From Promethearchaeota archaeon (GTDB lineage: Archaea; Asgardarchaeota; Lokiarchaeia; Sigyniarchaeales; SOKP01): DNA of 33,281 nucleotides. Within the stretch, counting starts at the first letter, position 1. Every line of letters starts with the position of its first letter. The stretch spans positions 1 to 33,281 of the forward strand of contig JBHLME010000045.1 of NCBI GenBank assembly GCA_048938445.1, given 5' to 3'. Of the stretch, positions 1 to 33,281 are shown one piece after another. The notes beneath the pieces were generated by a model that saw only the letters and a list, made by a program, of their open reading frames with translations, was not told where the DNA came from and searched no databases. A program made the position numbers and the translations under genes.

Positions 1-157
1 TTTCTTTAAGATAATTTTATATAACAATATTACTTATTATTAATAAAGTGGAAATATGTTTATAGGTTAGGGAGATTAATAAAATCGCAGTTCTAATTCT
101 AATAAATAATTCCATGCTTTACTCTTTTCACAAAACAAAAATCAAGGAGAGAGTTCT

Positions 158-409
158 ATGACGCATTTATTAGATGAATATGAACAAAAGTCTCGGTTTA
201 AAAAAGAATTCGAAGATGACAAAATGACAATGAAAAACATCACTATTAACATACCAATTCAATATGATATGGTCATCCAAAAACTCATTGATAAGGAAAT
301 TATTTCGAATAGATCTGAAGCTATAAGAACTGCTTTACGTGAATTTTTATCAAAAGAATTCACAAATATTGAATTAATGGATGATTTCTTAAATGAAAGA
401 GTAGAATAA
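158..409 (+). CDS. Ribbon-helix-helix (CopG/Arc/MetJ-family) DNA-binding protein
   Basis: MKNITINIP..IQKLID...NRSEAIRTALREFL matches the RHH pattern (beta strand plus RSEAIR helix). AAGGAG SD-like sequence at 145-150. A later start at the MTMK Mets is possible. Confidence 0.85.
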   Translation: MTHLLDEYEQKSRFKKEFEDDKMTMKNITINIPIQYDMVIQKLIDKEIISNRSEAIRTALREFLSKEFTNIELMDDFLNERVE

Positions 410-428
410 AACAAAAAAGAAATTTCTA

Positions 429-674
429 TTATCTTCGTTTACGTATTTTCCTTGCTTCCCTTTCTACTTCTCTAAGAATTATGATATCATCTACTCGAAT
501 AGGACCTTTACAATTTCGAGTGAGTATTCTATTCTTATCACTTCCTTCAAGGATGCGAACCTTTATCTGTGATATTTCACCAGTAAGACCCGTGCGACCA
601 ACTATTTGAATTACTTGAGCAGGAATAGATTGATCCTCTACATTAGGTCCTTTAGATTTATCAATTTTAACCAA
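429..674 (-). CDS. rps28e: 30S ribosomal protein S28e
   Basis: [25 protein letters not shown]...[28 protein letters not shown] is the S28e signature. TTG start with an upstream AGGTGT; lies downstream of rpl7ae. Confidence 0.97.
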
Positions 675-689
675 AAGACTACACCTAAA

Positions 690-1061
690 TCATTTATTTA
701 ATTCTTTTATTTTTTTTATTATATCCTTGAGGATATTTTCATTTCCCGTTCCAACATTATCAATAGATATAGCACTTGATCCAATGTTTATTTGTACTAC
801 ATTCCCTACTTCCTTTTTTGTAGAGAGATATGCGTAAGGAATTTTTTTTTCTTCACATAATAAAGGCACGTGTAATAAGATTTCAGGAGGGCTAACATCT
901 TCAGCCATTATTACTATTTTAGCATTTCCCCTTTCAATACTTTTTGTAACCTCATTCATACCTTTACGAATTTTAGAATCTTTTGTTTCTGCAATAGTCG
1001 TGATCGCATTTTTAATGGCACTTTGTAAATTTTCAGGTACTTTAAACTTTACATAACTCAT
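690..1061 (-). CDS. rpl7ae: 50S ribosomal protein L7Ae
   Basis: KIRKGMNEVTKSIERG.AKIVIMAEDVSPPEILLHVPLLCEEKKIPY is typical of L7Ae. The true start is probably MSYVKF at 1061 rather than 1100. Confidence 0.97.
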   Translation of the reverse strand: MSYVKFKVPENLQSAIKNAITTIAETKDSKIRKGMNEVTKSIERGNAKIVIMAEDVSPPEILLHVPLLCEEKKIPYAYLSTKKEVGNVVQINIGSSAISIDNVGTGNENILKDIIKKIKELNK

Positions 1062-1103
1062 CTTTTTCTCATTCCAATATATTTTTTGATATATTATCAT
1101 AAA
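1062..1103 (-). promoter_or_regulatory. Candidate kink-turn-like hairpin in the rpl7ae 5' leader
   Basis: The minus strand reads TTTAT-GA-TAATATAT-CAAAAA-ATATATTG-GAAT-GA-GAAAAAG-ATG: an 8-bp stem flanked by tandem GA/GA and a 4-nt bulge. Confidence 0.35.
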
Positions 1104-1259
1104 TCATTGATTATTAATGAAGAAAATAGTGTAGAATATTAATTAAAATTTGTGATTTACATGCTGAGAGATTTAGATTTAATAAAGTTTTTATAGATAA
1201 AATGCAATACCACATTAAGGTTAATCTATTAGCTTATAATTCTTAAGTGGAATTTGATT

Positions 1260-1874
1260 ATGGACAATAAATATGAAGAGAAATTAGGAAAAAAAACAAA
1301 ACAGGAGAATTTAACACGTTTATCAAAACCTCGGATAACTCCCATGAAAGAATCTGAAATGGATGATACAATTAGAAAGATGCTTAAACCTAGCAAAAGA
1401 CTTGGTCGTGGACGTTATTTAAATATTTTTACCACGTTAATCAAGCATCCTAAGCTATATGAACAATGGAATCATTTTGGATCTTATATTTTAGGTCAAT
1501 CAACACTTTCAGCACGAGAACGAGAAATTCTCATTCTCCGTATTGGGTGGCTCTGTAAATCTGAATATGAATGGGGACAACATGTAGCAATTGGGAAATC
1601 GTGTGGTCTTAAAGAAGAGGATTTCCAAAGAATTATTGATGGACCAGATTCCAAGGGATTAGATCCTTTTGAAGCAACGCTACTCCGTGCGGTTGATGAA
1701 TTATATGATAATGCATTTATTAGTGATTCCACATGGAATTTACTTTCAGATAGATACAATGATCAACAACTCATTGATCTTATCTTCACAGTTGGTCAAT
1801 ATAATCTCGTATCAATGGTGCTTAATACCTTAGGAATTCAACTTGATGAAGGATATGAAGGTTTTCCAAAATAG
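1260..1874 (+). CDS. Carboxymuconolactone decarboxylase / AhpD-like family protein
   Basis: LNIFTTLIKHP, LSAREREILILRIGWLCKSEYEWGQH and LIDLIFTVGQYN are typical of the CMD-like family. No CxxC motif. Confidence 0.85.
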   Translation: MDNKYEEKLGKKTKQENLTRLSKPRITPMKESEMDDTIRKMLKPSKRLGRGRYLNIFTTLIKHPKLYEQWNHFGSYILGQSTLSAREREILILRIGWLCKSEYEWGQHVAIGKSCGLKEEDFQRIIDGPDSKGLDPFEATLLRAVDELYDNAFISDSTWNLLSDRYNDQQLIDLIFTVGQYNLVSMVLNTLGIQLDEGYEGFPK

Positions 1875-2044
1875 CGAGGGAATAGATCCAAACATATGAG
1901 AAAATAACAACATTTTTTAAAATCAAATTTTCCTTATTTAACTTTCTTGATTCTATTTATGTTTTTACATAAATTTTTATTTTTTTTTATCTAATTATCA
2001 GCTATTAACATAAAATTTTTTTAGAATGGTTCATTATTTCAATT

Positions 2045-2245
2045 ATGATTATTCCTATTCGTTGCTTTAGCTGTGGAAAACTAATTGCTCATATTTACAA
2101 ACCTTATAAAGAAAAACTCGAAAAAGGAGAATCCGCGGAAAAAGCATTTGAAGATTTAGGTATTAAAAGATTTTGTTGCAAGAGAATGATTGTAGGTCAT
2201 GTTGATCTTATCGATGATCTTCTAAAATTTCCTAGATTGCAATAA
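2045..2245 (+). CDS. rpoN: DNA-directed RNA polymerase subunit N (Rpo10/RPB10)
   Basis: MIIPIRCFSCGK...LGIKRFCCKRM zinc-binding signature. Confidence 0.98.
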   Translation: MIIPIRCFSCGKLIAHIYKPYKEKLEKGESAEKAFEDLGIKRFCCKRMIVGHVDLIDDLLKFPRLQ

Positions 2246-2311
2246 ATATTATTTCTGAATTAAAAGTTTTTTTAATCTCGTGTAATTATATATATTTTAT
2301 CGATGATTAGA

Positions 2312-3157
2312 TCATTCTACTAAGATAATTTTTAAAATAAAATGATCTAAATTAAGAGTTTTTATTAAATTTAGGTTTTCATATATAAATTGAAATATCT
2401 TCTCTTTATTTAGACATAATAATAAAGGTTCATACCCTAATTCCTTTTTTAAAACAGAAAATACATCTAACAAGAGTTCTTTTAGTTTTTTTTTTACAAA
2501 AATCAAATTACAGTTCATTGGATCGATATCAAATATATTAAATCCATAATCAATCGAAAAGCTAATTGTGTGTAATTCTTTTTCTCTTTCAATCTCCGGA
2601 TCATTTATTAATTTATTTACGACATCACTAAATAATTCATAGATCTCATTTTTCTGCTCTCCAAAACAATGATTTTCCACAAGATTTTTAGTCATGTTTA
2701 GCAATTCTTGGAATATTCCTATTGCATCATAGAATTCAGCTAAACTATCAACATGATCTGCATTTGTCCATTGGTTGTAATAATCTTCAATTATATTTTT
2801 AAAGGATTTGAATATTTCTAAATCTCCAGTCCATTTTTCCTTCCATTTTTCCTTATTTTGAATATATTGTTTATAAAATAATTGTTTAAGATAGCTTAGC
2901 CTTCCTTTAATGATATCCGTGCTAACCTCAATAGAATCTGACATTACAAATAATAGATTGATTTCTTGTTCTACCATGTATATCCATTTAAATCCACCCA
3001 TATTAATTGATTGAATAGGTTGTTTAAATTCAATCATAGTAAGCTGATTTAATGCCGAAATTAAACCAGAAACAATATTTTCATCAAGAAATATACCCAT
3101 TGATGAATAAAACACCAATGTTATTCCTTTTTTACTATCTATTATCCAAAAATTCAT
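2312..3157 (-). CDS. Longin-like N-terminal domain protein with helical C-terminal region (Asgard-type)
   Basis: N-terminal FWIIDSKKGITL...DENIVSGLISALNQL...IQSINMGGFKWIY...LLFVM fits the beta-beta-alpha-beta-beta-beta longin pattern. AAGGAG SD; starts 21 bp after the GTPase stop. Confidence 0.6.
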   Translation of the reverse strand: MNFWIIDSKKGITLVFYSSMGIFLDENIVSGLISALNQLTMIEFKQPIQSINMGGFKWIYMVEQEINLLFVMSDSIEVSTDIIKGRLSYLKQLFYKQYIQNKEKWKEKWTGDLEIFKSFKNIIEDYYNQWTNADHVDSLAEFYDAIGIFQELLNMTKNLVENHCFGEQKNEIYELFSDVVNKLINDPEIEREKELHTISFSIDYGFNIFDIDPMNCNLIFVKKKLKELLLDVFSVLKKELGYEPLLLCLNKEKIFQFIYENLNLIKTLNLDHFILKIILVE

Positions 3158-3178
3158 GAATGTGTTAGCTCCTTTTAG

Positions 3179-3709
3179 TCATATTTTTTTGTTATTTTCT
3201 AATTGGATTATTTTTTTTGCAATTTTTTCAAAAACAGATTGTATATTTTCCCCGGTTTTAGAAGAAGTCGTAATATGATCAAATAAATCGTGTTCATTCA
3301 TCATTTCTATGGGATAATCATGACTATCAAATTCACTTTCTAAATCTAATTTCGTGCCTACTAATATTATTGGTAATCCGGGATTATCTTTTCGGCAAAT
3401 ATCGACCCATTCTTCTATATTCTCTAATGTAGCAAATCGAGTCAAATCATACATTAAAATAGCGCCTCTTGCTCCCATCGCATATTTCTTAAGCATAAAA
3501 CGAAATTGTTCTTGTCCACCAAAATCCCATAATTGAAGCATTAAGATTCTTCCTTCAATATTTATTCTTTTTACGAAAAATCCTACTCCTAAAGTCATTT
3601 GAGTATCTGCTAAAAATTCATTTTTTTTATAGCGATGAAGTAAAGTAGTTTTTCCTACTCCCCCGTCACCCACGGTTAATATTTTTAAAACAGTACTTTT
3701 GACTGACAT
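3179..3709 (-). CDS. Rab-like small GTPase (Ras superfamily)
   Basis: G1 GDGGVGKT, switch I TLGVGF, G3 LQLWDFGGQE, G4 variant TKLD, G5 TSSK. No C-terminal Cys prenylation motif. Confidence 0.93.
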   Translation of the reverse strand: MSVKSTVLKILTVGDGGVGKTTLLHRYKKNEFLADTQMTLGVGFFVKRINIEGRILMLQLWDFGGQEQFRFMLKKYAMGARGAILMYDLTRFATLENIEEWVDICRKDNPGLPIILVGTKLDLESEFDSHDYPIEMMNEHDLFDHITTSSKTGENIQSVFEKIAKKIIQLENNKKI

Positions 3710-3905
3710 TAAAGTAATTTAAAATTCTTTTAATAAATTAATGGTGAAATGTCAATTTAAATTATCAGTAAAATTTCGATATCTTCAAGTGGCTTTCTAT
3801 TAAAAATTATATACAAGGTTAATTTTGATTATAAGATAAATCTTTTATTATAGTGCTTAAGAAAATATTATTAAACTTATTTTCTTAATTGAAAATTAAA
3901 AAAAT

Positions 3906-4094
3906 TCATTGTTGACCGTAAATTTTAGTCCAGCGAGTCTTTCTTGGATTTTTTTTATAGTCCAACATTGCTTTTCTGCACTTATTAGTACAGAAATTTA
4001 AAATTGTTCCATCTTTCTTGATGTACATTATCCCACTTCCAATGGGTATTTCATATTGACAAAAACTACATTTCTTAACTTTTACTATAAGCAA
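3906..4094 (-). CDS. rpl24e: 50S ribosomal protein L24e
   Basis: CSFCQYEIPIGSGIMYIKKDGTILNFCTNKCRK....KNPRKTRWT signature; TTG start. Confidence 0.96.
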   Translation of the reverse strand: MLIVKVKKCSFCQYEIPIGSGIMYIKKDGTILNFCTNKCRKAMLDYKKNPRKTRWTKIYGQQ

Positions 4095-4113
4095 TCAACT
4101 CTACATGTAATTA

Positions 4114-4518
4114 TTATTCTTCTTTTTGAGTAAATAGTTCCGCTTCTCCATATTTTAAGACTTTGAGATTAATTAACGTCATGTCATGTGTGATTTCATT
4201 ACCCCTCACTGTTTTACGCTTTTTTTCACCCTTTCTTAATGGTTTATAACCGATACCGGGCTTGGAAAAAAGAATCTTCTTCTTAACAGGACCATGAACA
4301 TCTTTTCTCATTGCGAAACCACTTCGATCACTACCACCCGTGATCTGAAATTCATAATTAGGAAAACCAATTAAACCACCTTTAATGGTTTCACCTATCT
4401 TCATTCCTTCAAATCGGAATTTTTTTTCATCAATTTCTATGAGCTTTGAAAGTCCTTTCCCTGGTCCTGTATTTCCACCGCTTATATTCAACTTATAAAT
4501 TATTTTTTCTGAAGACAT
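4114..4518 (-). CDS. rps6e: 30S ribosomal protein S6e
   Basis: KLNIS, GMKIGETIKG, YEFQITGGSDRSGFAMRKDVHG and GEKKRKTVRGNEI signatures. Confidence 0.97.
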   Translation of the reverse strand: MSSEKIIYKLNISGGNTGPGKGLSKLIEIDEKKFRFEGMKIGETIKGGLIGFPNYEFQITGGSDRSGFAMRKDVHGPVKKKILFSKPGIGYKPLRKGEKKRKTVRGNEITHDMTLINLKVLKYGEAELFTQKEE

Positions 4519-4687
4519 TTTATCTCTAAATTAAATTTGAAGTAGGAAAATTGAGAAAAAAAGTGAAGCATAATAAAAAAAATTTTGTATTTTTTTAGAG
4601 AAGGAAGTTAATTCATTAAGAATAATAAAATTTATTTTAAGGATAATAACCTATTTAAAATATAGAATTATAAAAGATAAATACTAA

Positions 4688-5503
4688 ATGCAAATATTCG
4701 AAGTAATTGGTTTATCAAATTATCCATATTTCAAAACAATTGAAATTTCTACTGGAGAGAAAATAAAAGATATCATTCTCAATGATGAGAGTCAGCAAAA
4801 GGTATTTCTTATTGTGGACCATGATTCAAAAAGAATTTGGATTTATAATTGTCCAAGAAGTCCTTTCATACTTCAAGTATATGGTAGTATTCTTGCGGGA
4901 ATGTTACGACAAATATTAAAAATGTTTTATAGGATTTTCTTGTTAAATAAATTTAATCTAGAGTCAAAAGAGTTTGTTGAAATTCTTAATAAATCCTTAG
5001 GAGGTGGTCGTGCTAGAGCTATTGATGAATCAGATTTTCCAAAACAAGATCCTAATGCAAATCAACAAGTATACTTAAAAATTGATACGAATATTAAATT
5101 TAATGACGCTATCGAGGATCTTTACAAGCTTCCACCAATAAATCCAGAAGTGTACATGAGGAGATTAATTATAATTGGGGGAAATATATATACCGAGGAA
5201 GAGATCCAAAAAGAATTCATACAAGAGGAAAAATCCATTATAAAATCAGTTAAATTAGGTCAATTAAATAATGGATTTACTTTTTTTGATGATCATGAAT
5301 ATTCAACGCGAGTTATTATAAAGGATAGAAAAATACAGGCAATTGAATTGTTAATTCATAAAGAGGATAAATCTCCCTCATTAGAATTAGATGTTCCTGT
5401 TATCCAGGAGGATAAATTTATTAATAGTGGAAATATTGATCTGATTTTAAAATCTTTTCAAATTCCAGATTCATTGTCTGAGGAGAAGGAGAAATCTAAA
5501 TAA
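4688..5503 (+). CDS. Putative gelsolin-like domain protein with C-terminal X-type domain (1DGelX-like)
   Basis: VFLIVDHDSKRIWIYNCPRSP followed by a long helix resembles the gelsolin core. C-terminal half has RRLIIIGGNIY...LNNGF...RVIIKDRKIQAIELL. Recognised by eye and divergent. Confidence 0.5.
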   Translation: MQIFEVIGLSNYPYFKTIEISTGEKIKDIILNDESQQKVFLIVDHDSKRIWIYNCPRSPFILQVYGSILAGMLRQILKMFYRIFLLNKFNLESKEFVEILNKSLGGGRARAIDESDFPKQDPNANQQVYLKIDTNIKFNDAIEDLYKLPPINPEVYMRRLIIIGGNIYTEEEIQKEFIQEEKSIIKSVKLGQLNNGFTFFDDHEYSTRVIIKDRKIQAIELLIHKEDKSPSLELDVPVIQEDKFINSGNIDLILKSFQIPDSLSEEKEKSK

Positions 5504-5571
5504 AAAACATTTTAGTCTATATATTAATGCAATTTAGTTAATTAATAGTATGAAAAAAAAGGAAAAATAAT

Positions 5572-6105
5572 TTATTTTAATCTTTGTTCAGACAAATAGA
5601 GATGATCTGTTTCTACCTCTATAAAAGCCTCAAAAATTTCTTTAACACGAGGATTCTTTGCTTCCTTTGCTGCTTCACTATAAAATTTAATTGCTCTCTC
5701 TTCTCGAGAATGAGAATCTTTTAAATCTGCTTTATAATCAACTTCACAAGTTTCAGCAGGTTCCCATATAATTTTATCAAGGTTTAATATTTTTTTCCAG
5801 ACAGAAGCATGTTCACTTTCAACTTTTGAGAGTATCTTAAACAATTTTTGTCCATCAAGCTCTTTAACTTTTTTGGAACTACATTTGTAGAAGAGTGTAT
5901 TGGAGATCTCGACCCCTAATGCTTTTTCTGCATTAGCTTTATCTTTTTCATTTAATTTAACGTCCCAAGCTCCATTTTCGTTGTAATCTTTAGCTTCAAC
6001 GAAATATTTTTTATATGCTCCACAGAAAGGACATCTGCTTGGTGGTTCTTCGCCTATATAAGCTTCACCGCAGATTTTACATATATAGACACTTACTATC
6101 GTCAT
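5572..6105 (-). CDS. Reverse rubrerythrin-like protein (N-terminal rubredoxin plus ferritin-like domain)
   Basis: CKICG...CPFCG rubredoxin motif, followed by di-iron ligand motifs ESEH, EERA and ETDH. AAGGTGT SD. Confidence 0.9.
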   Translation of the reverse strand: MTIVSVYICKICGEAYIGEEPPSRCPFCGAYKKYFVEAKDYNENGAWDVKLNEKDKANAEKALGVEISNTLFYKCSSKKVKELDGQKLFKILSKVESEHASVWKKILNLDKIIWEPAETCEVDYKADLKDSHSREERAIKFYSEAAKEAKNPRVKEIFEAFIEVETDHLYLSEQRLK

Positions 6106-6317
6106 AAATTTACACCTTGTTAGTATTTTTATTTACATTTCAATAATTATTTTTTTAATAAAATAAGACAACCTCACACTTAAAATTTAAGATAAAAGAA
6201 TATAACAATACAGTTTATTAATAAATTTATTAATTAGTATAATCTTTAATTACATGTGGATAAATTGATTTAAATAATATCCTAATAAATACTTGAATTA
6301 AAATGTTGAAAAAATAG

Positions 6318-7658
6318 ATGGAAAATATGGGTAAAATTGAATTTTTTGTCGGAGAGGCCCTGGTTGGAGGTAATTCTGAGCTTGCTCACATAGATTTATT
6401 AATTGGATCTAAACAATATTTAAGCACTTCATTTGCAAATGCCGTGAGTAATCCAAGTATAGGTCATGGAGGTTTACTTGCTTGTATACGACCGAATCTT
6501 GTTCCAAAGCCTTATACTCTTATAATTCCAAAGGTAACTGTTTCAAAAATGGAGGATGCCAATAAAATCTTTGGACCTGCCCAAGCTGCTGTTGCAAAAG
6601 GAGTTGCTGATGCTGTTGAAGAAGGAATTATTCCAATGGGTAAATTGGATGATTGGTTAATCATTGCTAGTGTATTCATACATCCAGACGCTACAGATTA
6701 TCGAAAAATATATCAATATAATTATGGCGCAACAAAATTAGCCCTTAAAAGAGCTTTATCTCAATATCCTCCAATTGAAAAGATCTTTTATGATAAGGAT
6801 CGTGCTAAGCATCCAGTTGCCAATATGAGGGTTCCAAGATTATGGAGGCCCCCCTATGTTCAGATTGCTCTAGATCATCCTTCCATTGAACACCAAAAGA
6901 AAGTAGTAAAGCAACTACCTAAGAGTGACAGGCTCATATTAGAAGCTGGAACTCCATTCCTAAAAAAATATGGAATGGAAGCAATTAAGGAAATTCGTGA
7001 AATGGCACCAGATATGTTTATAGTTGCAGATTTAAAGACGTTAGATGTAGGGAAATTAGAAGTAGATTTTGCTTTTGATGCAACAGCAGATGCTGTCGTA
7101 GCAAGTGGATTAGCATCAGCCTCATCAATAGATAAATTTATTGTCGAAGCTCAAAGACTTGGAATTTATGCTTTCGTCGATACAATGGAACTAGAGGATC
7201 CCATCGCAAAGTTAAGCAAATTAAAACAAATACCTGATGTTGTCATACTACATAGAGCTATTGATGCGGAGTCTGCTGCTGAAGGCACTGATGAGGCTCA
7301 AAGAGAAAAATGGAGATCTGTTCCAAAAATTAAAGAAATATACAAGAATAAAAAATTGGCTTCAGGCAGAGATAGAGTTTTGGTCGCAGTAGCAGGTGGA
7401 ATCGAACCCGCATCAGCTAGATTTGCTATTGAAATGGGTGCAGATATTTTAATCGTAGGAAGATATATCACTTCTTCAAAAGATATAAAGAATTCAACTA
7501 GGCAAATTATCAATGCATTGCCGGGGTATTCTGATATTGATCTTAAAAGAATCCACACTGATGACGATGATACAAACAATATAAGGGATTTACAACCCAT
7601 TCCTGGTTCAGGGATTAAAAAGAAAGACTCAACGTCTAGCTATAAAGATTATAAATAA
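6318..7658 (+). CDS. fae-hps: Bifunctional formaldehyde-activating enzyme / 3-hexulose-6-phosphate synthase
   Basis: Fae part: GEALVG...AHIDLLIG, FGPAQAAVAKGVAD, YQYNYGATKLA. Hps part: QIALD, LEAGTP, ADLKTLDVG, VAGGI, VGRYIT. Confidence 0.95.
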   Translation: MENMGKIEFFVGEALVGGNSELAHIDLLIGSKQYLSTSFANAVSNPSIGHGGLLACIRPNLVPKPYTLIIPKVTVSKMEDANKIFGPAQAAVAKGVADAVEEGIIPMGKLDDWLIIASVFIHPDATDYRKIYQYNYGATKLALKRALSQYPPIEKIFYDKDRAKHPVANMRVPRLWRPPYVQIALDHPSIEHQKKVVKQLPKSDRLILEAGTPFLKKYGMEAIKEIREMAPDMFIVADLKTLDVGKLEVDFAFDATADAVVASGLASASSIDKFIVEAQRLGIYAFVDTMELEDPIAKLSKLKQIPDVVILHRAIDAESAAEGTDEAQREKWRSVPKIKEIYKNKKLASGRDRVLVAVAGGIEPASARFAIEMGADILIVGRYITSSKDIKNSTRQIINALPGYSDIDLKRIHTDDDDTNNIRDLQPIPGSGIKKKDSTSSYKDYK

Positions 7659-7835
7659 TGAAAGAAAAATCTCTCAAAAATTTTGAGATACAAGTTTAAA
7701 TCCAAATACCTTATTTTTTATTCGATTTTTCTCAATTTAAAACTAGTCTTTAATCTGAAGAATATTTTTGAAAGATATTATATTCAATAATTATAAGGAA
7801 GAAATTCAAATCATTTTTTTAGATAAAGATCTTAA

Positions 7836-9647
7836 ATGTCTGATACTAATCAAACAGAGCCTCAAGATGGATCAAATGAATCAGTCATTAAAGAGGAAGT
7901 TAGATTACAGTTCCATTGGTATATCTTTATTTTTATTGTAATTTATTATGGTTCTTGGATTTTTCCAATATTATTGTTCTTTTTATATGTAGGATTATAT
8001 TTTGGACCTTATTTTTTAGATGAGACTAACTTTTTTGCTCTTTTTTTAAATTTAAATTCCTTAATAAGTCTATTAACAATGCCATTGATAATTATAGGAT
8101 GTTATGTTCTCCATTTATTTTTGAATGGAGTGATTACACGTGTATTCTGGTCAATTACCGAAAAAATTTCACCTACTAAATCAGGTGTTATTCCTAGAAA
8201 TTTTACGAGCAAGACATTAAAATTTTATCATATAAGGAGTTTTTTTTTAAAATATCCCAAAAATACATTTATGAAAGGCCCATTTCCATGGTTTACAAAA
8301 TATTTGTATAATTTTGTTGGTACGAGTAAAATTGGCAAGGGAACTACTATTGAGGAATCTGTAGTTAGCGCTAAACATTATGAAATAGGTAGAAATTGTT
8401 ATTTTGGTGTAAATTCCTCAATTGCTAGTCATTTAGTAGAAGGTATCTTTGGAAATATAAATTATTTTAAAATTAAAATTGGGGATAATGTAACAGCAGC
8501 AGGAGCTAATCAAATAGGTCCTGGATCTGAAATACATGACAATTCTCATCTATTACCTTTAGCATCATGCACAAAACATAGCGTATTAAAAGGAAATAAC
8601 TACTACTATGGAATTCCTTTACGAAAAATATTTAAAAAAAAACTATTTGAAATCTTAAAATTTTCACCTGATCAATTTAATGAAGATATTGTAATAAAAA
8701 GAGAAAAAAGAATTAAGATTGAAGATGAAAATGAATTTAAAGAAAACGAGCAAAAAAGAGATAAAGCTCTTGATGAGCAGAATGATTACGATAAATCAGA
8801 ATTATTAATTGATTTTGCTACAAGCAGTGCAATTAGTAGGGTTAATTTGAAATTTCTGATTGTATATATCCCTATTTTATGGTTTAGCGGCTTTTTAGTT
8901 ACTATATATGTACATTTAATTACATGGGCACCATCGCAAATATATATCGTTTTAAGTTTAATGCCGATTTCACTAATCATCATGATATATTTATTCATCT
9001 TGGGAAATCTAATAATGTGTAAACTCTTACTTGTTTTAATTAATCTTATTCATAAACCTAAAGAGGGGGTATTTCGTGCAGAAATTGGAGATATGGATTA
9101 TGAATTTTGGATGTTAAGAACAGAATTAAAAAAAATTGTATTATGGTTAGTAAGAAATTCCCCCTTACCTTGGTTAGATGTCATTGCAATTAAATTGTTT
9201 GGAGTAAAGATAGATTTTTCAAGCCATCTAACTGATGCATGGTGCGATGTTGAATTCATAAAATTTGGTAGAAAAGTAATGGTTGGACAAGGGGCATTAG
9301 TAATGAGCTCAATGGTAGTGGGTAAATATTTAATAATTAAAAAGGTAATTTTCGATGATTATGCTTTAATTGGGGGTCATGCGACAATTGCTCCCGGAAC
9401 GATAATAGGAAAAGATTCCGTGATAGGTGCTATTTCAACAACTACTTATAATCAAATACTAGAACCAAGTTGGATTTATTTTGGTATTCCTTCAATAAAA
9501 TTGAAACCTAATAAATACGCGGAATCAAGAAGGGATGTTATAGTTAAAAAAGATGTTGATGATGAGAAGAAATTTAAAGTTATATATGAAATAAATGTCG
9601 AAGAAAGCAAGAAAACGAAAGTAAATTTCAAAGGAGATGATCTTTAA
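7836..9647 (+). CDS. Membrane protein with two tandem (transmembrane helices plus left-handed beta-helix acyltransferase-like) modules
   Basis: Two repeats of hydrophobic helices, a P-x-x-G-V...(Y/F)x(F/Y)(W/Y) motif and hexapeptide runs (KIGKGTTI, EIGRNCYFG, KIGDNVTA; KFGRKVMVG, IIGKDSVIG). Confidence 0.75.
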   Translation: MSDTNQTEPQDGSNESVIKEEVRLQFHWYIFIFIVIYYGSWIFPILLFFLYVGLYFGPYFLDETNFFALFLNLNSLISLLTMPLIIIGCYVLHLFLNGVITRVFWSITEKISPTKSGVIPRNFTSKTLKFYHIRSFFLKYPKNTFMKGPFPWFTKYLYNFVGTSKIGKGTTIEESVVSAKHYEIGRNCYFGVNSSIASHLVEGIFGNINYFKIKIGDNVTAAGANQIGPGSEIHDNSHLLPLASCTKHSVLKGNNYYYGIPLRKIFKKKLFEILKFSPDQFNEDIVIKREKRIKIEDENEFKENEQKRDKALDEQNDYDKSELLIDFATSSAISRVNLKFLIVYIPILWFSGFLVTIYVHLITWAPSQIYIVLSLMPISLIIMIYLFILGNLIMCKLLLVLINLIHKPKEGVFRAEIGDMDYEFWMLRTELKKIVLWLVRNSPLPWLDVIAIKLFGVKIDFSSHLTDAWCDVEFIKFGRKVMVGQGALVMSSMVVGKYLIIKKVIFDDYALIGGHATIAPGTIIGKDSVIGAISTTTYNQILEPSWIYFGIPSIKLKPNKYAESRRDVIVKKDVDDEKKFKVIYEINVEESKKTKVNFKGDDL

Positions 9648-9665
9648 ACGTCTGTTCCTAACACC

Positions 9666-10556
9666 ATGCGTATTGGGCCTTTTACTCCAACAATATTGCC
9701 TAAGAAACGATATCTATTACTTCATGTTTTCCTTATATGGATTACAATCATCCCGATTTTACTCGAATTTTGGTTTTTTTGGCAAGAAATGTTCCATTGG
9801 AAATATATATTTGAATGGAGAATCATTCATTTCTTTCTCTTCCTTCCTATTATATGTATTTTAATGTATGTCACGGCAGTTCTATTCTCAATAATTTTTA
9901 CGAAATTTATCTTGATCATTGTAAATTTTATGCATAAACCTCAAGAAGGTGTTTTTTTAAGAAATACTTCGAATAAACATTATAGATATTGGTGTCTAAG
10001 GAATTTGCTTAAAAAATGGTCAACCTGGCTAGCACATAAGTTCCCATTTCCTTTTATGGATAATATTTGTTTTAAAATATTTGGAGTAAACACTAAAATC
10101 TCTAACTCTCTCTTCGAAGGATGGGTTGATTGCGAATTTATAGATTTTGGTAAGGACGTGGTTGTTGGTCAAGGTGCAATAGTACAATCTGCTGTTATCA
10201 TTGGCGACTATTTAATAATAAGAAAAACAATCATAGAAGACAATGTTAGAATTGGATCTCATGCGTTTGTTATGCCTGGAACGCACATAGGTAAGAATTG
10301 TATATTAGCAGCAAACTCTTCAACGGTTATTGAACAGCAATTAGATGAAGGGTGGATCTATGTGGGTATTCCTGCTAAAAAATTCAAAAGAAATATATTT
10401 TTTGATAAAGGTTTGGAATCCTTGATTGGATATGTAGAAGATGTGGAATTATTAAGAGAAAAATATGAAAAAGTATATACTAAACTTAAATTAAGAGAAA
10501 GAATGGAAATTAAAAAGGAGAAAAAAGAAGAAGAAAAACATAGATGGGAAATTTAA
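9666..10556 (+). CDS. Membrane protein with one transmembrane plus LbH acyltransferase-like module; paralog of the upstream gene
   Basis: HKPQEGVF..YRYWCLR and WVDCEFIDFGKDVVVGQGA align by eye with HKPKEGVF..YEFWMLR and WCDVEFIKFGRKVMVGQGA of the upstream ORF. Confidence 0.78.
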   Translation: MRIGPFTPTILPKKRYLLLHVFLIWITIIPILLEFWFFWQEMFHWKYIFEWRIIHFFLFLPIICILMYVTAVLFSIIFTKFILIIVNFMHKPQEGVFLRNTSNKHYRYWCLRNLLKKWSTWLAHKFPFPFMDNICFKIFGVNTKISNSLFEGWVDCEFIDFGKDVVVGQGAIVQSAVIIGDYLIIRKTIIEDNVRIGSHAFVMPGTHIGKNCILAANSSTVIEQQLDEGWIYVGIPAKKFKRNIFFDKGLESLIGYVEDVELLREKYEKVYTKLKLRERMEIKKEKKEEEKHRWEI

Positions 10557-10589
10557 TCTATAGAGTAATCAAATATTGAACTTTCATTT

Positions 10590-11300
10590 TTACATCTTTA
10601 AATAATACTTCGAAACATTTATAATATCTATCACTTCAGATTCTGGTACATCATACCAACTTTTATAAGCTTCAGCAACTGCGAATCGCCAAACATCTCT
10701 TGTATTGGGGCAAAAAATATAATCAACTTTGTCTTTAATTCTATTCACCGTGCTTATTGGTGCAGTAGGAACTGATATAAAAATTTGATTTGGATCATAA
10801 TTTTTAACCATTTTAATTGCTGCTAACATGGTAAAACCTGATGCTAATCCATCATCAATCATGAAAATGCTCTTACGATTTATATTTTTAAAATAATTCT
10901 TGTCTTTAATATCCTCTTTATTGTATAATTTCAAACGCTCTTTAATTTCATTTTTAGTTATCTCTATAGAATTATTTAATTGTTCATTGGTTAATTTTAG
11001 TTGATCATATAATGGTTGGTTAATTAATAATGTACCATCAGTGGTAATAGACCCAAACCCTGCTTCAGTATTCCATGGAATTTTAATTTTTCGCACGATT
11101 AAGAAATCATATTTTATCTTTAATATAGAACAAAATCCCTCAGCTACAGGTATCCCTCCGTTCGGAATTGCAAAACAAAAAAAATTTTTAGGATTTTTTA
11201 ATACAGAATCCCATAACTCTTGATTTTCTTTCTGGATGAGATTTGCAAGGATTTTACCCGCTTCTAATCTGGATTCATATTTTATAAATTTCATTGTCAT
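10590..11300 (-). CDS. Type I phosphoribosyltransferase family protein
   Basis: PRPP-binding motif IFMIDDGLASGFTM, plus AIPNGGIPVA and VRKIKIPWNTEAGFG. Confidence 0.9.
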   Translation of the reverse strand: MTMKFIKYESRLEAGKILANLIQKENQELWDSVLKNPKNFFCFAIPNGGIPVAEGFCSILKIKYDFLIVRKIKIPWNTEAGFGSITTDGTLLINQPLYDQLKLTNEQLNNSIEITKNEIKERLKLYNKEDIKDKNYFKNINRKSIFMIDDGLASGFTMLAAIKMVKNYDPNQIFISVPTAPISTVNRIKDKVDYIFCPNTRDVWRFAVAEAYKSWYDVPESEVIDIINVSKYYLKM

Positions 11301-11376
11301 TAAAGAAAGAAGAAAATTAAAGATTTAAAACTTCTATTTAGTTAAAAAATAAAGAAAAAATTGAAAGAGGAATGTA

Positions 11377-13869
11377 TTATTTTAATGGACGAGAGTTAGC
11401 CAAGAAAATTGGCCCAATAAATTGAGAGTAAAGTTTACTATAACCCTCTTGATTGCTGACAATTGCGACTAAATCACTCTCTTTCTGTGTATATGGCGCC
11501 AGAATTACTTCTTCAGCATCTCGAGTTACAGCATAAAATTCTCCAGAAGAAGTTAATTGACGGAATTGTATGTTTCCTAAAACTTTCATTTTATTTATGA
11601 TATCTCCGTATTGGTTTAAATCAAAATGAGAAGTTAACATGAACCTTACTGCTTTCTTCTGAAACGCATATTGGGAGATTGTTTGAAGGATATCAGGTTC
11701 TACCACGGGAGTCACTACAATAATAGATGATTTAACTCGATATATAGCATCCTTTATTACCCCTAAAAGTGCATCTCTTCCTACAACTGGCCATGTAGTC
11801 ACCTCTGCAATTTCAGGTATATTACTAGAAGCTTGATGAATGTCATTTAGTTTGCTTTCATTATTTTCTGCTAATTCATTAGCATCATCAATAGAATTCA
11901 TGAATTGTAAAGTGAAATCAGCTATTGCATCCTTTACATTCTGTATCGTATCCTTGGTTGTATTATCTAGACTTTTCTGTAAATTCAATGCATTATTTTG
12001 ATATTTAGTCTTGTGATCTTCAAGCATATTGCTCAAATTGTCGTTCATTTGAGCGGCCTCATTATCCCAAAACTTGATTTCTGCATTTATTTTCTCTGAT
12101 GTGATTTTTTTAGATTTATCAAAATCAGCTCGGATTTTAGCTTGTCGGTCATTAATAAGTTTTTCATGTTTTGCTTTATATTCATTGAGTTTATTGATTT
12201 GATTTGTTATTTCTGTTGTAATATTATTTTTTGCTTCGTTAAATTTCTGATCTACTTCTTTTACCCAGTTTGTATTTTTATTCTTGATATCATTATCAAA
12301 ATCCGTGTAATGACTTAAAGAATCATTTTTATGAGTATTAATTGCTCCTTCATATTGAGAATGGTGAGTTTTTAATGAATTTTCTAAAGAATCCTTTAAT
12401 TTTAAACTCGTATCAGAGCAGTCTTTTACTCCACTTTGAAGAGTATTATCAATTTCAGTTGACATGTCTGTTGCTAAACTAGCTAATTGAGCATCAAGAG
12501 TTTCTTGTGCTTTTTTATTTAAATCACTTGTTTCCGTAGCAAGACTATCATTTTCTTTTGTCATGACACCAGTTACATCTGATTTAATCGCTTCAGTAGT
12601 TTCTTTTGTATTTTGCACGTAATCCTCCGTGATAGTGTTAAAATTTGGTCTTAACGATTCGGTTATTTGAATTACATCTCTAATCGTAATTTCATGTCTT
12701 GCTTTATATTTCTTCTTTTTACCAGCCCAGAAAAATCCTTTTTTAGCCATATCTTCTGAAAAATCAGAAAATCTATTCGCTTGTTCAATCAAGTTATTTA
12801 CTAATGTTTTTGAATTTTCTCTAAACGTATTGCATTGCTCTATTAAAGTTCTATGTCTCTCATCTACAAGGGATTTTAGATCAATTTGAAGAGTATCAGT
12901 AGTGCCCTTTACATGAGTTTTATGTTCTGCTAATAATCTTGAGATTTTATCTTTTAAATCTTCAACGACTTTATTCATCCGTTCTAAATATTTTTCTAAT
13001 ATTTGTTCCATTCTTGGTTTGAGGTCATTTGCTATGTCTTTATGTCTCTCTACATGTTCATCTAGATCCTTTTTTAGTTCACTATCTAAATCACTTACAC
13101 GATTACCAAAATCGGACAAAAGATCGCTGATTAATTTTTCTAAATTTGATTTCCTGTTATTTATTGAAGTTTCATTTTCAGACACAAATGATTGAGAGAT
13201 AGACTTAAGATTTGCATTTAATCCATCATGAATAGTATGAGTATTTGCTTCTAAAGTCTTTGATTGACTATTTTGATCATCCTTTATCCCTGTTAACTCA
13301 TTGTCTAATTGTTCTATATCATTTTTTAATTCTGCAAAATCTTTTTCAATATTAGCATGAAGATCAGATTCAAGTGTTTTATTTGTGTCTGTAAATCTGG
13401 TCGTAGCACTATCAATTCGGTTCTTTTTATTTTCATTTTTAGAATCTGAATCTTGAAAAAAATCATTAATTTGATTTTTAACAGCAGTATCAACTTCAGT
13501 TAAACTTTTATTTTGTATCGATTCAAGCTTTTCAAATCTACTAGATTGATCTGCTAAAATAGCATCCTTTATCTTGCTAATTTCTTCCCTAAATAATTCA
13601 GATTCTTTAGTAAATAATCCAAAATAAGGTTCAAGTGGAATATATCTAGGAACCATTCCCTCTACTTTTTTAAGGAAACCCTTTTCAACTAAATTCTCCG
13701 TGATTTCTTCGACTTTCGCATATTCATATTCGTAGATTTCTTCTAATGTCATGAAAACTTCGCTAATAGTAGCTCTAGGCACTTTTAAATAAATTAAATA
13801 CACGTTAATATCATCTTCTGTAAAACCATAGCGAGTAAATATTTCCTTGGTAAATTCTTTGAGACTCAA
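11377..13869 (-). CDS. TrmB-like protein: N-terminal wHTH, very long coiled coil, C-terminal TrmB effector (PLD-like) domain
   Basis: N-terminal YGFTEDDINVYL...LVEKGFL...PRYIPLEP; about 600 aa of Pro-poor helical heptad-rich sequence; C-terminal WPVVGRDAL...KSSIIVVTP...TRDAEEVILAP. TTG start. Confidence 0.7.
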   Translation of the reverse strand: MSLKEFTKEIFTRYGFTEDDINVYLIYLKVPRATISEVFMTLEEIYEYEYAKVEEITENLVEKGFLKKVEGMVPRYIPLEPYFGLFTKESELFREEISKIKDAILADQSSRFEKLESIQNKSLTEVDTAVKNQINDFFQDSDSKNENKKNRIDSATTRFTDTNKTLESDLHANIEKDFAELKNDIEQLDNELTGIKDDQNSQSKTLEANTHTIHDGLNANLKSISQSFVSENETSINNRKSNLEKLISDLLSDFGNRVSDLDSELKKDLDEHVERHKDIANDLKPRMEQILEKYLERMNKVVEDLKDKISRLLAEHKTHVKGTTDTLQIDLKSLVDERHRTLIEQCNTFRENSKTLVNNLIEQANRFSDFSEDMAKKGFFWAGKKKKYKARHEITIRDVIQITESLRPNFNTITEDYVQNTKETTEAIKSDVTGVMTKENDSLATETSDLNKKAQETLDAQLASLATDMSTEIDNTLQSGVKDCSDTSLKLKDSLENSLKTHHSQYEGAINTHKNDSLSHYTDFDNDIKNKNTNWVKEVDQKFNEAKNNITTEITNQINKLNEYKAKHEKLINDRQAKIRADFDKSKKITSEKINAEIKFWDNEAAQMNDNLSNMLEDHKTKYQNNALNLQKSLDNTTKDTIQNVKDAIADFTLQFMNSIDDANELAENNESKLNDIHQASSNIPEIAEVTTWPVVGRDALLGVIKDAIYRVKSSIIVVTPVVEPDILQTISQYAFQKKAVRFMLTSHFDLNQYGDIINKMKVLGNIQFRQLTSSGEFYAVTRDAEEVILAPYTQKESDLVAIVSNQEGYSKLYSQFIGPIFLANSRPLK

Positions 13870-14140
13870 TTTTTATCACATTATTGGTAGTTATAATTCT
13901 AATTCTATTTTATTAGAAATTTAGATTAAAAATATAATGGTTATCATATTTAATAATATTTTCTAATGTATTAGGAATAAAAAATTTATGCCCTTTATTT
14001 ATATATATTCTAATTTTATTGATATTCTTACCATTTTATAATAGAATTATGATGATCATCAAATGGGAAAGTTTATTCCTCAATTCTTTTTAAAGCGGAT
14101 GTTTTTATTATACTTAAAACCGATTTAAAATTGAAATACA

Positions 14141-14827
14141 ATGAAAAAAGTAAATAAAATAGTGTTAGGTGCCCTATTATTAACAACACTCTTCTCAATT
14201 ATCAGTTTTAGCAATGCTTCTGCAGCAGATATTCCAGTCATTGCTTCTGACAATGTACCATTTGAAGCACAAGTACAAGCACATGTAAGAACGACATATC
14301 GTTTTCAAAATCAGACACGATTGACGATTAATAGCTCTGTAGATTGTGATATGATTATGATTTGTGAAGCATCGAAAATAGGAGAAAAATATTTTGAAAT
14401 TCAGATTGTAGATGCTCCACACGATTTGCAAATGAACATGACATGTACTGAAGAACAAGCAGAATTGGGATTACTCTTAGGTACTAGACATACTGCAAGA
14501 AATAGAAATAGATATGTTTATCAAGAGGCTTTCTGTGTAGCTTTAAAATGCAATGCAACCTCTATACAGGCTAGACTAATGATATTAGCAACTGCACAAA
14601 ATGGTGGTGGAACATGGGCGTACTATGACGAAGCAAATGGAGAATGGGTCTCTGTCCCAACTACGATTGAAAATGGATATTTAGTTGCAACAACCAATCA
14701 TTTTTCTACTTGGACAGTTTTAATCCCTGAAGTGGATATACTTCCCTATATCATTGTTGGTGTCATTATTGGAATAATTGCTGCAATATCTGTTGTTGGA
14801 ATAGTGATTTACAAAAAAAAGAGATAA
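14141..14827 (+). CDS. Secreted beta-rich protein with C-terminal membrane anchor
   Basis: Signal peptide ending ASA; WAYYDEANGEW...TNHFSTW surface-protein-like motif; C-terminal TM helix followed by KKKR. Confidence 0.75.
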   Translation: MKKVNKIVLGALLLTTLFSIISFSNASAADIPVIASDNVPFEAQVQAHVRTTYRFQNQTRLTINSSVDCDMIMICEASKIGEKYFEIQIVDAPHDLQMNMTCTEEQAELGLLLGTRHTARNRNRYVYQEAFCVALKCNATSIQARLMILATAQNGGGTWAYYDEANGEWVSVPTTIENGYLVATTNHFSTWTVLIPEVDILPYIIVGVIIGIIAAISVVGIVIYKKKR

Positions 14828-14845
14828 ATGAATAAATTCCCATCC

Positions 14846-14858
14846 TTTTTTTTTTTTT
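14846..14858 (+). terminator. Oligo(dT) tract, candidate archaeal intrinsic terminator
   Basis: 13 consecutive T beginning about 19 bp after the stop of 14141..14827. Confidence 0.45.
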
Positions 14859-14905
14859 ATAAATTTTAATATTTGAAAACAAATTAAAAAATCAAATAAA
14901 GAATC

Positions 14906-16156
14906 ATGAGAAATAAGAAGTTAAAAGTATTCAGTATTCTATTATTCTTTTTTATTAGTTTTCAATTATCCTTTTTTTTTATAGCATATAATGTAAGAGG
15001 TATAGATGTTCCTGGTTTTAAATATCAAGCTAGGATTAATGCTAACCAAACTATCGCTTATCATTTCAACAATAACATTGAGTTTGAAATTTCTACAAAT
15101 GTAATATTAAATAATTTAAGCATTGAGTATGAAAATCAAATCCAAAACCGTCAAATTTCTCTAACTATAATGAATAATAAATCTATATCTTTAAATGTTA
15201 CATCCAAGAAAGAAATAAATAATTTTGCACCATCAAAAATTCCTAAAGAACCCATGATTGGTGGTTTTCAATTAAGAAATAATTATGGTTGTATTTATAG
15301 TTTAAAGGCAAATCAAACAATTCAAAATATAACTATTCGTTATAGAAAAATTATTCAATTTGGACTCAATCTTCAATTAAATTATTCTTTTGCTTTATTT
15401 AAATCAACCCAAGACTCTTGGGAAATAGTTAAAACTATTGAAAAAGTAAACCAGTCAAGTTCTGAACGATATTTAGAAATTACATTATTAAACCTTGAAG
15501 GAAATGAAGAATACTTTTTTACACTTTATGAAGTAAACGAATACCCATATGATTGGACTGGTTTAATCATTACTATTATTATTCTTGTCTTAGTTGGAGT
15601 TATATCACTTGTAATTGTTATTTCTAAGCAAGATTTTATCAACTACATTAAAACTCGTAACATTCTAATTGATAAGGGTGCTCATCGATTATCTCTAGAT
15701 GATGTTTTGGAAAATGAGAATCGTAATAAAATTATTGATATCATCCTTGATGAGCCTGGTATTCATTTTAATGAATTACTCAGAAAAACAGATTTAGCCG
15801 CCGGAAATTTAGTATGGCATTTAGAAATTTTAAGTAAATATAAAATTATCGGTAAAAAAGACATAGGTAGATACGTTGCTTATTTTCCTTATTATCCAAA
15901 AAATCCAATATCAAATTTAGATTTAAAACTTCAAAAGAGTAAATTAACATTACAAATTTTAGAAATGATTGAAGAAAAACCAGGTATTTGGAATAGTATT
16001 ATCAAGAAAAAAATGAACGTTGATCACAAAACAATTTATTATCATACATCTAAATTGATTGAATTGAATTTAATTATCGTAAAAAAAGATGGAAGGAAGA
16101 AGAAATTTTATCCAAATCTGGAATCTGAATATTATAGTAATAAAATTCTTCAATAG
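14906..16156 (+). CDS. Membrane-anchored transcriptional regulator: ectodomain, TM helix, tandem winged-HTH domains
   Basis: N-terminal signal/TM; TM LIITIIILVLVGVISLVIVI; wHTH1 NRNKIIDII..EPGIHFNELLRK..LAAGNLVWHLEIL; wHTH2 ILEMIEEKPGI...HKTIYYH..KL. Confidence 0.85.
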   Translation: MRNKKLKVFSILLFFFISFQLSFFFIAYNVRGIDVPGFKYQARINANQTIAYHFNNNIEFEISTNVILNNLSIEYENQIQNRQISLTIMNNKSISLNVTSKKEINNFAPSKIPKEPMIGGFQLRNNYGCIYSLKANQTIQNITIRYRKIIQFGLNLQLNYSFALFKSTQDSWEIVKTIEKVNQSSSERYLEITLLNLEGNEEYFFTLYEVNEYPYDWTGLIITIIILVLVGVISLVIVISKQDFINYIKTRNILIDKGAHRLSLDDVLENENRNKIIDIILDEPGIHFNELLRKTDLAAGNLVWHLEILSKYKIIGKKDIGRYVAYFPYYPKNPISNLDLKLQKSKLTLQILEMIEEKPGIWNSIIKKKMNVDHKTIYYHTSKLIELNLIIVKKDGRKKKFYPNLESEYYSNKILQ

Positions 16157-16320
16157 ATTAAATTGATCATATCTTTTGAAATTGTTATGTGGAATTGCAA
16201 CTAACCAAAATTTTTGAATTAAATTCAATATATATTTAAAAACTAAAGCGATATTTTACAATTATAATTTTATATATTAGAAAAAATAAGATTATAATAT
16301 ATATAAAATATAAATAAAAA

Positions 16321-18173
16321 ATGGAAACACTCAGAAAAGATATTAGGGAAAAATTCGAGGAACTGTTTGAAAATATTTTATATTATGTTCTTGTCTACAA
16401 TTTTGAAGGAATGATTATTGATGTAAATCAATTAATGTTAAATAGCTTTGGTTATAAAACTGAGGATGTATTGAATAAACCCTTTAAAGAATTTATAAAA
16501 AAGGAAAATTTACCTCAAGCTATAAATGCAATTAAAGATTTAAGAAAAAAAGGAAGGATTTCTAAACCAAGTGTTTATCAGATAAAGCATGCTAACGGTT
16601 CTTTTAAATTTGTAGAGATCTATGGGATCCCATTTAAGAAAAACGGAAAGATTCAAGCGGTCATTGCATTAGGTCATGATATTACTGATAAAAAAATAGC
16701 TGAACAAAGATTAAAAGAATCAGAATTGAGATTTCGCACTGCTATTGAAAGTTTACCTTTTGATTTCTTTGCTCTTGATAAAAATGAAGAATATGTAATG
16801 CAAAATTCGATATGTAAAAAAAATTGGGGTGATATAATCGGAAAAAAGCCCGAAGATATAGTATCTGATGAAAAAATTTTACAAATATGGAAGAATAATA
16901 ATGAAAGAGCATTATCGGGAAATTTAATAGAGGGAGAAGTAAGTTTTGTAATGAAAAATGAGGAACGCTTCTTTTATAATATTATATCCCCCATAAAAAA
17001 CGAAAATGATATACAAGGAATTTTAGGTGTAAATATTGATATTACAGAGAAGAAAAGAGCTGAGCAAAAAATAAAAGAATCTGAAAAAAAATATAGGGAT
17101 TTGTTTGATAGCTCTCCATATTCCATTGTATTAATCGATTTAGATGGTATTATTGTTGATGTAAATGAAACATCTAGAACCATACTCGGCTATGAAAGAG
17201 ATGAAGTAATCGGAACGAATTTTCTTGAGTTACCTCTATATGAACCTCACGCAATTCCAATGCTTAAAGAACGGTTAAAAATGTATGCAAGTGGAAAAAA
17301 AATGAGACCTATTACACTTTCGTTAAAAAAAAAGATGGTAATGCATTTTGGGTGAATCCAAATGTTTCATTAATAGAAATCGATGGAAAAAAACATATTC
17401 AAATTATATATGAGGATGTAACTGCTAGGATCGAAACAGAAAAAAAATTAAGAAAATCAGAGAAAAAATATAGAACAGCATATAATCGAGAAAATTTTTA
17501 TAAAGATGTATTCGCTCATGATACACGTAATATCTTACAAGGAATGTTATCCTCATTGGAATTATGTAAAATAAGTATAAAGAAAAAAAAAGATACCAAG
17601 ATTGTCGAGGAATTACTCGATGAATGTAAACGACAAGTATTAAGGGGTTCCAATTTAGTAAAGAATGTAAAAAAATTTTCTGAACTTGAAAAATCTGAAC
17701 GACATTTAATGAAGATTGATCTTGAAAAGTATTTAAATGAAGCAATTAAGATTACTCAAGCATATTCTAATGAGAAAAAAATTGATATTTCAGTAGAGTC
17801 TGAATCCAATCACCAAGTTAAAGCGGATGAGTTATTGATCGATGTATTTGAAAATATATTATTAAACGCAATTCACCATAATCAAAATAATCATGTTGAA
17901 ATTATGATTAGAGTTAGTAACATTGAAGAAAATGAAAAAAAAATGCTTCAAATTGAATTTATCGATAATGGCCCTGGAATTCCTGATTTTAAAAAAGAAT
18001 TAATTTTTAAGAGAAGTAATAAAAAAATAAATAGCGTGAGTGGAACGGGTTTAGGTCTCTATCTTGTTTATTCTATAATTCAACAATATGATGCGAAAAT
18101 TAGAGTAGAAGATAAAATTCCAGATGATCATACAAAAGGGAGTAAATTCATTTTAACTTTTCCTTATTGCTAA
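16321..18173 (+). CDS. Multi-PAS sensor histidine kinase, split by a frameshift at 17325-17334 (ORFs 16321..17355 and 17352..18173)
   Basis: Three PAS/PAC repeats (HDITDKK, IDITEKK, EDVTAR). H-box FAHDTRNILQG, N-box FENILLNA, G1 DNGPGI, G2 GTGLGL. One extra A restores LKKKDGNAFWVN, a typical PAC sequence. Confidence 0.9.
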
Positions 18174-18335
18174 GATTAATTCTAATTTCATGATACAATT
18201 AGACAATCATGAGAGAAAGAAAATAGCTATCAAAAATAATTATTAAATATTATAAAACTTGGATGACTATGATAACTTAATTTATATTTTATTAATTAAA
18301 TTTCATTTAAATCTTAAAAAAGTTGATAATGAGTA

Positions 18336-18833
18336 ATGATTAAACCTGAAGAATTATTGAACTTTATAAAAGAACGAAGAAGTATTCGTGAATTCCAAGA
18401 TAAAGACATTCCCGATAGTGAAATTGAAATGATTTTAGAGGCAGGAAGATGGACCCCAAGTGCTTCAAATAGACAACCATGGGAATTTATCGTGATTAGA
18501 GACAAAGAAATCATAAAAAAATTAGGAGGAGTTCAAAGACAAAAATTTTGGGTTCATGCTCCCGTCCACATTGCGATAATTGGTAAAATCAAAAAAAATC
18601 CAAATTGGTACCTGATAGATACAACTTTGGCTTCAATGAATATGATACTAATGGCTTGGGCTTTAAAAATTGGTACTTGTTGGGTTGGAGCAATGGATAA
18701 AGAAAAAGCAAGTGAAATATTGGGACTAACTGAAGATGAATTTTTATTAACAATTTTGCCATTAGGATATATTAAGGGGGACATCCCAAAGAGTTATAGA
18801 ACAATTATGAAAAGGATAAAAAGAGAAATATAA
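18336..18833 (+). CDS. Nitroreductase family protein
   Basis: RRSIREF, AGRWTPSASNRQPWEFIV and LMAWALKIGTCWVG motifs. Confidence 0.93.
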   Translation: MIKPEELLNFIKERRSIREFQDKDIPDSEIEMILEAGRWTPSASNRQPWEFIVIRDKEIIKKLGGVQRQKFWVHAPVHIAIIGKIKKNPNWYLIDTTLASMNMILMAWALKIGTCWVGAMDKEKASEILGLTEDEFLLTILPLGYIKGDIPKSYRTIMKRIKREI

Positions 18834-18936
18834 AGGGATTTTAAGAATTTAAAATTGTGAATTTCAAAAAATTTTTAAAAAATTTGATTTTATTAGGATA
18901 ATTTATACTCTTAGAATGATAAAATATATCTAATAA

Positions 18937-20367
18937 TTAAAAGCTTAATACAACAATTGGATTTCCACTTTGAGACCATAATTTTGTTCCAAGAATATTT
19001 ATCCTCTGAGCATAAATATCATAATCTTTACTATTTCTTTTATCTTTCCAGGCAATAATCAGACCACTTGATTCATCAAATATTAATTGAGAATCATTTT
19101 GATAATCATCTCCATCACATAACAATATCCCATTTGAATTCCAAGCGAGTTCTCTGTCAGGTTTAATTCTCTGACCATAAATATCCGTCGAATTACTAAC
19201 CCCAATTCTATTTTCTGACCAAACAATAAATGCACCACCATCAGTAGTGTTAATAATTTCTGGGGGTCCTAAACCATTGCTTGTATCACATATAGCTTTT
19301 CCGGTGTTAGTCCATTGTATATCTCCATTTGAATTTATCCACTGAGCTTCAATGTCCCAATCATCATCACCTGATGTCCCTGCATCTTGCCAAGCTATGA
19401 AGGCACCTTCTTCCCCATCACTACAAATTTTTGGAACAGCATTATAAGAATCTACATAAGCTACCGTCTCTCCGTTTGAATCCCAAAGTAAATTTCCATT
19501 CAAATCAATTTTTTGAGCATAAAGAATATTAGAATCAAACCATACCGCAATAACACCCCCAGCTCCATCACTGCAAATTGAAATATGGTAAATACCACTC
19601 AAACTTAGTGTGACCATACCACTTTCCCATTGATTTTCTCCATCTGAATTTATCCTTCGAGCAGTAACTCTTCTATCATCCTCGCATATTATGAAGGCAC
19701 CCCCCAAACCATCGCTGCAAATTTCAGGATCAACTTCATCTGAACTTGAACTAAATATTGGAATTCCATTTATATTCCATCTTAAAAAGCCGTTTAGATC
19801 GATTCTCTGAGTGTATATATTCCATCCAGTTCCTTGGTAATCTCTATTACCTTCCCAGACTATGATGACTCCTCCATTTCCATCACTACACATTTCAATA
19901 TCACGTGGTCCAGGATCTGCCATACAAACAGGTATACCATTAGGTATCCATGCTATATTACCATTTGAATCAATCCGTTGAGCATAAATATCATAATACC
20001 CCGTTCTTTTATCTTCCCATGCAATGATCGCACCTCCTCTTCCATCACTGCATATTTTTGGCTCTTCTTGAGAGTTTCTTGCGTTACAAATGATAACACC
20101 ATTTAATATCCATTTTATATTCCCATTTGAGTCAATTTTTTGAGCATAAATATCACGTCCAGTAGAATCAAAATTTCTATAATCCATCCATGTTATTATA
20201 GCACCTCCCGCACCGTCACTACAAATTGCATGGTCTTTTTGATCATTAGGTGGATCATAATCAAGATATTCTAAAATATAAAAAATACCACTTAGGATCA
20301 AGATAGACATTAAAAAATTAACAGAAATAATAATAACGACTAAAAAAAATTTTTCCTTCTTTTTCAT
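18937..20367 (-). CDS. Membrane-anchored repeat protein, probable 8-bladed beta-propeller
   Basis: N-terminal TM, then eight ~55-60 aa repeats of ICSDGxGGAxIxWxD...DIYAQxIDxNGxxxW. Confidence 0.75.
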   Translation of the reverse strand: MKKKEKFFLVVIIISVNFLMSILILSGIFYILEYLDYDPPNDQKDHAICSDGAGGAIITWMDYRNFDSTGRDIYAQKIDSNGNIKWILNGVIICNARNSQEEPKICSDGRGGAIIAWEDKRTGYYDIYAQRIDSNGNIAWIPNGIPVCMADPGPRDIEMCSDGNGGVIIVWEGNRDYQGTGWNIYTQRIDLNGFLRWNINGIPIFSSSSDEVDPEICSDGLGGAFIICEDDRRVTARRINSDGENQWESGMVTLSLSGIYHISICSDGAGGVIAVWFDSNILYAQKIDLNGNLLWDSNGETVAYVDSYNAVPKICSDGEEGAFIAWQDAGTSGDDDWDIEAQWINSNGDIQWTNTGKAICDTSNGLGPPEIINTTDGGAFIVWSENRIGVSNSTDIYGQRIKPDRELAWNSNGILLCDGDDYQNDSQLIFDESSGLIIAWKDKRNSKDYDIYAQRINILGTKLWSQSGNPIVVLSF

Positions 20368-20536
20368 ATTCAGAACTTTTTGATTAATTGTCTTTTGGTA
20401 TTATTAAATAAAAAAAATATATATAAAACTTCTATAGTCCAGTTATCGTAAATTTTTTTAAAAAACATATTTTAATTAAATAAATTTAATTTAGAATAAC
20501 TAAAACTATTAATTTGAGAATAATACATATTTTACA

Positions 20537-22129
20537 ATGAGTTTTGGATATTTTGGTTTGGTCTTACACGGACATATGCCATGGTGTAAAAAGAGTGGAG
20601 TATGGCCTGCAGGAGAACAATGGTTCACAGAAGCTGCAATGGAAACATACATCCCAATGCTTAATGTCTTGAGGGAATTAAAGGAAGAAGGAATTAAAAC
20701 AGCGATCACCATAAACATAACACCTATTTTAGCAGAAATGATGGCTGATGAATATATGAATCAGCGTTTTACAGAATATATGGAAGAATGGATTAATAGG
20801 GCTGAATCTGATGTTCAGAGATTTATAAATCACCCTCAAAGGAGAGAAATTGCAGAGTTCCACTTGAAAGAGTTTGAACATGTTTTAGATTCCTATTATC
20901 ATAATTATTACGGCAATTTATTAGGCTCATTCAAGTGGCTACAAGATGAGGGAATGATTGAATTAATAACTTGTGGTGCTACTCATGGATTTTTGCCTCT
21001 CTTGGAAAGTGACTCTGGAATATATTCTCAAATACAACTAGCAGTAGATACTCACAAAAAATATTTTGGCAAACTACCAAGAGGTATTTGGCTCCCAGAA
21101 TGCGCATATAGACCTCGAGAATATAAAGATGGCAAGGTAAGAGAAGCTATTGATTATTGGTTAGAATATTCCGGTATTGAGTATTTTTTTGTGGATGCTC
21201 ACGGGATATTAGATGCTGATATAATTGAGAGGAAGAATGATATAGGTTTAAATACAAATTTTGGATATAATTTAGAAACTGGTGTCTCTGTATTTGGTAG
21301 AAATAAAAATACTAGCAGGCAAGTATGGGATTCGAAGATTGGTTATCCTGGTGATGGATATTATCGAGAATTTCACATGAAAGATTATGAATCTGGCTTG
21401 CATTACTGGAGGATAACTGATAAAAATCTAGGAAAAGAAGCAAAAGAACTATATGATCTCAAAATAGCAAATGAGAGAGTTGATTCACACGCAAGTCATT
21501 TTATATCAGTAATGTACGATGAATTGAATGACTTATATAGAAAGTACAATCTAAAGGGAATTATTGTCTCACCTTATGATTTTGAATTATATGGACATTG
21601 GTGGATGGAGGGAATTAACTGGCTCAAGAGGGTATTTGAAATAATTCATAATAATAATGAGATAGAAATGATCACTATTAGTGAGTATATCTCAAAGTAT
21701 AAAGAACAATTTTCCATGATTAAGATGAAACAGAGTAGTTGGGGTGAAGGTGGTCAATTTCAAGTCTGGAAAAATCCCGAACATGGATGGATTTGGCCTT
21801 ATATTAACTCATCGATCCAAGATTTTGAAAATGTATTATCACTGAATCCAAATCCTAATGATTGGGGGCAAAGAGTCTTGAAACAAACTGCGAGAGAATT
21901 ATTATTGATGGAGGGTAGTGATTGGCCATTCCTTCTTTATACAAGACAAGCTAAAGAATATGCCAATAAAAGATTTCACGATCATCATCAGAGATTTAAT
22001 AAATTAATATGGGCTTCCAAAGATCCTAATGATGCAAAACGAATCTCCCTCCAAGAATTGGAACAAATAGAAATGATTGATTCTTGTTTTGAAAATATTG
22101 ATCTTCAATATTTCAAGAAGCTCAATTAG
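20537..22129 (+). CDS. GH57 1,4-alpha-glucan branching enzyme (DUF1957-containing type)
   Basis: HGHMPW, TCGATHGFLPL, GIWLPECAY (nucleophile Glu), PYDFELYGHWW (acid/base Asp), SDWPF. Confidence 0.92.
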   Translation: MSFGYFGLVLHGHMPWCKKSGVWPAGEQWFTEAAMETYIPMLNVLRELKEEGIKTAITINITPILAEMMADEYMNQRFTEYMEEWINRAESDVQRFINHPQRREIAEFHLKEFEHVLDSYYHNYYGNLLGSFKWLQDEGMIELITCGATHGFLPLLESDSGIYSQIQLAVDTHKKYFGKLPRGIWLPECAYRPREYKDGKVREAIDYWLEYSGIEYFFVDAHGILDADIIERKNDIGLNTNFGYNLETGVSVFGRNKNTSRQVWDSKIGYPGDGYYREFHMKDYESGLHYWRITDKNLGKEAKELYDLKIANERVDSHASHFISVMYDELNDLYRKYNLKGIIVSPYDFELYGHWWMEGINWLKRVFEIIHNNNEIEMITISEYISKYKEQFSMIKMKQSSWGEGGQFQVWKNPEHGWIWPYINSSIQDFENVLSLNPNPNDWGQRVLKQTARELLLMEGSDWPFLLYTRQAKEYANKRFHDHHQRFNKLIWASKDPNDAKRISLQELEQIEMIDSCFENIDLQYFKKLN

Positions 22130-22253
22130 TTATAGAAAATTAATGATCATTATAATCATTTATTCTTCCATATTTTCATATTTTTAATATTCATTAAATT
22201 TATATATTGCTAAATTATTGAAGTTTTAACTATATAATGTAATGTGAATTAAT

Positions 22254-22676
22254 ATGATACTTTTTCCCTTCGCAAATTTAATAGTAGGCATTTTACTTTT
22301 TATTGTTGGTGTTATCTTTCATTGGATCGGACAATTAGTTTCTGTAATTAATTGGGAGTTTGCTAGGAAGATTGGGATTCGGGAAAAGGAAACTTTACCC
22401 GAATTTGAGGTATATGAACGTGGTATGGCTATAGCTGAAGCATTAATAGGATGGATTTACGGTATCGCAGCAATAATTTTAATTTATAATATTACAGGAG
22501 CTTTTTTTTTAGCGTGGTTCCCTGGTTCAATATTGATTTATCACAGTTTGAGCTATTGGTTTTGGATTGGATATCAAAATAAAACTGGAAATCCTACTGC
22601 TTCACAAAAATATAGAATTACTTGGTCTCTCTTGAACTTTATAACAGGAATTCTATGCATTTTGATTGCTTGGTAA
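22254..22676 (+). CDS. Small integral membrane protein of unknown function (about 4 TM helices)
   Basis: Four hydrophobic segments; no recognised motif. Confidence 0.7.
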   Translation: MILFPFANLIVGILLFIVGVIFHWIGQLVSVINWEFARKIGIREKETLPEFEVYERGMAIAEALIGWIYGIAAIILIYNITGAFFLAWFPGSILIYHSLSYWFWIGYQNKTGNPTASQKYRITWSLLNFITGILCILIAW

Positions 22677-22712
22677 AAAAAAATTAAAAATATAAATACT
22701 CTATTTTTTTTG

Positions 22713-24287
22713 CTATTTAAAAGCTTGCATTATATTTCTAGCAACGGCATAACCACTCATCGTAACAGTAGTAATGCCTCCTCCTGGAAAAACCCATTGC
22801 CCCGCTAATCGAACATTTTTTAAGGGGGTCTTTTGCATTATTCGATCTTTCATGAAAGTATCGGGTTTAGTTTCCCAACCAAGATGACTTCCGCCAAAAT
22901 TACTTGTAGCATTAATATACGTAAGAGGTGTTGCAAGTTCAGCAACCTCAACATGTTCTGCGAGGTTTTCAATTTTAAATGACTTAGATAATACATTTAT
23001 AAAGTATTGGATCAATCTGCGCTTTTCTTGTTCGTAAGATTCTAATCTATTTCCATTAGAATCTAGAAAATCCATCCAAGCTTCATAGTATGAAGGATAA
23101 GTTATAGTAACTACACTTTTCCCAGGAGGGCAACAATTTTCATCGATATTACTATAAATACTAATAATTTCTAAAGGCATTTTACGAAAATCACGCTTAT
23201 ATACACATTTATTGACGTTTTCAGGAGTATTGGGATTTCTACCGTAAATCCAAATCTCATAATCTTCTATACCTTTTTTTTTCAAATCGATATCAAGCCC
23301 TAAAAAAAGGGTAACCGAACTGTTAGAAGGACGTCTATTTAATAATTTATTTACATATTTTTTTGGTAAAGTACCTTTAGGGCATAATTCGGTAACAAAT
23401 TGATGGACATCAGAAGCTACCACAAATTGTTGTGCAATTAAAGATTTCTCTTCCCAATTTTCATTTTGAACATGCAAATTAAGTGCATGTTTCCCTGAAA
23501 TATCAAATGAAACTGCTTTAGTATTTAAAATGAGAGTCCCATTGTTTTGAACAAATACACTACCAAGTTTATTTGTTAAAACTCCTCCTCCTCCTCTTAT
23601 ATAATAGGCTCCTGCTAATCTGATTGTAAATTCCATCAATAGATATACTATTGCTGTAAAATCTTCTGGAAATGTGGCTAAACTAGCGACAAGATAATAT
23701 AGAGTCTCCCTTGCGGCTTGATCTTTAATATATTCTTCAATAATCTCTTTAACACTCGATTTACTCGTTTTTAAAAATTTGGTTAATGTTTTCATATTTT
23801 TCAATAAAAAAGCAATCATTTTGCGGGAAGATTCTTGCTCCCCCATGTCTAAAAGGAATCTCACAACTTTTTCATAATTTATAAAGAAATTCCTAATTCC
23901 CTCCTCTTCACCTGGAAAGAATTTAGATAATTTACTAATGTACTCTTTTAGGGCCATTGGAATAATAAAATCAATATTATTCTTTAAATCAATCCAATGA
24001 ACAAACTCCTTGAGTGGAATGAATTCTAATTCGTTAAAATCCATAAATTCACTCAAAATGTTTTCAATAGGACCTCCTTTCCCTGCACTATTAATAAAGT
24101 GAACCCCTGCATCGAAGGTAAAATCACCTCTCTGAATATTAACACAACAACCTCCAACATATGAATTTTTTTCTACAATAGCGGTTCTATATCCATTTTT
24201 AGCCAATATATTCCCACAAATAAGTCCAGATACTCCGGCTCCAACAATAATTGCGTCATATTCTTCATTTTTTTCTTTTTCATTCAT
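22713..24287 (-). CDS. Phytoene desaturase (CrtI/CrtISO/RetSat)-family FAD oxidoreductase
   Basis: IIVGAGVSGL Rossmann motif, GGCC..FTFDAG, ATPLTY, and C-terminal LAGQWVFPGGGITTVTMSG. Confidence 0.88.
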   Translation of the reverse strand: MNEKEKNEEYDAIIVGAGVSGLICGNILAKNGYRTAIVEKNSYVGGCCVNIQRGDFTFDAGVHFINSAGKGGPIENILSEFMDFNELEFIPLKEFVHWIDLKNNIDFIIPMALKEYISKLSKFFPGEEEGIRNFFINYEKVVRFLLDMGEQESSRKMIAFLLKNMKTLTKFLKTSKSSVKEIIEEYIKDQAARETLYYLVASLATFPEDFTAIVYLLMEFTIRLAGAYYIRGGGGVLTNKLGSVFVQNNGTLILNTKAVSFDISGKHALNLHVQNENWEEKSLIAQQFVVASDVHQFVTELCPKGTLPKKYVNKLLNRRPSNSSVTLFLGLDIDLKKKGIEDYEIWIYGRNPNTPENVNKCVYKRDFRKMPLEIISIYSNIDENCCPPGKSVVTITYPSYYEAWMDFLDSNGNRLESYEQEKRRLIQYFINVLSKSFKIENLAEHVEVAELATPLTYINATSNFGGSHLGWETKPDTFMKDRIMQKTPLKNVRLAGQWVFPGGGITTVTMSGYAVARNIMQAFK

Positions 24288-24303
24288 AATTTAAATTACC
24301 ACT

Positions 24304-26700
24304 TTATTGTACTATAAAACTATCTATTTCTTGAGCTGCTTTCCTAGAAATACCGATAATAGGACTAAAATCCTCCTTTTTTTCCTTAGTTAAGATATTT
24401 TGACTTGTAAAAACATTGGAATATCCCTTGACTTTCATACCCACATGTACTTCAAATTTGAGGCCTTTAAAGGCAATATATACCGCATTAAATTTTCTGC
24501 ACAAATCTTCTAGAATTAAATCATCTCCTAAGGTACTATTCAATTTAAGACTAGTATTTGATAACACAAGATTAGAAATTTCGCGATCAATTACTTCCTT
24601 AGGAAGGGCAGATGTCTCTATATTTTGATATAATGAACTTGCAATTATAGATTTTTTCTCAAATAGCGATACTTCGTATCCTAAATTAGCCAGAAAATAA
24701 GAAGTTGTTAATCCATTTACTCCTGCTCCTATAACTGCAATTTTTTTGCCGTTAGGGGGATTTAAGGGTACATTTTCTATCATTTCTTTTGTGTAATTTG
24801 CAATCCATCTATGTAATTTTTTAATTTGAACAGGATTATCTGAAAAAGTATTCCGATAACATACTTTTTGACAATATTTATCTGCTGGACATAAATAACC
24901 AGAAATCTCAGGTAAAGGATTCATTTGGTGAATTGACTTTATAGCACCAGAAAAATTTCCTACTTCAATCCTTCGCATGAAAAGAGGGATATCTATCCCG
25001 GCGGGACATACCTGACATGGACGATCTTCACAATATTGACATTTTCGAGCGAGTATTTTAGCATTTTCTGCATTATCCTCTAAGGAATCTATTATAAGTG
25101 GTGCCGAATTATACTTAATTTTTTTTATATAATTTTTCTTAAAGGAAATTGGAGTAAAAATTTTTAATCCCATTTCTCTCATAATAACATTAGCTACACC
25201 AATACCTGATGCACATACTGCTGGGGCACCCATTCCCATTGTTGTCGAGTCCCCACAAGCATAAAGATTCTTCCAACCAGTTTTTGCATGTAAACGTTTC
25301 ATTAGTTCTTGACCAATAGATTGTGTCGGCCCTCCTACACAACCACCATTTTTTAATGTATAACGCTCAATTGTTGTCGGTGTGGCAATATATAACATTC
25401 TAATAGCATCCTTAAAACCAGGAAATCGTTGCTCTATTTGATCAAATATTTGCTCTGCCATTTCATTTTTTCTTTGTATATAATTAGTAGATTGATATTC
25501 TTTATCATCAGGGCTAGGCCATACTTGATTAGGTGCTGGAGAAAAAATAGTAATAATATGTTCATCAGGAGGCCCCAAGGAGTCGTCTTCTAGAGTTGGA
25601 ATATAGAGCATTATATCCCCTGAATCAATTTGAGTGCTATCAGAAATAAAATATTCAACAGGATATAGATCCTTGGGAAATATACTTTTTGAAACAGCAG
25701 CATAAAGAACCATAGCCGGGTAAGTTACTCGTAAATTATCTACCCATTTGAGGTGTTTCTCTTTTATATGATCACGGTCAATTAGTTTCTTGTAGAGATT
25801 CCATATGGTTGCATCGGAGATCACTTTATCTGCTAAGATTTCTGTTCCATTGGCCAATCTAATTCCAATTGCCTCATGTTTCTTATTCATTAGGATTGTT
25901 TCAACTAAATGCCTATAAAGAATAGTTCCTCCAAATTTTTCGATAGCTTTTTCCAAAGTATTTGATAATATTTGAGCTCCTCCTGCAACATAAGAAGGTC
26001 CACCCTCATGATTATCCGTAAACATTGTAAGAGCCATCATTGCTGGAGTTTCTTCTACTAATGTATAGGAATAGCCAGAACAAAGCATATCAAAGAATTC
26101 TATTAGTTTCTGGTCTTTAATGTATGGTTTCATAATATCTTCTGCTGATTTGAATAATAATAATCCCAACTTCATGGTTCCAAGGGGATCTTTAAAAAAC
26201 ATTTTCATTTTCTGTGATAAAGACATTTCAGATGGTGGTGTAAGCATATCCCTGTCCTTAATAAATTTACGATAAAACTTGAACATGTACTCATACAAAT
26301 CCCGAATCTCTCGTTCTTGATTAGGAAAAATCCTAACAAATTCGTCAAGAAATTTATCTATATCTTTCCAAAATAAAATTTGGTTATCTAAGAACCACAT
26401 TCGATGAAAAATCTCTCTTGGAATTACTTTAATCTTTTCTTCCAATTGGTTCATAATATAGGAAAAAGGACTAAATCCTTTTTCCCCAAATCCGAAAATA
26501 GTAGCAGTGCCACAATCAAAAATCCGATCTTCTTTCTTAAAACTGGTGCATGAACCTCCAGGTTGATAATGTTGTTCAATAACTAATACATCTAACCCTC
26601 TTTTTGAGAGAAGCGAAGCTGCAGTAAGACCACCCAGACCGGCACCTATTATAATAATTTGGTATTTATTCTTTAAAATAGCATTATTAATTATTACCAT
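24304..26700 (-). CDS. CrtI-family FAD oxidoreductase fused to a GltD/PreT-like Fe-S domain and a truncated second dinucleotide-binding domain
   Basis: N-terminal IIGAGLGGL...ATPTTIERY...YACGDSTTMGMG. C-terminal CQYCEDRPCQVCPAGIDIP...NPLPEISGYLCP...CQKVC, then IAVIGAGVNGL. Confidence 0.88.
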   Translation of the reverse strand: MVIINNAILKNKYQIIIIGAGLGGLTAASLLSKRGLDVLVIEQHYQPGGSCTSFKKEDRIFDCGTATIFGFGEKGFSPFSYIMNQLEEKIKVIPREIFHRMWFLDNQILFWKDIDKFLDEFVRIFPNQEREIRDLYEYMFKFYRKFIKDRDMLTPPSEMSLSQKMKMFFKDPLGTMKLGLLLFKSAEDIMKPYIKDQKLIEFFDMLCSGYSYTLVEETPAMMALTMFTDNHEGGPSYVAGGAQILSNTLEKAIEKFGGTILYRHLVETILMNKKHEAIGIRLANGTEILADKVISDATIWNLYKKLIDRDHIKEKHLKWVDNLRVTYPAMVLYAAVSKSIFPKDLYPVEYFISDSTQIDSGDIMLYIPTLEDDSLGPPDEHIITIFSPAPNQVWPSPDDKEYQSTNYIQRKNEMAEQIFDQIEQRFPGFKDAIRMLYIATPTTIERYTLKNGGCVGGPTQSIGQELMKRLHAKTGWKNLYACGDSTTMGMGAPAVCASGIGVANVIMREMGLKIFTPISFKKNYIKKIKYNSAPLIIDSLEDNAENAKILARKCQYCEDRPCQVCPAGIDIPLFMRRIEVGNFSGAIKSIHQMNPLPEISGYLCPADKYCQKVCYRNTFSDNPVQIKKLHRWIANYTKEMIENVPLNPPNGKKIAVIGAGVNGLTTSYFLANLGYEVSLFEKKSIIASSLYQNIETSALPKEVIDREISNLVLSNTSLKLNSTLGDDLILEDLCRKFNAVYIAFKGLKFEVHVGMKVKGYSNVFTSQNILTKEKKEDFSPIIGISRKAAQEIDSFIVQ

Positions 26701-26779
26701 ATAACTTCTTATTAAGATATTTTTATAAAACTTTTACTTTAAAACTATAAATGGGCTCTTCAAAATAGTTTTAATTAGT

Positions 26780-27997
26780 TCATAATCCTAAGCAATATAA
26801 TATTGCCAATAAAAGACTACATAATAGTGATGTTTTGAGATAATCATTTCCTTTTATTGGAAGAGTATTAAAGAAAGCAACACTTAATCCACTTATTAAT
26901 AAAATTAGAAGACTTAAATCTAAAATAGTATATAGAAAGAAGGAGACTATTAATATACTAATGATAAATCCCATAAAACCTTCCAGAGTTTTAAGAAATA
27001 ATTTACGCTTTCCAAAAGTTACCTCAAAAAACTTACTAATTGGAATACTAATTAATGTAAAAGCTATTCCAGCAATGACTATTCTTATATTGATAAAATT
27101 GAAAATTATCATAGTTAAGAAAATAGATAATAATATTAATGCAATTTCGAGATGTTTCCGTTCGTTACTTTCTTTAAGATAAGGTATTATTTTTCTCAAA
27201 ATAGCCCCTTCATTATTCTTATTTAAATATTTATTAAAATCTATTAATAATATGATGATAGATGACGACCCTAGTATAATAAGAGTTAATAAAGGTAGAT
27301 AAAAATATAAAATTAATAGAATTATTAAACTAGGATTTAAAAACAACTTCCACCACACTTTTTTTAGTTCATCTTTTATTTTAATTTCATTAAATTGATT
27401 TATGTTATAAAAAGCCATCACAATAATATACCCTAAAATAATCCATGTAAATATAATGAATTGATTTGCTGGATAATAAGGATAATAATACCAAATAGCA
27501 TATCCAATAAGAGGATAAATTAATATTGCTAATAAATTTGATACTTTACAAGCTTGCCTGAATGTTATTAATATTACTAATACATAGAGCATGAAAACAA
27601 GAATTATTAAATCATACAAAGCAAAATTTATTATGTAGGTGATTAAAAGCGCCATGGATGTGGCAAGACCTTGCCCTCCTTTAAATTTTATATAAAAGGG
27701 GAAAATATGTCCTATTATAGCTGCATATCCTGCAATTTGCATTATCATCAAATTTGCTTGGAGTAAATATGCAATCCATATTGCTAATAATCCTTTAAAA
27801 AAATCATAAAATCCTGTCATGACCGCATACTTTACACCTAAAACATGGTACACATTAGAGGTACCCGCATTTTTTGTTCCAACTGTTCTAATATCAATAC
27901 CCTTCATGCGTCCAATAATATATGCAGGTAAAATTGAGCCAAGGATATATCCAATAATTATTGAAAGAATTGCAATCACAATCACGTTAGCAGTCAT
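26780..27997 (-). CDS. plsY: PlsY-like glycerol-3-phosphate acyltransferase fused to a degenerate dolichol/phytol-kinase-like membrane domain
   Basis: GYILGSI, DIRTVGTKNAGTSNV, DFFKG and GHIFPFYIKFKGGQGLAT; C-terminal FGKRK..KTLEG motif. Confidence 0.8.
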   Translation of the reverse strand: MTANVIVIAILSIIIGYILGSILPAYIIGRMKGIDIRTVGTKNAGTSNVYHVLGVKYAVMTGFYDFFKGLLAIWIAYLLQANLMIMQIAGYAAIIGHIFPFYIKFKGGQGLATSMALLITYIINFALYDLIILVFMLYVLVILITFRQACKVSNLLAILIYPLIGYAIWYYYPYYPANQFIIFTWIILGYIIVMAFYNINQFNEIKIKDELKKVWWKLFLNPSLIILLILYFYLPLLTLIILGSSSIIILLIDFNKYLNKNNEGAILRKIIPYLKESNERKHLEIALILLSIFLTMIIFNFINIRIVIAGIAFTLISIPISKFFEVTFGKRKLFLKTLEGFMGFIISILIVSFFLYTILDLSLLILLISGLSVAFFNTLPIKGNDYLKTSLLCSLLLAILYCLGL

Positions 27998-28032
27998 GGT
28001 ATCATATTATTTTTTATCATTATTAATGTCTA

Positions 28033-29349
28033 TTAATTATTTTTATTTGAAAATACTAATAATCTCCAAAAAAACAAGATATAGAGGATTAATAGAAAAA
28101 TTGGTAAGATTGGATCAATAGGAAATATCGTCAAACCAATAACAACTCCAATTCCGAAAAACAATGTACCATATTGTGATATTCTATAAATCATCTTATA
28201 TGTTTGTTTAAATTTTCTTTTATTTTTATCCGATATAATATTCTTTAAATCTTCTTCGAGTTTTAATAAACCGGGAAGGGATATCATGTACCAAATAAGG
28301 AAATTTAAGAACCAAGAATCTGTAAAAGTAATTAACATTATCAGCATTGCCATCCCAAAGAACATTGAATAATTCTTTTCATTATTTGGCATCAAATAAA
28401 ATAAAATTAATATTATGATATATAATACAGGTGTTGAGATCACTAAAATCATAATTTCTGAGATTGAAAGAGAAAATGCACTAAAAAAGACAAAAATTAT
28501 TCTGGTTATACTTGTACTGGGATAATCTGAAAATTGTGAAGTGCTATTTTCTCTTATAAAACCTGTAATTAAATTAGGATATAATATAAAGTATAAAACA
28601 TTTAAAATAAAGGGTATCAGGAATCCAATTAAAGTTATGGCAATCTGCTTGCCTTCAATTTGAAATTTTTTATTTCTATATGAAAACGAAATCTTTAGTA
28701 ATATGGGAATTAGGAGAAAAGCAAATGGTTTATAGGCCATACTAATTCCAACTAATAAACCTACAATTAAATTAGCATATTTAATTTCATATCTCCTATT
28801 TTTTTCATTTTCTAATAATAAAACGACTAGAAGAATAATGAAGATGTAGATTTCGGTTACTTGCCCTATAAATAATAAGACAACTTGTAATGGTGCCATC
28901 AGACTAATAAGCAGCATGTCTCGTTTAATTTTCGTGTTAAATGATATTTTAAAAAATTTGGTAGATAAAATCAAAATGAGGTAAAATGAACAAATATGGA
29001 GAAAAGCCATTAAAATTGTATGAGCTATGAATGCTAATTCATAGGGGATCAAAATATAAGGAATAAAAAGTAATGAGAATATCGGTAAATACCTAAATGA
29101 CATGTCATTAACCACGGGATCATATAATTGTCCGGGATCTATTATAATTAATTTAGTGGATTCATAGAAAATTCTAAAATCATGAGAGATAAGAATATTT
29201 TCAAGTGGGATTATATTTGGAATTAAGATGAAACAGGTTATTGTAAAAATAACATAAATTAAAATTGCATATAGTGAAAGTTTAAGAGTTATCGATTTTT
29301 TAATATATCTATTACAAAATCTAATATCTTCTATAAATGATTCCAACAT
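28033..29349 (-). CDS. GT-C fold membrane glycosyltransferase, GT87/DUF2029-like
   Basis: DFRIFY after TM1, FRYLP, GQV and KP motifs; multiple TM helices. Confidence 0.75.
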   Translation of the reverse strand: MLESFIEDIRFCNRYIKKSITLKLSLYAILIYVIFTITCFILIPNIIPLENILISHDFRIFYESTKLIIIDPGQLYDPVVNDMSFRYLPIFSLLFIPYILIPYELAFIAHTILMAFLHICSFYLILILSTKFFKISFNTKIKRDMLLISLMAPLQVVLLFIGQVTEIYIFIILLVVLLLENEKNRRYEIKYANLIVGLLVGISMAYKPFAFLLIPILLKISFSYRNKKFQIEGKQIAITLIGFLIPFILNVLYFILYPNLITGFIRENSTSQFSDYPSTSITRIIFVFFSAFSLSISEIMILVISTPVLYIIILILFYLMPNNEKNYSMFFGMAMLIMLITFTDSWFLNFLIWYMISLPGLLKLEEDLKNIISDKNKRKFKQTYKMIYRISQYGTLFFGIGVVIGLTIFPIDPILPIFLLILYILFFWRLLVFSNKNN

Positions 29350-29426
29350 TTTATTTTTAAACCCAATATATAGAGTATAACCTTTTTAAATATAGATTTA
29401 TACTTTATAATCTAATTTTAATAATT

Positions 29427-30674
29427 TCATGTAATTTGCTTATTTATAATTTCAACCGCTTTTTCTATACCACCTGATGCTATAATTTCCTCTTTAATTT
29501 TTTGAGCATTTTCTTTATAATTTTGGTCAGAAATTATTTGCGTTAAAGCTTTCTGAATTTTTCCTTTTTTTTGTTTTTTAATCACTATTGCACATCCAGC
29601 TCGTTTTAATTTTGTTGCTATTGCGCCCTGTTCTATTCCAATAGGTATTGCTATTATTGGTCGTCCATAACTCAAAGCATCCAATGCAGTGTTCAAACCA
29701 CAATGGGAAATAAGGATCTCACATTCCTCAAAAATTTCGGGTTGCCTTAAATAATCAAATACAAGGGCATCTCTTTCAAGTTCTTTAACTTGATTTTCAT
29801 CAAGTAGTCCTGCGTGAACTACTATTGGTCGCAAACCTACTGCCTTAGAAGCTTGGACACATTTATGAATTAAACGATACCTAGATCCCAATAAAGTACC
29901 TAAAGAAATATATACATTTTTCACGTTGTCCTTAGGTAAATCGGGGCTAGTATAAGGTAAGACTGCACCATTTCTTAATGGTCCTAGATAAAACCAATCT
30001 TTATTCACTTTTGTTAATGGAAATTCAAGAGACTTCGTCTGTTGGGAGATTGTAGCTAAATTTGAAACTGCAAAATATCGCTTCATTCCAGTTCGTTTTT
30101 CCATATCCCATTTTTTACGCCAACTTTCTAACACTCGAGTATCACGTTTAAGAATGAAATCTGTAACCTTATAAACTCCTTTAAGATTGTGTATTCTCAT
30201 TTTAGAAATATTATATTTCCAGCTAGTGAAAAAAGGAGGGAGTTTAACATCCATTACTATCGCCATTGCATTGCAAATTGAAATAAATGGGATGTTTATG
30301 TGGTCTGCTACAAGAGCGACGGCAGCTTCTAATTGATCACATATAATATAATCGATACCCTCTCTTTCAATAACTTTAGGCAATTCTCTACATACAACAT
30401 CAGACCATTTATTTGTGAATCTTTTTTGCCAAACTCGTCCCATTCTAAGGCCTTTAAGTCTGGACATTTTGCTAGTTATTTTCTTTATACTCCCTTCAGG
30501 GAAGATATCCTTACCTATTGGTATAAAACTAAATTTTCTAATATAATTAGCACTATCTAATAATCCAATAAATTTTAAGTCAAGATTTTTTTTACTTAAT
30601 CTATGGGCAAGAGATATCATTGGATTAATATGCCCCTGCAATGGGGGGCAAATAAATGCTATAGTTTTTATCAT
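29427..30674 (-). CDS. GT1 UDP-glycosyltransferase, zeaxanthin glucosyltransferase CrtX/MGT-like
   Basis: PPLQGHINPM, DQLEAA, ISQ...LEFP..GPLR, YISLGTL, and PSPG-like RQPEI...ISHCGLNTALDAL.....EQ. Confidence 0.85.
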   Translation of the reverse strand: MIKTIAFICPPLQGHINPMISLAHRLSKKNLDLKFIGLLDSANYIRKFSFIPIGKDIFPEGSIKKITSKMSRLKGLRMGRVWQKRFTNKWSDVVCRELPKVIEREGIDYIICDQLEAAVALVADHINIPFISICNAMAIVMDVKLPPFFTSWKYNISKMRIHNLKGVYKVTDFILKRDTRVLESWRKKWDMEKRTGMKRYFAVSNLATISQQTKSLEFPLTKVNKDWFYLGPLRNGAVLPYTSPDLPKDNVKNVYISLGTLLGSRYRLIHKCVQASKAVGLRPIVVHAGLLDENQVKELERDALVFDYLRQPEIFEECEILISHCGLNTALDALSYGRPIIAIPIGIEQGAIATKLKRAGCAIVIKKQKKGKIQKALTQIISDQNYKENAQKIKEEIIASGGIEKAVEIINKQIT

Positions 30675-30930
30675 TATTTAAGTAGCTCTTTTTTTAATTA
30701 CAATTTTATTCAAAAAAATAAGATTTGATTAAAAACAATTGTGTTTATAATTTATTAATTCCAATACATATAAATGGTAAATTAAAGCTATTTTTCTTTC
30801 TTTTTTATGATTAGATTAACATTTACTAATGTGAAAATCTGAAAGTTGTGAATTAACTTCTTTATGAAAAAAATTGAATAAAAAAAAATATTAATAAAGC
30901 TTTGGTAAAATTTGAACCTATTATACTGTA

Positions 30931-31071
30931 TTAGTCTTCAAATTCTTCCCAATCTCCATCATTTAGGTCCTCATCCGAATCATCATCATAATCGCCAATT
31001 TCTTCCTCGTATCGGTCCCAGAAATCTCTATTTTTTCCTTTTTTAGGTCCATATACATTTAATTTGACCAC
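30931..31071 (-). CDS. Small acidic, probably disordered protein (46 aa), not in the ORF track
   Basis: GTG start. Translates MVKLNVYGPKKGKNRDFWDRYEEEIGDYDDDSDEDLNDGDWEEFED-stop. Higher GC than the flanks; purine-rich AAGGGA upstream. Confidence 0.65.
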   Translation of the reverse strand: MVKLNVYGPKKGKNRDFWDRYEEEIGDYDDDSDEDLNDGDWEEFED

Positions 31072-31208
31072 TTTCTATTCCCTTACATTTTTATAATTAA
31101 ACATTACATGAACTAGTTATCAAATTTAATATCAAATAAGAAATATTTAAATATTATTATCCAACTGAATGTTGTTAGATTTTGAGTAATAAGATTTTAT
31201 CATTATTC

Positions 31209-32111
31209 TCAAACTAATGTATATCCTTTTTCAACATTTTCTATCCTTCCATTGTTAAGGAACTTTTCAAAATGTTTTTGGAGCATTATTTTTTCTGCTA
31301 CTAGCAGATATTCTGAAAACGCATCTTTATAGGAGTGATATATAATGTTTTTGCGCACTAAATCACTAATAATTGTAGGTTTTTTTTCTGAAAAATATTG
31401 CAATATTCTTTCTTCTCTCTTCTCGATGATTGATTTATAATCATTTAATCTGTCCCTTACCTTTTTCCTTCCTTCAACCATTCCATTATGACCTGATATA
31501 GCCATATCAATATCTATATGTAATAATTTATCAATAGATTCTTCAAATTGCATTAAATTACTGTCCAAGCACCCATACCATGGCCCAAAAGAAGAAAGAT
31601 CGATGTCACCTAAGAATGCTATTTTTGAATTAAGATCATAAAAACAACAATGTCCTGCTGAATGACCCGGAGAATGTATAACTTTCACTTGAATGTCATT
31701 CCCAATTGTAAATAATTGACCGTCTCTAAAGATTTTTTCGACTCGTGTGTCTTGTATTCGTATTATATCATATAAATATTGTTTAAACAAAGGTTCAGAG
31801 GGAGTTTTTTCCACACAATAATAATCAATAAATTTTCTAGAATTTTCAATCACTTCTTTATCTAATGGATGGCAAAAATGGTCTACATTTTTTAAGATCA
31901 GATTATCTCGTATGTGATCTTCATGCCAGTGGCTAAAAAAAACAGTATTAATTAGGAAATCTTTGTTCACTTTTCTAAGATGTTTTCTAGAAATACCTGT
32001 ATCAATCAAATGATCCTTATATAATATTGAGTTGGAATAAGGAAGCTTTCCATTTCTTTCACCTTTAATAAAGTATATTTGCTCTGTTATTGGTATGATA
32101 AAGTCATTCAT
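31209..32111 (-). CDS. Metallo-beta-lactamase-fold hydrolase with C-terminal helical/wHTH-like extension
   Basis: LIDTG, SHWHEDH, HSPGHSAGH, GD and SGH metal ligands. Confidence 0.9.
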   Translation of the reverse strand: MNDFIIPITEQIYFIKGERNGKLPYSNSILYKDHLIDTGISRKHLRKVNKDFLINTVFFSHWHEDHIRDNLILKNVDHFCHPLDKEVIENSRKFIDYYCVEKTPSEPLFKQYLYDIIRIQDTRVEKIFRDGQLFTIGNDIQVKVIHSPGHSAGHCCFYDLNSKIAFLGDIDLSSFGPWYGCLDSNLMQFEESIDKLLHIDIDMAISGHNGMVEGRKKVRDRLNDYKSIIEKREERILQYFSEKKPTIISDLVRKNIIYHSYKDAFSEYLLVAEKIMLQKHFEKFLNNGRIENVEKGYTLV

Positions 32112-32200
32112 GATGAAAAATCTTGATTAATATATCGAAAAGTAAAATGTAAAAAATCTGATAAAGTTTTGGTTGAAATATATGAATGAGCTATTAATGT

Positions 32201-32743
32201 TTATTTGATTAAATAAGAAAGATACTTGTTTATTTTATTCAACCATGAATTTCCAGTAAATTCCAATCGAGAAAGATCTTCTCTTGAGCAATTTACATAA
32301 AAATTATTGAAAATCATTTCGTTATCTTTAAATAAGACTTTAAGAAAGTCTTTTATGATGTTTGAGATAAGTTTTACTTGAACCCTTGGATTTAGAAAAA
32401 AGGTAACTGTAAACTTCTCAAAACAAAAAAAAGTATGCATTTTCAACCCCGTTCCCATTAAATTTAAACCAGATAAGTCTTTAAAATTAATGGTTTCAGA
32501 AAATCTTTCAAAAGCACTAATGAACATTGGGATCAAGTCCAAATCAAATTCTTCTTCAAAATCATCATTCATATTATTTTTTAAAAAATAATACAATGCC
32601 CCTTCAAAAATTTCAAATCTAAGTAACGTTTTTCCATCCTTATCCGCGATTAAGCAACCTATAAATGGTGGAATGTTTCCTTGATTATTAGTATATTCTT
32701 TTAAATTCTCATAGATTTCAGTATTGAAGTGATTTGCGATCAT
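32201..32743 (-). CDS. Longin/roadblock-like Asgard-type protein
   Basis: GCLIADKDGKTL...DLIPMFISAFERFS...GLNLMG...FTVTFFLN pattern resembles the longin/roadblock fold. Confidence 0.5.
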   Translation of the reverse strand: MIANHFNTEIYENLKEYTNNQGNIPPFIGCLIADKDGKTLLRFEIFEGALYYFLKNNMNDDFEEEFDLDLIPMFISAFERFSETINFKDLSGLNLMGTGLKMHTFFCFEKFTVTFFLNPRVQVKLISNIIKDFLKVLFKDNEMIFNNFYVNCSREDLSRLEFTGNSWLNKINKYLSYLIK

Positions 32744-32991
32744 TTTTAATTACTTACTTTTTTGTTCATTAAATAATAGTAGCCAAAAATGTTATAAAAA
32801 TATTAACTTTTTTCACACAATTCCGCTTTGATAGCACAAATGATGTATTTAAATAGGCTTTTTTTACCACAAACTATATGGAAATTTATCTTTTAATAAA
32901 AATATAAAATGTATTTTGAAGCACAAAAAATAAGTAATAAGGAGGATTTTTTAAATATAAATAGAAGTACATTCCAATTTATTTTTTTAAA

Positions 32992-33168
32992 TTATTTTAA
33001 TGCATAATAGCACCGTTTTGGTGAATGAACCTTTCCTTCTTCCTTTAAATCCTTTATAATTTTCGAAACATTTTTCGATTCAATTCCGGTTGTTTTTGCT
33101 ATATCTCCCGGTCGAAGAGGTTTGCCTGCATTTTTAAAAGCTTCAAGTATTTTATCTTTATCTGACAT
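32992..33168 (-). CDS. Small stand-alone winged-HTH protein (58 aa), not in the ORF track
   Basis: MSDKDKILEAFKNAGKPLRPGDIAKTTGIESKNVSKIIKDLKEEGKVHSPKRCYYALK-stop: three helices plus a wing. Confidence 0.85.
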   Translation of the reverse strand: MSDKDKILEAFKNAGKPLRPGDIAKTTGIESKNVSKIIKDLKEEGKVHSPKRCYYALK

Positions 33169-33281
33169 TATAACTTCAAATTTATTATTTTATTAGATAA
33201 TATTATTTGTATATTAATTGAATGTTAGTTATATATACTCACTTTTTTTTTATTAAAATATTTTTTTATTTTAAAATATAA

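Follow-up and report, generated by a model that had tools for sequence, protein, structure and literature searches.

The described proteins closest to the one considered here are TrmB and TrmBL2, the latter a chromatin protein of the Thermococcales. According to PMC4158304, TrmB is a domain-swapped dimer with antiparallel coiled-coil helices, pairing through the helix that follows the winged helix-turn-helix (wHTH) domain, while a tyrosine in the recognition helix (Y50 in P. furiosus TrmB) is important for DNA recognition and has equivalents at Y49-Y61 in TrmBL1, TrmBL2, VNG1451C, and MalR. As well, the same paper describes MreA as a functional TrmB family member that is also without this tyrosine, and assigns six of the seven sugar contacts of TrmB to the second effector subdomain, a beta-barrel.

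In the window, which is the whole stretch of 33,281 nucleotides analysed, a gene on the minus strand (11377..13869, 830 codons plus stop) encodes a protein whose two ends resemble the parts of such a regulator. It begins with TTG, and this start is supported because orthologues begin with MSLKEF at the same position of the alignment. A TrmB-type wHTH (aa 13-81, 13627..13833) matches PF01978 with 28.7 bits in a Pfam search of the single protein (gathering cut-off 25.6) and with 33.1 bits in the genome-wide scan, in agreement with an earlier note on this DNA that had placed such a domain at about aa 1-80. It is followed by an N-arm helix (aa 82-376, 12742..13626), the tip motif KKGFFWAGKKKKY (aa 376-388, 12706..12744) containing a turn (aa 377-384, 12718-12741), a C-arm helix (aa 385-682, 11824..12717) running antiparallel to the N-arm with i+j of about 760, and a C-terminal alpha/beta domain (aa 691-830, 11380..11799), all on the minus strand. 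The arms and the turn were delimited by DSSP on the AlphaFold2 model, in which the alpha/beta domain covers 692-828 and which has a mean pLDDT of 77.5 that drops below 50 in the loop 377-384.

The C-terminal domain, which the same note had called effector-like (about aa 690-830), has the fold of the first TrmB effector subdomain, an eight-stranded sheet flanked by helices. Residues 691-830 of the model align with residues 110-242 of 2f5t_X (Z 18.3, rmsd 1.8 A, 131 aligned), as well as with 3qph_A (Z 17.6) and TrmBL2 5bpd_A (Z 15.3), and a Foldseek search of the fold returned TrmB and TrmBL2 as the closest solved relatives (E 5e-7), while no similarity of this domain to PF11495 was detected by Pfam search. 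As a lead, the ESM Atlas model of the 830-aa protein aligns over residues 9-829 to TrmB regulators of 250-270 aa. The protein ends at residue 830, the same place where the first effector subdomain ends. Since it lacks the second subdomain with its six of seven sugar contacts, a sugar sensor was excluded. The domain also shares a PLD fold with Nuc, Zucchini, and FAM83 (Z 12-15). A PLD enzyme was excluded, since the whole protein contains no match to H.K....[DE], the pattern of the HxK(x)4D catalytic motif.

The rod spans residues 82-682 and its centre is therefore residue 382, which puts the tip motif at the midpoint, where a basic/aromatic motif had been noted from the sequence (about aa 375-388, nt ~12705-12745). 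A coiled coil of ~600 aa had been proposed as well, and the long helical rod indeed appears in the AlphaFold2 model as a pair of helices, each about 295 residues long, but the repeat is a hendecad and not a classical heptad. The hydrophobic period is 3.65-3.67 (11/3, against 3.5 for a heptad; 3.65 in the N-arm), with a periodicity power of 8.2 in the N-arm and 3.8 in the C-arm compared with 0.68+-0.27 and 0.61+-0.21 in the respective shuffles, none of which (0/200) reached the power of either arm. Mean column identity along the 600 rod residues is 67% in 18 orthologues, so that constraint on the rod is unusually strong.

The fold-back hairpin topology is well supported by the AlphaFold2 model together with paired indels and covariation. 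The model is a hairpin with a central turn, as opposed to a parallel rod, and in its geometry the folded-back rod measures about 44 nm, which agrees with the proposal that an antiparallel hairpin joins both globular ends and leaves the motif at a tip tens of nanometres from the head. Solved hairpins align to it across both arms, all centred near residue 379, including MCP 2ch7_A (307 of 309 residues aligned, model 219-540, Z 12.8, rmsd 10.5 A), 4ke2_A (196 aligned, model 278-477, Z 11.5), Rad50 7zr1_D (model 162-602), and cohesin 7ogt_B (model 80-677), where Z of 10-13 is a range common for long helices. Among the 92 of 121 homologues carrying all three anchors, the stretches of arm delimited by the fixed anchors measure 233/233, 273/273-274, 295/295-296, and 317/317 residues, and the indels of 40, 22, and 22 residues lie at mirror positions in the two arms; arms were likewise matched, from 260/270 to 412/422, in 137/157 proteins. 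When covariation was computed without gaps, 23 of the top 100 inter-arm pairs, which are not mutually independent, fell at i+j 755-770 (background 6.3%), ranging from 98/664 to 368/400; with gaps included, gap-gap co-occurrence in the indel regions dominated. A second small cluster, of seven pairs, was seen at i+j 978-997. The same plan is predicted for the Jordarchaeales protein P0163 (17% identity), whose model (mean pLDDT 67) has helices at 77-341 and 351-604, a central loop at 342-350, and mirrored kinks.

The paired indels and the antidiagonal covariation would fit equally well if there were no fold-back and two chains lay antiparallel over their full length, the N-arm of each against the C-arm of the other, to form a rod of 90 nm whose two ends both bear a mixed head and whose centre bears the motif, an arrangement that recalls the domain-swapped TrmB dimer with its antiparallel coiled-coil helices (PMC4158304). 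However, the break at 377-384 is flanked by the conserved G378 and G383 and the monomer model folds back, so that we consider such a two-chain rod very unlikely. A complex prediction for two copies of residues 230-530, run with controls absent, scored 0.30 where the mark was 0.42, a result that speaks neither for nor against either topology. The pairing of the arms also bears on whether the hendecad helices could come apart and spread over the surface of a membrane or lipid body in the manner of apolipoproteins or perilipins. The period of 11/3 and a weak match to Apolipoprotein A1/A4/E (PF01442, 40.9 bits, also found in 17/20 distant relatives scanned) are what such a reading would expect, while the match is far under the gathering threshold of 90 bits, the arms carry net charges of -16 and -17, and the indels and covariation show arm-to-arm pairing, which leaves this the most improbable of the alternatives and one to which we give hardly any credence.

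The turn of the tip presents three consecutive large aromatics bracketed by glycines and then four to five lysines. Of all 6-aa windows in the protein, GFFWAG is the one that most favours interfacial partitioning, and residues 375-391 hold the most basic 15-aa windows (+7), the sole basic patch of a protein with a net charge of -32. Conservation of the midpoint motif, to which attention had been drawn beforehand, extends well into the family, since the tip character is retained in 176/180 relatives, while the four exceptional ones have an RGxAF/WKALFxGxHK stretch at the tip instead. Membrane-targeting sequences of the MinD type are known as amphipathic helices at chain termini rather than as internal turns, and the comparison of the tip with MinD/FtsA-type sequences is one of composition alone, in that the best interfacial and the most basic windows coincide. 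The tip may adsorb to an anionic membrane surface; with its lysines and aromatics, it might just as well engage nucleic acid or a pocket of a protein.

Such a tip might instead meet its own kind. Tip-to-tip or side-by-side self-assembly of hairpins, comparable to the Rad50 hook and the SMC hinge, would yield two-headed struts of ~90 nm or a lattice, and it would shield the hydrophobic tip. The geometry resembles that of Rad50 and cohesin arms, and TrmB-family dimers pair antiparallel by the post-wHTH helix (PMC4158304). However, the CxxC hook is absent, cysteines occurring solely at 346 and 484, and tips of +7 would be expected to repel each other unless an anionic partner lay between them; we regard self-assembly as improbable.

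At the other end of the rod, the DNA-reading residues of the head seem to have degenerated. The wHTH has a net charge of -6, the most acidic among the 14 TrmB domains above the cut-off in this genome, and in a weak profile alignment (E 0.47) Glu54-Glu55 lie opposite Y50-D51 of TrmB 3qph_A. None of 13 orthologues has a tyrosine in the recognition column, and the recognition helix differs between orthologues that are otherwise highly conserved. No match in a PDB sequence search had an E value better than 0.1, whether the query was the whole protein or its N-terminal 100 aa. The earlier note had argued for a DNA-to-membrane tether rather than a sugar-sensing regulator, and the second half of that contrast holds, as sugar sensing is ruled out by the missing second subdomain, while the DNA end of the proposed tether is weakened by the acidic wHTH and the glutamate at the tyrosine position. 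The wHTH residues R32, K67, and R75 nevertheless do not vary across 18 orthologues, which favours a role in chromatin, or DNA bridging without membrane contact, where the head would bind DNA non-specifically, the tip a second DNA segment or RNA, and the rod would bridge or space the DNA. The kinship with TrmB and TrmBL2 and the charge of the tip speak for the same reading; against it stand the acidity of the wHTH, the replaced tyrosine within a variable recognition helix, and the three aromatics in a row, which would be atypical for duplex-DNA binding. On balance, we judge DNA bridging unlikely, though worth keeping in mind.

Relatives are present in 221/400 Asgard genomes searched and in 122/134 genomes from the same family as the source genome, and no published description of the protein family or of the rod architecture was found in the literature searched. 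In the main text of an Asgard chromatin preprint, TrmBL appears in a figure legend only. DSAG12_03376, annotated as 'TrmB family transcriptional regulator', is listed in Table 1 of the proteomics paper PMC11284389 as 10th of 732 detected P. syntrophicum proteins by |log P| with a low NSAF of 0.15, and, so far as that table goes, a high rank with a low NSAF fits a long protein. Were this candidate indeed the orthologue, its rank would argue for a structural protein of high abundance. Of the 37 proteins retrieved with the 962-aa relative P0125 as query, none was named for P. syntrophicum.

Two genes lie divergently upstream on the plus strand, encoding a 228-aa protein with a signal peptide and a C-terminal membrane anchor (14141..14827) and a 416-aa membrane protein with a cytoplasmic HTH (PF24266, 14906..16156), which are scarcely similar to one another (E 0.025). 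This pair is kept at 55/60 loci whose upstream sequence covers 2.5 kb or more, which, together with a TrmB wHTH above the Pfam cut-off, would suit a conventional transcription regulator controlling a divergent membrane-protein operon, with the rod serving only for oligomerisation. However, the pair is found at 0/6 more distant orthologue loci (one weak HTH-only match among these six), and synteny is just as strong for an unrelated Fae-Hps gene (44/56 loci, and 4/6 of the distant ones), so that the genomic context lends no functional support. At this locus, the AT-rich intergenic region 13860-14150 contains many weak inverted repeats, none standing out as a convincing operator. The effector pocket subdomain and the DNA-reading tyrosine are both missing, and strict arm matching with such identity over the rod would be hard to explain in a regulator of this kind, which we therefore hold to be highly improbable.

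Taken together, we tentatively favour a non-enzymatic structural rod with a TrmBL2-type head, fold-back hendecad arms, and a putative membrane-adsorbing tip, although our confidence in this assignment as a whole is limited. The protein looks like a structural strut or tether and not a sugar-sensing regulator. In this proposal, both chain ends build the head from the wHTH and the PLD-like first effector subdomain, the short antiparallel pairing helix of TrmB has been expanded into the two hendecad helices, and these fold back together into the rod. Of this, the analysis shows the identities of the domains, the topology, the matched arms, and the conservation and charge pattern of the tip. The tip would anchor the rod by adsorbing to an anionic surface, for which the cytoplasmic side of the membrane is the likeliest candidate, and the head, kept at a fixed and evolutionarily quantised distance, would bind a partner that may be chromatin/DNA or protein, in whatever oligomeric state the rod may adopt. 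A bolder version, which we think doubtful and offer as speculation, is that of an Asgard family of fixed-length, ATPase-free rulers, in which a degenerate TrmBL2-type head on the fold-back hendecad rod and a tip docked on the inner membrane face would let the abundant protein hold chromatin or another cytoplasmic structure at a set distance, with length steps of two hendecads per arm and rod classes that extend from about 38 nm to beyond 60 nm. If true, such a ruler would be a prokaryotic functional forerunner of a lamina-like nucleoid-to-membrane scaffold. Even if the protein were merely an odd regulator, it would provide a clean natural case of coiled-coil length quantisation.

Among known systems, RacA and Noc are bacterial DNA-to-membrane tethers in which a DNA-binding module is linked to an element that binds the membrane or the pole, and they share with the protein only the proposed, and here putative, logic; there is no homology, and the DNA-reading residues are degenerate here. 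The cytoplasmic signalling hairpin of MCPs (2ch7) is likewise a long helical hairpin, and length classes in the MCP family arise from symmetric indels in both arms. However, the 830-aa protein has no MCPsignal Pfam match, a period of 11/3, and another head and tip. Apolipoproteins A1/A4/E have the 11-residue amphipathic periodicity and the weak profile match in common with it, and differ in that the arms pair together here. In SMC proteins and Rad50, as here, the chain ends form one head, the arms between them pair antiparallel within the chain as a coiled coil about 45-50 nm long, and the apex carries a conserved element. Unlike them, the 830-aa protein is without an ABC ATPase head and Walker A, has hendecads and not heptads, and bears at its apex an 8-residue loop which, with only the two cysteines, leaves no hinge domain or CxxC zinc hook. 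An SMC-like ATPase was excluded, in line with the original remark that Walker motifs are missing, because a whole-sequence pattern scan found no GxxxxGK[ST] and Pfam and NCBIfam searches gave no match to an SMC or Rad50 family; NCBIfam returned sub-threshold coiled-coil noise only (ZorA, 16.7 bits where the cut-off is 250). Finally, the head domains are already known from TrmB (3qph, 2f5t) and TrmBL2 (5bpd, 5bpi, 5box, 5bqt), with which the protein shares the N-terminal PF01978 wHTH, an antiparallel pairing of the following helix (here from residue 82, with the C-arm as its partner), the fold of the C-terminal alpha/beta domain and, in the case of TrmBL2 as described in PMC4158304, the lack of the second sugar-contacting subdomain. 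It differs from TrmB, TrmBL1, TrmBL2, VNG1451C, and MalR, as characterised in that paper, in its acidic wHTH and in having a glutamate where they have the recognition tyrosine, and what is new relative to TrmB and TrmBL2 is the length-matched, ~600-residue fold-back hendecad rod that splits the head parts and the conserved, greasy basic tip that it carries.

The rod gene (window 11377-13869, minus strand) is one reading frame that spans 830 codons from a TTG start, a start considered sound because the orthologues have a Met at the same position followed by the same initial residues. The encoded rod protein carries a TrmB wHTH at residues 13-81 (Pfam, 28.7 bits; cut-off 25.6), as well as a sub-threshold match to Apolipoprotein A1/A4/E (40.9 bits; cut-off 90), which is explained by its hendecad periodicity. 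No meaningful match was obtained against NCBIfam or PDB sequences. A motif scan of the sequence found neither a Walker A motif, as the earlier note had stated, nor an HxK(x)4D motif; the protein has cysteines at positions 346 and 484 only. The midpoint motif KKGFFWAGKKKKY pointed out in that note lies at residues 376-388 (nt 12706-12744).

An AlphaFold2 model of the rod protein, built on a 60-sequence alignment, has a mean pLDDT of 77.5 and a pTM of 0.36, the latter being expected for a rod shape. It consists of the wHTH, a helix (82-376), a loop of eight residues with pLDDT < 50 (377-384), a second helix (385-682) and an alpha/beta domain (692-828). According to structural alignments, from which the geometry was read, model residues 219-540 match the chemoreceptor hairpin 2ch7_A (307/309 residues, Z 12.8, rmsd 10.5 A), and residues 278-477 match the antifreeze protein 4ke2_A (196 residues, Z 11.5, rmsd 4.6 A). 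Such Z values are common for long helices and indicate geometry rather than kinship. Rad50 (7zr1_D) and cohesin (7ogt_B) cover model residues 162-602 and 80-677, respectively. Because all hairpin alignment ranges centre near residue 379, the model doubles back at the motif, so that the predicted structure is the proposed hairpin turning at its midpoint and aligning across both arms to solved hairpins. The rod would be ~44 nm long (295 residues x 0.15 nm per residue), and its overall architecture is regarded as close to certain.

The lengths of the two arms are closely matched among homologues. By length, the best 120 homologues form classes of 751, 830-833, 874-875 and 918 aa, and successive classes differ in the alignment by equal-size indels of 40, 22 and 22 residues at mirror positions of the N-arm and C-arm. 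Where all three fixed anchors were present (92 of 121 proteins, the 29 failing an anchor pattern being left out), the arm lengths (N/C) between them were 233/233, 273/273-274, 295/295-296 and 317/317. A wider homologue search added classes of up to 1050-1052 aa; with looser anchors, matched arms from 260/270 to 412/422 were found in 137 of 157 proteins, most with a nearly constant offset of -8 to -10, while the tip was sought only within ~45 residues of the midpoint, which caps how unequal the arms can look. Covariation was calculated as mutual information with average-product correction over 180 sequences (effective number 70), excluding gapped columns. Among the top 100 inter-arm pairs, which are non-independent, 23 lie at i+j 755-770 against a background of 6.3%, extending along the antidiagonal from 98/664 to 368/400, and a second small cluster comprises seven pairs at i+j 978-997. 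Hydrophobic residues in the arms recur with a hendecad period (11/3) of 3.65-3.67, power at 3.5 being absent, and the power of either arm was reached by none of 200 shuffles; the 22-residue indel corresponds to two hendecads. Indels, arm matching, covariation and periodicity fit an antiparallel two-chain rod as well as an intramolecular hairpin and do not separate them. The two-chain rod is less favoured, since the break is bracketed by glycines and the monomer model is predicted to fold back on itself, both of which favour the hairpin.

A close relative of the rod protein occurs in 114 species genomes, all labelled as Asgard MAGs. Matches at E <= 1e-10 were found in 221 of 400 genomes of the phylum, including 122 of 134 of the window's own family and 61 of the 90 genomes that are >=90% complete and <=5% contaminated, while 213 proteins were retrieved at E <= 0.001 among 1.84 billion representatives. 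The distant relatives with a named source, which belong to Jordarchaeales, Helarchaeota and Hodarchaeota, have 750-1800 aa and the same plan of wHTH, hendecad region and C-terminal domain. For the Jordarchaeales protein P0163 (17% identity), AlphaFold2 predicted this plan as well (mean pLDDT 67), including a loop at the centre (342-350) and breaks in the helices at mirror positions (182-186 and 502-505). The window's own genome encodes two shorter relatives on other contigs (C248 ~12104-13519 and C117 ~33955-34281, both minus strand). Their open frames, of 498 and 797 aa respectively, combine a wHTH and ~270-400 aa of helical region with a C-terminal domain of the same type; the second is also extended at its N-terminus and has a tail rich in Pro and Ala. 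On the complete MAG chromosome CP070831.1, the family gene appears as two partial matches ~0.6 Mb apart (query residues 331-830 and 1-558, overlapping by ~230 residues), which could be a rearranged or duplicated/truncated copy, or an assembly artefact.

The rod gene stands alone. Upstream of it are two divergent genes for membrane proteins, of which the second has cytoplasmic HTH domains. This pair is present at 55 of the 60 loci with enough flank and at none of six loci of more distant orthologues, one of which gave a weak HTH-only match. A convergent gene, Fae-Hps, is retained at 44 of 56 loci and at four of the six distant ones. These conserved neighbours are read as inherited gene order, not as a functional link. 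In many related genomes, Fae-Hps is immediately downstream of the rod gene; in the window, two hexapeptide-repeat membrane proteins (7836-9647 and 9666-10556, plus strand), matched in 0 of 80 related loci, and a phosphoribosyltransferase (10590-11300, minus strand) lie between them. Elsewhere, a 476-aa ORF (18937-20367, minus strand), located at the GC maximum of the window (0.366) with strong negative GC skew, combines an N-terminal membrane anchor with about eight ~45-50-aa tandem repeats (CSDGxGGAIIxW...DIYAQRIxxNG), with no Pfam match at E <= 0.001. A PAS-domain ORF (16321-17355) and a HisKA/HATPase ORF (17352-18173), both on the plus strand and overlapping by 4 nt, are either a histidine kinase split in two frames or a translationally coupled pair.

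The tip is the sole basic segment of the rod protein, residues 373-392 carrying +7 against -16 and -17 for the arms and -32 for the whole protein. On the Wimley-White interfacial scale, no other six-residue window of the protein scores as favourably as GFFWAG. The tip is conserved: a run of three large hydrophobic or aromatic residues accompanied by five or more Lys/Arg is found in 176 of 180 relatives, and one or more Gly in all 180. The four exceptions are orthologues (41-53% identity) with a longer RGxAF/WKALFxGxHK stretch, which reads as a putative short amphipathic segment. Relatives at 15-25% identity often show a Gly/Pro break with Phe and Lys within 4-20 residues of the estimated midpoint; the midpoint scan, a crude heuristic, placed its best window there in 11 of 33.

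The wHTH has a net charge of -6 (median -4, range -7 to 0 in 180 relatives). Fourteen PF01978 domains of the genome exceed the cut-off, and among them it is the most acidic, the others ranging from -3 to +6. According to PMC4158304, recognition-helix Tyr50 and, less so, Asp51 are important for DNA binding by TrmB, the Tyr being conserved in TrmBL1, TrmBL2, VNG1451C and MalR. In a weak profile alignment to 3qph_A (E 0.47), Glu54-Glu55 of the rod protein are opposite Tyr50-Asp51, and none of 13 orthologues has a Tyr in this column. Most paralogous regulators in the same genome retain an Arg-x-Tyr type start of the recognition helix. Judging from its acidic charge and the replaced Tyr, DNA binding by this wHTH is possible but not implied.

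It is quite conceivable, if somewhat short of probable, that the rod protein is a structural spacer of fixed length. It would adsorb through its tip to an anionic surface, the membrane being the likeliest, and would use its TrmBL2-derived head to hold either chromatin or a protein partner. The DNA-to-membrane tether suggested previously survives as one version of this reading, with its DNA end weakened because the wHTH is acidic and has no recognition Tyr. Literature searches found no paper on a TrmB head on a fold-back hendecad rod. In Table 1 of a glycoproteomics study (PMC11284389), DSAG12_03376, annotated as 'TrmB family transcriptional regulator', ranks 10th of 732 detected P. syntrophicum proteins by |log P| with an NSAF of 0.15; this high score with low length-normalised abundance fits a long protein, and DSAG12_03376 is a candidate orthologue. 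The homology search from the family returned no protein named for P. syntrophicum.

The C-terminal PLD-like domain of the family also stands alone in 130-230-aa proteins or is joined to TPR repeats, zinc ribbons and HhH motifs (P0147, P0148, P0176 and P0189); occurring alone and in varied fusions, it suggests a portable binding module. Its modelled fold makes it the first of the TrmB effector subdomains, matching 2f5t_X (Z 18.3; 131 residues at rmsd 1.8 A), 3qph_A (Z 17.6) and TrmBL2 5bpd_A (Z 15.3) ahead of PLD-fold proteins (Z 12-15), with Foldseek E-values of 5e-7 to 1e-5. The rod protein, like TrmBL2, is without the second effector subdomain, in which PMC4158304 places six of TrmB's seven contacts to sugar.

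What the first reader, a model, noticed from the sequence alone, without database searches (positions are those of the whole stretch)
22713..30674. Five-gene cluster for a glycosylated/acylated lipid or polyene: CrtX-like GT1, GT87-like GT-C, PlsY fusion, two CrtI-family enzymes
Seen: five co-oriented minus-strand genes with short gaps (77, 35, 79 and 16 bp). Established: CrtX glucosylates hydroxy-carotenoids; GT87 enzymes transfer sugar from polyprenyl-phosphate donors to glycolipids; PlsY acylates glycerol-3-phosphate; CrtI/CrtISO/RetSat enzymes desaturate, isomerise or saturate isoprenoid chains. Inference: these genes could form a pathway that changes the saturation of an isoprenoid or scavenged carotenoid, then glycosylates and acylates it. 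That would be a candidate undescribed Asgard glycolipid system. No crtB/crtE is in the window, so modification or catabolism is as plausible as de novo synthesis.
Basis: partly seen in the sequence, partly recalled or inferred. Interest (0 to 1): 0.75.

Follow-up and report, generated by a model that had tools for sequence, protein, structure and literature searches.

The report
Rearranged Asgard lipid-modifying gene module
The five genes are real but were found together only in this genome; what relatives keep is a smaller, apparently undescribed Asgard module, a membrane sugar-transferase beside a carotenoid-isomerase-type enzyme wired to iron-sulfur clusters, which probably modifies an unknown membrane lipid rather than making a carotenoid.

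Summary
ORFs, strand and gaps are confirmed. The five-gene set occurred in no other genome searched. The conserved part is smaller: this GT87 subclade lies within two genes of the 798-aa enzyme in 10 of 11 other genomes with the same ~800-aa form. In all 13 other members of its clade it lies beside an unknown 180-aa membrane protein X, which was not found in this genome. The 798-aa protein is a CrtH/CRTISO-clade flavin domain fused to a two-[4Fe-4S] NfnB/GltD module lacking the NAD(P)H domain. The PlsY domain lacks its glycerol-3-phosphate clamp. GT1 orthologs are rare and lie elsewhere. No crtB was found. Best reading (0.45): a rearranged copy of an Asgard module that reduces or isomerises a polyene/isoprenoid lipid and glycosylates a lipid, with later add-ons; substrate unknown. 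The scan found the fusion enzyme and the altered PlsY before on other DNA; the X-GT87-flavoenzyme linkage is new here.

The parts
29427..30674 (-). GT1 (nucleotide-sugar) glycosyltransferase, CrtX-like; occupies the place where gene X sits in relatives; probably a recent arrival
   Evidence: Pfam and NCBIfam; 29% to a Pantoea zeaxanthin glucosyltransferase; 4 of 400 phylum genomes including this one; orthologs not beside the module
28033..29349 (-). GT87 / PimE-like GT-C membrane glycosyltransferase, core of the module; D57, Y87, Q163, K207 and W346 invariant
   Evidence: PF09594; about 10 predicted TM segments; weak profile match to PimE 9DM5, E 0.002; invariant columns; PimE essential residues (PMC12041525); clade of 14 at 100/100
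26780..27997 (-). PlsY-like domain (about 27398-27973) fused to a membrane domain resembling CTP-dependent lipid kinases (about 26786-27364); G3P clamp lost, kinase-like motifs degenerate in this copy
   Evidence: Alignment to 5XJ5, residue roles (PMC5700162), column counts in 31 homologs. The kinase-family name rests on recalled motifs; no library hit
24304..26700 (-). CrtH/CRTISO-clade FAD domain (about 25171-26664) fused to a two-[4Fe-4S] domain (about 24781-25071) and a Rossmann remnant (about 24307-24759); NAD(P)H-binding domain deleted
   Evidence: AlphaFold pLDDT 91; NfnB 4YLF, about 165 residues unmatched; Cys and His/Gln/Glu columns
22713..24287 (-). Second CrtI-superfamily flavoprotein, in a clade found here only in Asgard genomes, away from CrtI, CrtD and CrtH
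   Evidence: the same position after the fusion is seen in G093 only
22254..22676 (+). 140-aa membrane protein of no known family, convergent with the cluster; same place in G093 (63% identical)

Best explanation
The window holds a rearranged, derived copy of an Asgard lipid-modification module whose conserved parts are a GT87 subclade, its usual partner X (not found here) and a CrtI-superfamily flavoenzyme. Shown by comparison: the linkage, the domain structure and the residue changes. Inferred mechanism: (1) the 798-aa enzyme takes low-potential electrons, probably from ferredoxin, through two [4Fe-4S] clusters to keep its FAD reduced, and uses it to hydrogenate or cis-trans isomerise C=C bonds of a polyene or isoprenoid lipid that the cell scavenges or makes by a non-CrtB route; (2) the 524-aa enzyme acts on a related bond; (3) the GT87 moves a sugar from a polyprenyl-phosphate donor onto a lipid hydroxyl at the outer membrane face; (4) the PlsY-like domain may acylate a non-phosphorylated hydroxyl with acyl-phosphate. 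GT1 and the PlsY fusion are lineage-specific additions that need not act on the same molecule.
For: Linkage: 10 of 11 other genomes with the ~800-aa form have this GT87 within two genes, in at least four gene orders. X is directly beside GT87 in 12 of 13 other clade members and one gene away in the 13th, and in 24 of 25 X loci of a second class. A CrtI-superfamily gene lies within three genes of the pair in 10 of 12 genomes of the window's class and in 7 of 21 widely fetched loci of the second class; the rough chance is 0.6% per locus (kin are not independent). Two non-orthologous flavoenzyme types fill the slot, which favours a functional link over shared descent. The fusion groups with CrtH and cyanobacterial CrtD at 100/98; CRTISO needs reduced FAD (PMC3382138). 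Seven Cys are conserved in 114-115 of 115 homologs. The GT87 keeps equivalents of PimE residues needed for activity. No crtB match here or in 15 of 18 module-carrying genomes.
Against: No substrate, product or expression evidence. 14 of 21 second-class X-GT87 loci and 2 of 12 first-class ones have no CrtI-like neighbour, so the GT87 often does without one. G045 and five genomes with the other form have the fusion without a GT87 neighbour in the DNA seen, as do four metagenome loci. Six of the ten linked genomes belong to one genus. X, otherwise always present with this GT87, was not found in this 96.5% complete genome. The C-terminal flavin motif GD is missing here and kept in only 11 of 90 short forms. 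The GT87 should face outward and the flavoenzymes inward, so a shared substrate must cross the membrane (inference from PimE).
Confidence: 0.45

Rival explanations
1. Co-location without a shared pathway: X-GT87 is a surface-glycosylation pair, and the flavoenzymes, GT1 and PlsY fusion are lipid-salvage genes gathered beside it that act on unrelated molecules.
For: X-GT87 is far more constant (24 of 25 loci) than its link to a flavoenzyme (7 of 21) in the second class. The fusion occurs without GT87 in other genomes and metagenome loci. GT1 and PlsY orthologs are mostly elsewhere. Runs of five close genes are not rare here.
Against: Two unrelated flavoenzyme types occupy the same neighbourhood in two classes and several gene orders, far above the rough 0.6% chance.
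Confidence: 0.27
2. One reading: all five genes convert a scavenged hydroxy-carotenoid into a desaturated or isomerised, glucosylated, further glycosylated and acylated product, like carotenoid glucoside esters of Thermus (recalled).
For: The GT1 groups near a Pantoea CrtX (both branches are long). The fusion lies in a clade of carotenoid enzymes. The PlsY domain keeps acyl-phosphate residues and has lost the G3P clamp, which fits a neutral acceptor. G137 has both the GT1 ortholog and a crtB-crtI cluster.
Against: The five-gene set was seen only here. None of the ten core-module genomes has the GT1 at E <= 1e-20. Cyanobacterial GT1s match as well as CrtX does (31-33%). The Thermus crt cluster encodes a lysophospholipid-acyltransferase-family protein, not PlsY. 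No PlsX was found to supply acyl-phosphate, and the fused kinase-like domain is degenerate.
Confidence: 0.17
3. The cluster is a decaying remnant of the module.
For: X not found; kinase-like motifs lost; departures from the consensus in the fusion's C-terminal part (S600, loss of the PGG and GD motifs).
Against: All five frames are intact with ordinary codon use. The GT87 catalytic columns and seven Cys are kept. The kinase-like loss is shared with G279 at 62% identity, so it is old.
Confidence: 0.11

Closest known systems
Carotenoid isomerase CrtH/CRTISO (TIGR02730) and cyanobacterial CrtD (TIGR02733)
   Same: Residues 13-510 of the 798-aa protein score best on TIGR02730 and form one clade with both families (100/98); same fold as 4REP and 4DGK.
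   Different: 283 bits against a cut-off of 587; about 29-30% identity to CrtH; fused Fe-S module; host without crtB; order within the clade unresolved.
NfnB / GltD / dihydropyrimidine dehydrogenase N-terminal module (4YLF, 5JCA, 2VDC, 1GT8)
   Same: Two-cluster Cys pattern with a non-Cys eighth position, followed by a Rossmann start.
   Different: The NAD(P)H-binding domain is deleted in the ~800-aa form (motif in 0 of 90 short and 25 of 25 long homologs); fused behind a CrtH-clade domain.
PimE / GT87 polyprenyl-phosphate-mannose transferases (9DM5; PMC12041525)
   Same: PF09594 over cut-off; equivalents of Y92, Q163 and W319 aligned; D58 and K195 equivalents placed by position and invariance.
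   Different: Only E 0.002 to PimE; donor sugar and acceptor unknown; paired with an unknown protein X and with flavoenzymes.
PlsY (Aquifex 5XJ5; PMC5700162)
   Same: N37, H92, G105 and a Thr/Ser at position 41 are kept.
   Different: K104 is Q, R45 is H, S35 is T, H177 and N180 are absent; 200-aa C-terminal fusion; no plsX found.
CrtX zeaxanthin glucosyltransferase (Pantoea, AJA71152.1)
   Same: 29% over the whole length, E 5e-57; same N-terminal His motif.
   Different: Long-branched clade of about 20 proteins; cyanobacterial GT1s are as close; no crtB, true crtI or crtZ-like gene in this genome.
Retinol saturase RetSat (recalled; no reference sequence obtained)
   Same: A CrtI-superfamily flavoenzyme that reduces a polyene C=C bond is the precedent for the reductase reading.
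   Different: Relationship not tested: no named RetSat was in the trees.

Membership tests
Carotenoid biosynthesis cluster (crtEBIY/X type) | Phytoene synthase CrtB in the cluster or genome | tested here: not met
   PF00494 in 0 of 1 genome, control rang in 8 of 14; genome 96.5% complete
Carotenoid biosynthesis cluster (crtEBIY/X type) | A true CrtI desaturase | tested here: not met
   Both enzymes are under the TIGR02734 cut-off and outside the CrtI clade; the best genome match to an Asgard CrtI is 25%
CrtH/CRTISO | Score over the TIGR02730 cut-off | tested here: not met
   283 vs 586.9 bits
CrtH/CRTISO | Groups with CrtH to the exclusion of cyanobacterial CrtD | tested here: inconclusive
   FastTree 0.69; unresolved three-way split in IQ-TREE
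CrtH/CRTISO | FADred-dependent prolycopene isomerisation | not testable with these tools
   Needs an assay
RetSat | Orthology to retinol saturase | not tested
   No named reference was obtained; paper search gave 0
PlsY (G3P acyltransferase) | G3P phosphate clamp S35/R45/K104/N180 and H177 | tested here: not met
   T41, H51, Q109, I199 and F196 in the window; K104 is Q in 28 of 31 homologs and K in none
PlsY (G3P acyltransferase) | Acyl-phosphate site H92, T41, G105, N37 | tested here: met
   H97, S47, G110, N43
CTP-dependent lipid kinase (SEC59/DGK1/VTE5), C-terminal domain | Library match and intact GD / K..EG / E / DN motifs (motifs recalled) | tested here: inconclusive
   No Pfam or NCBIfam match. 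D318, E377 and N386 are kept in 29 of 31 homologs and lost in this copy and in G279
GT87 / GT-C | PF09594 over cut-off, multi-TM, conserved catalytic-site residues | tested here: met
GT87 / GT-C | Polyprenyl-phosphate-mannose donor and glycolipid acceptor | not testable with these tools
   Needs an assay
CrtX | Orthology to CrtX and residence in a crt cluster | tested here: inconclusive
   Joins Pantoea CrtX in a tree with one named reference and long branches; not in a crtB cluster in any of the 4 genomes
NfnB/GltD-type module | Two [4Fe-4S] ligand sets | tested here: met
   C554, C557, C562, C565, C604, C610, C614 and H630
NfnB/GltD-type module | NAD(P)H-binding domain | tested here: not met
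   Deleted
TMEM164/YwaF-type acyltransferase (for X, absent from the window) | Fold | tested here: inconclusive
   Top VIA hit 9lw1, Z 7.3, rmsd 5.1, 168 aligned; within the range of helical chance hits

The most novel reading that the evidence does not exclude
Two Asgard classes share a pathway in which a ferredoxin-driven, CRTISO-clade flavoenzyme enzymatically hydrogenates scavenged carotenoids or related polyenes in anoxic sediment, and a GT-C enzyme with a new membrane partner (X) turns the product into an outer-leaflet glycolipid; this genome has added a GT1 and an acyl-phosphate acyltransferase, giving an acylated glycoside. It would be a new archaeal glycolipid class and a biological route to reduced carotenoid skeletons, usually ascribed to abiotic reduction (recalled).
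Probability: 0.15. Interest if true: 0.82.

Novelty: new variant of a known kind. Interest (0 to 1): 0.52.

Why it matters
Asgard membrane chemistry is barely known, and Asgard plsY genes are cited as a possible sign of bacterial-type lipids (PMC6431249, PMC13400652). This locus argues that such a PlsY is not a G3P acyltransferase and points to a conserved X-GT87-flavoenzyme module in two Asgard classes that predicts an unidentified modified glycolipid. X is labelled as present in the cultured Ca. Lokiarchaeum ossiferum (P0131), so lipidomics is feasible. The exact five-gene cluster matters less: it looks specific to this genome.

Tried and rejected
Co-transcription: no RNA run was listed, which is no evidence; the promoter scan is of bacterial type and gave 60 sites against 72 expected. 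X-GT87 binding: the complex prediction gave no verdict. Identity of X: no meaningful Pfam or NCBIfam family, no Foldseek hit at E <= 0.001, only a weak TMEM164 fold hit, 86 representatives with no named bridge, and an unnamed top Atlas cluster. No remnant of X was found in this genome. Naming the C-terminal domain of the PlsY fusion by library or plasmid search failed. A PlsY precedent in carotenoid clusters: the Thermus cluster has a different acyltransferase family and paper search gave 0. A retinal link: heliorhodopsin lies beside the GT87 in three genomes, but none was found here (the control rang nowhere). Recent transfer or misbinning: composition and codon use are ordinary. The single genome-contig scan used one protein and gave one locus, so bacterial neighbourhoods of the fusion rest on a few metagenome loci. 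No lycopene cyclase over cut-off. Paper searches listed no paper on this module; the library lacks most subscription papers.
Full report
Observation. The five minus-strand ORFs and the gaps of 77, 35, 79 and 16 bp are as described. Pfam and NCBIfam give GT1, GT87, PlsY-like and two CrtI-superfamily proteins, all below NCBIfam's curated cut-offs. Such a run is uncommon but not exceptional: 191 of 3904 ORFs lie in runs of five or more close co-oriented genes. Codon use is ordinary. The genome is 96.5% complete with 8.2% contamination.

The 798-aa gene. Residues 13-510 score best on the carotenoid isomerase model (283 bits, cut-off 587). Residues 544-798 match the Fe-S and flavin module of NfnB, GltD and dihydropyrimidine dehydrogenase, with about 165 residues of NfnB unmatched. 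In 115 aligned homologs (the window's protein and 114 of the 120 listed) seven Cys are conserved in 114-115 rows, and position 630 is His, Gln or Glu in 107, aligned with a Glu of NfnB. The NAD(P)H-binding motif is present in 25 of 25 long (~960 aa) and 0 of 90 short (~800 aa) forms; the closing GD flavin motif is in 25 of 25 and 11 of 90, and is missing here. Two metagenome homologs stop after the Fe-S domain (630-641 aa), so the clusters are the part always kept. The AlphaFold model is confident (pLDDT 91) and matches carotenoid desaturase folds best. Source labels include Asgard archaea, Methanomethylicus, Deltaproteobacteria, Anaerolineae and WOR-3. In an IQ-TREE of 42 rows chosen from the 126, the fusions, CrtH and cyanobacterial CrtD form one clade (100/98) with unresolved order, apart from CrtI (reference labels; three of the five 'CrtH' rows are under the cut-off). 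CRTISO needs reduced FAD for a non-redox reaction (PMC3382138, passages). I infer an electron wire from ferredoxin to the catalytic FAD; reductase and isomerase are not separable from sequence. An earlier agent reached the same reading in another genome (e1-5415341).

The other four genes. The 524-aa protein lies in a separate clade found here only in Asgard genomes. The GT87 keeps D57, Y87, Q163, K207 and W346 in 28 of 28 aligned homologs. In PimE, D58, Y92, Q163, K195 and W319 are needed for activity (PMC12041525, passages); three of these are aligned directly and two are placed by position. The PlsY domain keeps the acyl-phosphate residues but not the G3P clamp (roles from PMC5700162, passages; chain numbers are offset by one, my inference). 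Its C-terminal half carries motifs that I recall from CTP-dependent lipid kinases; no library names it. A stand-alone homolog (profile E 4e-5) lies 26 bp upstream of geranylgeranyl reductase, GGGP synthase and a UbiA gene on contig C47, which fits an isoprenoid-lipid role. The window and G279 are the only 2 of 31 homologs that lack D318, E377, N386, S283 and T286. Five earlier findings describe the altered PlsY fusion in other genomes; the degeneration in module-linked copies is new. The GT1 matches a Pantoea zeaxanthin glucosyltransferase at 29% and cyanobacterial GT1s at 31-33%.

Synteny. The fusion was found at E <= 1e-80 in 17 of 400 phylum genomes, this one included; two candidates per genome were scored. 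Twelve have the ~800-aa archaeal form (G279 as a 164-residue piece at a contig end, placed by its 84% identity). Of the 11 besides this genome, 10 have the same GT87 subclade within two genes, and G045 does not. Six of the ten are one genus; the rest are four other genera in three families. The five genomes with the other form show no GT87 neighbour, two of them at contig ends. The GT87 subclade (14 of 36 rows, 100/100) is tied to an unknown six-helix protein X of about 180 aa: directly adjacent in 12 of the 13 other members and one gene away in G042. In a second class X occurs in 24 of 87 genomes, and a GT87 adjoins it in 24 of 25 loci, the last being cut by a contig end. Fifteen weaker X paralog loci examined had no GT87 within 1.5 kb. 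A CrtI-superfamily gene lies within three genes of the pair in 10 of 12 genomes of the window's class and in 7 of 21 widely fetched loci of the second class. In 8 loci (G063, G055 and six of the second class) it is a different ~530-aa type with an SDR, often with SnoaL or DUF6992. The rough chance is 0.6% per locus (4 such genes in 3904 ORFs), and kin inflate any test.

What is not conserved. X was not found in this genome; GT1 stands in its place. GT1 orthologs occur in 4 of 400 genomes, this one included: G060 and G137 in unrelated contexts, G001 cut by a contig end. The PlsY fusion is common (72 of 151 genomes), but none of 29 other loci examined (1.5 kb flanks) had a module gene beside it; only G279 has the order GT87-PlsY-fusion. 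The 524-aa gene and the convergent 140-aa gene follow the fusion only in G093. G279's contig ends inside the fusion, so a four-gene match there cannot be excluded, though no 524-aa ortholog was found in that assembly.

Pathway context. No crtB, plsX, lycopene cyclase or true crtI was found. Archaeol genes, two polyprenyl synthases and a PlsC-type protein are present. Of 27 genomes tested, 4 have a crtB-crtI cluster; 3 of these are among the 18 module carriers, and in none is it at the module.

Verdict. Best reading 0.45; co-location without a shared pathway 0.27; the five-gene carotenoid-glycoside-ester pathway 0.17; decay 0.11. Asgard plsY genes are in print (PMC6431249 and PMC13400652, passages), as are crt genes of Ca. 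Kariarchaeum (PMC12137139, passages). Searches (listings only) showed no paper on the X-GT87-flavoenzyme module; supplements were not read. Preprint 10.1101/2025.05.16.653879 (passages) had nothing bearing on it.

Noticed in passing
window 30931-31074, minus strand: Small open frame of about 46 codons, very acidic (D/E-rich), between the metallo-beta-lactamase-fold gene and the GT1; possible GTG start.
   Followed up: no
L335 (G137:C10), L336 (G099:C66), L332 (G327:C16), L337 (G328:C2): Apparent carotenoid synthesis clusters in sediment-type Asgard genomes: crtB-like plus CrtI over cut-off in the two scanned. In G137 and G099 they sit among genes I recognise from recalled motifs as mevalonate-pathway and crtZ-like; in G328 beside lyeJ- and cruF-like genes (recalled).
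   Followed up: partly
L135:890-3946 (G042:C15): 1018-aa protein joining a PlsY-like domain to pyruvate-phosphate-dikinase-type domains, downstream of the module with UbiA, DUF362 and GtrA genes; could be a self-activating acyltransferase.
   Followed up: no
L180:661-1485, L304:8873-9694, L307:3165-4004: Heliorhodopsin directly beside the module's GT87 in three genomes.
   Followed up: partly
G000:C47:43480-47397: A homolog of the PlsY fusion's C-terminal domain heads the geranylgeranyl reductase, GGGP synthase, UbiA run.
   Followed up: partly
L120 (G093:C172): Two divergent copies of the fusion enzyme (62% and 52% to the window's) flank X-GT87.
   Followed up: no
L190:684-4108: A 630-aa CrtH-clade plus Fe-S-only form overlaps a second CrtI-like gene in a metagenome contig of 50% GC, so pairing of two such enzymes recurs.
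   Followed up: no
L119 / G279: The record title says Thorarchaeota, while the same sequence is placed in the window's own family by the genome search; source labels in this group are unreliable.
   Followed up: no
L170:2163-3522: PAZ-domain protein (possible Argonaute) next to a distant X paralog in G053.
   Followed up: no
window 11377-13869 (-): 830-aa protein with a TrmB-type helix-turn-helix and a long apolipoprotein-like helical region.
   Followed up: no
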